This document shows, piece after piece, positions 1 through 64,000 of a stretch of 64,000 nucleotides of DNA. Numbering within the stretch: the first letter of the stretch is position 1; each line of letters starts with the position of its first letter. Under the pieces are notes generated by a model. It was not told where the DNA came from. It did not search any database and was given only the letters and a program-made list of their open reading frames with translations. The DNA is from an uncultured Acidobacteriota bacterium (GTDB lineage: Bacteria; Acidobacteriota; Vicinamibacteria; Fen-336), in NCBI GenBank assembly GCA_963720545.1, contig OY970399.1:3936001-4000000 (forward strand). Direction: 5' to 3'. The translations under genes were made by a program, and so were the position numbers.

Positions 1-2
1 CG

Positions 3-1400
3 AAGAACCTGCGGGTCATCGGCCGTCCCGGCGTCGGCGTCGACAACGTGGACGTCGAAGCGGCCACCCGCCACGGCATCGTGGTGATGAACTCGCCGAT
101 GGGGAACCTCGCCTCGACCGCGGAGCTGACCTTCGCGCTGCTGCTGGCGGTGGCGCGCAACATCGCGCAGGCGGACGCGTCGCTCAAGGCCGGGAAATGG
201 GACCGCAAGGCGTTCGCCGGCGCGGAGCTGTCGGGCAAGAACATCGGCGTCATCGGCTTCGGCCGCATCGGCCGCGAAGTCGCGAACCGCTGCCGGGCGT
301 TCGGCATGGAAGTGTTCGCGTTCGATCCGTTCGTGCTGCCGGCGACCATCGAGGCGCTGGGCGCGCGCGCGCTCAGCTTCGACGAGCTGCTCGCGCGCAG
401 CGACTTCATCACGCTGCACACCACCATGTCGAAGGAGACGAAGAACCTGATGGACGCCGCGGCGTTCGCGAAGCTGAAACCGGGGGCGCGCATCGTCAAT
501 GCCGCGCGCGGCGAGCTCATCGACGAAGCGGCGCTGCTGGCAGCGCTCGACAGCGGCAAGGTGGCGGGCGCGGGGCTCGACGTGCACGGCCAGGAGCCGC
601 CGGTCGACTGGCGCCTGGCACAGCACCCGAAGGTGGTGGCAACACCGCACATCGGCGCGCAGACGAAGGAAGCGCAGGAGCGGGTGGGCACCGACATCGC
701 GTACCAGGTCCGCGACTTCCTGAAGGGCGGAGTAATCTCGCAGGCGGTCAACTTCTTCTCGCTGTCGGGGGACCTCTACGACCAGGTGCGGCCGGCGATG
801 GACCTGGCTTCGCGGCTTGGCTCGTTCCTGTCGCAAACGGCGACCGGCGCGGTGCAGCGCATCGAAATCGGCCTCTACGGCGAGCTGCGCGACATCGACC
901 CCAAGCCCATCCTGCCCGCGGCGGTCGCGGGCGTGCTGCGCGGCCGCGAACCGGGCTCGATCACCTACGTGAACGCGATGGCGAAGGCGCAGGAACGGCA
1001 CATCGCCGTGGTGCAGTCGACGTCGGCCTCGCCGGTCGCGTTCTCGAGCCTCATCGCGATGCGCGTCAAGACTGCCGAGGACGACGTCTCGGTGGCCGGC
1101 GCGATCGTCGGCGGCGACCACATCCGGCTCGTGGAGATAGACGGCGTCGAGGTGGACACGATCCCCGACGGCCACATCCTCTACGTCCGCAACGACGACA
1201 CGCCCGGCGTCGTCGGGCACATCGGTGTCGCGCTCGGCGAGGAAGGCGTCAACATCGCCCGCATGACGGTTGGCCGCAAGCCCGGCTCGGGCAGGGCGGT
1301 GATGTTGATCGAGGTGGACAGCGCCGTGGGCGACGACACGGTTGCCAAAGTCCGCAAAGTCGCGGGCGTGCGCGACGCTCGCGCCATAGCGCTCGGGTAA
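3..1400 (+). CDS. serA: D-3-phosphoglycerate dehydrogenase (5' truncated by window edge)
   Basis: Frame is open from position 3 ([17 protein letters not shown]). Rossmann GFGRIG, NAARG, TPHIGA and a C-terminal ACT domain ([12 protein letters not shown]...NIARM). Confidence 0.95.
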
Positions 1401-1411
1401 ACTCCGGCGCC

Positions 1412-2806
1412 ATGCCCGGATACGACAGCCTGACGCCGCCGGACGGTGGCACCATCACCGTCAAGGACGGGGTGCTCAGCGTTCCCGACAACCCCGTCAT
1501 CCCGTTCGTCGAAGGCGACGGCACGGGCCGGGACATCTGGCGCGCCTCGGTGCGCGTCTTCGACGCCGCCATCGCGAAGAGCTACTCTGGCAAGCGCAAG
1601 ATCGCGTGGTTCGAGGTTCTCGCGGGCGAGAAGGCGTTCAACAAGACCCGCGAGTGGATGCCGGCCGACACGCTGCGGGCGTTCCGCGAGTTCCTGGTGG
1701 GCATCAAGGGCCCGTTGACGACGCCGGTGGGCGGCGGCATCCGGTCGCTGAACGTGGCGCTGCGCCAGGAGCTCGACCTCTACACCTGCCTGCGGCCGGT
1801 GCGTTATTTCGCGGGTGTGCCGAGCCCGGTGAAGCGGCCGGAAGCGGTGAACATGGTGATCTTCCGCGAGAACACCGAGGACATCTACGCGGGTGTCGAA
1901 TGGGCCGCGGGCAGCGCCGACGCGCACAAGGTCATCGCCTGGCTGCAGTCCGAGATGGCGGTCAACAAGATCCGCTTCCCGAAGACCAGCGGCATCGGCA
2001 TCAAGCCGATGTCGAGCGAAGGCACGGAACGGCTGGTGCGCGCCGCGATCCGGTACGCGAAGCAGTTCGGCCGCCGCAGCGTCACGCTGGTGCACAAGGG
2101 CAACATCATGAAGTTCACCGAGGGTGCCTTCCGCGACTGGGGTTACGCTCTGGCCGCGCGCGAGTTCCGTTCCGACATCGTCACCGAGCGCGAAAGCTGG
2201 ATCCTCGCCAACCGCGAGAAGAACGGGGCGATCAGCGTCGAGGAAAACGCCCGCGCCATCGACCCGGGTTACGACCTGATGACCGCGGCGCAGCAGGCGC
2301 AGGTGCGCGGCGATGTCGAGGCGGCCATGGCCCTCTGGCCGAGCCACGGCGACGGCAAGTGGAAGAAGAAGATCCTGGTGCGCGACTCGATCGCCGACAT
2401 CACCTTGCAGCAGGTGCTCACCCGGCCCGCCGAGTTCGACGTCATCGCGACGCCCAACCTCAACGGCGACTACCTCTCCGATGCGCTGGCCGCGCAGGTC
2501 GGCGGCATCGGCATCGCACCGGGCGGCAACATCAACTATGAAACCGGCCACGCGATCTTCGAGGCGACCCACGGCACCGCGCCGAAGTACGCCGACCTCG
2601 ACAAGGTCAACCCGGGCTCGGTGATCCTCTCGGGGTGCATGATGCTCCGCTACATGGGCTGGGTCGAGGCCGCCGACGCCATCGAGGCCGCCATGGGCCG
2701 CGCCATCGACCACAAGCATGTCACCTACGATTTCGCTCGCCAGATGGAGGGCGCGACCGAGGCGAAGACCTCGCAATTCGCCGACTCGATCATCGCGCGG
2801 CTGTAG
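1412..2806 (+). CDS. icd: NADP-dependent isocitrate dehydrogenase
   Basis: Start reassigned to ATG 1412. Motifs [48 protein letters not shown]. Confidence 0.97.
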
Positions 2807-2830
2807 CAGGGAAAGGGAAGAAGGAACCAA

Positions 2831-3757
2831 ATGAACCGCAAAGTGACGGTGGTGGGCGGCGGCAACGTAGGGGCCACGCTGGCGCAGCGTATCGCCGACC
2901 GCGAACTCGCCGACGTCTGCCTCATCGACATCGTCGAGGGCATGCCGCAGGGCAAGGGCCTCGACATCATGGAGGCGGGGCCGGTGGAAGGCTCGGACGC
3001 GCGCGTGCTGGGCACCAACGACTACCAGGACACCGCCAATTCCGACGTCGTGGTCATCACGGCCGGCATCGCGCGCAAGCCCGGGATGAGCCGCGACGAC
3101 CTGCTGAACACCAACTTCAAGATCGTCAAGGAGTGCACCGAGCAGGCGCTCAAGCACTCGCCGAACGCCATCCTGGTGGTGGTGAGCAACCCGCTCGACG
3201 CCATGACGCAGGTGGCCTACAAGGTGTCGGGCTTGCCGAAGGAACGCGTGATCGGCATGGCCGGCGTTCTCGACAGCGCGCGGATGCGGACCTTCATCGC
3301 CATGGAGCTGGGCGTGTCGGTGGACAATGTCCACGCCTTCGTCCTCGGCGGCCACGGCGACACCATGGTGCCGCTGCCGCGCTACTCGACGGTGGCGGGC
3401 GTGCCGATCACCGAACTCATGAGCGCCGAGCGGGTCGAGGCGATCTGCAAGCGCACCGCGAGCGGCGGCGCGGAGATCGTAGCGCTGCTCAAAACCGGCT
3501 CCGCCTACTACGCGCCATCGTCTTCGACCGCCGAGATGGTCGATGCGATCCTCAAGGACAAGCACAAGATCCTGGCGTCCTGCTGCTATCTCGAAGGAGA
3601 GTTCGGCATCAGCGGTCTCTACGTCGGCGTGCCCGCACAGCTGGGCGCCAAGGGCGTCGAGAAGATCTGGGAGATCAAGCTCACCGACACCGAAAACGCG
3701 GCACTGCAGAAGTCGGCCGCGGCTGTGAAGGAACTGGTGGACATCCTCAAGATCTGA
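2831..3757 (+). CDS. mdh: Malate dehydrogenase (LDH-like)
   Basis: [22 protein letters not shown] motifs; follows icd with purine-rich RBS. Confidence 0.97.
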
Positions 3758-3768
3758 GGAGACAAGAC

Positions 3769-4197
3769 ATGGCGCCGGCGAAGAAGAAGGCCGCAAAAAA
3801 GCGGACCGCGACCAAGGCGTCGCCGAAGAGGCAACCGGCAGTGAAGGCCTCGACCGCGCTCGTCGCCATGCGCCGGATCTGCCTGAGCCTGCCGGACACC
3901 ACCGAGACGCTCACCTGGGGCCAGCCGCACTTCCGCGTCGCTGACAAGATCTTCTCCGGCTGCGGCGATGAGAAGGGCCGCCTCACCATCGGCTTCAAGC
4001 TCGAGATGGAGCACGCCGCGGCGATCCTTTCCGACCCGCGCTTCACGCGCGCACCGTACGTCGGCCGCTACGGCTGGGTGTCGATGGACGCGAGCCAGGT
4101 GGACGACTGGAAGCAGGTGGAGATGCTGGTGCGCGAGAGCTACTCGCTCATCGCGCCCAAGGCGAGCGTCGCCAAGCTGCGCCGCTCGCAACCTTGA
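3769..4197 (+). CDS. MmcQ/YjbR family DNA-binding protein with Lys/Ala-rich N-terminal tail
   Basis: RBS GAGGAG before ATG 3769; CLSLP..ETLTWGQPHFRV.DKIF and APYVGRYGWV...LVRESYSLIAP patterns. Confidence 0.85.
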   Translation: MAPAKKKAAKKRTATKASPKRQPAVKASTALVAMRRICLSLPDTTETLTWGQPHFRVADKIFSGCGDEKGRLTIGFKLEMEHAAAILSDPRFTRAPYVGRYGWVSMDASQVDDWKQVEMLVRESYSLIAPKASVAKLRRSQP

Positions 4198-4298
4198 GCG
4201 TTTCCTGAGCGAGCACTGAAGACAGCAGCGGCGGCATCGCCGTATCTTCTCCGCAGGTTGATCGCGTTGATCGGCTCTCCCTCCCAAGGAGAAACGCC

Positions 4299-4472
4299 GT
4301 GGCTCTCAACCCAAAGAAGTACACGCTGGTCGTGCAGTTGCTGTCACCGGGAATCGTGAGCGGCGCCGGTGGCATTGGCATCGTCGGCGGCAAGATCGTC
4401 AAGATTCCTCCGCGTGGCCCCGCCTACCGACAGATCGTCGGCCTGATGAAGGACCTGGCCCGCGGCGGCTAG
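4299..4472 (+). CDS. Small hypothetical protein, 57 aa (not in ORF track)
   Basis: AAGGAGA at 4286-4292, GTG 4299, TAG 4470-4472. Translation MALNPKKYTLVVQLLSPGIVSGAGGIGIVGGKIVKIPPRGPAYRQIVGLMKDLARGG. Confidence 0.6.
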   Translation: MALNPKKYTLVVQLLSPGIVSGAGGIGIVGGKIVKIPPRGPAYRQIVGLMKDLARGG

Positions 4473-4539
4473 CCGCTGACGATTGACAGCGTCGATCTGG
4501 CCAACTGCGTCCGGACGCAGTTGGCGGTAGGGTCTGCCG

Positions 4540-5160
4540 CTATCTCAGCTTGCTGGTCCGGGTGCTGACGGTCATGACGTCGGGGTCGTCGGACATGGCG
4601 GAGAGAAACTGCTCCAGGGCGCGGGCGGAGCCGCGCAGGTGCAGTTCGAGCACGAGGTCGTCGCCTTCCTGGCGCGAGTCGCGCCGCTCGATCTGGGCGC
4701 CGGCGGTGGCGGCAACCGACGCGACGTTCGCAGCCACGTTCGCTTGCGGGCGGGTGTGCACCATGAAGAGGCGGTGCTTCACGCGCCGCTCCACCCAGCG
4801 CTCGGCCCATTCGATGCCGGCGAGCACGACCAGGGCGCCGGCCGTGGAGCCTGCAGCTTCGGCGTACTGACCCGAGCCCACCGCCATGCCGATGGCTGTG
4901 ACCACCCAGATGGTCGCGGCGCTGGTGAGCCCGGTGACCGAGCCCTTGTGGTGCAGGATGGTGCCGGCGCCGATGAAGCCGATGCCGGTGAGGATTTGCG
5001 CGGCGATTCTGCCAGGATCGCCGCCGATGACGGTGAAGTGCAGCGACAGGCGCGTGAACATGGTGGCGCCGAGGCCGATGAGGATGTTGGTGCGCAGGCC
5101 AGCGGGCTTGCCCTTCAGCTCGCGCTCCATGCCGATGATGCCGCTGAGCAGCACCGACAA
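4540..5160 (-). CDS. MgtC/SapB family membrane protein (start uncertain)
   Basis: IGMERE..GKPAGLRT, DPGRIAAQILTGIGFIGAG, GLTSAATIW motifs; ACT-like C-terminus. Confidence 0.9.
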   Translation of the reverse strand: MSVLLSGIIGMERELKGKPAGLRTNILIGLGATMFTRLSLHFTVIGGDPGRIAAQILTGIGFIGAGTILHHKGSVTGLTSAATIWVVTAIGMAVGSGQYAEAAGSTAGALVVLAGIEWAERWVERRVKHRLFMVHTRPQANVAANVASVAATAGAQIERRDSRQEGDDLVLELHLRGSARALEQFLSAMSDDPDVMTVSTRTSKLR

Positions 5161-5203
5161 CGCGAGTTGCGTCAGGAGGTCGTAAGGAGGCGTGGCCTGG
5201 TTC

Positions 5204-6001
5204 CTAGTCGCCGCCGCCGTCCGACGCCTTGGCCGCGCGCCGCCCGTGGGCGGCGCTGGCGCGCAGCCACTCGCGGTTCAGGCGCGCGATGAAGTCGATC
5301 GGGATCTCCTTCGGGCACGCGGCCTCGCACTCGCGATGATTGCTGCAGCCGCCGAAGCCTTCCGCGTCCATCGCCGCAACCATGTTGAGCACGCGCTCCT
5401 CGCGCTCCGCCTGGCCCTGGGGCAGGAGGGCCAGGTGCGAGACCTTGGCCGCGACGAACAGCATGGCCGAAGCGTTGGGGCAGGCGGCGACGCAGGCGCC
5501 ACAGCCGATGCAGGCGGCCGCGTCCATCGCGAGGTCGGCATTTTCCTTGCGGATCGGGATGGCGTTGCCGTCGGGCGCGCTGCCGGTCGGCGCGCTGACG
5601 AACCCGCCCTTCGCGATGATGCGGTCGAACGCCTTGCGATCGACGATCAGGTCCTTCATGACCGGGAAGGCGCTGGCGCGCCACGGCTCGATCGTCACGG
5701 TGTCGCCGTCGTCGAAGCTGCGCATGTGCAGCTGGCAGGTGGTGGTGGCGCGGCGCGGGCCGTGCGGCGCGCCGTTCACCACCACGCCGCACATGCCGCA
5801 AATGCCCTCGCGGCAGTCGTGGTCGAAGGCGATCGGGTCGACGCCCCGGGCCGTAAGCCCTTCGTTCACCACGTCGAGCATCTCGAGGAACGACATGTCG
5901 GGGCTGACGTCGCGGGCCTCGTAGCTCTCGAAGCGGCCCGCCGCCTGCGCGCTCGGCTGGCGCCAGACCTTGAGCGTAAGCTTCATCGCCGCGCGGGTCA
6001 C
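5204..6001 (-). CDS. sdhB: Succinate dehydrogenase/fumarate reductase iron-sulfur subunit (start GTG 6001 or ATG 5986)
   Basis: [39 protein letters not shown]e-S motifs. Confidence 0.95.
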
Positions 6002-6020
6002 TTGTAGCTCCTCTGCAAGG
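5998..6020 (-). repeat. Degenerate duplicate of the sdhA 3' end (encodes QRSYK-stop)
   Basis: Minus strand CAGAGGAGCTACAAGTGA here versus CAGCGCAGCTACAAGTAG at the real sdhA end; identical core ACTTGTAGCT at 6000-6009 and 9373-9382. Confidence 0.8.
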
Positions 6021-6160
6021 ATTGCGTACGGGATGCTGGCACTTCTTCAATGCTCGCACGGAACCGGCTGTTGCTAAAAAGTGGAAAGCGCAATCACCGG
6101 CGCATATTGAAATAACCGAAAAGCTCTTTTCGCGGGCCTTCGGGCCGTTCACGAGATGTA

Positions 6161-6201
6161 ATACAACTGTAGCAAGACATAGAGCAGTTGTGATATACAG
6201 T
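6161..6201 (+). promoter_or_regulatory. Candidate chrB promoter/operator
   Basis: AT-rich; inverted repeat ACAACTG(6163-6169)-N15-CAGTTGT(6185-6191); TACAGT 6196-6201 just before ATG 6206. Confidence 0.45.
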
Positions 6202-6205
6202 AGTC

Positions 6206-7168
6206 ATGTCTGATGTTGCAAACCCTCGTTGGCTGCTGCTGATCCATCAGATTCCGCCCCAACCGAGTTATCTGCGGGTGAAGGTCGGTCGTCGGTTGCA
6301 CGGGCTGGGCGCCGTGGCGGTGAAGAACTCGGTCTACGTGCTGCCTCGCGGCGACCAGGCGCTCGAAGACTTCCAATGGGTACGGCGCGAAATCGTGGAC
6401 GGTGGTGGCGACGCGTCCGTTTGCGAGGCGCGCTTCGTCGAAGGCCTCTCGGACGACGCGGTTGAGGCGTTGTTCATGGTCGCTCGCGATGCCGACTACG
6501 CATCGTTGGCCGGGGAGGGGCGCCGGCTTCAGGCAGCGATCGGCCGTCGCAAGCGTCCGCGCGAGGCCAATGGGCCTGCTGCCGCGGCGCTGCTGCGCCT
6601 GCGCAAACGCCTGGGCGAAGTCGCGGGCATCGACTTCTTCGGAGCCCGCGGCCGCGGCGTCGTCGAGGGCTTGCTGGCGTCGATCGATGCCGCGCTGCGA
6701 CCCGCGCCGGATGCGAAGGCGGTGAAGGAGACGCCACTCGCCGAAGTGCGCAGCCGGACGTGGGTCACGCGCAAGGACGTGCACATCGACCGCATAGCCT
6801 CCGTCTGGCTGATCCGGCGCTTCATCGACGCTGAGGCAAAGTTCAAGTTCGTGCGCGGAGAATACCAACCCGAGAAGGACGAGCTGCGCTTCGACATGTT
6901 CGAGGGCGAGTTCACTCACGAGGGCGAGCTGTGCACGTTCGAGGTGCTGTTGCGCCGGTTCCGGCTCGAGGACGCGGCGCTGCGCCATATCGGCGAGATC
7001 GTGCACGACATCGACCTCAAGGACGCCAGGTTCGCCCGGCACGAAGCGGCGGGCATCGATCGGCTGATCGTCGGCATTGCGATGCGCCACGAGAGCGACG
7101 AGGCGCGCCTCGAGGAAGGCGCCCACGCGTTCGCGTCGCTCTACGAGTACTTCAAACGGAAGGCGTGA
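6206..7168 (+). CDS. chrB: Chromate resistance protein ChrB (N-terminal plus C-terminal ChrB domains)
   Basis: WLLLIHQIP..PSYLRVKV.RRL N-terminus; WVTR..VHIDRIAS.WLIRRFID, FTHEGELCTFE, IVHDIDLKD. Confidence 0.88.
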   Translation: MSDVANPRWLLLIHQIPPQPSYLRVKVGRRLHGLGAVAVKNSVYVLPRGDQALEDFQWVRREIVDGGGDASVCEARFVEGLSDDAVEALFMVARDADYASLAGEGRRLQAAIGRRKRPREANGPAAAALLRLRKRLGEVAGIDFFGARGRGVVEGLLASIDAALRPAPDAKAVKETPLAEVRSRTWVTRKDVHIDRIASVWLIRRFIDAEAKFKFVRGEYQPEKDELRFDMFEGEFTHEGELCTFEVLLRRFRLEDAALRHIGEIVHDIDLKDARFARHEAAGIDRLIVGIAMRHESDEARLEEGAHAFASLYEYFKRKA

Positions 7169-7172
7169 CGGC

Positions 7173-8159
7173 ATGGACACGCTGGTCCTGACGCGGAGCG
7201 ACGTGCAGGCGCTGCTCGATATGGACGCGTGCATCTCCGGTGTCGAGCAGGCGTTCCGGCTCCACGCCGAGGGTCGGAGCCTGGCGCCAGGAGTCCTGGG
7301 CGTTCCTGCACCCCAGGGAGGCTTCCACATCAAGGCCGCCGGTTTGCAGCTCGGCCGGCTGTACTTCGTAGCGAAGACGAACGCGAATTTCCCCGGCAAC
7401 CCGGCCAGGCACGGCCTGCCGGCCATTCAGGGAATCATCGTCCTTTGCGACGCCGACAACGGGTGCGCGCTGGCGGTGATGGACTCGATGGAGGTCACCG
7501 CCAGACGCACTGCCGCAGCCACGGCAGTCGCTGCGAAGCGGCTTGCTCGCGGCGACGCGAGCGTCGTTACCATTTGCGGCTGCGGGCTGCAGGGCCGCGA
7601 GCAGCTCCGTGCGCTCGCCCGTGTTCGATCCATACGGCGTGCCTACGCGTTCGATCTCAACGCCGCTACGGCGGAGGCGTTCGCGCGCGACCTCTCGTCG
7701 GAGCTGGGCTTCGAGGTGGTGGTCGCTCGCGACCTCGCGAGCGCCGTGCGAGGAAGTCACGTGTGCGTCACCTGCACCCCGTCGCGTAAGGCGTTTTTGC
7801 TGGTGGATCATGTGACGCCCGGCACCTTCGTGGCGGCTGTCGGCGCGGACAGCTCCGACAAGCAGGAACTCGATCCGCGGTTGATGGCGAAAGCGCTCGT
7901 TGTCGTGGATGTCCTCGAACAATGCGCTTCGATCGGGGACCTCCATCACGCGCTGGACGCGGGCGCGCTCACCCGGGACACGGTGCATGCGGAGCTGGCG
8001 GACGTCGTGACGGGCCGAAAGTCGGGGCGCCGATCGGACGACGAGATCACGGTGTTCGACTCCACGGGGACGGCGATCGAAGACGTGGCGGCCGCCGCAG
8101 TCGTGTACGAGAGAGCAGTCGCCTCCGGCCGCGGGCACGGCGTGGCCTTCGGGAGCTGA
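7173..8159 (+). CDS. Ornithine cyclodeaminase / mu-crystallin family protein
   Basis: ATG 7173; RTAAATAVAAK.LAR, GCGLQG, AVGAD, FDSTGTAIEDVAAA. Confidence 0.9.
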   Translation: MDTLVLTRSDVQALLDMDACISGVEQAFRLHAEGRSLAPGVLGVPAPQGGFHIKAAGLQLGRLYFVAKTNANFPGNPARHGLPAIQGIIVLCDADNGCALAVMDSMEVTARRTAAATAVAAKRLARGDASVVTICGCGLQGREQLRALARVRSIRRAYAFDLNAATAEAFARDLSSELGFEVVVARDLASAVRGSHVCVTCTPSRKAFLLVDHVTPGTFVAAVGADSSDKQELDPRLMAKALVVVDVLEQCASIGDLHHALDAGALTRDTVHAELADVVTGRKSGRRSDDEITVFDSTGTAIEDVAAAAVVYERAVASGRGHGVAFGS

Positions 8160-8182
8160 GTGCGGAGACGCGGGGCACCGCC

Positions 8183-9358
8183 ATGACCGGACCGACGGCC
8201 ACATCCGCAGAGATTTCTGGTCCCTGCACGATCTCGGAGCTGGTCCGCTATTTCCTCTGGCTCGGCACCACCGGTTTCGGCGGTCCGATCGCTCTCGTGG
8301 GCTTCATGCAGCGCGACCTCGTGGAAAAACGCCGCTGGTTCACGACGCAGGAATACCGCGACGGCCTCGCACTAGCCCAGCTCGCGCCGGGTCCGCTTGC
8401 GGCGCAGCTCGCCATGTACCTCGGATGGGCACGCCGTGGCGCACTCGGGGCGGCCCTGGTGGGTGTTGCCTTCGTTGTCCCGTCGTTCGTCATGGTTCTC
8501 CTACTGGCCGTCGGCTACCTCCGCTTCGGCGGCCTGTCCTGGATGCAAGGCGCGTTCTACGGGATCGGGGCCGCCGTCATCGCCATCATCGCTCGCAGCG
8601 CGGTGAAGCTGACGCGCCTGACCCTGGGGCGTGATTTGCTGCTGTGGAGCCTGTTCGCCGTGGCTGCGGCGGTGACCGCCTGGACGGAATCGGAGGTCGT
8701 CTGGGTGTTCCTCGGTTCGGGAGCGCTCGCGACACTCGTCCGTGGCAAGCCGTTCGCGCGGACCTCGAGTACCGCGCTCGGGATCGCGGTCCTGCCTCCG
8801 TCACTCGTAACCGGCCTGCTGGGACCCTCCAGCACCGAAACCGTGTGGAAGATCGGCTGGTATTTCGCCGAAGCAGGCGCCTTTGTCTTTGGCAGCGGCC
8901 TTGCCATCGTCCCCTTTCTGCACGGGGGCGTCGTGCAGGAGTTCGGCTGGCTCAACGAGCGGCAGTTCCTGGACGCTGTCGCTGTGGCCATGATCACGCC
9001 AGGTCCGGTCGTCATCACCGTGGGCTTCATCGGCTACCTGGTGGCAGGCCCCGCGGGCGCCGTCGTCGCCGCGCTCGGCACGTTCTTGCCCTGTTACGTC
9101 TTCACTGTCCTACCCGCTCCCCATTTCCAACGCTGGTCGCGAAACACGACGGTCCGGGCCTTCGTGGACGGCGTCACGGCCGCGGCGACTGGCGCGATCG
9201 CAGGCGCGGCCCTCGTCCTGGGACGTCGAGCCGTCGTCGACCTGCCGACCTTCGTGATCGCCGCGTCGGTCCTGGGCGTGGCCTGGCGCTGGCGGAAGGC
9301 CCCGGAGCCGGTCTTGATTCTTGCCGCCGGGCTCGTGGGCGTGATGCTTCGGGGCTGA
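8183..9358 (+). CDS. chrA: Chromate efflux transporter ChrA (long-chain CHR)
   Basis: GFGGP, AQLAPGP, FGSGLAIVPFL, AMITPGPV; two-repeat CHR architecture. Confidence 0.95.
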   Translation: MTGPTATSAEISGPCTISELVRYFLWLGTTGFGGPIALVGFMQRDLVEKRRWFTTQEYRDGLALAQLAPGPLAAQLAMYLGWARRGALGAALVGVAFVVPSFVMVLLLAVGYLRFGGLSWMQGAFYGIGAAVIAIIARSAVKLTRLTLGRDLLLWSLFAVAAAVTAWTESEVVWVFLGSGALATLVRGKPFARTSSTALGIAVLPPSLVTGLLGPSSTETVWKIGWYFAEAGAFVFGSGLAIVPFLHGGVVQEFGWLNERQFLDAVAVAMITPGPVVITVGFIGYLVAGPAGAVVAALGTFLPCYVFTVLPAPHFQRWSRNTTVRAFVDGVTAAATGAIAGAALVLGRRAVVDLPTFVIAASVLGVAWRWRKAPEPVLILAAGLVGVMLRG

Positions 9359-9370
9359 GGTAGCCCGCGA

Positions 9371-11284
<1,914 letters not shown>

Positions 11285-11289
11285 GCGCG

Positions 11290-11976
11290 TCAGCGCCCGC
11301 CGCCGTGCTGCGGCGCGCCGGCGATCTCCGAAACCGGCGGCGCTTTTATGTATCCCGTCAGGACCGCGATGGGAAACGAGATGTTTCCTGCCACCACCAC
11401 GGCCGTGATGATGCTGGCGGCTGCGCGGCGCAGCGGGTCGTAGCGCGGATGGCTGATGCCGAGCGTCTGCATCAGGCTCCAGATGCCGTGGTACATGTGC
11501 AGGCCGAGCGCCAGCATCGAGAGGATGTAGACGATGGAAATCGGCAGCGAGCGGAAGGCGTCGACGAAGTTGTGGGTGATGGCGCCTTCGACGAACGTCG
11601 GGTGCACCGTGCCGAAGGTGAAGTGCAGCAGGTGATAGAAGATGAACAGCAGCAGCCAGACGCCGGTGAGGCGCATGGTGCGCGAGGCGTAGCTGGACGC
11701 GATCGCCTGCGTGCGGTCGTAGCCGACCGGCCGGGCGCTCCAGTCGGTGCGAGTGATCGACCAGGCCGCCCAGACGTGCGCGACGACAGCAACCAGCAGG
11801 CCGAGCCGCGCTGTCCACAGAAGCGCCGGGAGACGGCGCAGCGCCGCGCCATACTCGTCGAGCTTCGTGGGACCGAAGTACACCTGCAGGTTGCCGGCCA
11901 TGTGCGCGACGACGAAACCGACTATGGCGATGCCGCTCACCGCCATCACGACCTTGCGGCCGATAGTCGAGTTCAT
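11290..11976 (-). CDS. sdhC: Succinate dehydrogenase cytochrome b subunit
   Basis: [35 protein letters not shown]; about five hydrophobic helices. ATG 11976 preferred over GTG 11982. Confidence 0.92.
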
Positions 11977-11987
11977 TTGCACTTATT

Positions 11988-13454
11988 TTAGCCGACGGCG
12001 GGCACGTCGAGTGGGGCGTCGAGCGGAGTCGGGCCGGGCGTCGCCGCCGCGGCCGGCAGCACGTCCTTGTCCTTCGGCCGCCGGTCGCCGCGGTAGAGGA
12101 TGCGCAGCAGCAGGCTCTGGAAGGTCGGCTCGTTGTAGAAACCGTGATGGTCGCTGGCGCCGAAGAAGGCGTGCTCCATTTCGGGAATGCCGCTCTCTTC
12201 CAGGCCGCGCGCCCGGGTGGCGAGGTGCGCCGCCAGCGTGCTGGCGCGCGTCACGCGTCCGTCGCCCGCCTCGAACATCAGCCGCGATTCGATGCGGGTG
12301 CGCGGGGCGAACAGGGGTGACGCGCCGCGGCGGTCGGGCACCACCACCCGGCCGAGTGTCGGCAGGCAGTCGCCGGCGAGCGAATAGACGTGAGCCGGGC
12401 AGTCTTCCTCCGGATCGCGCGCGAGGCCGCGGTGGAACTGTGCGGCGCGTTCCAGCGCAGCATTCAGGAACGCCTCGCGCAACTCACGCTGGGCATCGAC
12501 GTGGCGCAGCGCCAGGCCGTCGGGCCGCGGGTTGAACGGCCCCCAGCCGAAGCGCTTCCAGGTGCCGATGTCCATGAGGTCGGCATCGAGCGGCTCGCCG
12601 CGATGGTCGATGAGCGCGCTGACACCGTGCGGCGGCAACAGCATGTAGGTGGCCGGGCAGCCGGCGACGACGTGCGCCGCCATGGTCGCCGAGGACAGGC
12701 CGATGCGGCTGCCGTTGAGGATGGCGTCGAGCGACGGGATGCTGCCGCCGTTGGGCGTGCCGACGAGCAGCAGGCTCGAGATGCGCCGCGCGCCCGCCCA
12801 GGTGACCGGCGGGTTGCTTGCCGGATCCACACTGCCGTAGCGCAGGTAATAGCGCGCGACCAGGCCGCCCATGCTCTGGCCAATGACGTTGAAGCGCGCC
12901 GCCGCATCGCCGCGCTTGTCGGCCAGCTCGTCGAGCCGCGCTTCGAGCTGCACCACCGCCTCGTGCAGGTCGCGCCGCCAGTCGTAGGTGAAGACGTGGT
13001 ACGACGGCCCGTGGTCGCCGCGCACCGGGTCGCGCACGAAGCCGGCGCGGTCGAGCAGCTCGAGCAGGTCGGAGTATTCGTTGAAGCCGAAAAGCCGCGG
13101 CAGCAGGGTGTCTACGCCCAGCAGGCCGCCCGGACGCAGCTCGTCGCGGCTGTCGCCAAGCGGCAGGCGCAGCGGCAGGCTCAGGTCGTGGGAGCCGAAG
13201 GCCGAACCCATGTTGAGCCAGGCGATGGTGCCATCGGGCCGCACCAGCTCGCTGCCGCAGACGCCCGGCACCACCACCACCGGCGGCAGGTCCTTTTCCT
13301 GGGGCCGGCGAGCGATCAGGAACGGGTCGACGCCCTCCGGGGCATCGTGGATGGCGCGGAAGATGACGGTCGCGACCGCACCGAGCGCGGCACCCAGCAA
13401 AAGCGGGCCCATCACGGGCCGCTTCGCCGGCGTTTGCGGGTCGCTTGCTGCCAT
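11988..13454 (-). CDS. Alpha/beta hydrolase, lipase / LCAT-like acyltransferase with N-terminal membrane anchor
   Basis: [23 protein letters not shown] nucleophile elbow, GTPNGGS, GDGRV. Confidence 0.8.
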
Positions 13455-13485
13455 ATTGCATGCTAACCCGCGCCTGGCGTTCGCG

Positions 13486-13514
13486 TTGACTCGCGCCGGA
13501 GCGGCTTCTATCAT
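13486..13514 (+). promoter_or_regulatory. Sigma70-type promoter for the FKBP-sucCD-ndk-dcd run
   Basis: TTGACT(13486-13491)-N17-TATCAT(13509-13514); RBS AAGGAG before 13564. Confidence 0.7.
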
Positions 13515-13563
13515 CACTGTTTCCAATCGAAGCCGAATTCGTCCAATCACTTAAGGAGTCCTG

Positions 13564-14280
13564 ATGCTGAGTACGAAGAACGTCCTTGCCTGCGCCGCGG
13601 TGGCCCTTTTCACCGTGTCGTGCGCCGACAAGGGCAAGCCGGCCGCCACGGCCTCGCCGGCGGGAGCCCAGGGAGCTGGAATGAGCGAAGAGCAGAAGAC
13701 CCTCTATGCCCTCGGCGTCATCGTGGGGCGCAACGTCGCGCCGTTCCACCTCACGCCGGAGGAAGTCAACGCAGTCGAGCGGGGCATGAAGGACGCGATC
13801 GCCGGCAAGACTCCGGAAGTCGACATGGAAAGCTTCGGCCCGAAGGTGCAGGAGTTCGCGCGCTCGCGCCAGATGGCGTCGGTGCAGGTCGAGAAGGACA
13901 AGGGCAAGTCGTACGCCGAGACCGCGAGCAAGGAAGCCGGTGCGCAGGTGCTGCCGTCGGGCGTCGTCTACAAGACGATGACCCCGGGCAGCGGTGATCA
14001 CCCGGGGGCCACGTCCACGGTGCGCGTGCACTACACGGGCAAGTTGATCGACGGCAAGGTCTTCGACAGCTCCGTGCAACGCGGCCAGCCCGCCGAGTTC
14101 GCACTGAACGCCGTGGTGAAGTGCTGGGGCGAGGGCGTGCAGAAGATGCAGGTTGGCGAGAAGGCGCAGCTCGTCTGCCCGTCTGACACTGCGTACGGCG
14201 ACAGCGGTCCGGGTCCGCAGATCCCCGGCGGCGCCACGCTCGTGTTCGATGTGGAACTGCTCGCCATCGTCAAGAAGTAG
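13564..14280 (+). CDS. FKBP-type peptidyl-prolyl isomerase (FkpA/Mip-like), probable lipoprotein
   Basis: Lipobox-like FTVSC; VHYTGKLIDGKVFDSS, AYG..G..IPGGATLVFDVELL. Confidence 0.93.
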   Translation: MLSTKNVLACAAVALFTVSCADKGKPAATASPAGAQGAGMSEEQKTLYALGVIVGRNVAPFHLTPEEVNAVERGMKDAIAGKTPEVDMESFGPKVQEFARSRQMASVQVEKDKGKSYAETASKEAGAQVLPSGVVYKTMTPGSGDHPGATSTVRVHYTGKLIDGKVFDSSVQRGQPAEFALNAVVKCWGEGVQKMQVGEKAQLVCPSDTAYGDSGPGPQIPGGATLVFDVELLAIVKK

Positions 14281-14292
14281 CCACAGCACCCC

Positions 14293-15468
14293 GTGAACAT
14301 CCACGAATACCAGGCGAAGCAGGTCCTGGCGTCTTTCGGCGTGCCCACACCCAAGGGCACGCCGGTGCGCACCCCCGAGGAAGCGGCGCAGGCGGCGCAG
14401 GGCCTGGGGCTGCCGGTGGTGGTGAAGGCGCAGATCCACGCGGGCGGCCGCGGCAAGGCCGGCGGCGTCAAGCTCGCGAAGACCGGCGCCGAAGTGTTCG
14501 AGATCGCGAAAGGCATGCTGGGGACAACCCTGCGCACGCACCAGACCGGTCCCGACGGCCGCCTGGTGCGCTGCCTGCTGATCGAACAGGGCATGAACCT
14601 GAGCGGCGCGAAACAGATGTATTTCGCCGTGGTCGTCGACCGCGCTTCCGGCAGCCCGGTGGTGATGGCTTCGGCGGAGGGCGGCGTCGACATCGAGGAA
14701 GTCGCGGCCAGCAACCCGAAGGCGATCCTGCGCGAGGTGGTGCACCCGGCTGCCGGATTCCGTCCCTACCAGGCGCGCCGGCTCGCCATGGGCATCGGCA
14801 TCCCCGCGGCGTCGATAGCGAAGGTGGTCGCCTTCATGCAGTCGATCTACCGCGCGTTCGAGGGCACCGACGCTTCGCTGCTCGAGATCAACCCGATGCT
14901 GATCACGGCGGGCGGCGACCCGATCGCCCTCGACGCCAAGATCAACTTCGACGACAACGCGCTCTTCCGCCATCCCGAGATCGCCGCCATGCGCGACCTC
15001 GACGAAGAGATCGCCGCTCGAGGTGGAGGCGTCGAAGTACAGCCTCAACTACATCAAGCTCGACGGCGGCAACGTCGGCTGCATGGTGAACGGCGCCGGC
15101 CTGGCGATGGCGACCATGGACATCATCAAGCTGGCCGGCGGCGCGCCGGCCAACTTCCTCGACGTCGGCGGCGGCGCCAACGCCGAGCAGATCCGCAGCG
15201 CCTTCCGCATCCTGATGGCCGACGGCGACGTCAAGGCGGTGCTCATCAACATCTTCGGCGGCATCCTGCGCTGCGACGTGCTCGCCGAAGGCGTGATCGC
15301 CGCGGTGCGCGACCTCAACGTGAAGATGCCGGTGGTGGTGCGCATGAAGGGCAACAACGAGGAGAAGGGCAAGCAGATGCTGCGCTCGTCGGGGCTCAAC
15401 TTCACGCCGGCGGACGACATGAAGGAAGCGGCGAAGCGCGTGGTGACGCTGGCCGCGGCGGCGGCGAA

Positions 15469-15472
<4 letters not shown>
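14293..15472 (+). CDS. sucC: Succinyl-CoA ligase beta subunit (one frameshift near 15010, probably sequence error)
   Basis: [22 protein letters not shown]; continues in the next frame with [25 protein letters not shown]. Confidence 0.93.
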
Positions 15473-16350
<878 letters not shown>

Positions 16351-16359
16351 GACGAGAAC

Positions 16360-16776
16360 TTGAGCGAGAGAACGTTTTCCATCATCAAGCCGGACGCGGT
16401 CAAGGCCGGCAACGCCGGCAACATCCTGGCGCGCCTCGAGAAGTCCGGCTTCCGCGTCGTCGGCCTGCGGCTGCGGCACCTGACGCTGCGCGAGGCCGAG
16501 GGCTTCTACCACGTCCACAAGGCGCGACCGTTCTTCGCCAGCCTGTGCTCGTTCATGTCGTCGGGACCGTGCATCACGATGGTGCTCGAGGGCGACGGCG
16601 CGATCGCGAAGCTGCGCGAGCTGATGGGCGCGACCGACCCGGCCAAGGCGGCCGCCGGCACCATTCGCAAGGATTTCGCCGGGTCGATCGAGGCCAACGC
16701 CATCCACGGCTCGGACGCGCCGGAGACCGCCAGCTTCGAGATCGGCTACTTCTTTGCGGGCATCGAATTCTCGTAG
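16360..16776 (+). CDS. ndk: Nucleoside diphosphate kinase
   Basis: [26 protein letters not shown]. Confidence 0.97.
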
Positions 16777-16815
16777 AGACCCTTCAGTAACGGCTGCCCT
16801 TCAATCGGGGAAACC

Positions 16816-17370
16816 ATGAGCGTCAAGTCCGACCGCTGGATCCGCAGGATGTCCCTCGAGCACCGGATGATCGAGCCGTTCACCGAGAAGCAGATGCGCG
16901 AAGGCGTGATCTCGTACGGCCTGTCGTCCTACGGTTACGACATCCGCATCGCCGACGAGTTCAAGATCTTCACCAACATCAACTCGTCGGTGGTCGACCC
17001 CAAGAACTTCGACCCGAACGCGTTCGTCGACTTCAAGGGCCCGACCTGCACCATTCCGCCCAACTCGTTCGCGCTCGCGAAGACGGTGGAGTACTTCCGC
17101 ATCCCGCGCAGCGTCATCACCGTTTGTGTGGGCAAATCCACGTATGCGCGCTGCGGGATCATCGTCAACGTCACGCCGTTCGAGCCCGAGTGGGAAGGCA
17201 TCGTCACCCTCGAGGTGTCGAACACGACGCCGCTGCCGGCGAAGATCTACGCCGGCGAAGGCATTGCACAGGTGCTGTTCTTCGAGAGCGACGAGGTCTG
17301 CGAGACGTCTTACGCCGACAAGAAGGGCAAGTACCAGGCGCAGACCGACCTGACGCTGCCGCGCCTCTAG
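16816..17370 (+). CDS. dcd: dCTP deaminase
   Basis: [38 protein letters not shown]. Confidence 0.96.
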
Positions 17371-17879
17371 CCGATCGACGCTGCCTTGCCGGCCAGCCAC
17401 TGGATGCCGGCGAGGTGCTGCTGGTCGTGGCTGCGCAGGTAGTGAACGAGCCCGCGCAGGCTGAGGCGCCCGTACTCGGCGAACACGCCGGTGCGCGCGA
17501 GCTGTTCCGTCGTCACCGCGCGCAACCGCGCCACGGTCTGGGCGCGCACCGCGCCGAACGCCGCGAGTGCCTCGTTGAGATCGGCGTCGGCATAGCCGCG
17601 CTCGCGCGCCATCTCGTCGCCGTTCAGCGACTCGAGAGAGGGTTCGGTCTCTTCCAGCATCCGCCGGATGCGCACGTGGTAACCATCGCTTTCGATGTCG
17701 CGCAGGTGGCAGACGTGTTCGATCGCGCTGAACGTCTCACCGGGTGAACCGCCGCGCGTTTCCGGCAGCCAGCGCAGCTGCGCCTCCGGCACGGCGCGCA
17801 CCGCTCGCACCAGCTCCTCGGGCATCTGCTCCAGTTCCGCGAGCAGTTGCGTCCAGCGTCCATAAGCCGATGGTTTCAT
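17367..17879 (-). CDS. DinB/YfiT-like protein
   Basis: [14 protein letters not shown] and HDQQHL metal-binding His pattern. Confidence 0.85.
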
Positions 17880-17915
17880 GTCAAGGCCTTCCCGGCGACG
17901 ATTCTAGGCTCGAGC

Positions 17916-19187
17916 TCACGCGCGCGCGGCATCGAGCGCCAGCTTGCGCGCGAGGCCTTCGCGGCCGTCGTAGCGGAAGAAGCGCGGCAGCAGCGCGGTG
18001 AGGATCACCGAGCCCGCGATGCACATGATGCCGCCGGAAACCACCGAGGTTCGCAGGCCGTAGAGGCTTGCGACCAACCCGGCTTCGGCATTGCCCAGGT
18101 ACGGGCCGGTGAGGTAGCTGATCATCTCGATGCCGGCGAGGCGGCCGCGCAGGTGATCGGGAATCGTCTGGTTCCAGATGGTCAGGCGAAACAGGCCGCT
18201 GACATTGTCGGCGGCGCCGGCAAACGCGAGACACCCGAGCGCCAGCCACAGGTTGGTCGCCAGCCCGAAGCCGACGATGCCGAGGCCCCAGACGGCGGCG
18301 GCGATCGACACCGCCAGGCCATGCCGGTGCACACGGGTCACCCAGCCCGAGGTGAGGCTGACGACGAGCGTGCCCAGGGCGGGCATCGAGTAGAAGAGGC
18401 CCACCGAAGCATTGCCGAAGCTCGCGGCGATGGCGGGGAAGAGCGCCATCGGCATGCCGAAGAACATCGCGTTCAGGTCGATGAGGTAGGTGCCGAGCAG
18501 TTCCTGGCGGCTGCGCGCATAGCGCCAGCCTTCGAGCACCGACCGCAGGTCGGGCCGCTCGCCTTCCGCCTGCTTTGGGTTCGGCACAGGCCGCAGCGCG
18601 AGCAGTGCCACGATCGAGACGACGAACGTGGCACCGTCGATCGCGAAGGCGACCGCCGTGCCGAAGGCGGCGGCAATGATGCCGGCGAGAGCCGGCCCGA
18701 CAATGAAGTTGAAGCTGTAGCGAAAGCTCTGCAGTGCCGCGACCGACGGGATCAGTTCCGGCGCCACGAGCCGCGGCGTCAGCGCCTCGATCGCGGGCCG
18801 GTGCAGCCCATTCAGCAGCGCAAAGGCCGCGGCCACGGCGAACAGCACCCAGACGCGCGGCGCGCCGAGCATCGCATTCGCGGCCAGCACCGCGCAGCAC
18901 AGCGCGAGCGCCGTTTCAGACCCCACGATCATACGCCGCCGGTCCACGTGGTCGGCGAGCGCACCGCCGACGATCGCGCCGATGAACATCGGCACGAACT
19001 CGGCGAGCCCGAGCAGGCCGACGGCGAGCGACGACTTCGTCAGCTGGTACATCTGCAACGGCAGTACCACGTAGCTGATGGCGGTGCCGAACATCGAGAC
19101 GAACTGTCCCGTGTACAGCAGGCGATAGTCGCGCGACGCGCGCAGCGGCGTAATGTCCACGGCGAGCGCGCTCCAGAAGGGTTTCAT
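17916..19187 (-). CDS. MFS transporter (EntS-like)
   Basis: DITPLR..RDYRLLY.GQ, GALADHVDRRR, IPDHLRGR; about 12 hydrophobic segments; ATG 19187. Confidence 0.88.
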   Translation of the reverse strand: MKPFWSALAVDITPLRASRDYRLLYTGQFVSMFGTAISYVVLPLQMYQLTKSSLAVGLLGLAEFVPMFIGAIVGGALADHVDRRRMIVGSETALALCCAVLAANAMLGAPRVWVLFAVAAAFALLNGLHRPAIEALTPRLVAPELIPSVAALQSFRYSFNFIVGPALAGIIAAAFGTAVAFAIDGATFVVSIVALLALRPVPNPKQAEGERPDLRSVLEGWRYARSRQELLGTYLIDLNAMFFGMPMALFPAIAASFGNASVGLFYSMPALGTLVVSLTSGWVTRVHRHGLAVSIAAAVWGLGIVGFGLATNLWLALGCLAFAGAADNVSGLFRLTIWNQTIPDHLRGRLAGIEMISYLTGPYLGNAEAGLVASLYGLRTSVVSGGIMCIAGSVILTALLPRFFRYDGREGLARKLALDAARA

Positions 19188-19296
19188 GGCAGCGCGGGAT
19201 TCTTGCAGGAATCCGGGGAGATTCAATGCGTTGTTCAACACATGTTGCAAGGCGGTGCGCGTTGGCTAAGCTGCATGGAATCCGCGCGGAGGCGTC

Positions 19297-19599
19297 ATGC
19301 ATCGATCGATTGGTTTCGTCCTGCTGGTAGCGCTCAACGTCACCTCGGGCGCTGTGTCGGCACACTCCGCGGAGCCGCCGCCCCCCGCGCCGCTGCGCGC
19401 CGCTGTCGCAGCGGCAGCGGTGCGCGCCGCGGCCGATCCTCGCGAACAGGAAGCCGCCGCCGCGCAACCGGCTACCGACAGCCGTCCGTTCTTCAAGACC
19501 GGCCGCGGCAAGGCAGTCATCGTCCTGATGGCTGCGATCACCGGTTACGCGGTCTATTCGCGCTACCACGACCGCATCAAGTCGCCGATCAACGAGTAG
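19297..19599 (+). CDS. Small hypothetical protein with signal peptide and C-terminal hydrophobic helix
   Basis: GGAGG RBS; hydrophobic N-terminus; GKAVIVLMAAITGYAVYS segment; 10 nt upstream of the TonB receptor. Confidence 0.7.
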   Translation: MHRSIGFVLLVALNVTSGAVSAHSAEPPPPAPLRAAVAAAAVRAAADPREQEAAAAQPATDSRPFFKTGRGKAVIVLMAAITGYAVYSRYHDRIKSPINE

Positions 19600-19609
19600 G
19601 CAAGGGATC

Positions 19610-22330
19610 ATGATGAAGCTCCTCGGTCGCATTGTGGTTATCGCCGCGGTGCTCGCGGCTATCGCGGTTCCGTCGTTTGCTCAAAGCCTCACCGGCGCGA
19701 TCGGCGGCAGGGTGGTGGACGAACAGGGCGGAGCGCTCCCCGGTGTTTTGCTGACGCTGATCGGCCCCACCGGCAGCACCACGGCGGTTTCGGACGCCAA
19801 AGGCTTTTACCGGTTCCCGGCCGTCGCTCCCGGCACCTACAGCCTCGAGGCGTCACTTGCCGGCTTCCAGTCGCGCCAGGAAACGAGCATCGGCATCTCG
19901 GTGGGCAAGCAGCTGACCTTCGACTTCCAGTTGAAGATCGCGGGCGTCGCCGAGTCGGTCGAAGTCGTGGACCGCGCGCCGGTGGTGGACGTCACCAGCA
20001 GCGCCACGCAGAACTCGGTGTCGCAGGACATCCTCTTCAACATCCCGCTGAGCCGCTTTTCCTACAACGTCCTCAACTACGCGCCCGGCGTCAACAACGA
20101 CTCGGGCTACGGCGGCGGCAATGACTCGGGCAACAGCCTGCTGCTTGACGGCGTCGACACGCGCAGCCCGTCGGGGGGCGGCTCGTTCGTCTACCAGAAC
20201 TACAACGTCATCGAGGAAGTGCAGGTCCAGGGCCTCGGCGCGCCGGCGGAGTATGGCCAGTTCACGGGCGCCATCGTCAACACCATCACCAAGTCGGGCA
20301 AGAACAAGTTCGAGAGCCTGTTCGACGTCCGCTACACGAGCGGCGGATTGTCGAGCAACAACGTGCCCGCATCCGCGGTGGCGCTCAACCCGACGCTCGA
20401 GGTGCCGCAACGCACCAACAAGGAATTCGACCTGACCGCGCAGTTCAGCGGGCCGATCGTCAAGGACAAGCTGTTCTTCTTCGCCGGCGTGCAGCGTTAC
20501 AAGCTCGACTACGAGCCGCCCGGCCCGCGCACCGCGGCCAACGAGGTGACGCCGCGCTTCAACGCCAAGATCAACTGGAACCTCGGTTCGAATGACTCGA
20601 TCATCGGGCTGTTCCAGGCCGAGGACTACAACCGCGACAAGCGGCCCAACTCGCGCTTCGCCGGCAGCTTCTCGACCACCGACGAAACCTCGCGCCAGGA
20701 AGACTCTAAGGACCAGCTGTGGAGCCTGCAGTGGCGCCACATCTTCGGCGCCAACACGTTCAGCGAGATCAAGTACGTCGGCTGGAACGGCTACGACTAC
20801 CTCGACCCGACGATCAACGCGCCGACCCGATGCGACGAAACCGGCGCCTGCTACGGCGGCGGCGGCTACAGCACGTACTTCGACCGCAAGCGCCACCAGG
20901 TAAACGCCGCGGTCTCGCACTATGCCGAGGCCTTCGGCCGCCACGACCTGAAGTTCGGCGTCGAGATCGAACGCAGCCGCGTGCGCGACCGCTTGAGCTA
21001 CGTGAACGGGCTGTACTACTACGACTACTATGGCGCCCCGTACGTCGCTTATAGCTACAGTTACGACCAGCGCGCCGACAACCACCGCGAGTCGTTCTTC
21101 GTGCAGGATTCGTGGAAGCTCAATAGCCGGCTCACCATCAATCCAGGCGTGCGCTACGACCGCAACCGCGGCATCGCCGCCGAGACCGGGCAGAAGGTAT
21201 TCCAGACGAGCGGGCTCGCGCCGCGGCTCGGCTTCGCCCTCGACCTCACCGGCAATCGTTCGGCCGTGCTCAAGGGCTCCTATAGCCAGTACTACGAGGG
21301 ACTCTTCGAGACTTACTACTACCGCGTCGTGCCAGGATTCTCGGATACGATCGAGTACGACGTCACCGGCGACACGCCCGTCGAGATCGACCGGACCCCG
21401 GGCACGTCCGCGTACCGAGTCGACCCGAACCTCAAACATCCACGCGTGGACGAATGGGTTGTGGGCTTCGAGAAGGCGCTGGGCCGCGACGTGCGGCTTG
21501 CGATCACCGGCATCCACCGCAACAGCAAGAACTTCATCAGCTCGGTGCGTCCGTCCGCGCGCTGGGAGCCGGTGACGCTCGAGAACCCGCTCAACGGCCA
21601 GCCGCTCATCGCCTACAACTGGGTGAACGAGGACGAGTCGGAGAACGACCTGCTCATCACCAACCCGCAGGGATTCCAGTACAAGGACGCCGCCGGCAAC
21701 GTGCTCGGCACCGCCGACGCCAGCGCTCGTTACAAGGCGCTGATGTTCGTCCTGAACCGGCCGCAGAAAAACCGCTGGCAGGCGCAAATCTCCTACGTGC
21801 TCTCGAAGAACACCGGCACACTCGATCCCAATACCGTGGAAAACATCGGCTACGGCGGCACCTACGAGACGCCGACCCGGGCTCTCGTCAACTCGAAGGG
21901 CGAGTTCCAGACGAGCCGCCGCCACGAGATCAAGGTGTTCACGGCCTACGACGTGCCGAAGCTCGACTTCCAGCTGGGCGCCTACTACCGCTACATCAGC
22001 GGTACCACCTACACGCCTTACGCGCGCTTCAGCTCGTCCGAGATCAACTACACCGCGTCTGGCCGCGAGCCGTGGCTCGAGCCGCTCGGTTCGCGCCGCC
22101 TCGACGGCGAGTCGATCCTCGACCTGCGCGCCGAGAAGATCTTTCCGGTTGGCGACAACCGCGTCGCGATCTACGCCGACCTCATCAACCTGTTCAACGC
22201 CTCGACCGCCGACTCGGTACAGATCCGCTCACCCTCGATCGGCATTAACGGCAACGACGTCCCGTTCGGCGCCCCCGACTCGATCACGCCGCCGCGGCAG
22301 ATCACCTTCGGCGCACGCTGGAGCTTCTAG
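19610..22330 (+). CDS. TonB-dependent receptor (Oar-like, N-terminal carboxypeptidase-regulatory-like domain)
   Basis: Signal peptide, GRVVDEQGGALPGV, AEYG.FTGAIVN.ITKSG plug motif, FVQDSWK, C-terminal GARWSF. Confidence 0.92.
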   Translation: MMKLLGRIVVIAAVLAAIAVPSFAQSLTGAIGGRVVDEQGGALPGVLLTLIGPTGSTTAVSDAKGFYRFPAVAPGTYSLEASLAGFQSRQETSIGISVGKQLTFDFQLKIAGVAESVEVVDRAPVVDVTSSATQNSVSQDILFNIPLSRFSYNVLNYAPGVNNDSGYGGGNDSGNSLLLDGVDTRSPSGGGSFVYQNYNVIEEVQVQGLGAPAEYGQFTGAIVNTITKSGKNKFESLFDVRYTSGGLSSNNVPASAVALNPTLEVPQRTNKEFDLTAQFSGPIVKDKLFFFAGVQRYKLDYEPPGPRTAANEVTPRFNAKINWNLGSNDSIIGLFQAEDYNRDKRPNSRFAGSFSTTDETSRQEDSKDQLWSLQWRHIFGANTFSEIKYVGWNGYDYLDPTINAPTRCDETGACYGGGGYSTYFDRKRHQVNAAVSHYAEAFGRHDLKFGVEIERSRVRDRLSYVNGLYYYDYYGAPYVAYSYSYDQRADNHRESFFVQDSWKLNSRLTINPGVRYDRNRGIAAETGQKVFQTSGLAPRLGFALDLTGNRSAVLKGSYSQYYEGLFETYYYRVVPGFSDTIEYDVTGDTPVEIDRTPGTSAYRVDPNLKHPRVDEWVVGFEKALGRDVRLAITGIHRNSKNFISSVRPSARWEPVTLENPLNGQPLIAYNWVNEDESENDLLITNPQGFQYKDAAGNVLGTADASARYKALMFVLNRPQKNRWQAQISYVLSKNTGTLDPNTVENIGYGGTYETPTRALVNSKGEFQTSRRHEIKVFTAYDVPKLDFQLGAYYRYISGTTYTPYARFSSSEINYTASGREPWLEPLGSRRLDGESILDLRAEKIFPVGDNRVAIYADLINLFNASTADSVQIRSPSIGINGNDVPFGAPDSITPPRQITFGARWSF

Positions 22331-22382
22331 GGGGTCGCCGCACAAAGCCAGTGCGCGCGGTGCCTGCAGTAGCATCGCGAGC

Positions 22383-23825
22383 ATGCGACAACCGATAGCG
22401 CCGCTCGTTCTGGCCGCAGCCCTTGGCCTGGCCGTGGTGCCATGCCATGCGCAGGCGGATGATGCCGCCGTCTCCGGGATCGTCGGCGCGGCCATGACCG
22501 GCGGCGGGGCTTCACGGTTCCTGGCGGAGCTGACCGACACGGTGGGCGGGCGCGTCACGGGCAGCCCGGAATCGCGGGCCGCGTCCGAGCTGCTCCTGAA
22601 GACGCTGAAGAGCGCGGGCTACGACAACGCGCGCTTCGAGGAGTACCCGATCGCGAGCCGCTGGGCGCGGGGACAAGCGAAGGCGCGGGTTGCGAGCCCC
22701 ATCGACCGGCAGCTCGCGGTGCTCTCGTTCGCGTGGGTTCCGGGCACGCCGGGGGCGATCGAGGCGCCGCTCGTGGACCTCGGCAAGCCGGGCGCCAACG
22801 AACTCTCCGTACCGGCAGCGCAGCTGCGCGGCGCCGCGGTGCTGGTCGAGCCGCAGGCGATTGGCAGCGTGCCATCACAGGTGATGCGTTCGGCCCTCGT
22901 AGCAGAGCTGAGCCGCGCTGGCGCCGCTGCCATGCTGATCCCGTCCGACAAGCCCGACCGCATGCTGTTCACTTCGGCCTTCGGTTTGTATCCCGGCACG
23001 ACCCTGCCGGTGCTGTCGATCGCGAAGGAGGACACGCTGCTGCTGCGGCGCCTGCTCGCGAGGGGCGCGGTGCGTGTCGGCCTCGACGTCGCCAACACGC
23101 TCGACCGCAGTCCGGCCAAGGAGCGCAACGTCATCGCCGACTTGCCCGGTACGAACGCCGACGAGATCGTCCTTGTCGGCGCGCATCTCGATTCGTGGGA
23201 TCTCGCCGAGGGCGCTGACGACGATGGCTCGGGTGTCGCGGCGGTGCTCGAAGCGGCGCGGATCCTGAAGGCGTCCGGAGTGAAGCCGCGCCGCACGATC
23301 CGCTTTGCCTTCTTCACGGGCGAGGAGCAGGCGCTCCTCGGATCACGCGCCTACGTGGAAGCGCACCAGGCCGAGCTGAACAGCCACCGGGCCGTGGTCA
23401 TCATGGACTCCGGTGCCGGGGCGCCGCGCGGGCTGATGCTGCACGGCCGAACTGACCTCGCCGACTCGATGCGCAAGCTCATCACACCGCTCGCACCACT
23501 GGGTGCCGGCGGCGTTTCCGTGGAGGCGTCGTTCGACATGGACCACGCGCCATTCCTCGTGGCCGGTGTGCCAGCGTTCTCCCTGTGGGTGGATGACGGC
23601 GCCTACGACAACCACCACCACGCGGTCACCGACACCTTCGACAAGGTGCTTCCCCTGAACCTGAGCCTCGACACAGCGGCGCTGGCCGCGAGCGCCTTCC
23701 TGCTCGCGAACAGCGACCAGCCGGGGAAGCGCCTCAGCACGGCCGAAGCCGACGCGATCCTGGCACGCACCGGCCTGGAGCCGTTGCGGACCATCATCTA
23801 TCGAGGCGGCTCAGCGCGCGAGTGA
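22383..23825 (+). CDS. M28 family metallopeptidase (carboxypeptidase Q-like), secreted
   Basis: ATG 22383 with signal peptide; GAHLDSWD, GADDDGSG, GEEQ, DH, HH..D motifs. Confidence 0.9.
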   Translation: MRQPIAPLVLAAALGLAVVPCHAQADDAAVSGIVGAAMTGGGASRFLAELTDTVGGRVTGSPESRAASELLLKTLKSAGYDNARFEEYPIASRWARGQAKARVASPIDRQLAVLSFAWVPGTPGAIEAPLVDLGKPGANELSVPAAQLRGAAVLVEPQAIGSVPSQVMRSALVAELSRAGAAAMLIPSDKPDRMLFTSAFGLYPGTTLPVLSIAKEDTLLLRRLLARGAVRVGLDVANTLDRSPAKERNVIADLPGTNADEIVLVGAHLDSWDLAEGADDDGSGVAAVLEAARILKASGVKPRRTIRFAFFTGEEQALLGSRAYVEAHQAELNSHRAVVIMDSGAGAPRGLMLHGRTDLADSMRKLITPLAPLGAGGVSVEASFDMDHAPFLVAGVPAFSLWVDDGAYDNHHHAVTDTFDKVLPLNLSLDTAALAASAFLLANSDQPGKRLSTAEADAILARTGLEPLRTIIYRGGSARE

Positions 23826-24617
23826 GTTGACGAAGGCGGCGATCCGCCGCAGCGAATCGTCGCGCTGGTTGTTGCTCGCGAATATGCCGTTGTGCCCGGC
23901 GCCGTCGTAGAACGTCGCGTCAACTCTTTTGCCGGCGCGTCGCAGCGCCGCTTCGAACGCGCGCGCCTGGCGCGGGTCGGTCACCGGCGAGCCGCCCTCA
24001 CCTTGGCCGTCGGCGGTGCCGTGCAACATCAGCAACGGCACCTTGATCTCCGCGGCGCGCGGCACCAGCTCGTCGGGGTAGCCCGCCGAATTGAGCACCG
24101 CTCCCTGCACACCGCCCGTGCCGAGGACGTACTGGAGCGCGGCGCCGCCGCCGCGCGAGTGGCCGAACAGGATGATTCGCTCGGCACGAACGCCCGGCAG
24201 GCGGCGCACGGCGGTAACCAGCGCGCCTACGGCACGCTGGGTCGCAGCGTCTGCGGCGGGCTCCATCGGGTGCGCATCCGGACAGGCGATCGGCGTGACG
24301 AACCGGGCTCCCGCGCCGCCGCCGCCCGCGGCCCAGCAGGCGGCAACCGCAAGCACGCCCTCACGCGCCAACCCCTGCGCCAGCTCGACGTACTCGCGCG
24401 CGAAGCCGTGAGAACCGTGCAGCACGATGACGGCGGGGAAGGGGCCTGTCCCCGAAGGCCGCGCGACCGCGGCCAACATGGCCCCGGTGCCAGTCGCCTC
24501 GATCCGAAGCCACTCGACGGCGAGGCCCGCGCCGCCGGGAGGAACGGCCGTGGGTGTCGCGACTGGTCGGGAGGCTGGCGCGACCGCCAGCAGCAGGACG
24601 AGCGACAGCGCCAGCAT
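23811..24617 (-). CDS. Dienelactone hydrolase-like alpha/beta hydrolase, secreted
   Basis: Signal peptide; LHGSHG, GHSRGG, HGTAD, YDGAGH. Confidence 0.85.
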   Translation of the reverse strand: MLALSLVLLLAVAPASRPVATPTAVPPGGAGLAVEWLRIEATGTGAMLAAVARPSGTGPFPAVIVLHGSHGFAREYVELAQGLAREGVLAVAACWAAGGGGAGARFVTPIACPDAHPMEPAADAATQRAVGALVTAVRRLPGVRAERIILFGHSRGGGAALQYVLGTGGVQGAVLNSAGYPDELVPRAAEIKVPLLMLHGTADGQGEGGSPVTDPRQARAFEAALRRAGKRVDATFYDGAGHNGIFASNNQRDDSLRRIAAFVNSLAR

Positions 24618-24630
24618 CGGAGACGACCTC

Positions 24631-26853
24631 CTACCGGTACGGCTTCAGCAGTTTCCGGTCTTCGGCGGAGGCGGGGCGGAAGCTGACAGCAGCGCCGCCG
24701 CCGGGGGCGAGGGCGACCTTCAGGATCGATTTGTCGGTGACCAGGAACTTGTCGATCTTGTAGGCCATCGGGTTCTTGTCCCAGCTGGCGCCGGCGGCAT
24801 CCGCGTAGATGGCGGCGACGTAGGTGGTGCCCGGCGTCAGGTACGCCGCCGGCAGCGTCGCGACGCGCGCGTTCTCGTTGGTGATGGCGCCGACGTACCA
24901 CTCGTCCTTGCCCTTGGCCTTGCGGGCGATCGTCACGTAGTCGCCGGGTTCGGCCTCGAGGATCCTGGTGTCGTCCCAGTCCACCGCGACGTCGTGGATG
25001 AACTGGAACGCGTCCATGTGCTTCTCGTAGTTCTGCGGGAAGTCGGCGGCCATCTGCAGCGGGCTGTACATCGTGACGTAGAGCGCCAGCTGCTTGGCGA
25101 GCGTCGTGTGCACCTGCGCCTTGTTCTTCGGGTCGTAGACCGACATCTTGATCTCGAAGATCCCCGGCGTGTAGTCCATCGGCCCGCCCATGAGGCGCGT
25201 GAACGGCAGGATGGTCTCGTGCGCGGGTGGGTTGCCGCCGCTCCAGGCGTTGAACTCGTTGCCGCGCGCCGCCTCGCTCGCCATCCAGTTGGGCCAGGTG
25301 CGCGACAGCCCGGTGGGCCGCACCGGCTCGTGCGAGTCCACCATGATCTGCATGCCGGCTGCCTTGGCGGCGACGCGCGCGTAGTGGTTCACCATCCACT
25401 GGCCGTCATGGTGCTCGCCGCGCGGGATGATGCGCCCGACATAGCCGGTCTTGACCGCGTCGTAGCCGTTGTCCTTCATGAAGCGGAACGCGGCGTCGAG
25501 GCGGCGCTCGTAATTGGTGGCCGAGGCCGAGGTCTCGTGGTGCATGATGAGCTTCACGCCCTTCTGCGCGCTGTAGCGGTGCAGCTCGGCGACGTCGAAG
25601 TCGGGATAGGGCGTGACGAAGTCGAAGACGTTTTCCTTCCACTGCCCGAACCAGTCTTCCCAGCCGATGTTCCACCCCTCGACCAGCACGCCGCCGATGC
25701 CGTTGGCGGCAGCGAAGTCGATGTAGCGCTTCACGTTCGCGGTGTTGGCGCTGTGCTTGCCGCTCGGCTTCAGCGCCTGCCAGTCGGTGGTGTCGAGCCG
25801 CAGGCCGGTTTCGTCCGAGAAGCTCCAGGTGCCGGTCTTGGCGTGCATCTCCCACCAGACGCCGACGAACTTCTGCGGCTTGATGAAGCTCGTGTCCTTG
25901 ATCTGCGACGGCTCGTTGAGGTTGAGGATCGTCTTCGACGCCAGGATGTCGGCCGCCTTGTCGCTGACGATGACTGTGCGCCACGGCGAGACCGCCGGCG
26001 TCTGCAAATAGGCCTTGTTGCCGACGGCGTCCGGCACCAGGTGGGCGGTGAGACGCAGCGCCTTCTTGTCGACCGCCAGCTGCATTGCGGGATAGTCGAC
26101 GAGCGCCGCCTCGTGGATGCTGATGTAAAGGCCGTCCGTCGTCTTCATCAGCAGCGGCGTCTGTACGTTGTCGCCCGGGATCACGGTGCGCGCCGCGATT
26201 TCGGCTGCCGCATTGCCCTTCGAGGAGTCGACCTCGGTCAGCTTCGACACGGTGTAGGCATACTCGTTGGTGTCGTAGTCGCCGGGAATCCAGAAGGTCT
26301 TGTGGTCGCCGGTCAGGCTGAACTGGGTCTTTTCGTCGGCGACGATGAAGGACCCCAGCGCGTCCTGGCGCGGGAACTCGTAGCGAAAGCCGAGGCCGTC
26401 GTCGAACAGGCGGAAGCGCACGATGATGCGGCGGTTCTTCGTCGCGGCCTGGGCCAGCGTGACGGCAAGCTCCTTGTAGCGGTTGCGGATCGTCTTCACT
26501 TCGCCCCAGACGGGATCCCAGGTTTCGTCCTTGTCGGCCTGGTCCGCCGCGGCGACGCTGAAACCGCTGGCGAGTGTCGGCTGGTCGCGCAGCTCGAGGC
26601 CGAGCGTGCTCTCATTGATCACCGGCTTGCCGGCCAGCGTGAGCGCGTAGGACGGCGTGCCCTGCGCATTCAGCGAGAAGATGAGCACGAGCCTGCCGTT
26701 CGGCGACTGCAGCGTCTGCGTGGCCGGAGCTGTGGACGGGGCCGCCGCCGCAGCCGCGGCCGTGGGAGTTGCCGGCGCGGTCGCTACCTGGAACGGGAAC
26801 GTGCCTGCCGGCAGCAGCAGTAACGCGAGCGCGACCGGAAGGAGAGGCTTCAT
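24631..26853 (-). CDS. Glycoside hydrolase family 97 (SusB-like alpha-glucosidase)
   Basis: LQSPNG, GVWWEMH, LVEGWN.GWEDW, HHETS, GNEFNAW, GGPMDYTPG. Confidence 0.94.
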   Translation of the reverse strand: MKPLLPVALALLLLPAGTFPFQVATAPATPTAAAAAAAPSTAPATQTLQSPNGRLVLIFSLNAQGTPSYALTLAGKPVINESTLGLELRDQPTLASGFSVAAADQADKDETWDPVWGEVKTIRNRYKELAVTLAQAATKNRRIIVRFRLFDDGLGFRYEFPRQDALGSFIVADEKTQFSLTGDHKTFWIPGDYDTNEYAYTVSKLTEVDSSKGNAAAEIAARTVIPGDNVQTPLLMKTTDGLYISIHEAALVDYPAMQLAVDKKALRLTAHLVPDAVGNKAYLQTPAVSPWRTVIVSDKAADILASKTILNLNEPSQIKDTSFIKPQKFVGVWWEMHAKTGTWSFSDETGLRLDTTDWQALKPSGKHSANTANVKRYIDFAAANGIGGVLVEGWNIGWEDWFGQWKENVFDFVTPYPDFDVAELHRYSAQKGVKLIMHHETSASATNYERRLDAAFRFMKDNGYDAVKTGYVGRIIPRGEHHDGQWMVNHYARVAAKAAGMQIMVDSHEPVRPTGLSRTWPNWMASEAARGNEFNAWSGGNPPAHETILPFTRLMGGPMDYTPGIFEIKMSVYDPKNKAQVHTTLAKQLALYVTMYSPLQMAADFPQNYEKHMDAFQFIHDVAVDWDDTRILEAEPGDYVTIARKAKGKDEWYVGAITNENARVATLPAAYLTPGTTYVAAIYADAAGASWDKNPMAYKIDKFLVTDKSILKVALAPGGGAAVSFRPASAEDRKLLKPYR

Positions 26854-28476
26854 TTATTTCTCCGTCATGAAAGGGTAGCGGTAATCGCGCGGTGGCGAGA
26901 ACGTCTCCTTGATCGAGCGAGCGCTCACCCAGCGCACCAGGTTGAGCTTGGAACCGGCCTTGTCGTTGGTGCCCGAGGCGCGGGCGCCGCCGAACGGCTG
27001 CTGGCCAACCACGGCACCCGTCGGCTTGTCGTTGACGTAGAAGTTTCCGGCCGCGTTGACGAGAGCTGCCGACGCTTCGCGCACCGCGGCACGGTCCTGG
27101 GAGAAGACTGCTCCGGTGAGCGCGTAAGGCGAGGTGCGGTCGACGAGCCGCAGCGTCTCCTTCCACTTGTTGTCGTCATAGACGTAGGCGGTGACGACCG
27201 GGCCGAAGATCTCCTCGCACATCAACTTGTGGTCGGGGTCGTTGGCCTGGACCAGCGTTGGCTCGATGAACCAGCCGGTCTTGCCGTCGCTCCTGCCGCC
27301 GGCGACGATGCGCCCCTTCCGGCCCCCATCCTTTATATAGGCGGAGATCTTGTCGAAGGCGCGCTGGTCGATCACCGCACCCATGAAGTTGCGGAAGTCC
27401 TGGATGTCGCCCATCTTGATGTCCGCGATCATCGCAGCCACTCGTCCCGAAACGTCCTTCCACAGCGACCTCGGCACGTAGATGCGGCTGGCCGCGGAGC
27501 ACTTCTGTCCCTGGTACTCGAACCCGCCGCGGACGATTGCGACCGCCAGCGCCGCGGCGTCCGCGGAGGCGTGGGCCACGATGAAGTCCTTGCCGCCGGT
27601 CTCGCCAACGATGCGTGGATAGCTGCGGTAGCGGTCCATGTTGTGGCCGATGGTGCGCCACATCGCGTTGAACACCGAGGTGCTGCCGGTGAAGTGCACG
27701 CCGGCCAGGTCCGCGTGGTTCAGCACCACGTCGGAGATGGCGACCGGATCGCCGGGAACGAAGTTGATGACGCCGGGCGGCAGGCCGGCTTCCTCGAGCA
27801 GGCGCAGCAGGTAGTAGGCGCTCGGGATCGCCGAGGAGGCCGGCTTCCACAGCACGACGTTGCCCATGAGCGCGGGCGAGGTGGGCAGGTTGCCGGCGAT
27901 CGAGGTGAAGTTGAAGGGCGTGACCGCGTAGACAAAACCCTCGAGCGGCCGGTACTCGGCCTGGTTCCACATCGTGTGGTTGCTGATCGGCTGCTCGGCG
28001 TACAGCTCCTGCGCGTAGTGCGGGTTGAAGCGCCAGAAGTCGATGAGCTCGACGGCCGAGTCGATCTCGGCCTGGAACGCCGTCTTCGACTGGCCGAGCA
28101 TCGTGATTGCGTTGATCGTTTGCCGCCAGGTGGTCGCGAGCAGCTCCGCCGCCTTGAGGAAGATCGCCGCGCGATCCTCGAACGGCCAGTTCGCCCAGTC
28201 CTTCCGCGCCGCCGCCGCGGCCGCGACCGCCGCCTGCACCTGCGCGGTGCCGGCCTTGTGCCAGTCGGCGAGCACGTGCCGATGGTCGTGAGGCATCACC
28301 GCGGTGCCGCGTTCCTTGCCCTTCACGTCCTTGCCGCCGATCACCAGCGGAATCTCGATGCGCTCGCCGGCCATCGCCTTGAGCCGCGCCTTCAGCTCGG
28401 CCTTCTCGGGAGATCCTGGTGCGTACGACTTCACGGGCTCGTTGCTGGGCGGTGGAACGCGGCGGGTGGAGTTCAT
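26854..28476 (-). CDS. pruA: L-glutamate gamma-semialdehyde (P5C) dehydrogenase
   Basis: ATG 28476; [56 protein letters not shown]. Confidence 0.95.
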
Positions 28477-28483
28477 GATCCCA

Positions 28484-28495
28484 AAGGTTAACCTT
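28484..28495. promoter_or_regulatory. Palindromic bidirectional -10 element between divergent genes
   Basis: Perfect palindrome AAGGTTAACCTT; TAACCT lies exactly 8 nt before ATG 28503 (+) and ATG 28476 (-). Confidence 0.65.
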
Positions 28496-28502
28496 CGGCA
28501 CC

Positions 28503-30158
28503 ATGTTGAAGGAACCGGGCCGGCCCGCGGCCGTCCGCGCGCTCGCCGCGCTGCTGGCACTGCTGGCGGTCGCCGGCGGAGCGATGCTGTTCGCCCAGGC
28601 CGCGTGGCGTTCGGTGGTGCGTTACAAGACGCCCTATTCCTTCGCCGAAGGACGCCAGCTGCCGAGCCCCGCGCCTGCCGGCCGCGTGGTCTTCATCATC
28701 GTGGACGGGCTGCGGGTGGACGCTTCGCGGCGCATGCCGTTCCTCAACGAGCTGCGTGCGAAGGGCGCCGACCTCCTCGCGGCTGTGGGTACGCCGTCCT
28801 ATTCGCGTCCCGGCCGGATGACGATCGCCACCGGCACCTGGCCCGAGATCCACGGCGCCACCACCAACGACTTCAAGGGGCCGATGCCCTCCGACAACAT
28901 CATTCGCGCCGTGGCGCGCACCGGCCGCAGCTGCCGGATCGCCGGCTCGCGCATCTGGGCCGAGCAGTTTGCCGCCGACATCGCGCTCTGCGGCTCCGCC
29001 CGCGCGCTCGCCGAAAACGAGGGACCGGGACTCTTCCGGCCGTATCGGCCGAAGCTCGAGGCCGAGGAGGAGGCCGGTGTCGCCTTCGCCCTCGCGAAGC
29101 CGGCCGACCTCACCATGGTCGATTTCGTCGCGACCGATGCCGCGGCGCACGATCTCGGGGCCGCGTCGCCCGAGTACTTCGACGAGACGCAGCGCATCGA
29201 CGCGATGATCCGTCGCATCGTTGCGCAGGTGGGCCTCGACAACGCCACCTTCATCGTGACCGCCGACCACGGCCATCGCGACCTCGGCGGACACGGGTCG
29301 GACGAGCCCGAGGTGCGCAGCGTGCCGCTGGTCCTTGCCGGCGCGATGATCCGGCCCGGCACGCGCGTCCCGGCGCGGCAGATCGACCTCGCGCCGACAC
29401 TCGCGGCGCTCCTCGGCGTTCCCATTCCCGGCGGCGCCTCCGGCCGGGTGCTCACCGAACTGCTGGACATCGACGGCAACCGGCTCGGACTGGCGCAAAA
29501 CGCGTCGCGCGGCCAGCAGCGCGTGTTCGCCGACGACTACGCGCGCGCCGTGGGTGTCGATCCGCAAACGCTGCCCGACGATCCGGAGGCGGCGATCTCG
29601 CGGGTGCGCAGCGACATCGTCGAGCACGAACGCCTGCGCCGCCTGCCAACAGCCGCCCTGCTCACGTTCACGGCCCTGGCGATTGCCGCGCTCGGCCTGG
29701 GCGGCGGACCGGCGTGGCGGAAGGCGACGCTCGCCGGCCTCGGTGCTTACGCCGCGGCCTTCACCGTGCTGCTGTTCGCCACTCGCCAGGCCCTGACGCT
29801 GAGCGCGATCAACCACGACGAGCAGGTGGCTGCCTTCTTCCGCCCGTTCGTGATCGACAGCTTCGCTGCCAGCCTGGTGGCTGCGCTGGTGGTCCTGCTG
29901 ATGGACCGGCGCTCGCCTCCCGGCCGCCCGTTCGTTCCGGTGCTGCGCATTGGTGCCGTGCTGCTGGCGCTCGGCACCGCCTACGTCGCCTGGGGCTACG
30001 GCGTTGCCGGGTTGTTCTCGAGCTGGCGGCTGCCGTCGATCCCGGCCGTCTTCGGGTTGTTCATCGCCGCGCTGCAGCTCGTCGGCGTGTGCGGCGCGCT
30101 CCTCGTGTTCGGCGCCTGGTCGCTGCTCGCGGGCAGGTACTCGCGGGCCCTGAAATGA
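28503..30158 (+). CDS. Alkaline-phosphatase-superfamily membrane protein (phosphodiesterase / GPI ethanolamine-phosphate-transferase-like)
   Basis: N-terminal anchor; IVDGLR, SYSRPG..TIATG, D..AH..G, TADHG...GGHG; several C-terminal hydrophobic helices. Confidence 0.75.
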
Positions 30159-31468
30159 GCGCACGGGCGGGCAGCGCACCGCGACCCGGCCACTGGTACG
30201 GGCACCTCTACTTCCAGGTCCTCACCGCCATCACGCTGGGCGCGTTGCTCGGGCACTTCTGGCCGGCCACGGGGGCTGCGATGAAGCCGCTCGGCGACGG
30301 GTTCATTCGCCTGGTGCGGATGATCATCGCTCCCGTCGTCTTTTGCACCGTCGTCGTGGGCATCGCGAGGATGGGCGAGATGCGGGACGTGGGCAGAATC
30401 GGCGTCAAGGCTCTCGTCTACTTCGAGGCCGCCTCGACGCTGGCGCTCGTCATCGGGCTCGTCGTGGTGAACGTCTACAAGCCGGGCGCCGGCATGAACG
30501 TCGACGTGCGCACGCTCGACGCCGGTGCGGTGTCGGCCTACAGCTCGTCGGCAACCCACCTGGGTACGGTCGACTTCTTAATGAACATCATCCCGACAAC
30601 CGTGGTGGACGCGTTCGCCAGGGGCGAGATCCTGCAGGTGCTGTTCGTGGCGCTACTCTTCGGCACCGCCTTGCTGCACGGCGGGGAGCACGCCCATAAC
30701 CTGGTGCAGATCCTCGACGACGCGACGCAGGCGCTTTTCCGCGTAGTGGCGCTCATCATGCGGCTCGCGCCGATCGGGGCTTTCGGCGCGATGGCCTTCA
30801 CCATCGGGCAATACGGCATCGGCACGTTGTTCTCGCTCGGCAAGCTGATGGCGAGCTTCTACGCCACCTGCATCCTGTTCGTGGCTCTGGTGCTCGGCAG
30901 CGTGGCGCGCTGGGCCGGCTTCTCCATCCTCCGGTTCATCGCTTACATCAAGGAAGAGATCCTGATCGTGCTCGGCACCTCGTCCTCCGAATCGGTGCTG
31001 CCGAGGATGATGCAGAAGCTCGAGAATCTCGGCTGTGCGCGCCCGGTGGTCGGCCTCGTCATCCCCACCGGCTACTCCTTCAACCTGGACGGCACGTCCA
31101 TCTACATGACGATGGCCGCCATCTTCATCGCGCAGGCCACCAACACGCCGCTCACGCTGGGCCACCAGCTCGGGATCCTGGCGATACTGCTGCTCACGTC
31201 GAAAGGCGCTGCCGCGGTGACCGGCGGGGGCTTCGTGACCCTCGCCGCGACGCTCGCGGCCATGCCGCCGCTGCCAGTCGCCGGCCTCGCCCTCATCATC
31301 GGCATCGACCGCTTCATGTCGGAAGCCCGTGCCATCACCAACCTCATCGGCAACGGCGTCGGCACTGTCGTCGTCGCCAAATGGGAGGGCGCCCTCGACA
31401 CCGCGCGCATGAAGCAGGTCCTGGCCGGCGATGCCGACCTGCCTGACGCCGAAGCGCTGGAGCCATAG
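30155..31468 (+). CDS. dctA: C4-dicarboxylate:H+ symporter
   Basis: ATGA overlap; [37 protein letters not shown]. Confidence 0.95.
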
Positions 31469-31492
31469 GCGTTCGGGGAAACGACGGCGGGC

Positions 31493-31501
31493 TGCTAAAA
31501 T
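31493..31501 (+). promoter_or_regulatory. Extended -10 promoter candidate for the gamma-CA/hisS/aspS run
   Basis: TGcTAAAAT in the intergenic gap. Confidence 0.5.
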
Positions 31502-31526
31502 CGCCCCTTTTGCGGGGGATTCCACG

Positions 31527-32058
31527 GTGCTGCGGGTGTTCATGGGACGGCGGCCGGCGCTCGGGGCGGGGGTGTACGTGGACCGCACCGCGCAGGTCAT
31601 CGGCGACGTGGACGCTCGGCGACCACTCGAGCGTCTGGATGAACAGCGTGGTGCGCGGCGACGTCAACTCCATCCGCATCGGCAGCGCACACGAACATCC
31701 AGGACAACTGCGTGGTGCACGTGTTCAAGGACCACGCACCCGACGGTGCTCGGCCGACCACGTCACGGTCGGCCACTCGGTGACGCTGCACGGCTGCCCA
31801 TCGGCTACTACTGCCTCATCGGCATGGGCGCGACCATCCTGAACGGCGCGACACATTGGCGAGGAGTGCGTCGTGGCGGCGCGGACGCTGGTCCCGGAAG
31901 ACGCTGTGATTCCGCCGCGCAGCCTGGTGATGGGTGTGCCGGGGAAGGTGCGGCGGGCGCAGACCACGGACGAGGAGCGCAGGGCCTGCGCCGCTACGCG
32001 AACAACTATCTACGAGTACAAGGAAATCTACCTGGCGCAGCAGGCGGCGGGCGAGTAA
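31527..32058 (+). CDS. Gamma carbonic anhydrase family (YrdA-like) hexapeptide-repeat protein, frameshifted
   Basis: AQVIGDV, SSVWMNSVVRGDVN.IRIG, NIQDNCVVH, TVGHSVTLHGC, IGMGATILNGA, SLVMGVPGKV across frames. Confidence 0.88.
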
Positions 32059-32061
32059 GCA

Positions 32062-33330
32062 ATGATCAAAGCGGTTCGCGGCACCAACGACATCCTGCCC
32101 GACGAGGTCGCGGCGTGGCATCGCATCGAGGCGGCGGCGCGCGAGCTCTTCGCACGCTAGGGGTTATCGCGAGATCCGCACGCCGATCTTCGAGGAGACG
32201 CAGCTCTTCGCCCGCGGCATCGGCGGCGAGACCGACATCGTCGCGAAGGAGATGTACACCTTCGCCGACCGCGAGGAGGCCGGGTCGTCGCTGACGCTGC
32301 GTCCCGAGGCCACCGCCGGCATCGTGCGCGCGGTCATCGAGCACAACCTCATCAACACCGACCCCGCTCGTCAAGGTGTATGCGCTCGGTCCCATGTTCC
32401 GCCGCGAGCGCCCGCAGAAGGGCCGCTTCCGCCAGTTCCACCAGGTCGACGTCGAGGCGTTCGGGCTGAAGGCGCCCGGCGATCGACGTCGAGGTCATCG
32501 AGCTGTCGCTCGCGCTACCTGGATGCCTGCGGCGTCACCGGCTACGAACTGGTGCTGAACTCGGTCGGCGACGCGAAATGCCGGCCCGCCTACGTCGAGA
32601 CGCTGCGCGACGGCGCTCAAGGACAAGGCCGCCGCGATGTGCGGCGACTGCCAGCGCCGCGCCGTAGACCAATCCGCTGCGCGTCCTCGACTGCAAGGTG
32701 CCGCAGGACCAGCCGATCATCGACGCGCTGCCGCGGATTGCCGATCACCTGTGCCAACCGTGCCGCGAACACTTCGCGGCGGTCACCGCCGGCCTCGACG
32801 CTGCGGGCATCGCCTATCAGGCTGAGCCATCGCCTGGTGCGCGGCCTCGACTACTACGTGCGCACCACGTTCGAGGTGACGAGCAGCCGCGCTGGGCGCG
32901 CAGAACAGCGTCCTCGGCGGCGGCCGCTACGACGGGCTCGTCAAGGAACTGGGTGGCCCGGACGCTCCCGGCATCGGCTTCGCGCTCGGCATGGAGCGGC
33001 TCGTGATGCTGCTGGCGCCGCTCGCGGACGAGAGCGCGCTGCGACGTGTTCCTCATGCCGCTCGCCGCGGGCGCCGACGACCGAAGCCGCCGCGGCTGCA
33101 GCGCACGCTGCGCGAGGCCGGCATCCGCGTCGCCATGGACTACGAAGGCCGCAGCTTCAAGTCGCAGCATGAAGCGCGCCGACAAGCTGGGCGCGCGCCT
33201 CGTCGCGATTCGCGGCGACGACGAGAAGGCCAAGGGCGTCTGGACGCTGCGCGACATGCGCACGTCGGACCAGGAGGACGTGGCCGCGAGCGGCCTCATC
33301 GACGAGATCAAGGGGAAATTGAATGGTTGA
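32062..33330 (+). CDS. hisS: Histidine--tRNA ligase (multiple frameshifts, probably sequence errors)
   Basis: [70 protein letters not shown]. Confidence 0.93.
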
Positions 33331-35143
33331 CGTTTTGGGCGACCTGCAGCGCACGCACTACTGCGGCGCGCTCGCGCGAAGCCCAGGTGGGGCAGGACGA
33401 GTGACGCTCATGGGCTGGGCGGCGACACGGCGCGACCTCGGCGGCGTCATCTTCATCGACCTGCGCGACCGCGAGGGCCTCTGCCAGGTGGTCGCGCGGC
33501 CCGAGATCTCCGCCGACGGCCCACCAGACGGCGGACAAGCGTGCGCGGCGAGTACGTGCTGGCGGTGACCGGCAAGGTGGCGCGCCGCTCCGACGAAACC
33601 GTGAATCCGAAGCTCGCCACCGGCGCTGTCGAAGTAGCTGGCGCAGCGAGATCCGCGATCCTTGCCGAGGCGCAGACCCCGCCGTTTCCGATCGAGGACG
33701 ACGTCGACGACCGCGGAAGACATCCGCCTCAAGTACCGCTACCTCGACCTGCGCCGCCCGAAGATGCAGCGCAATATCCTGCATGCGCCACCAGATCGAC
33801 GCTCGAGGTACGCCGCTACCTCGACGAGCAGGGTTTCCTCGAGATCGAGACGCCGCTGCTCACCAAGCTCCACCCCCGAAGGCGCGCGCGACTACCTGGT
33901 GCCGTCGCGCGTCCACCACGGCGCTTTCTACGCGCTGCCGCAGTCGCCGCAGATCTTCAAGCAGATCCTGATGGTGTCCGGCTTCGACAAGTACTTCCAG
34001 ATCGCGCGCTGCTTCCGCGACGAGGACCTGCGCGCCGACCGCCAGCCCGAGTTCACCCAGGTGGACATCGAGATGTCGTTCCCGACGGTCGAGACGGTCG
34101 TCGACCTCATCGAGCCGCTCTACCAGCGCGTGCTTCGAGCTCCTCGGAGTCACCGTGGCGCGGCCGTTCCCGCGGCTTTCCTACGAGGACGCGCTCGAGC
34201 GCTACGGCGTCGGACAAGCCCGACCTGCGCTTCGCGATGCCGATCACCGACGTGACCGAAGAGATGAAGACGCTGGGGCTCGAAACGTTCCCGGCGCTCA
34301 TCGATGCGGGCGCGCGGGCGCGGGCCATCGTGCTGCCGGCCGCGGGCGGCATCTCGGGCACACGGCTGCGCAAGATCAACGAGGAGCTGTGGCTCGGCCG
34401 CATCGTGCCCGACGCGCACGCCAGCAAGCGCAACCTGCTTCATGCTCAAGAACACCGAGCGAGGCGATCGCGAACCTCGAGCAAGAAGGGTGCGAACGCG
34501 GAGGTGGCGCGCGCGCTCTTCAGCAAGTGCGGCGCCGCGCCCGAGGACACCGTGCTCATCGGCGTCGACGCGGAAGGGCCGCTGGCGATGGCGCTGGGCA
34601 TCCTGCGCCTCGAGATGGGCAAGGAGCTGAAGCTCATCGACGCCGCACGCCTGGCGCTTCCTGTGGATCGTCGACTTCCCGCTGTTCGATTGGGACGCCG
34701 GCGCGCGCCGCTGGAACAGCGTCAACCACCCGTTCACCGCGCCGCGCGACGAGGACGTGGCGCTGCTCGACACCGATCCGGGAAAGGTGCGGGCGAAGGC
34801 CTACGACATCGTCCTGAACGGCATGGAGGTGGGCGGCGGCAGCCTCCGCATCCACGACTCGGCGCTGCAGGCGAAAGTGTTCAAGCTGCTGTCGCTGACG
34901 CGACGAGGAGACGAACGAGCGCTTCGGCTTCTTCATCGAGGCGCTGCAGTACGGCACGCCGCCCCACGGCGGCATCGCCCTCGGCCTCGACCGGCTCGCG
35001 ATGATCTGGCCGCCGGCGAGGCCTCGCTGCGCGACGTCATCGCCTTCCCGAAGACGGCCAGCGCCACCGACCTGATGAGCCGCTCCCCGTCGGTGGTGGA
35101 CGAAGACCAGGTCCGCGACCTGGGCATCAGAACGTTTCCCTGA
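33323..35143 (+). CDS. aspS: Aspartate--tRNA ligase (multiple frameshifts, probably sequence errors)
   Basis: [76 protein letters not shown]. Confidence 0.94.
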
Positions 35144-35151
35144 GGGACGTC

Positions 35152-35193
35152 ATCGGCGGATGGGCGGTCCTTTTCGTCCCATCCGCCGATTTC
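35152..35193 (+). terminator. Strong hairpin after aspS, probable terminator
   Basis: 13-bp perfect stem ATCGGCGGATGGG / CCCATCCGCCGAT; only a short U-tract follows. Confidence 0.6.
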
Positions 35194-35206
35194 CGTTCCT
35201 GAGGCT

Positions 35207-35310
35207 CGTTGCCGTTCCTCGGAAGTGAGGTCCCTCGGTCGCGGCGCAAGCGCCGCACTCGCTCGGGAAGGCGATCGGTCGCAAGGCTGAGCATGGCTTC
35301 CTCGGTAGCG
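35207..35310 (+). other. Multi-hairpin intergenic element (candidate ncRNA or REP-like palindrome)
   Basis: Closing stem CGTTGCCG/CGGTAGCG; internal hairpins CCTC..GAGG, GCGGCGC-AA-GCGCCGC and TCGGTC-GCAA-GGCTGA. Confidence 0.35.
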
Positions 35311-35426
35311 CTATAAGTAGCTGATATATCTATAGTTATAGCACCTCCATGATCCGCTCGACTGTGCTGTTTGTGGTAAACTGCGCCCTTCCATGAACCT
35401 CCTTCCAGGCGCCTTTTAGCCCTTCG

Positions 35427-36404
<978 letters not shown>

Positions 36405-36429
36405 TCAAGGGCAGGCAAGGCCCTTGACG

Positions 36430-36850
36430 ATGACGACCTCCCTCGTGGTCCTGAACCGCCAGCGCCGCCGCCGGATCGACCGCGCGCGCTTGCGCAGCAT
36501 CGTCGCCCGGGCCGGCCGCTCCTTGAAGGCCCGCGGCGAGGTGGCGCTGCTGGTTGCCGGCGACGGCACGATCAGGACCCTGAACAACCGCTACCGCGGC
36601 AAGGACCAGCCGACCGACGTGCTCTCTTTCCCCGGTCCAGGCGGCGATGCCGGCCTGGGCGACATCGTGATCAGCGTCCACTGCCGCCGAACGCAACGCC
36701 CGCCGCCTGCGCCGGCCGTTCGCGAAGGAACTCGACGTGTTGGTGCTGCACGGCTTCCTGCACGTGCTCGGCTACGACCACGAGACAGACGACGGCACCA
36801 TGGACCGCATCGAAGGCCGCTTGCGCCGGCAGCTGCTGGGGGCCTCGTGA
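36430..36850 (+). CDS. ybeY: rRNA maturation RNase YbeY (frameshifted near 36680-36720)
   Basis: LNNRYRGKDQPTDVLSF, LGDIVIS, then HGFLHVLGYDH in another frame. Confidence 0.9.
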
Positions 36851-38079
36851 TACCCGCGCTGCAGATCGCACTTTTCATCTTCCTCGCGTCCTTTTCCATC
36901 GCGCTCGCCACGGTGGAGGCGGCGTTCTACATGGTGAAGCGCCGGCGGCTGGGCCATCTCGCCCACCAGAACTCGCGCGCCGAGATCGTGAACCGCTACC
37001 TCGACGACCCGCCGTCGCTGCTGATGCCGGTGCACCTCGGCACCTACACGGCGCACGTCGGCATGACGGTCATGATCACCACCATGCTGCTCGACTACAT
37101 CGGGCCGTGGGCGGCGCTCATCGCCTTCACCACCATGCTCGTGTACCTGCTGGTGTTCCGCCTCACGGTGCCGTACGCGCTGGTGCGCCGCAACCCGGAG
37201 CGTTCGCTGCTGGCGCTGGCGCCCTTCTACAACGCCTACGCGCGCTCGCTGGCGCCGGCTGTGCGCATGCTGCGCGAGCGCGCCGGCGCCGATGCCGGCG
37301 AGCTCAAGCAGAAGCAGGCGCCCGCCGGCACGCTCAGCGGCATCGACGTGCCGCCGCCGCCGGTGCTCGATTCCGACGAGGCGCGGCTGGTCGACTCGAT
37401 GAACCGCTTTTCCGCGACGCTCGTCAGCGAAGTGATGACGCCGCGGCCCGACATCGTCGCGGTGCCGTCGACCGCGCCGGTGAACGAGCTGCTGAAGATG
37501 ATGCGCGAGACCAAGTACAGCCGCATCCCGGTGTTCGGCGAGAACCTCGACGACATCGTGGGCGTGGTCAGCGTGCGCGACGTGGTCGAGTTCGACGGCA
37601 GCCCGGACGACCCGGCGTCGGTGCTGTGCCGGCCGGTGTTCCTGGTGCCCGAGACCCGCAAGATCGCCGAGCTGCTGAAGGACATGCAGGCGCAGCGCAA
37701 CACCTTCGCGGTGGTCATCGACGAGTACGGCGGCACCGCCGGCCTGGTCAGCGTCGAGGACATCGTCGAGGAGCTGGTGGGCGAGATCAAGGACGAGTAC
37801 GACGCCGAGGCCGAGCCCATCACCATCGACGGCGATGACGCGGTCTCGTTCGCCGGCCGCGTCAGCATCGACCGCCTCGAGCAGGCGCTCGAGATCAAGG
37901 TGCGCGAGTCGAACGAGGTCGGCACCGTCGGCGGCCTGGTGACGAGCCTGTTCGGACGCATCCCCAAGGCCGGCGAGCGCATGGACTACGACCGCTTCAC
38001 CGTCGAGGTGGTCGAGGCCGAGAAGAAGCGCGTCAACCGCGTGCGCTTCATCCGCAAGCCGGTCGCCGAGCCCGCGTGA
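36847..38079 (+). CDS. Hemolysin/CorC-type protein (membrane domain, CBS pair, CorC domain)
   Basis: GTG 36847 overlapping the ybeY stop; EVMTPR, YSRIPV, VIDEYGGTAGLVSVEDIVEELVGEI. Confidence 0.92.
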   Translation: MIPALQIALFIFLASFSIALATVEAAFYMVKRRRLGHLAHQNSRAEIVNRYLDDPPSLLMPVHLGTYTAHVGMTVMITTMLLDYIGPWAALIAFTTMLVYLLVFRLTVPYALVRRNPERSLLALAPFYNAYARSLAPAVRMLRERAGADAGELKQKQAPAGTLSGIDVPPPPVLDSDEARLVDSMNRFSATLVSEVMTPRPDIVAVPSTAPVNELLKMMRETKYSRIPVFGENLDDIVGVVSVRDVVEFDGSPDDPASVLCRPVFLVPETRKIAELLKDMQAQRNTFAVVIDEYGGTAGLVSVEDIVEELVGEIKDEYDAEAEPITIDGDDAVSFAGRVSIDRLEQALEIKVRESNEVGTVGGLVTSLFGRIPKAGERMDYDRFTVEVVEAEKKRVNRVRFIRKPVAEPA

Positions 38080-38990
38080 GCGCCCCGCAGGCGCCGCACT
38101 CGGGCCTGGTCGCGGTCGTCGGCCGCCCGAACGTGGGCAAGTCGACGCTGGTCAATGCCCTCGTCGGCGAGAAGGTGTCGATCGTCTCCGACAAGCCGCA
38201 GACGACCCGCAACCGCATCCTGGCGGTCGTCAACCGGCCCGAGGGCCAGATGGTCCTGCTCGACACCCCGGGCGTCCACAAACCGCTGCACGCGATGAAC
38301 GAGAACATGGTGGAGCTGGCGCTCGAGAGCCTGAAGAGCGTGGATGTTGCCATGTGGGTCGTGGATGCGACCGAAGGGTACTCCGTGGCCGAGCGGCACG
38401 TGCGCGAAGCGCTGCGCCGCTGCGGCAAGCCGGTGGTGCTGGCGCTCAACAAGATCGACCGCATCGCGAAGCCGACGCTGCTGCCGATGATCGAGAGCTA
38501 CTGCACCATGATCGACTTCGCCGAAGTGGTGCCGCTGTCGGCACTGAAGGGTGAGAACGTCGAGCTGCTGGCGTCGCGCCTGATGGCGCACCTGCCGGAG
38601 CAAGTGCCGCAGTATCCGCAGGACGTGCTCACCGACCTGCCGGAGCGCTTTTTCGTCTCCGAGCGTATCCGCGAGCAGGTGCTGAACCACACGCGCGAAG
38701 AACTGCCGTATGCCACCGCGGTGCTCATCGAGAACTTCGTCGAGGAAGCCGACGAGGCGCGCACCCGCATCGACGCGGTGATTCTGGTGGACAAGGACAG
38801 CCAGAAAGCGATCGTCATCGGCAAGGGCGGCTCGATGCTGAAGGCGATCGGCACGGCGGCGCGCCAGGAGATCGAGAAGTTCCTCGGCGTGCGCGTCTAC
38901 CTGCAGCTGTTCGTCAAGGTGCGCAAGGGCTGGCGCGACGACCCGCGGATGCTGACGCAGATCGACCTCGACACCCGGAGCAGCCGCTGA
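38076..38990 (+). CDS. era: GTPase Era
   Basis: GRPNVGKS, PQTTR, DTPG, NKID, KH domain IVIGKGG. Confidence 0.97.
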   Translation: MSAPQAPHSGLVAVVGRPNVGKSTLVNALVGEKVSIVSDKPQTTRNRILAVVNRPEGQMVLLDTPGVHKPLHAMNENMVELALESLKSVDVAMWVVDATEGYSVAERHVREALRRCGKPVVLALNKIDRIAKPTLLPMIESYCTMIDFAEVVPLSALKGENVELLASRLMAHLPEQVPQYPQDVLTDLPERFFVSERIREQVLNHTREELPYATAVLIENFVEEADEARTRIDAVILVDKDSQKAIVIGKGGSMLKAIGTAARQEIEKFLGVRVYLQLFVKVRKGWRDDPRMLTQIDLDTRSSR

Positions 38991-38995
38991 GCGCA

Positions 38996-39475
38996 GTGCC
39001 GGCATGGCTCGAGGCCTACAGCCATTCGTGGTGGGGCCTCCTCGGGTCGGCGTTCGTCCTGTCGTTTCTCGGCGGCTTCCTGCCGGTGTTCAGCGTCGAG
39101 CTGTATCTCGTCTCGATCTCCGCGCTCGCGGGCCACGGCATGATGTTCCCGGTGGTCTTCGGCTGCACCCTGGGGCAGGTCGTCTCCAAGGCGTTCTTCT
39201 ACTACGCGGGCAGCGGCGTCATCCGCATGCCGTTCCGCAACCAGGCGGCGGCCCTCGAACGCTGGCGCGAGCGCATGCAGAACTTCCGCTTCGGCAAGGA
39301 CGCGCTGCTGTTCCTCTCCGCCTTCGTCGGCGTCCCGCCGTACTACGTCACCCCGATCCTTGCCGGCACCCTGCGCCTCGGCCTCACGCGCTTCGTCGTC
39401 ACGAGCCTGATCGGCCGCGCCCTGCGCTTCGGCCTGATCTATGCGTTCCCGTCCGTCTTGAGGCGATGGTTGTAG
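38996..39475 (+). CDS. VTT/DedA-like membrane protein
   Basis: Hydrophobic; P...E motif, GVPP, LAG..R...F....GR..RF pattern. Confidence 0.75.
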
Positions 39476-39494
39476 TCACTGTGAGGTTGCGACT

Positions 39495-39815
39495 GTGAGC
39501 CACTGGACGTTCTTGTTGATCGCCGCGAGCCTGGAGGTGGTCTGGGCCCTCGGGTTGAAGTCTACGGATGGGTTCACGCGGCTGTGGCCGTCGGTGGGGA
39601 CGATCGCGGCGATGGTCGCGAGCATGTACTGCCTCGCCGCGGCCACCCGCGGCATTCCCATCGGCACGGCCTACGCGGTCTGGACCGGCCTTGGCGCGGT
39701 GGGCGCGGCGGTCGGCGGCATGCTGCTGTTCGGCGAACCGCGGGACGCCCTGCGCATCCTCGCCTTGTCGATGATCGTCGGCGGCGTTGCGCTCCTGAAG
39801 AGCCAGCAGCGATAA
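39495..39815 (+). CDS. sugE: SMR family exporter, SugE/Gdx type
   Basis: [19 protein letters not shown] and [12 protein letters not shown]; four TM helices. Confidence 0.9.
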
Positions 39816-39873
39816 GCGCCGCGCGCTTATCCACTGTGTCCGGACACAGTAGGCCGCGGGTTATTCTCGGGAC

Positions 39874-40266
39874 ATGGCGATCAGCGTCGTCAGGCTCGGG
39901 TCGAAGCGCGGGCCGCAGGAGGGGCCGCGGCTTGGCACGGTGCGGCGGCCGCCGCGCGGTGTGCCGAAGGCGGAATTCGCCACGCGCGACTTCTACGACG
40001 TGTGGCTGCCGCTGCTGGCGCCGAGTGACGCGCTCGTGAAGCAGGCCCTCGCAGCGGGAGACGCGCGCGCCTGGGCCGCGTTCGTGAAGAAGTACCGAGC
40101 CGAGATGGGGAAGGGCGAGGCGCCGCGCGTCCTCGACCTGCTCGCGGCCCTGTCGCACGCCGCCGACTTCGCCGTCGGGTGCTACTGCGAGAACGAGAGC
40201 CACTGTCACCGTTCGGTGCTGCGCGAGCTGTTGAGTGAACGCGGCGCCGCCCTGAGGAGGTCCTGA
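39874..40266 (+). CDS. DUF488 family protein
   Basis: GTVRRPPRGVPK, DVWLP.LAPS, CYCENESHCHRSVL. Confidence 0.85.
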   Translation: MAISVVRLGSKRGPQEGPRLGTVRRPPRGVPKAEFATRDFYDVWLPLLAPSDALVKQALAAGDARAWAAFVKKYRAEMGKGEAPRVLDLLAALSHAADFAVGCYCENESHCHRSVLRELLSERGAALRRS

Positions 40267-40757
40267 TGCCGAACCTGCGCGCGTGCCTGGGAACGCTCGC
40301 CGCTGAACTGGTCGACGGCCCGCCTGCGGGCGAGGCGTACATGCTGAACCCTGGCGATGCCGGCCTGCTCGCCTCGCTCGCACGACTCCCGGCCGCGGCT
40401 GCATCGGCCCCGGCCCCGGCCGGCGGCGCCTCGATCGCGGCGCACGTCGATCACATTCGCTTCGGCTTCGAGCTCATGAACCGCTGGGGCGGCGGCGAAG
40501 CCGATCCGTGGTCGGGCGCCGACTGGAGAGCCAGCTGGCGCCGCACCACCGTGACGGAAGACGACTGGCGGCGGCTGCGGGGCGAGCTCGAGGAACAGGC
40601 GCAGCGCTGGCGCGCCACGGTACAGAGCCCGCGCGAGCTTTCCGACCTGGAGCTGAAGGGCGTGATGGGCAGCATCGCGCATCTTGCGTACCACCTCGGC
40701 GCAATCCGCCAGATCGACCACGGCCTGCAGGGTCCGAAGGACACGTCGACCGCCTGA
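40266..40757 (+). CDS. DinB-like four-helix protein
   Basis: SIAAHVDHIRF and AHLAYHLGAIRQ His pattern; TGATG coupling to the previous gene. Confidence 0.8.
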   Translation: MPNLRACLGTLAAELVDGPPAGEAYMLNPGDAGLLASLARLPAAAASAPAPAGGASIAAHVDHIRFGFELMNRWGGGEADPWSGADWRASWRRTTVTEDDWRRLRGELEEQAQRWRATVQSPRELSDLELKGVMGSIAHLAYHLGAIRQIDHGLQGPKDTSTA

Positions 40758-40758
40758 C

Positions 40759-40790
40759 AAAAAAACGGCCGAGCCCCCTGGGCCCGGCCG
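40759..40790 (-). terminator. Intrinsic terminator downstream of the alkaline phosphatase gene
   Basis: Minus strand CGGCCGGGCCC-loop-GGGCTCGGCCG followed by a run of T. Confidence 0.8.
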
Positions 40791-40815
40791 AACGTCACGC
40801 GCCAGGAGCCTCGTG

Positions 40816-42753
40816 CTACTGGCGCTTGTCGGTCGCCTTCAGGATCTTGAAGAACACGTCGGTGTTGTCGAGCATGCCGACGAAGTCGCGCCATGCTTCT
40901 GAGCCGCTGCTGAACGAGGTCAGCGGGATGTCGGTCGCGGTGTGCACGGCCTGCGTGGCCGAACCCGGGCCGCGGAGGAACTCACCGGTCGAGCTCTCGG
41001 GCTCGCGGTCGATGGGGTTCACCGGGTAGCCGGCCGTCACCAGCTCGGCGCGAATGTCGGCGGGGATCAGGCTGTCGATCGCCGGCAGCGGCTTGCTGAG
41101 CCAGTCCTCGAAGTGGTCACCGCCGCCGCCGAAGCCGATCTGGATCGGCTTGAACGTCGCGGGGTAGGGGAAGACCGGGAAGCCGTCCGCTGCGATCTCG
41201 TAGGACGGGAACTCGGCGGCTTCATAGGGACCGACGGCCGCCTGGCGGGCCGGATGGTCGGTGGGGCCGGTGAGGGCAGCATCCGACGGCAGGTCCTCGA
41301 GCTCCGCGATCGTCTTTAGCGAAGCGCCGATGATGCTGAAACCGGCGCACTCGTGGTCGGCGGTTACCAGCACGATGGTGTTGCCTTCCTGGCGGGCGAA
41401 GTCGAGCGCCTTCTGTACGGCGCGATCGAACTCGATCGTGTCCCAGATGGCGCGGTCGGCGTCCATCAGGTGCGACTGCTTGTCGATGTGGGCGCCTTCC
41501 ACCATGAGGACGAACCCCTGGGGGTTCTTGCTCAGGACCTTGAGCGCCGCGCCCGTCATCTCGTCGAGCATCGGCTGGTCGGGAGCGTGATACGCGTTCA
41601 CCACCGACGGGTTGCCGCGCTGCGCCGCGACCTTGTCGAAGGAGACGTTCATGTTGCCGTAGGCGAACAGCCCGAGCAGCTTGCTGGTGTTGTTGGGAAT
41701 GGCCGCCAGTTCGGTGCGGTTCGAGGCGTAGCTGAAGCCGGCAGCCTGGTACTCGCCGATCAGGTCGCGGCCTGGATCGATGGCGCCGGGGGCGACGCCG
41801 TAAGCCGACGCGATGTCGGCCGGCAGCACGTAATCGCTGGTGGTGGCGCGGCTGGAACCGAACGTGCCGGTGGGCAGGAACCAGCGGCGGCCGCCGCCGA
41901 GCAGCACGCTGAGGCCGGTGCGATGCCGCTCGTCGAAGAACTGGTCCATGATGCCGGTGCCGGCGCCGCGGTTCGAGGTGTGCACGGCGTTCGCTGCCGG
42001 GGTGGCGTCTTCGAGGTCGGCGGTCGAAACGACGCCGAGGGCCTTGCCCTGCGTGCGGTGCAGGAACTCGGAGAGGTACTCGATGCGCGGATTGTCGAAG
42101 GCGTCGGGGGTGTTGTCGGGGAACACGCCTTCCTCGTTGTTGCGCGCCTTGTTGCCGGTGACGTAGTTCGACATGCCGGGCGCCGAGTCGGTGATGATCG
42201 AATTGAGCGAAGCGGTCTTGATCAGGGCGACGCCGGGCATGGTCTCCATGGCGAGCGAGCCCTTCGCGTAGCCGCCCGCGGCGCCGTAGCGCACCAGGCG
42301 AGCGGCGGTGCGGTGCGATGCACCCATGCCGTCACCGACCAGGAGGATGACGTTTTTGGTCTTGCGGCCGGTGCCGCCTTCGAGGCTGATCGCCTCGACG
42401 CGCGAGGTGGCGACGGTAGTGCCGGTGCTGTCGGTGGCACGGGCGCGGATGTTGTGGACGCCGGCCGTGGTGAACGTCTGGGCGCGCAGCGTGTAGCCGC
42501 CGAACGCGTCGAGATCGGTCAGCCGCAGCGGGATGCGCGTGTCGTCGGCGAACAGGCGGACGTCGGTGAGCGTGGCGCCGGCGGACGGCGTGAACTCCAC
42601 GCGCAGGTCTAACAGCTGGCCAACTGCGAAGCGCGCGCCGGCCGGAGGCGTGACGCGCACGACCGGTGCGGCGGACGAGATGGACGCGAGGCCGAGCAAG
42701 GCGGCGCTCAGCGCGGTGACGGCGGCGGTGCGACGTGCGGCGATCTGGTTCAT
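40816..42753 (-). CDS. phoA: Alkaline phosphatase with N-terminal Ig-like extension, secreted
   Basis: RBS AAAGGAG, signal peptide; VGDGMG, TDSAPG, EGAHIDKQSH, TADHE, HTATD. Confidence 0.9.
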   Translation of the reverse strand: MNQIAARRTAAVTALSAALLGLASISSAAPVVRVTPPAGARFAVGQLLDLRVEFTPSAGATLTDVRLFADDTRIPLRLTDLDAFGGYTLRAQTFTTAGVHNIRARATDSTGTTVATSRVEAISLEGGTGRKTKNVILLVGDGMGASHRTAARLVRYGAAGGYAKGSLAMETMPGVALIKTASLNSIITDSAPGMSNYVTGNKARNNEEGVFPDNTPDAFDNPRIEYLSEFLHRTQGKALGVVSTADLEDATPAANAVHTSNRGAGTGIMDQFFDERHRTGLSVLLGGGRRWFLPTGTFGSSRATTSDYVLPADIASAYGVAPGAIDPGRDLIGEYQAAGFSYASNRTELAAIPNNTSKLLGLFAYGNMNVSFDKVAAQRGNPSVVNAYHAPDQPMLDEMTGAALKVLSKNPQGFVLMVEGAHIDKQSHLMDADRAIWDTIEFDRAVQKALDFARQEGNTIVLVTADHECAGFSIIGASLKTIAELEDLPSDAALTGPTDHPARQAAVGPYEAAEFPSYEIAADGFPVFPYPATFKPIQIGFGGGGDHFEDWLSKPLPAIDSLIPADIRAELVTAGYPVNPIDREPESSTGEFLRGPGSATQAVHTATDIPLTSFSSGSEAWRDFVGMLDNTDVFFKILKATDKRQ

Positions 42754-42820
42754 GAAGGTGGCTCCTTTGGTTCGGGTGGGAGATGGTGGCTGGCGCACGC
42801 GAAATTTCCGTGCGCCGCGC

Positions 42821-42858
42821 GTTAACTTGTTGCTACGCGCCGGTCACGCAATCGTCAC
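42821..42858. promoter_or_regulatory. Pho-box-like 11-bp-periodic direct repeats
   Basis: GTTAA(42821), GCTAC(42832), GTCAC(42843), GTCAC(42854) between two phosphate-scavenging genes. Confidence 0.55.
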
Positions 42859-42927
42859 CACGCCGGCACGGCCCTGCCGCAGTGGCCCGCTAGGGTCGCC
42901 AGCCATTCCCTTCCACGGAGGCGCTTG

Positions 42928-43432
42928 ATGATGGCGATGGCGATGGCGATAGCGATGGCGACGACGACGAAGAACAAGACGGCGAAGCGGACGCGCGCGG
43001 CACTGGCCGGCACCTGCGCGCTCCTGTTCGCTTCCAGCGCGGCGCTGGCCTCGGCGCAGGACGTGTAGCGCCTCGGCCGCGATCAAGAACGTCGTCAAGA
43101 TCGACCTCGAGCAGGCGACCGACATCCGCGCGGTGCCGACGCTGCCAGAGGTGGGCGTGCCGTCAGACATCACCCCGGTGTCGAAGGAACTGTTCATCAA
43201 CCTGCTGAGCCCGGAGTTCGGCCTCGCTGGCGCCACCTTCCCGGAGAAGATCGAGGGGCTGGCGTTCGGTCCGGACCTGCCGGACGGCCGCCACGTGCTG
43301 GTGGTTTCGGCCGACAACGACTTCGTCGCCGCCAACCCGACGCGCCTCTTCGTGTTTGCGGTCGCGCCCCCGGCGCTGCCCGACTTCGCGAAGCAGCGCA
43401 TCCGCCACACCGCGTCCTGCCCGGCGCGGTGA
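42928..43432 (+). pseudogene. Internally deleted esterase-like/phytase-like family gene
   Basis: GGAGG + ATG 42928 encodes only a signal peptide ending at TAG 43068; another frame then gives a C-terminal part (IDL..ATDI...K.LF...EKIEGLAFGPDLPDGR..LVVSADNDF). Confidence 0.75.
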
Positions 43433-43442
43433 ACGGCCGGCG

Positions 43443-44081
43443 TTACCTGCCGAGCAGCAGGCGGACGCGCGCGGTGACCGCGAATCCGCCTGCGTTTTTC
43501 TCACCGTAGACCGCGGACACCCCGCCGGCGCCCATCGCATCGGGCACGGCGATATAGGCGCCTTCGACACCGAAGCGGAGGATGCCGCTGCCGTACTCGG
43601 CCCCCAGCATGCCAAGGGCGCAGAACTTGTTGAGTTCGTCGCGCTCTTCAACACCCGCGATTTCGCTGCTTTCCCGGTAGAGAGCGATGCCGGCCCCGCC
43701 CGAGACATAGCCGCGCAGGGAGGCGCGCTCGCCGCCGAAGCGGTAGCCCACGAGGCCGTAGACCGGGGTCACGCGCAGCCGCAGCGGCAGGCCGAGGCGG
43801 AAGGGTTCGGAATTGGCGTCGGCGACGAACGCCCGTTCGCCGGTCTTGGCGAAGGTGCGGATGCCGGCGCCGGCGTAGAGGTTGGTGCCGAGGTCGAACG
43901 TCAGCTCGCCGCCGTAAAGGCTGCCCCCGCTCCCATCGAACACGGCCTTGGCCGACTTGGAAGCGGCCAGCCGTTCGTAGCCGCCGAGCGCCGTGATCGA
44001 GAACGTCTGGGCGCTGGCTCCGGACGCCGTGCCAAGCATCAGCAGCGCCGCCGCGGCGAGCGTGGAGCGGCTAACGAACAA
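43443..44081 (-). CDS. Outer-membrane beta-barrel domain protein
   Basis: Signal peptide ASA-QT; alternating Gly/aromatic strands (YVSGGAGIALY, GAEYG, FGVEGAY). Confidence 0.7.
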   Translation of the reverse strand: MFVSRSTLAAAALLMLGTASGASAQTFSITALGGYERLAASKSAKAVFDGSGGSLYGGELTFDLGTNLYAGAGIRTFAKTGERAFVADANSEPFRLGLPLRLRVTPVYGLVGYRFGGERASLRGYVSGGAGIALYRESSEIAGVEERDELNKFCALGMLGAEYGSGILRFGVEGAYIAVPDAMGAGGVSAVYGEKNAGGFAVTARVRLLLGR

Positions 44082-45408
44082 GGCCCAGTCCCTTCAGCGC
44101 TTGCGCGGGGCGCACCAGCCCGAACCCGAAGCGGTCGTCGCGGCCGGCCGGACCCAGGTCTTCGGCGGTCTGTTCGAGCGCCGCGCGGATCGCCGCGGGG
44201 CTCTTGATGCCCTGCTGGTAGAGGAGCGCTGCTGCGGCCGCGACGTGCGGCGTCGCCTGGCTGGTGCCGGCGAAGTAGAAGAGCGCGAAGTCGTCGAAGC
44301 GGCCGGTCGTCGCAGCGGTATCGGGATCGAAGCTCTGCTGCAGGACGCCGTCGGGCTCGCCGTCATTGTTCAGGTCGCAGAAGAAGTCGCCGCACAGGTC
44401 TCCGCCGGGCGCCACCAGGTCCACCGCCGACCCGAAGTTCGAAAAGGACGCGATCTCCTTGTTCACGCCCACAGCGCCCACGGCGATGACGTTCGGCAGG
44501 GTGGCGGGGAAGCTGACCGGGCCCGATTCATTCCCGGCCGCGGCCACGACGGTTACACCTGCAGCGAGGGCGGCGTCGACGGAGCGGCGCACCGCTTCGC
44601 TATCGGTGTCACCGCCGAGGCTCAGGTTGATGACCTTGGCGCCGCTGCGCACCGCGAAGTCGATGCCCTCGGCGATGCCCGCGAAGCTGCCGGTGCCCGA
44701 GGCATCCAGCACCTTAACGGGCATCACCGTGCAACGGAAGGCGAGCCCGGCAACGCCGAGCGAGTTGTTGGTGCCTTCGGCGATGGTCGACGCCACGTGC
44801 GTGCCGTGGCCGTTGTCGTCGTTTGCATGCGCGTCGCGGGTGAAGACGTTGAAGCCGGCGGCGAACTGCGTGCTGCCCCAGTCGGGCGCCTTGCGGTACG
44901 GGCCGAAGTCTTCGTAGGCGACGCCGGTGTCGAGCACCGCCACCACCACGCCAGGATCGCCTTGCTGGATGTCCCAGGCGCGTGGCGCGTTCACCATGCG
45001 CATGTTCCACTGCGCGTCGAAGGCGGAATCGTTGGGCGTGAAGAAGGCGTGCATCACGCCGTTGGCTTCGGCGTAGTCCACCTCGGGCATGGCGCGCAGC
45101 TGCGTCAGCGCGCCGTCCACCGGGATGCCTTCGTCGAGCTTCAGCCAGTAGCGCTGCGCGCCGTCGATGCGGCGGGCGCGCACGGCGCCGACGTCGCGAA
45201 TGGCGTTCTCGGCTTCGCTCACTTGCGCAGAGCGCTTGAACTCGACGATGAGTTCCCCGGGCACGGCGCGCGCCGCGTTGCGTGGCGCACCCGCATTGAG
45301 CCGGGCCTGCGCACGCCGCTTGAGTGCCTCGGCACCGTGGAGGCGCAACGATACGCCGAGCGGCACGACCAGGAGCAGGGCGGAGAAGAACAGGGTGCGC
45401 CGGGACAT
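44071..45408 (-). CDS. S8 family subtilisin-like serine peptidase with propeptide
   Basis: Catalytic triad VAVLDTGV / HGTHVAS / GTSQATPHV; AAAGN oxyanion motif. Confidence 0.95.
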   Translation of the reverse strand: MSRRTLFFSALLLVVPLGVSLRLHGAEALKRRAQARLNAGAPRNAARAVPGELIVEFKRSAQVSEAENAIRDVGAVRARRIDGAQRYWLKLDEGIPVDGALTQLRAMPEVDYAEANGVMHAFFTPNDSAFDAQWNMRMVNAPRAWDIQQGDPGVVVAVLDTGVAYEDFGPYRKAPDWGSTQFAAGFNVFTRDAHANDDNGHGTHVASTIAEGTNNSLGVAGLAFRCTVMPVKVLDASGTGSFAGIAEGIDFAVRSGAKVINLSLGGDTDSEAVRRSVDAALAAGVTVVAAAGNESGPVSFPATLPNVIAVGAVGVNKEIASFSNFGSAVDLVAPGGDLCGDFFCDLNNDGEPDGVLQQSFDPDTAATTGRFDDFALFYFAGTSQATPHVAAAAALLYQQGIKSPAAIRAALEQTAEDLGPAGRDDRFGFGLVRPAQALKGLGLVR

Positions 45409-45435
45409 CTCAGCCAGTGTAGGAGCCGGGCTGGC

Positions 45436-46263
45436 TCAGGTCAACGGCGCCGCGCGCGGCGCTGTGCGGGCGCGCAGCAACAAGACCGTGCCGATGGCAC
45501 CGGCCACCAGGAATGCGAGCCCCAGGAGCGGTTCCGGCTGCGGCACGGCTTGCTCAGGCTTGTCCACGAGCGGCGCGATCGCGAAAGTCAAGGTATTGAC
45601 CGTGGCGTGCGCGAGCACCGGCGGCAGCAGCGAGCCTGTGCGTATGCGGATGGCGCCGAGGGCGATGCCCATGACGAGGGCGAACGGCACGCGGTCGAAG
45701 GCCAGCGCCGGCGTCCGGTCGATATGGATGCAGGCAAAGACCAGCGCCGATGCGAGCACCGCCAGCGGTGCTTTGAGGTGCCGTGCAAACGCCGGCAGGA
45801 TGACGCCGCGGAAGATCAGCTCCTCGCACACGGCGGGAATGACAGCGATGGCGAGAATCGAGAGCATTGCGTCCCAGGGTCCCGCTGGTTTCAGCGCCGC
45901 GTGCAGCTGGCGGAAGGCCTCGACGAATTCCGGCGACGGCGGGAAGGCGACCGACTGCAGCTCGAGCAGGCCCGCGCTCGTGAGCCACAGCGTGCAGCCG
46001 AGGAAGACCGACAGCAGCAGCACGCCCCGCGAAGCTCCGCCCAGCCGCAGGGAATCGAGGCCGGGGCCGAAAGCGACGAACAGCAGCGACGGCAGCACCA
46101 GCAGCAGTTCGGCGACGGCGAGGAGTGACCGAAATCCCATCGGGATGCCCTGGTCCTGAAGCACGGCGGCGGCGGCTGCGGCACCCGCCATGGCGAAGAA
46201 CCCGAGGAGGAGCGCCGGCAGGGCGAGCCAGAGGGGAAGCGCGTCGGACCTCGTCTGGCTCAT
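45436..46263 (-). CDS. CPBP (CAAX-prenyl-protease-like/Abi) intramembrane metalloprotease
   Basis: EELIFRG, FACIH, HATVN; multiple TM helices. Confidence 0.92.
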   Translation of the reverse strand: MSQTRSDALPLWLALPALLLGFFAMAGAAAAAAVLQDQGIPMGFRSLLAVAELLLVLPSLLFVAFGPGLDSLRLGGASRGVLLLSVFLGCTLWLTSAGLLELQSVAFPPSPEFVEAFRQLHAALKPAGPWDAMLSILAIAVIPAVCEELIFRGVILPAFARHLKAPLAVLASALVFACIHIDRTPALAFDRVPFALVMGIALGAIRIRTGSLLPPVLAHATVNTLTFAIAPLVDKPEQAVPQPEPLLGLAFLVAGAIGTVLLLRARTAPRAAPLT

Positions 46264-46319
46264 CAGGGTGCGATTATCCCACGTCGCACCGAACCAACTC
46301 TCCCGGGAAGGATTCGAAG

Positions 46320-46991
46320 ATGTCGAGCATCCCGGCTCTCGAGAGGGAGAGGCCGCGCCAGCGTCTCCGCCGCCTGGGGACGAACGCGCTGTCCACCGCC
46401 GACCTGGTCGCTCTCATCCTTGGCAGCCCGCGCGCCGAGGCCGCCGAACACGTGGGCCGCGCACTCTCCGGTCGCGGACTGCACGCACTGGCCGACCTCG
46501 AGCTCGACGACCTGCGACGCGAGCACGGCATCGGCCCGGTCAAGGCGAGCCGCCTGATCGCGGCGATGGAGCTGGGAGTGCGCCTCGCCACCGCCAGCGA
46601 CGACCCGTCGCCAACACTGCGCACGCCCGAAGAAGCGGCCGCCTACCTGCTGCCGCGTTATTCACGGCGGCCGGTGGAAACTTTCGGCATGCTGGCGCTC
46701 GACGTGCGCCAGCGACTGCGGCGCGAGCGCGTCGTTTCGGTGGGCACGCTCACCAGCAGCCTGGTGCACCCGCGCGAAGTCTTCCGCGAGGCGGTGGCGG
46801 CGCGCGCCGCCGCCATCATCGTGTTCCACAACCATCCCTCCGGCGACCCCGAACCGTCCGCCGAAGACCGAGCGCTCACGCTGCGCCTGCGCAAGGCCGG
46901 CGAAGTGATGGGCATCGAGGTCGCCGATCACCTCATCCTCGGCGCCGGACGCTACGTCAGCCTGCGCGCCCGCGGCGGCTTCTTCACATGA
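46320..46991 (+). CDS. radC: RadC / JAB domain protein
   Basis: ATG 46320; RPRQRL...G..ALS..DL, HhH GIGPVKA, VHPREVF, HNHPSGDPEPSAED. Confidence 0.95.
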   Translation: MSSIPALERERPRQRLRRLGTNALSTADLVALILGSPRAEAAEHVGRALSGRGLHALADLELDDLRREHGIGPVKASRLIAAMELGVRLATASDDPSPTLRTPEEAAAYLLPRYSRRPVETFGMLALDVRQRLRRERVVSVGTLTSSLVHPREVFREAVAARAAAIIVFHNHPSGDPEPSAEDRALTLRLRKAGEVMGIEVADHLILGAGRYVSLRARGGFFT

Positions 46992-47010
46992 GTGCTGCTA
47001 ACCTTTCCCG

Positions 47011-48918
47011 GTGACGAGGCCGCTCTCTCCCGCGTACATCACCACCCCCATCTACTACGTGAACGACGTGCCGCACGTCGGCCACGCGTACACCACGATC
47101 GCCGCCGACGTGGTCACGCGCGCGCGCAAGCTGCGCGGCATCGACGCCTTCATGCTGACGGGCACCGATGAGCACGGCCAGAACATCGAGCGGGTGGCGC
47201 GCGAGCGCGGCGTGAGCGAGCAGCAGCATAGCGACGAGATCGCGGCGAAGTTCAAGGCGCTCTGGGCACGGTACGACATCGCCTACGACGGCTTCATTCG
47301 CACCACCGACGACCTTCACCGCCGCGGCGTGCTGAAGCTGTGGGACCGGCTGGTGGCCGCGAAGACTCCGGACGGACGGCCGGCGATCTACACCGCGATG
47401 TACTCCGGCTGGTACTGCTCGCGCTGCGAAGCCTTCTACGACGAGGAGGAGCTGAAGCAGCCGGGCAACGTCTGCCCCGACCATGAACTGCCGGTGGAGT
47501 GGACCGAGGAGGAGAACTACTTCTTCCGCCTCTCGGCCTACTCCGCCTGGCTGCGCGACGAAATCGTCTCCGGCCGCATCGCCATCGAGCCGCAGGTGCG
47601 CAGGAACGAAGTGGTGTCGCTCATCGACCAGGGGCTGCGCGACTTCAGCGCCAGCCGCGCGCGCGTGAAGTGGGGCATCCCGGTGCCGGGCCAGCCCGAC
47701 CACGTCCTTTATGTATGGATCGACGCGCTCTCGAACTACATCACCGCGCTGGGATTTGCCGACGACGCGCCGCTCTACGAGCGCTACTGGAATGGCGACG
47801 GCGAGCGCATGCACCTCGTCGGCAAGGACATCATTCGTTTCCATTGCCTCTATTGGCCGGCGGTGCTGCACGCCGCGGGCGTGAAACCGCCGAATCGCAT
47901 CTTCGTGCAGGGACACATCACGAAAAACGGCAAGCGCCTGTCGAAGACCACCGGCAACGTCATCGACCCCGATGCGCTCGTCACCCAGTACGGCCCCGAT
48001 GCGGTGCGCTATTTCCTGATGCGCGAGGGCACCTACGGGCACGACTGGGACTTCACCGACCAGGCGTTCATCACCCGTTTCAACGCCGACCTCGCGAACG
48101 ACATCGGCAACCTGGTGTCGCGTGTCGTCACCATGGCGCACCGCTTCGGCGGCGGCGCCGTGCCCGTGCAGGGGGCAGCCAAGGCTTCGCTCGACGCCGA
48201 GGCCATCCTCGACCGCTACGAAGCGCTCGATTTCTCCGGCGCGCTCACCGACGTCTGGGCCGCGGTCGCGAAGCTCAACCTGCGCATCGTCGCCAGCGAA
48301 CCCTGGTTGATGGCGAAGGACGCCGCACGCCGCGGCGACCTCGACGCGCTCCTTTATGAACTGCTCGAGGGCGTGCGCCAGGTCGCGTTGCTGGTGTCGC
48401 CCGTGATGCCGCGCGCGTCCGAACGTATCCTGGCGACGCTCGGCGCCGCGACGCCGCGTACGCTCCCGTGGGGCGGGCTCGTTGCGGGCGCCGCACTGGG
48501 CGAAGTCCAGCCACTCTTTCCGAGGTTAGAGAAAATGACCGAAGCCGCGCCGCCCGCCGCTGCCGCAGTTCCTGCCGCCCCGGCAGCAACCGATGGGCGC
48601 ATCGACATCACCGACTTCACCAAGGTGGACCTGCGCGTGGCTAAGGTCCTCGCCGCCGAGAAGATCGCGGGCTCGAAGAAGCTGGTGCGGCTGCAGGTCG
48701 ACCTTGGCAGCGAACAGCGGCAGATCGTGGCCGGCATTGCGGAGGCCTATGAGGCCGAGGCGCTCGTCGGCCGCACCATCATGGTGGTGGCGAACCTCAA
48801 GCCGGCCAAGCTCATGGGTGTCGAATCGAACGGCATGGTGCTGGCCGCGTCGGTGGACGGCAAGGCGGTCCTCTGCGGGTTCGACAAGGACGTGGCTCCC
48901 GGCACCAAGGTGAAGTGA
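47011..48918 (+). CDS. metG: Methionine--tRNA ligase with C-terminal tRNA-binding domain
   Basis: YITTPIYYVND.PHVGH, GTDEHG, YVWIDAL, GKDIIRFH, ANLKPAKLMGVESNGM. Confidence 0.96.
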   Translation: MTRPLSPAYITTPIYYVNDVPHVGHAYTTIAADVVTRARKLRGIDAFMLTGTDEHGQNIERVARERGVSEQQHSDEIAAKFKALWARYDIAYDGFIRTTDDLHRRGVLKLWDRLVAAKTPDGRPAIYTAMYSGWYCSRCEAFYDEEELKQPGNVCPDHELPVEWTEEENYFFRLSAYSAWLRDEIVSGRIAIEPQVRRNEVVSLIDQGLRDFSASRARVKWGIPVPGQPDHVLYVWIDALSNYITALGFADDAPLYERYWNGDGERMHLVGKDIIRFHCLYWPAVLHAAGVKPPNRIFVQGHITKNGKRLSKTTGNVIDPDALVTQYGPDAVRYFLMREGTYGHDWDFTDQAFITRFNADLANDIGNLVSRVVTMAHRFGGGAVPVQGAAKASLDAEAILDRYEALDFSGALTDVWAAVAKLNLRIVASEPWLMAKDAARRGDLDALLYELLEGVRQVALLVSPVMPRASERILATLGAATPRTLPWGGLVAGAALGEVQPLFPRLEKMTEAAPPAAAAVPAAPAATDGRIDITDFTKVDLRVAKVLAAEKIAGSKKLVRLQVDLGSEQRQIVAGIAEAYEAEALVGRTIMVVANLKPAKLMGVESNGMVLAASVDGKAVLCGFDKDVAPGTKVK

Positions 48919-50303
48919 CGAAGGGGTACCGCTTCGGCTCCTTCGAGCTGTCGCTCCGGAGCCGCACGCTCACGCTCGCGGGCTTGCCGGTGCCGCTCAT
49001 CCCGCGCTACTTCGACCTGCTCGCGCTGCTCATCGCACGCCGCCACGAGGCGGTCCACCGCCGCGACATCCACCGCATCGTGTGGAGCGACGTGGTGGTG
49101 TCCGACGGCGCCCTCAGCCAGGGCATTCGCATCCTGCGCCGCGCGCTCGGCGACGTCTCGCGCGAGCCCGCCTACATTCGCACGGTGTCGCGCCACGGTT
49201 ACCAGTTCGTCTTTGCCGACGTTCGCGTCCTGGGTGACGATGATGCCGACGCCGGCCCCGCAGCGGTCACCGCCGCTCCGCGGCCGGCGCCGGAACCCGC
49301 AGACCGCACCGCGCGCATCGAGGCGGCGCTCGCGACCCTCACGGGCGCCTCGCCGGCTCCGGCCGACGGCCAATCGGACGCGGAACGCCGGCGCGACGCC
49401 GCCGAGACGCTGCACGCGCTCGGCACGTTGGAGGCGCTCGCGCGGCTGGGAACGCGCGCCGGCCACCAGCGCGCTCGTGCGCTCTTGCGCGACGTCCGGT
49501 GGGAAATGGCCGGCGCCGGCGACGTGCCGCTCTTGGGCACGCCCGGCATGTTGGGAACGGTGGCCCACCTGCTGCGTTTGCGCGTGGCGCGAGCGAGCGA
49601 AGCGGCGGCCCGGCGGTGGGCGAGCGCGGCACTCGGCGGGGCGCTCGCCGGCTTGCTCTCCGGCGCGATCGGCGGCACCTTGCTGTGGCTGGGACCGCAA
49701 TCGACCGCCGGTCCCAGCGTGCCTTTGGTGCTCGCCTGCATCGGCGCCTTCATCGGCGGCCTGGGCGCCGCCGGAATTGGCGCCGGGATCGAAGCCGCCG
49801 AAGTAGCCGTCCGCTCCAATCGCCGCCTCGCGGTGGTGATCCTCGGCGGCCTCGGCGGGGGCATCGTCGGCGCCGCCGGGCACCTGGTGGCGCTCGTCGC
49901 CCTGCAGGGAGTCTTCGGCCGCGACCTTTCGCCGGTCGGCGGCGGCATCGAGGGCCTTGGCATCGGGCTCGGCGCGGCCTTCGGCTATGCCCTCAGCACC
50001 CCGCGAGCGGGCGGCGGTCTGGCCGCGCCAAGCGGCGGCGCCCGCCTGCGCACCATGCTCGTCACCGGCATCTTCTGCGCCCTCGCCGCCTTCCTGCTGG
50101 CGGCTCGCGGCCGGTACCTGGGCGCCATGAGCCTCGACCTGCTGGCGCACGCCTTTGCCGGCTCGCAGGTAGGGCTCGAACCACTGGCGCGGCTGCTCGG
50201 CGAGGCCGAACCCGGAACCAGGACCCGCCTGCTGGTGAGCACCGGCGAGGGGTTGATGCTCGGCGCCGGCCTCGCTTTCGGCGTCACCCGCCGTCCGCGC
50301 TGA
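48915..50303 (+). CDS. One-component regulator: OmpR/CadC-type winged helix fused to a Gly-rich multi-pass membrane domain
   Basis: YRFGSFEL, VWSDVVVSDGALSQGIRILRRALGD, YIRTVSRHGYQF; no receiver domain; several C-terminal hydrophobic helices. Confidence 0.85.
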   Translation: MTKGYRFGSFELSLRSRTLTLAGLPVPLIPRYFDLLALLIARRHEAVHRRDIHRIVWSDVVVSDGALSQGIRILRRALGDVSREPAYIRTVSRHGYQFVFADVRVLGDDDADAGPAAVTAAPRPAPEPADRTARIEAALATLTGASPAPADGQSDAERRRDAAETLHALGTLEALARLGTRAGHQRARALLRDVRWEMAGAGDVPLLGTPGMLGTVAHLLRLRVARASEAAARRWASAALGGALAGLLSGAIGGTLLWLGPQSTAGPSVPLVLACIGAFIGGLGAAGIGAGIEAAEVAVRSNRRLAVVILGGLGGGIVGAAGHLVALVALQGVFGRDLSPVGGGIEGLGIGLGAAFGYALSTPRAGGGLAAPSGGARLRTMLVTGIFCALAAFLLAARGRYLGAMSLDLLAHAFAGSQVGLEPLARLLGEAEPGTRTRLLVSTGEGLMLGAGLAFGVTRRPR

Positions 50304-50333
50304 CTGCTCACCGCCTGCTCACCGTTCGCTCAT
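50304..50333 (+). promoter_or_regulatory. Triple 11-bp-periodic direct repeat (cre-tag-like) upstream of yjbQ-creD
   Basis: CTCAC(50307)-N6-CTCAC(50318)-N6-CTCAT(50329); CTGCTCACCG repeated exactly at 50304 and 50315. Confidence 0.7.
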
Positions 50334-50380
50334 GACTTTTCGGGCGCTTTGGCCCACCTTCCGCAGCCAACGGAGGATTC

Positions 50381-50866
50381 ATGAGCCAGGTCATCAGCGC
50401 GTTCCGGCGGACGGCGTTCGCCGTGCGGAACAGCTTCATAGACGTCGCCAGCACCCGTCCCGACGAGGTCATCGAGATCACCGACCGCCTGCGCCGCGAG
50501 GTGGACGTCCTGCGGCTCGTGGACGGCGTCCTCAACGTCCAGACGCTGCACACCACCACGGGCGTCATCGTCAATGAGGATGAGCCGCTGCTGCACGGCG
50601 ACCTCTCGGCCCTGTTCGAGCGGCTGGCGCCGCGCGCCGGCTCTTACCACCACGATGACCTTGCCCGGCGCACCGTCAACCTGACCGACCGCGAGCGCCG
50701 CAACGGCCACGCCCATTGCCGGGCGGCGCTGCTGCCAAGCGCCGTGGCGATCAACGTCGTCGAAGGCGCCCTGGTCCTGGGCCGCTGGCAGCGCATCCTG
50801 TTCATGGAGCATGACGGTCCGCAGCAGCGGCGGCTCTCGGTCGTCGCGATGGGAGAGGTGCGATGA
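50381..50866 (+). CDS. yjbQ: YjbQ / UPF0047 family protein
   Basis: GGAGG RBS; HTTTGVIVNE, Y.HDD, NGHAH, LGRWQRI...EHDGP. Confidence 0.9.
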   Translation: MSQVISAFRRTAFAVRNSFIDVASTRPDEVIEITDRLRREVDVLRLVDGVLNVQTLHTTTGVIVNEDEPLLHGDLSALFERLAPRAGSYHHDDLARRTVNLTDRERRNGHAHCRAALLPSAVAINVVEGALVLGRWQRILFMEHDGPQQRRLSVVAMGEVR

Positions 50867-52224
50867 GCGCCACCGATGCCACGCCATCCGTCCTCAACAG
50901 CTGGTGGTGGCTGAAGGGCTTCCTCATCGGCGCGCTGATGCTGGTGCTCGCCATCCCGCTCGCGATACTGCGCAGCCTGGTGGGCGAACGGCAGGCGCGC
51001 GCCGCGGAAGCGGTGGTCGAGATCGCGCGCTCCTCGAGCCGCGCGCAGAAGCTGACCGGGCCGTTCCTGGTGGTGCAGGAGGAGCTCACCTATCGCAACC
51101 TCGAAGCGACGAGCGAGGGGGGGCGAGACCGCACCGTGACCAAGGACCATGTGCAGGCGCGGCGCACCCTGGTGGCGCCGGCGATGCTGAAGATGGAGGG
51201 CTCGCTCAAGAGCGAGGTCCGGAGGCGCGGTTTGTTCTCGGCTGCGCTCTATCACGCAACCCTCACCGCGCAGGCCCGCCTTGCCATGCCGGCACCGCCG
51301 GCGCTCGGCAGCGAGCTGGTCGCGTACCGCGTCGCTTCGGTGCGTCTCGAGATGGGCCTCGGCGACACGCGCGGCGTCGAGCGGCTGGATGTGCGGATCG
51401 ACGGCCGCGAGCTTCCAGCCGAACCTGGAAGCGTCCTTCCGTGGCTCGGGGAAGCGGTGCACGTTTCGCTGCCGCCCGAGTTGTGGAAGCCGGCCGCGCT
51501 CGAGTGCGACCTCGCGCTCGAGCTGACCGGCACCGAGAGCCTCGCGGTGGTGCCGCTCGGCGGCGACAACGACGTGGCGCTGCGCAGCGACTGGCCACAC
51601 CCGGCTTTCGGCGGCAACTACCTGCCGGTGACGCACGAAATAGCGAAAGACGGGTTTCGCGCGCACTGGAAGGTGTCACGGCTCGCGAGCCAGGCCGGGC
51701 AGCAGCTGAGCGAGTGCGGTGCCAGCGCCACGTGTGCGTCGCTCGACAACGCGGCGTTCGTCGTGCGCTTCGTCGATCCTGTCGATCGCTACCTCAAGAC
51801 CGACCGTGCGATGAAGTACTCGATGGTGTTCCTGGTGCTGGTGTTCGGGGCGGTCTTTTTCATCGAGGTGCTGCGGCGCGTCACGGTGCACCCGATGCAG
51901 TACGTGCTCACGGGCTTCGCCGTTGCCATTTTCTTCCTGCTGCTGCTGTCGCTCGCCGAGCATGTCGGCTTCGGTGCAGCGTATGTGGTGGCGGCCGCGG
52001 CCTGCGTGGTGCTGATCGCCTCCTACATGAGCGCCGTCCTCGGCACCACCGCCGCCGGCTGGGGTTTCGGCGGGTTTCTCGCAGCACTCTACGGTCTCCT
52101 CTACGGCGTGCTGCAGTCGGAGGACTACGCCTTGCTCATGGGAACGCTCACGCTCTTCGGGTTCCTGGCCTTCATCATGATCGCGACGCGCCGCCTCAAC
52201 TGGAGCCGCATGGGGCGCAGCTAG
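50863..52224 (+). CDS. creD: Cell envelope integrity inner membrane protein CreD
   Basis: ATGA overlap; WPHPAFGG.YLP, DRAMKY, VHPMQY.L.G, LLLSLAEH, EDYALLMG, TRRLNW. Confidence 0.94.
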   Translation: MSATDATPSVLNSWWWLKGFLIGALMLVLAIPLAILRSLVGERQARAAEAVVEIARSSSRAQKLTGPFLVVQEELTYRNLEATSEGGRDRTVTKDHVQARRTLVAPAMLKMEGSLKSEVRRRGLFSAALYHATLTAQARLAMPAPPALGSELVAYRVASVRLEMGLGDTRGVERLDVRIDGRELPAEPGSVLPWLGEAVHVSLPPELWKPAALECDLALELTGTESLAVVPLGGDNDVALRSDWPHPAFGGNYLPVTHEIAKDGFRAHWKVSRLASQAGQQLSECGASATCASLDNAAFVVRFVDPVDRYLKTDRAMKYSMVFLVLVFGAVFFIEVLRRVTVHPMQYVLTGFAVAIFFLLLLSLAEHVGFGAAYVVAAAACVVLIASYMSAVLGTTAAGWGFGGFLAALYGLLYGVLQSEDYALLMGTLTLFGFLAFIMIATRRLNWSRMGRS

Positions 52225-52276
52225 GCGGGCGTCGTCCCGCTACCGGCTCGCGAGGCCGTCACGCTAAGTTAACCGC

Positions 52277-54625
52277 GTGTCTGCCTCGCGAGCGACGCTG
52301 CGGCTGCTCCTCACGGCCCTGTGCGCCAGCGCGGTCGCCGGCGCCCAGTGCCGCCGCGAGCCGCCGGTCGTTGTCTACGACCTCGTGGCGCGTCTCGCCT
52401 CGGCCGAGCGCTGGTCCTCGCGCGAGGTAGTGCTGTTCGGCACGCCCGATGCCGAACCGCATCTCGCCGACGGTTTCTATCAGGAGAACAATCCGGTGGG
52501 CGGCGCCGGCTTCGTGTGGTCGCGGAGCGAAAGCGAACTGTCGTTCACCTGGCCGGCAGCCGCCGACCGCACCGCCGTCCTGGAGATGGCGCCTTACTCG
52601 GGCGTCCACAACCAGACTGCCCAGGTCTCGTTGAACGGCACGCCGCTGGAGTCGCTGCGGCTCAACGACGCGCGCCATCGCTACCGGCTGAGCCTCCCGG
52701 CGGCGGCGCAACGTCCTGGTGAGAATCGCCTGCGCTTCACCTTCGGCGCCGACGCGTCGCCCGCTGCAAACGGCGGTGCAGCCGGCGACCAGCGCCGGCT
52801 GGCGGCCGCGTTTTACAGCGTCGTCGTCGGAGCGCGCGAAGACGCGGGCATCGACGAGCTGCTGGGACGCGCGGCTCCGTCGCCTTTTTCGATCTCGACC
52901 GATGCCTCGGGCGTGCCCGCGCTGACCCTCATCGGTCCGAGCGTCGTCCGCTACGCGCTGCGAGTGCCCAAAGGCGCTGCGTTTCGGTTCATTCCGCAGG
53001 TCCATCCGCAGGCACAGGCGGCGGGCGAGTCCGCCTCCTTCCGCGTCACGGTGGAAAGCGTGTCCGGCAACGAGCGAGTGGCCTGGTCGAAGGTGATCGG
53101 GCCCCGCGACAAGCCTGTGGAAGTGAGCGTGCCGCTCGGTGTAGACGCCGGGACGCTCGTGCGCCTCGGCCTGCACGTCGGCCCGGCTGCCGGCGGCACC
53201 GCGTCGTCACTCTCCTGGGGGACCTGGCGCGCGCCACGGATCCTCGGTGCGGCAGCGGCAACGACCGCGGCCGCTCGAACGCCCGAAGCGAAGGCGGCGG
53301 CCGACCAAATCCGGAAAGGCACCGCGGGCGGCAGCGTGCTGCTCGTGATCCTCGACGCGGCCCGTGCCCGATCGTTCGGGCTCTACGGCCATGGAGGCGG
53401 CACCACCCCGAACATCGACCGGTTCGGCGCCGAGGGAATCGTCTTCGAGCGTGCCTTCACGCCGGCGGTCTATACGCTCGCCGCGATGTCATCGGTCTGG
53501 ACCTCCCAGTATCCCGACCGCCATCACGCCGACGTCTCGTTTTCGGCGCAGCTGCCGAAGGACAAGCTGACACTCGCCGACGTCCTGAGCGCGCAGGGCA
53601 TCCGCACCGCGGGCTTCGTCGCCAACCAGGTGGCTGGTTCGTTCAACGGCTTCGACCGCGGCTTCGCGGAGTTCCAGGACGTCTGGCGCGACCATGGCAG
53701 CGGCTCGGCGGCGCTCGTTGACGCGGTAGTGCCGTGGCTCGACACGGCGATCGGCCGGCGCTTCTTCGCCTACGTCCATTTCCGCGAACCGCACGCGCCT
53801 TACGACCCGCCGCCGGCTTACGCCGCGCGCTTTCCGGCGGGAAACACCATTCCCCAGGCCGAGCGTGCTGGCAGCAACCTCGACGCCCGCGTGAAGGCGC
53901 TGAACCAGAGCCAGCGTCAGCCTGCCACAGGCGAAATCGACGCGTTGCGCGCGCTCTACGAAGGCAACCTCGCTTCGGCCGACGCGGAGTTCGGCCGGCT
54001 GCGCGCCGCACTGGAGAAACTCGGGCTCTGGGATGCGACCACCATCATCGTCACCGCCGACCACGGCGAGAGCATGTTCGAGCACGGCTTCATTGGCCAC
54101 AACACGCAGGTGTTCGACGAGAGTACGCACGTGCCGCTCGTGATCCGCTTCGCGAAAGGCGTGCACCCGGCGCAAAGCACCACGAAAAACCTCGTCGACC
54201 TGCGCGACATCGCGCCCACCATTGCCGACCTGTTCGGCGCGCTTGGGAAGGGTGGGTCCGACCGTGAGTTCACGGGCCGCTCGCTGCTCGAGCGCCTCGC
54301 GGACGGCGCCGGAGAAGAGTTCGTGCTGTCGCGCACCGTCTGGGATCGGCCGGTCTATGCGCTTCGCGACAGCGCCTTCAAGGCGATCCTCAATACCCGC
54401 ACCGGGGCGCTGCAGCTCTACGACCTGGCCGCCGATCCGCCGGAAACGAAAGACGTATCGGGGACGGACGCGATCCGCACCGCCTACTATCGCCAGGCCC
54501 TTGAAAACGCGGTGGCGCGGCTCGCCCCGGTGCGCACCGACGAAGCCTCGCGCAAGCTGACGAAGGAGCAGTGCGAGAGCCTGAAGGCGCTTGGCTATGT
54601 CGGCGCCGGGGTGAAGTGCGAGTAA
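52277..54625 (+). CDS. Large exported sulfatase-fold hydrolase/transferase
   Basis: Signal/lipoprotein-like N-terminus; ILDAAR, TPNID, HFREPHAPY, TADHGE, HVPL, LYDLAADPPE, LKALGY. Lacks the [CS]xPxR motif. Confidence 0.85.
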   Translation: MSASRATLRLLLTALCASAVAGAQCRREPPVVVYDLVARLASAERWSSREVVLFGTPDAEPHLADGFYQENNPVGGAGFVWSRSESELSFTWPAAADRTAVLEMAPYSGVHNQTAQVSLNGTPLESLRLNDARHRYRLSLPAAAQRPGENRLRFTFGADASPAANGGAAGDQRRLAAAFYSVVVGAREDAGIDELLGRAAPSPFSISTDASGVPALTLIGPSVVRYALRVPKGAAFRFIPQVHPQAQAAGESASFRVTVESVSGNERVAWSKVIGPRDKPVEVSVPLGVDAGTLVRLGLHVGPAAGGTASSLSWGTWRAPRILGAAAATTAAARTPEAKAAADQIRKGTAGGSVLLVILDAARARSFGLYGHGGGTTPNIDRFGAEGIVFERAFTPAVYTLAAMSSVWTSQYPDRHHADVSFSAQLPKDKLTLADVLSAQGIRTAGFVANQVAGSFNGFDRGFAEFQDVWRDHGSGSAALVDAVVPWLDTAIGRRFFAYVHFREPHAPYDPPPAYAARFPAGNTIPQAERAGSNLDARVKALNQSQRQPATGEIDALRALYEGNLASADAEFGRLRAALEKLGLWDATTIIVTADHGESMFEHGFIGHNTQVFDESTHVPLVIRFAKGVHPAQSTTKNLVDLRDIAPTIADLFGALGKGGSDREFTGRSLLERLADGAGEEFVLSRTVWDRPVYALRDSAFKAILNTRTGALQLYDLAADPPETKDVSGTDAIRTAYYRQALENAVARLAPVRTDEASRKLTKEQCESLKALGYVGAGVKCE

Positions 54626-54650
54626 AATTGCCGGGCAAAAGGAACCGCCC

Positions 54651-55772
54651 ATGGCCACCCTGACCAACACGCGCCCCGGCCTCAGTGCTGGTGTCATGAC
54701 GCTGCCGGGCCGCTACTATTCCGACCCCGCGGTTTTCAACGCGGAGATGGACCGCATCCACCATGCGATGTGGCTCTGCGCCGGACGCGAAGAGCAGATC
54801 AGGGAGCCGGGCCAGTACTTCGTCCGCCAGATCGGCAACGCCAACATCGTCATCCTGCGCGAGCAGGGCGGCACGCTGCGGGCATTCCACAACGTCTGCC
54901 GGCACCGCGGCACCATGCTGTGCCACGGCCTCGAAGGCAAGCTGCCCGGCAAGATCCGCTGCGCGTACCACGGCTGGACATACGGACTCGACGGCCGCCT
55001 CATGGGCGCGCCGCACATGGAGAAGGTGGAAGGCTTCCGGGACACCGACTACCCGCTGCACTCGGTCGCGGTGGACATCTGGGACGGTCACATCTTCATC
55101 AACCTCGCACAGAAGCCGCTGCCGCTCCTCGAGCAGCTCGCCGATCTGCCGTCGAAGTTCGCGTCGTGGGGGATGGCCGGCCTGCAGCTCGTGGAGCGCA
55201 AGATCTATCACCTGCAGGCGAACTGGAAGCTCGTCATCCAGAACTACTCGGAGTGCCTGCACTGTCCCGTGGCGCACCCGCAGCTGAAGGAGTTCTCGCA
55301 CTACATGAGCGGCGAGAACGACCCGCCGCAGCCCACGTATGTGGGCGGCTTCATGAGCCTGCAGCCGAACGTGCCGACGATGGGTTCGCTCGGCACCGAC
55401 ACGCGCAAGCCGTTCCCGGGCCTGTCCGCGGAGAATGCGCGCCGCGTCTACTACTACGCGGTGCTGCCGAACCTGCTCCTCAACCTGCACCCCGACTACA
55501 TGATGACGCTGACCCTGTGGCCGCTGGCGGCCGACCGCACCGACGTCGTCTGCGAATGGCACTTCCATCCCGACGCCGTCGCGCAGCCCGGCTTCGACCC
55601 GTCGGGCGCGATCGAATTCTGGGACATCACCAACAAGCAGGACTGGGAGCTGTCCGACCTCGCGCAGCGCGGCATCTCTTCGAAGGGCTACACACCCGGG
55701 CCGTATTCGAATCGCGAGGAGCTGCTGCACGCGCTCGACGCCTGGGTGGTGGAGCGGCTCGGCGGCGCCTAG
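54651..55772 (+). CDS. Rieske oxygenase alpha subunit (choline/glycine-betaine/aromatic type)
   Basis: NVCRHRG...CAYHGW Rieske motif; NWK...NYSECLHC...HP iron site; QD. Confidence 0.92.
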   Translation: MATLTNTRPGLSAGVMTLPGRYYSDPAVFNAEMDRIHHAMWLCAGREEQIREPGQYFVRQIGNANIVILREQGGTLRAFHNVCRHRGTMLCHGLEGKLPGKIRCAYHGWTYGLDGRLMGAPHMEKVEGFRDTDYPLHSVAVDIWDGHIFINLAQKPLPLLEQLADLPSKFASWGMAGLQLVERKIYHLQANWKLVIQNYSECLHCPVAHPQLKEFSHYMSGENDPPQPTYVGGFMSLQPNVPTMGSLGTDTRKPFPGLSAENARRVYYYAVLPNLLLNLHPDYMMTLTLWPLAADRTDVVCEWHFHPDAVAQPGFDPSGAIEFWDITNKQDWELSDLAQRGISSKGYTPGPYSNREELLHALDAWVVERLGGA

Positions 55773-55782
55773 CGCCATCAGG

Positions 55783-56760
55783 GTGAGCGAGCTGCGCAAG
55801 GACGCACGCATCTTCGTCGCCGGCCACCGCGGCCTCGTCGGCTCGTCGGTGGTCCGCAAGCTCGCGCAGGACAGCTTCAGCGAAGTCCTCACCGCCACCC
55901 GTGGCGAGCTCGACCTGCGCGACCAGGCCGCGGTGGACGCGTGGTTCCGCGCCAACCGCCCCGAGTACGTGTACCTCGTCGCCGGCACGGTCGGCGGGAT
56001 CCTCGCGAACTCCACGCGGCCCGCCGAGTTCATCTACGACAACATGATGATCCACGCGACCGTGGTGCACGCCGCCCACGTCTACGGCGCCAGGAAGCTG
56101 CTGTACCTCGGCAGCTCGTGCATCTACCCCCGCGACGCGCCGCAGCCGATGAAGGAAGAGGCGTTGCTGTCGGGAGTGCTCGAACCGACGAACGAGCCGT
56201 ACGCTGTCGCCAAGATCGCCGGGATCAAGCTGTGCCAGGCTTACCGCCGCCAGTTCGGCTCGAACTTCATTTCGGCGATGCCGACGAACCTCTACGGTCC
56301 CGGCGACAACTTCGACCTCGCGAGCTCGCACGTGGTGCCGGCGCTGATCCGCAAGTTCCACGACGCGAAGCTGGCCAAAAGCCCGGACGTGACGGTGTGG
56401 GGCACCGGCACGCCGCGCCGCGAATTCCTGCACGTGGACGACCTTGCCGACGCATGCGTCTTCTTGATGGCGAACTACGAAGGCGACCTGCACATGAACG
56501 TCGGCACCGGCGAGGACCTGACGATCCGCGAACTGGCGGACAAGGTCCGCGCGATGGTCTATCCCGAGGCCAAGATCGTCTTCGACGCCTCGAAGCCCGA
56601 CGGCTCCCCCCGCAAGCTCCTCGACGTGGGCCGCCTCCACACCCTCGGCTGGCGCCACCGCGTCACCCTCGACCACGGCATCGCGACCGCCTATGCCTGG
56701 TTCCTCGAGCACCATGACGATGCCCGCGGCATGACCCCGGCCGTCGCCGTCCACACTTGA
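55783..56760 (+). CDS. fcl: GDP-L-fucose synthase
   Basis: GHRGLVGS, GGILAN, LGSSCIYP, YAVAK, PTNLYGP.DNF, REFLHVDD. Confidence 0.96.
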   Translation: MSELRKDARIFVAGHRGLVGSSVVRKLAQDSFSEVLTATRGELDLRDQAAVDAWFRANRPEYVYLVAGTVGGILANSTRPAEFIYDNMMIHATVVHAAHVYGARKLLYLGSSCIYPRDAPQPMKEEALLSGVLEPTNEPYAVAKIAGIKLCQAYRRQFGSNFISAMPTNLYGPGDNFDLASSHVVPALIRKFHDAKLAKSPDVTVWGTGTPRREFLHVDDLADACVFLMANYEGDLHMNVGTGEDLTIRELADKVRAMVYPEAKIVFDASKPDGSPRKLLDVGRLHTLGWRHRVTLDHGIATAYAWFLEHHDDARGMTPAVAVHT

Positions 56761-56776
56761 TCGAGGCCGCGGCTGC

Positions 56777-57379
56777 TCAGTGCTGCGTGGGACGCTGCGG
56801 CTTCATCGGCATCACGCCGAGCTCGAGGAGCCTCTCCGCCGCCGCGCCGCTGCCGGTCCTGAGCCAGCGCTCGTACAGCTGCGGCACCGAATCCGATGCC
56901 GTGGCGTGGGTATGGTCGGCGACTTCCGTTAACACATCGGCGAACTCGTGGAATCGGCGGGCCAGCTCGCCGTACACCTCGGGACCGAAACCGAGCAGCT
57001 GGTCGCGCCGGCTGAGGTGGCCGTAGGCGAAACTGCCGAAGGAGCTGTAGTAACGGGCTTCGGCGCGGCGGCGGGCGAGGCTGTCGGCGAAGAACCCGGA
57101 GACGAACAATGCCGTATCGCCCAGCGCGCGCAATAGCCGGGCGCGGTCGTTGCGCGGCGCGGCGATCGCGCGGGCATAGAGCTCCGCAAGCGGCAGGTCC
57201 GCGGCGCCGGGGTCATCCGTGGCGACGTCGTGGCTGCGCATGCTGCCCGCGAGCAGGTTGACGAGGTAGAACTCGGTAAACGTGGACGCCGAGACCTTCT
57301 GGTGCGCCATGGCACGGATGAGTTCATCGCGAAAGAACTCCGCCGGCGTCTTTTCAAGGAACCGATGTCCCATGACCAC
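56777..57379 (-). CDS. Conserved-looking hypothetical protein (start ATG 57373 or GTG 57379)
   Basis: Helical 200-aa ORF with YLVNLL, LRALGDTALFVSGFFADSL, ELA..F..F.DVL; GGAGG upstream. Confidence 0.75.
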   Translation of the reverse strand: MVMGHRFLEKTPAEFFRDELIRAMAHQKVSASTFTEFYLVNLLAGSMRSHDVATDDPGAADLPLAELYARAIAAPRNDRARLLRALGDTALFVSGFFADSLARRRAEARYYSSFGSFAYGHLSRRDQLLGFGPEVYGELARRFHEFADVLTEVADHTHATASDSVPQLYERWLRTGSGAAAERLLELGVMPMKPQRPTQH

Positions 57380-57678
57380 CCCTCCCGCCCGCTTCTAATG
57401 CACGGATCGTGCTAGCGGTCGGCGGTCGTGTGTGCTGGAACGGCGCACGAATGGAATGAGCGAGTTGCCTCTGAGGCGTGCGCGAACGCACACTGCGATG
57501 GCGACAACAATTGTCAACACCGAGTATCAAAGCTGCCTCAGGTTGTATCGGTTCCCGGACGCGGCCAACTTGGGATCGCCGGCGAGGCTCTGGTGTGCAG
57601 CCCGCGGGTGACGGAGCCGGTACTTCTCGCCGGGTTACTGCGCTGATACATTGAACATCGAGAAGATCGTGATCATTC

Positions 57679-58485
57679 ATGCCTCCTGACCCGAAACCCA
57701 CCCTTGCCGATTCCCACTGTCATATCGACATGGATGCGTTCGATGCGGACCGGGGCGAGGCGGTGGCGCGGGCGCGGGAGGCTGGGGTCGAAAAGATCGT
57801 GGTGGTGGGCTGTGCTACGGGTGCCGGTGGGCATCGGCGCGCGGTCGAGGTGGCCGAGGAGTTCGGGCTGCTGGCGGCGGCGGGGTTTCATCCGCACGAT
57901 GCCAAGGAGGCGACCGAGCCTCTGCTCGACGAGATCGAAGGCTGGGCCGCGGCAGGGCGGATTCGGGCGATTGGCGAAATCGGGCTCGACTTTCACTACA
58001 ACCATTCGCCGGCGGATACTCAGCGGTTGGTGTTCCGCGACCAGATCCGGCGCGCGCGGCGGGCGGGGGTGCCTGTCGTCGTCCATACGCGCGCGGCCGA
58101 TGACGAGACGGCGTCGATCCTCGAGGAAGAAGGCGCAGGAGAAACGGGCGGCGTGATCCACTGCTTCTCGGGCGGGCACTCGCTCGCGCAGCGCGCGCTC
58201 GCGCTCGGGTTCTACCTGTCCTTCTCCGGCATCCTCACGTTTCCGAAGGCCGACGTGATCCGGGAGGTCGCCCGCGAGGCGCCGCTCGATCGCATCCTGG
58301 TCGAGACCGACTCACCGTTTCTCGCCCCGAAGCCTTTCCGCGGCAAGCGAAACGAGCCCGCGTACGTCGTCGAAGTGGCGCGCGCGCTGGCCGAACTGCG
58401 GGGTGTGACGACCTCCGAGATCGCGGCCGCGACGCGGCGGAATCTCGATGCTTTCCTCGCGCCGCGCGTGCCTTCCCGGGTTTGA
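57679..58485 (+). CDS. tatD: TatD family DNase
   Basis: DSHCH, HPH, GEIGLD, HTR, HCFSG, ETDSP.LAP...RGKRNEP. Confidence 0.95.
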   Translation: MPPDPKPTLADSHCHIDMDAFDADRGEAVARAREAGVEKIVVVGCATGAGGHRRAVEVAEEFGLLAAAGFHPHDAKEATEPLLDEIEGWAAAGRIRAIGEIGLDFHYNHSPADTQRLVFRDQIRRARRAGVPVVVHTRAADDETASILEEEGAGETGGVIHCFSGGHSLAQRALALGFYLSFSGILTFPKADVIREVAREAPLDRILVETDSPFLAPKPFRGKRNEPAYVVEVARALAELRGVTTSEIAAATRRNLDAFLAPRVPSRV

Positions 58486-58549
58486 CAAGGCCGCGCGAAT
58501 CCGGCAACGTTGAGCGCGTTTACGTCGCCCCGCGGATCCCTCTAACCCC

Positions 58550-59038
58550 ATGGCAGAGAGTTCTTTCGACATCGTGAGCAAGGTGGACCTCCAGGAGGTC
58601 AAGAACGCCATTGCCCAGGCCATGAAGGAGGTCCAGACCCGCTTCGACCTCAAGGGCAGCCGCGCCAACATCGAGCTGACCGGAGAGGAAATCGTCATCA
58701 GCTCGGCAGACGACTCGAAGATGAAGGCGGTCCGCGACGTCCTCGAGGAACGCTTCGTAAAGCGCAGCGTGCCGCTGAAGTCGCTCACCTACAGTGAAGT
58801 GGAGAAGGCGCTCGGCGCCTCGGCCCGGCAGAAGGTGACGCTGCAGAAGGGCATCCCGTCCGACAAGGCGCGCGAGATCGTCAAGCTCATCAAGGGCTCG
58901 AAGACCAAGGTCCAGGCGTCGATCCAGGGCGACCAGCTGCGCGTCACCGGCAAGAGCCGGGACGACCTGCAGTCGGTCATGGCCATGCTGCGTGCCGCCG
59001 ACCTCGGCATCGACATGCAGTTCACCAACTACAAGTAA
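58550..59038 (+). CDS. yajQ: YajQ family nucleotide (c-di-GMP) binding protein
   Basis: SFDIVSKVDLQEV.NA, RFDLKGS, KVQASIQGDQLRVTGKSRDDLQ, QFTNY. Confidence 0.96.
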   Translation: MAESSFDIVSKVDLQEVKNAIAQAMKEVQTRFDLKGSRANIELTGEEIVISSADDSKMKAVRDVLEERFVKRSVPLKSLTYSEVEKALGASARQKVTLQKGIPSDKAREIVKLIKGSKTKVQASIQGDQLRVTGKSRDDLQSVMAMLRAADLGIDMQFTNYK

Positions 59039-59042
59039 CGCC

Positions 59043-60050
59043 GTGGCCACCGTAGACCCTACCCGCAAGACTCTCGTCCCGCTGAAGGAGATCCTCGGCC
59101 TGGTGGCGGACGACCTCGTCAAGGTAGAAGCGCTCTTCGAGGAGCAGTGCCGCTCCGACGTCAAGCTGGTGGCGGAGATCGGCCGCTACATCCGCGAAGG
59201 CGGCGGCAAGCGCATCCGGCCGGCGCTGTTGCTGCTCGCGTGCCGCGCCTGCGGCTATCAGGGCGACCGCGCCATCCTGCTGGCGGCAGTCGTCGAGTTC
59301 ATCCACACCGCGACGCTGCTGCACGACGACATCATCGACCAGGCCGACCTGCGCCGCGGCCGGCGCAGCGTCAACAGCCGCTGGGGCAACGACATGACCG
59401 TCCTGCTCGGCGACTTCCTCTACACCAAGTCGATGGCCATGGCGCTGTCGCAGGACAACCTCCCGGTATTGCGCCTGCTCTCCGACGTGACGCTGCGGAT
59501 GATCGAGGGCGAGATCCTCGAGATCGAGCGCAACGGCGACCTGCAGACGACCGAACCCGACCACATCGACATCATCAACCGCAAGACCGCCGACCTGTTT
59601 GCGGCCTGCACCCGCATCGGCGCCATCCTCGGCGGTGTCGACCGCCGCAAGGAGGAGGCGCTCGGGCGTTACGGCTCGAACCTCGGCGTGTGCTTCCAGA
59701 TGGTGGACGACCTGCTCGACTTCACCGCGGACGAAAAGGCGCTCGGCAAGCCTGTGCTCTCCGACCTGCGCGAGGGCAAGCTGACGCTGCCGGCGATCTT
59801 CGCGCTGCGCGCGGGCGGACCGGCGGGCGTCGCCAAGGTGTCGCAGGTGCTGGCCGACCGCGGCTTCACGCGCGTCACCCGCGAGGAAATCGTGGCGCTG
59901 GCGCGCGAGTGCGGGGCCCTCGACGAGTCGCGGCGCATGGCCGAGGAGTACGCCGAGGCGGCGCGCCACGACCTCGACGTCTTCGAGTTCTCGCCGTATC
60001 GCGAGGCGCTCGCGTCGCTTCCCGATTTCATCCTCGCCCGCGACCGCTGA
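59043..60050 (+). CDS. Polyprenyl (octaprenyl-type) diphosphate synthase
   Basis: GTG 59043; GGKRIRP, LLHDDIID...RRG, FQMVDDLLD, DLREGKLTLP. Confidence 0.94.
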   Translation: MATVDPTRKTLVPLKEILGLVADDLVKVEALFEEQCRSDVKLVAEIGRYIREGGGKRIRPALLLLACRACGYQGDRAILLAAVVEFIHTATLLHDDIIDQADLRRGRRSVNSRWGNDMTVLLGDFLYTKSMAMALSQDNLPVLRLLSDVTLRMIEGEILEIERNGDLQTTEPDHIDIINRKTADLFAACTRIGAILGGVDRRKEEALGRYGSNLGVCFQMVDDLLDFTADEKALGKPVLSDLREGKLTLPAIFALRAGGPAGVAKVSQVLADRGFTRVTREEIVALARECGALDESRRMAEEYAEAARHDLDVFEFSPYREALASLPDFILARDR

Positions 60051-60075
60051 GCGTGGACGGGCGGCCCGAGGCGCC

Positions 60076-62534
<2,459 letters not shown>

Positions 62535-62556
62535 CGCCGACTATACTCACGGGCTG

Positions 62557-63993
62557 ATGCCGCGCACCGCACTCGCCGTGGCCGCCCTCATCGTGGCGGT
62601 AGCCTTCGGAGCCATCGGCTTCCTGGTCGGCACCCGCCGCGCCGAGACCCGGCATCCGGTGGCGCCGCCGCAGGAGCGGCCGTTCAGCGCTCCGTCATTC
62701 GCGGACATCGTGCAGCGGGTCAATCACTCGGTGGTGCAGGTGAGCGTGCCGCACGGCCGGCGCCTGCCGCCGGCGGTTGAGAGCGGCGAGGAAGGCGACA
62801 CCGTGCGCGACGAAGGCTCGGGCTTCGTCATCGACGACCAGGGACACATCCTGACCAACCAGCACCTGGTGGCCGGCGCCGACCGCATCAAGGTGCGGCT
62901 CGCGGACAAGCGCGAGCTGGTGGCGACGCTGGTCGGCGCCGACGAGAGCACCGACGTCGCCGTGATCCGCGTCGACTCGGCCGAACTGCAGCCGATACCG
63001 CTCGGCGACTCCGACGAACTGCGCGTTGGCGACTGGGTCTGCGCCATCGGCAACCCGTACTCGTTCGAGCACACGGTCACCGCCGGCGTCGTGTCGTCGA
63101 AGGGCCGCAAGATCTTCGACGACGCCTTCGACGACTACATCCAGACGGACGCCGCCATCAATCCCGGGAATTCCGGCGGACCGCTCCTGAACCTGCAGGG
63201 CGAGGCGGTCGGCATGAACGCCGCGGTCAGCCTCGAAGGCGAGGGTATCGGCTTCGCGGTGCCCATCAACGTGGCGCGCGAGATCCTGGCGCAGATCCTG
63301 CGCAACGGCCGCGTCTCGCGCGGCGACCTCGGCATCCGCGTGCGCGACCTCGAACCCGACCTGCGCGACCTGGTGAAGGCGCCGGCCGAGTTGGGCAGCC
63401 TGGTGGTGGAGGTGCTGCCGGGATCCGCCGGTGAGAAAGCCGGCCTGCGCCGCTACGACGTGGTCACCGCGGTGTCGGGCCAGGCGATCGAGCGCAGCGA
63501 CGACTTCACGCGCGCCGTTTCGGCGCTGGCGCCCGGGACCGAGGTTGCCGTTGCCTACCTGCGCGACGGAACCGCGGCAACCGCCAAGGCCGTCATCACC
63601 GATCGGCCCCGGGATGCGCCGCTCGGTGTGCTCAGCCCGTCGCCAGTGCCGCCGCGGCCCGGACCGGTGGATGTGCTCGGGCTGGTGGTCGTCGATGCGC
63701 GCCCGCCGAAGAAAGGCGCGCCGCCGGCGCCGCACGGCGTCGTGATCCGCGAGATCGAGAGTTCCTCCGCGGGCGCCGACCTGCTGGAGCGCGGCGACGT
63801 GATCATCGACGTGAACCGCCAGCCGACTCCGGATGCGGTGGCCTACAGGAAGATCATCGGCGCCTTCGATGCCGATTCGGTCGCGTGGCTGCTGGTGCGG
63901 CGTCCATCCACCGGCGACGTGTTCCTCACGCGGCTCGATTCGGAGATGCCGGAAGAAGTTCCGCAGGCGGCTGCCGCAGCGAGCCGGAAATGA
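62557..63993 (+). CDS. HtrA/DegP-like trypsin-family serine protease with two PDZ domains
   Basis: N-terminal TM; GSGF, TNQH, TDVAVI, QTDAAINPGNSGG; PDZ repeats. Confidence 0.95.
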   Translation: MPRTALAVAALIVAVAFGAIGFLVGTRRAETRHPVAPPQERPFSAPSFADIVQRVNHSVVQVSVPHGRRLPPAVESGEEGDTVRDEGSGFVIDDQGHILTNQHLVAGADRIKVRLADKRELVATLVGADESTDVAVIRVDSAELQPIPLGDSDELRVGDWVCAIGNPYSFEHTVTAGVVSSKGRKIFDDAFDDYIQTDAAINPGNSGGPLLNLQGEAVGMNAAVSLEGEGIGFAVPINVAREILAQILRNGRVSRGDLGIRVRDLEPDLRDLVKAPAELGSLVVEVLPGSAGEKAGLRRYDVVTAVSGQAIERSDDFTRAVSALAPGTEVAVAYLRDGTAATAKAVITDRPRDAPLGVLSPSPVPPRPGPVDVLGLVVVDARPPKKGAPPAPHGVVIREIESSSAGADLLERGDVIIDVNRQPTPDAVAYRKIIGAFDADSVAWLLVRRPSTGDVFLTRLDSEMPEEVPQAAAAASRK

Positions 63994-64000
63994 AGGGGCG

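Follow-up and report, generated by a model that had tools for sequence, protein, structure and literature searches.

Among the described regulators that come closest to the system reported here are the STAND NTPase proteins (nSTAND1, PF20703), whose sensors are usually C-terminal. Membrane-bound one-component regulators are already known as a class, and those of the ToxR/CadC/TcpP type (PMC10269533, PMC5430869; PDB 8b4b, 5ju7) are described as having an N-terminal OmpR/PhoB winged helix, no receiver domain, a membrane anchor and tandem sites near the promoter; regulators with at least three helices account for 27% of membrane one-component regulators according to PMC10269533. In the CreBC-creD systems of E. 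coli, Aeromonas, Pseudomonas and Stenotrophomonas, a winged-helix regulator is associated with an 11-bp repeat ending in CAC (the cre/blr tag, given for the cre-tag as TTCAC-N6-TTCAC in PMC4689548) and has creD as a target.

The locus analysed here lies in a window of 64,000 nucleotides, by which we mean the whole stretch of DNA under study, taken from a 4.09-Mb genome on one contig with 68.7% GC and 94.8% completeness. It shares with ToxR, CadC and TcpP all of the features named above, the membrane anchor and the use of tandem sites as predictions. Those proteins, however, have one helix and a periplasmic domain, whereas six helices and no periplasmic sensor domain are predicted here, together with a HEAT-like linker, nSTAND1-containing homologues and a different operator and regulon. 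With CreBC-creD the locus has in common the winged-helix regulator, the 11-bp repeat ending in CAC and the creD target; contrary to that system, it has no kinase or receiver, its units are CTCAY and not TTCAC or TCCAY, and its main targets are yjbQ and the gene of a B12 radical-SAM enzyme. The long homologues resemble STAND NTPase regulators in that the membrane domain takes the C-terminal position, whereas a domain search found the nSTAND1 NTPase module in these homologues and not in the 462-aa window protein. No description of the membrane domain, the operator or the regulon was found in the literature searched and, as judged from sequence, the new elements are the sensor domain, a defined operator, the STAND-containing forms and a payload common to CreBC and to a further regulatory pair of the HTH_34 family.

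The regulator (48915-50303, + strand, GTG start, 462 aa) was identified from its open reading frame and a Pfam search and has 371 homologues of its non-DNA-binding part, and its start overlaps the stop of the upstream neighbour metG (47011-48918) by GTGA. A sequence-only reading of the window had proposed a membrane one-component regulator without receiver, with a polytopic sensor that differs from the single-pass ToxR and CadC, followed immediately by CTCAC-N6-CTCAC-N6-CTCAT and by translationally coupled yjbQ and creD, and our analysis bears out this outline, the polytopic part as a prediction of six helices with a short C-terminus. Trans_reg_C (residues 25-98, E 3e-13) is the sole domain above the Pfam cut-off, and no receiver domain was found in the protein at these cut-offs. 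The OmpR/PhoB-fold winged helix (48924-49220, +; residues about 4-102) falls into a CadC/ToxR-like subgroup, to which its best structure matches and its tree neighbours belong; it is nevertheless set apart from CadC proper by a CadC model score of 36.7 against a cut-off of 400. A joint clade with CreB was rejected (AU p=0.0046, on 30 of 41 rows, the other 11 being redundant or long-branched and excluded), and the protein can be classified as a CadC/ToxR-type one-component regulator that is not derived from CreB.

The winged helix is followed by a modelled cytoplasmic HEAT-like helical linker (49296-49610, +; residues about 128-232), to which HEAT_2 matches are weak and occur in 4 of 71 members and also in the long forms. 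The Gly-rich membrane domain (49611-50285, +) is predicted to comprise six helices with both ends inside (AlphaFold model, pLDDT 92); the positive-inside pattern and conservation fit this prediction, and hydropathy and the model also give membrane segments. Two conserved intramembrane residues, E346 (49950-49952, +) and E445 (50247-50249, +), lie in this domain. Structure comparison of the model found no clear fold match, and predicted look-alikes (TM about 0.5) from Planctomycetota and Bacillota, fused to VWA, FHA or trypsin-like domains, serve as a lead only.

Within the class the family is present in 98 of the 251 genomes sampled, a count to which related genomes contribute non-independently, and the named relatives at regulator loci are nearly all Acidobacteriota, many of them Vicinamibacteria. 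The long homologues carry an inserted nSTAND1 NTPase in the order wHTH-nSTAND1-HEAT-membrane domain, the HEAT-like linker being found C-terminal to the NTPase. These membrane-bound transcription factors of 873-942 aa (L199:10391-13207, L200:11015-13843 and L201:9650-12271), detected in 3 of 301 phylum genomes, are divergent from radical-SAM and uppS genes. The membrane domain may represent a new, well-modelled sensor module, present in about two fifths of the genomes of a class that is abundant in soil and shared by membrane-bound STAND transcription factors.

The putative operator (50307-50333, +) consists of three CTCAY units with an 11-bp period (CTCAC at 50307, CTCAC at 50318 and CTCAT at 50329), the first of which begins 4 bp past the regulator stop. 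The exact triple occurs a single time in the genome; CTCA triples number 2 at period 11 and 1 in total across the other periods from 7 to 19, and the window holds 1 match to the triple with at most one mismatch, against 0.02 expected from shuffles. A weak -35-like hexamer, ATGACT (50332-50337, +), overlaps the last repeat (family consensus AAGACT/ATGTCT/AGGACT) and is followed after 17 bp by a putative -10-like hexamer, CACCTT (50355-50360, +), and by the ribosome-binding site GGAGG of yjbQ (50372-50376, +). A sigma-70 promoter search of the window site gave no match, and both hexamers are poor.

A repeat next to homologous regulators was found repeatedly: of the 165 loci whose regulator end is complete, a set that includes near-duplicates, 90 have TCA-N8-TCA no more than 90 bp from the stop, 74 of them as triples, while control periods 7-10 and 12-16 yielded at most 8 pairs and at most 1 triple at the same loci. 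Alignment of 106 distinct sites on the repeats alone revealed 3-4 (G/T)CTCAC units, the last being TCA or TGA followed by NGACT, with an A and a T conserved 26 and 30 bases on. After realignment, 107 of the 113 distinct sites showed xAxxxT at +25 or +26, counted from the last TCA, these columns having been part of the profile, and at the lower-GC loci of the STAND forms the hexamer is TAGAAT, TAGAGT or TAAATT, exactly at +25. We read xAxxxT as a presumptive -10, separated by a 17-bp spacer from a poor -35 beneath the last repeat. When the window site was kept out of the training set, the profile still gave it as the top genome match (41.9 bits, next 18.3), and reversed and complemented profile controls reached at most 4.2 bits. 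The repeat is, on this evidence, part of a larger conserved promoter and a putative operator. In E. coli, the phoB promoter carries two repeats, its -10 standing at +25 from the first, and the creD promoter has the hexamer TATCCT 25 bp after a third TTCA copy; since both share this spacing, the geometry is common to activation by winged helices at large.

The search for more repeats in the genome gave a divided answer: the next-best profile match stays at the 18.3 bits mentioned, and a second CTCAY triple exists at L193 (genome 1911038-1911067, -), before the gene of a 234-aa, probably exported protein and beside a convergent winged-helix gene. It is missing the -10 pattern, scores below 11 bits and might be a weak second target. 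A second promoter class of the same geometry, mostly with CTGAG units, was also seen, in which 11-bp repeats end on a GAC-containing -35 with a -10 at +25/+26 (window 4181-4250, +; genome 905504, 1532689, 1673030, 3271616, 3324112 and 3325590). A search for the T[CG]A geometry gave 12 matches with an 11-bp period, every one of them intergenic; a 10-bp period gave 1 match and a 12-bp period 29, which lie mostly in coding sequence.

Downstream of the operator, yjbQ (UPF0047; 50381-50866, +; PF01894 and TIGR00149 above cut-off; HTT, GHAH and EHDG motifs intact) overlaps by ATGA with a full-length, proteobacterial-type creD (50863-52224, +; PF06123 E 2.5e-134; NF008712 above cut-off), in keeping with the proposed coupling. 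Among 41 related genomes this type of creD turned up once, among 179 loci likewise once, and a divergent form is the only one in 9 relatives. The relatives of the window creD are six close sequences (58-96%), after which the nearest named ones are of Xanthomonadales type (48-54%); its GC3 is unremarkable. It occupies the position held in most relatives by the B12 radical-SAM gene and likely entered the operon in place of that gene; neither the radical-SAM partner nor the uppS-paralogue partner was found in the source genome. A second yjbQ paralogue lies at 3388160-3388675, with no operator there among the profile matches, and a short GC hairpin without a T run (window 52225-52276) separates creD from the gene of a 782-aa sulfatase.

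Across relatives, the profile detected 139 sites in 136 of 179 loci, many regulator-adjacent loci having belonged to its training set; as the genomes are related, these and the following counts are not independent. The first gene after these sites is yjbQ in 90 cases, CreD-like in 15, uppS in 8 and a beta-lactamase-fold hydrolase in 4; the operons include the B12 radical-SAM gene 48 times, uppS 23 times and DUF2236 4 times, and 7 beta-lactamase-fold (serine) hydrolases are among the targets. The predicted core targets are thus yjbQ and the B12 radical-SAM enzyme, followed by the second UppS, CreD-like proteins and serine hydrolases. Contrary to the proposal that creD is the output, full-length creD proved rare in the lineage. 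A target gene is the regulator's next neighbour at 113 loci, of which 109 have a site; where a different gene stands there, 7 of 38 loci do. The operator faces divergent CreD-like or uppS operons at five loci (L054, L070, L072, L080 and L100) and stays with yjbQ displaced by inserted genes at two others (L069 and L081).

The control with radical-SAM genes covered the best 30 loci of the 55 class genomes with a match. Among these 30, regulator-bearing genomes exceeded 14 bits in 21 of 24 cases and 7 bits in 23 of 24, six of their sites being located on a contig other than that of the regulator, whereas none of the 6 loci from genomes without the regulator reached these scores; a profile-free repeat test of the same best 30 gave 21 of 24 versus 1 of 6. 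The long STAND forms have the same repeat and register ahead of radical-SAM and uppS genes. The suspected tie between repeat and regulator is thereby strengthened, as the element follows the target genes across genomes and, as far as these comparisons reach, goes with the regulator also in trans. Several loci depart from this pattern. No site was found by the profile at three CreD-like genes of regulator-bearing genomes (G003, G007 and G024), G014 has a double repeat only, the regulator-free G471 has one CTCAC pair and no -10, and the distant f3 genomes G027 and G029 have weak sites or none. In G018 two repeat sites persist, yet the regulator is reduced to a 32-residue remnant: at L264:2530-3350 the regulator's last 32 residues form the end of a kinase fragment, with the operator and yjbQ next in line, an arrangement that represents either a broken gene or an assembly chimera.

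It is very probable from this arrangement that the regulator controls the yjbQ-creD promoter, and we consider it likely that it does so as an activator rather than as a repressor. As a whole, the explanation we lean towards on balance is a CadC/ToxR-type inner-membrane activator of yjbQ-creD that responds to an envelope or lipid-carrier signal. The regulator would be made at a steady low level, because no operator lies ahead of it and its start overlaps the metG stop. It would span the inner membrane six times and sense in a pocket that E346 and E445 would line, and it may oligomerise in the manner reported for CadC (PMC5430869), so that 3-4 winged helices would load head to tail on the CTCAY repeats. 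The winged helices would contact region 4 of sigma-70 at the -35, recruit sigma-70 polymerase and switch on the weak yjbQ-creD promoter. The trigger may be a disturbed cell envelope, in particular of the polyprenyl lipid-carrier cycle.

This choice of signal, reached through the company the genes keep, is somewhat more probable than its opposite. The payload that speaks for an envelope role includes UppS (23 operons), CreD-like proteins (15), beta-lactamase-fold hydrolases (7) and DUF2236 proteins (4). Loss of creD in S. maltophilia is reported to impair envelope integrity (PMC4689548), colicin M, a cutter of lipid II, to induce the E. coli CreBC regulon (PMC3599342), and CbrA of this regulon to saturate the alpha-isoprene of undecaprenyl phosphate (PMC8469651). 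The B12 radical-SAM enzyme is likely a methylase, the DUF2236 protein appears oxygenase-like and the UppS paralogue would be a second cis-prenyltransferase. These precedents of CreD and CbrA, taken with the second cis-prenyltransferase, DUF2236 and the B12 enzyme, make a disturbed lipid-carrier cycle the best guess and a vitamin or metabolite the second. The creD gene leaves the signal unfixed, since PMC4689548 reports that of S. maltophilia as repressed and not activated by CreBC, and, in the beta-lactam treatments it describes, as not induced. With its defined operator and start-site geometry, a sensor made of a single protein would offer a simple reporter for finding the signal of CreC.

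A bolder extension, to which we give limited credence, holds that the undescribed six-helix sensor, with or without a STAND NTPase, reads the polyprenyl carrier and controls an ancient protection module of CreD, UppS, B12 methylase and YjbQ, in which the carrier lipid would be modified by YjbQ and the B12 enzyme, much as by CbrA in E. coli, and which would stand interchangeably under this activator, CreBC or HTH_34, each with its own operators. The two commonest targets, YjbQ and the B12 radical-SAM enzyme, are at the same time not known to have an envelope role, and YjbQ is described in bioRxiv 10.64898/2026.06.26.734693 as having no clear function. A nutrient or cofactor signal has also been weighed: with the same regulator and operator, the membrane domain might bind a small nutrient or cofactor, a vitamin such as B12, thiamine or a flavin, much as an ECF S-component does, and serve a metabolic regulon of lipid methylation or cofactor salvage, which we regard as rather unlikely.

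The -35 overlapped by the last repeat, and the report that ToxR-type proteins can repress (PMC6733452), leave some room for a repressor sitting on the -35, from which a signal would remove it, e.g., through intramembrane proteolysis or a conformational change. The repeats, however, run upstream from the -35, the poor hexamers without a sigma-70 match fit an activator-dependent promoter, and the HTH_34 alternative treated below has another layout, with its palindrome close to the gene start; repression is, in our estimation, improbable. Still less probable is that another winged-helix protein, either a response regulator or one of six other one-component proteins, reads the repeat and that the membrane gene is a mere neighbour. 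The genome does contain 15 Trans_reg_C genes, the 12 intergenic promoters described above likewise have T[CG]A units 11 bp apart and a -10 at +25/+26, and G018 keeps its sites with the remnant only, but most of those other promoters have CTGAG units, radical-SAM genes in genomes in which no regulator was found lack the CTCAY element ahead of them, and the element persists next to the short forms as well as the STAND forms. Activation by the membrane protein itself therefore stays the preferred reading.

As regards CreBC, the absence of CreB noted in the window extends to the whole genome, in which none of the 8 OmpR-type response regulators rose above the NCBIfam cut-off (NF008296, best 204 versus 273 bits). 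Three same-family genomes proved to bear CreB (G005, G011 and G393; 2 of 251 in the class sample), and the membrane regulator was not found in these three, G005 being only 68% complete. In G005 and G393 creBC precedes the same CreD-like gene family, whose promoters have 11-bp TCCAY/TCCGC repeats, a cre-tag variant (L248:2250-2390 and L263:7868-7960), and no CTCAY site. The proposal that the regulator replaces CreBC accordingly divides: descent from CreB is contradicted by the rejected joint clade, and substitution in function is plausible given three CreB-bearing relatives that lack the regulator, two of which carry creBC beside the same CreD-like genes. Such a substitution is likely, although the pattern of three related genomes is no more than suggestive. 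The suggestion of a near-identical cre-tag operator did not hold, for same-family CreB promoters use TCCAY and the 11-bp TCA geometry is common to other promoters of the genome; the exact TTCAC-N6-TTCAC occurs as a single copy elsewhere (3872679) and is absent before the window creD, where the units are CTCAC, so that the operator is regarded as its own element and not a cre-tag. Accordingly, a CreB-like DNA-binding domain joined to a new sensor, reading a cre-tag with creD as core output, is the least credible account: its units differ from the cre-tag in PMC4689548 by one base each and the TATCCT of E. coli creD has the same spacing, but the winged helix falls outside the response-regulator clade, acidobacterial CreB loci use TCCAY and full-length creD is exceptional.

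Where the regulator was not found, the same genes stand under CreBC with TCCAY repeats or under an HTH_34 pair with a palindrome. Among the best 30 radical-SAM loci of the 55 genomes, ACTTT-N7-AAAGT preceded the gene at 6 of 6 regulator-free and 0 of 24 regulator-bearing ones. It is also found ahead of creD on a Bacteroidota plasmid, on which the same radical-SAM gene (66% identical) comes after creD, and ahead of uppS in Aureimonas, both genes lying behind a membrane protein and an HTH_34 regulator; the sites before radical-SAM, creD and uppS genes at loci without the membrane regulator are at L287, L293, L298-L301, L194:5394 and 6365, and L268:6981. The palindrome is likely the operator of this pair of HTH_34 (PF13601) and membrane protein. 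Neither pair nor palindrome was found described in the literature searched, and a genome search detected no such pair in the source genome. In Bacteroidota (NZ_CP111045.1), Aureimonas (NZ_CP006369.1) and G453 the pair shares with our system the payload of radical-SAM gene, creD and uppS paralogue and a membrane component adjoining the winged helix; it differs in its two separate genes, in a palindromic operator near the gene start and in probable repression. A payload under three unrelated controllers would link CreD and YjbQ to the second UppS and the orphan B12 radical-SAM enzyme, with polyprenyl phosphates as testable substrates. In Aureimonas (L268:7684-9612) the HTH_34-controlled uppS paralogue is followed by a gene of the isoprenoid-modifying linalool dehydratase/isomerase family.
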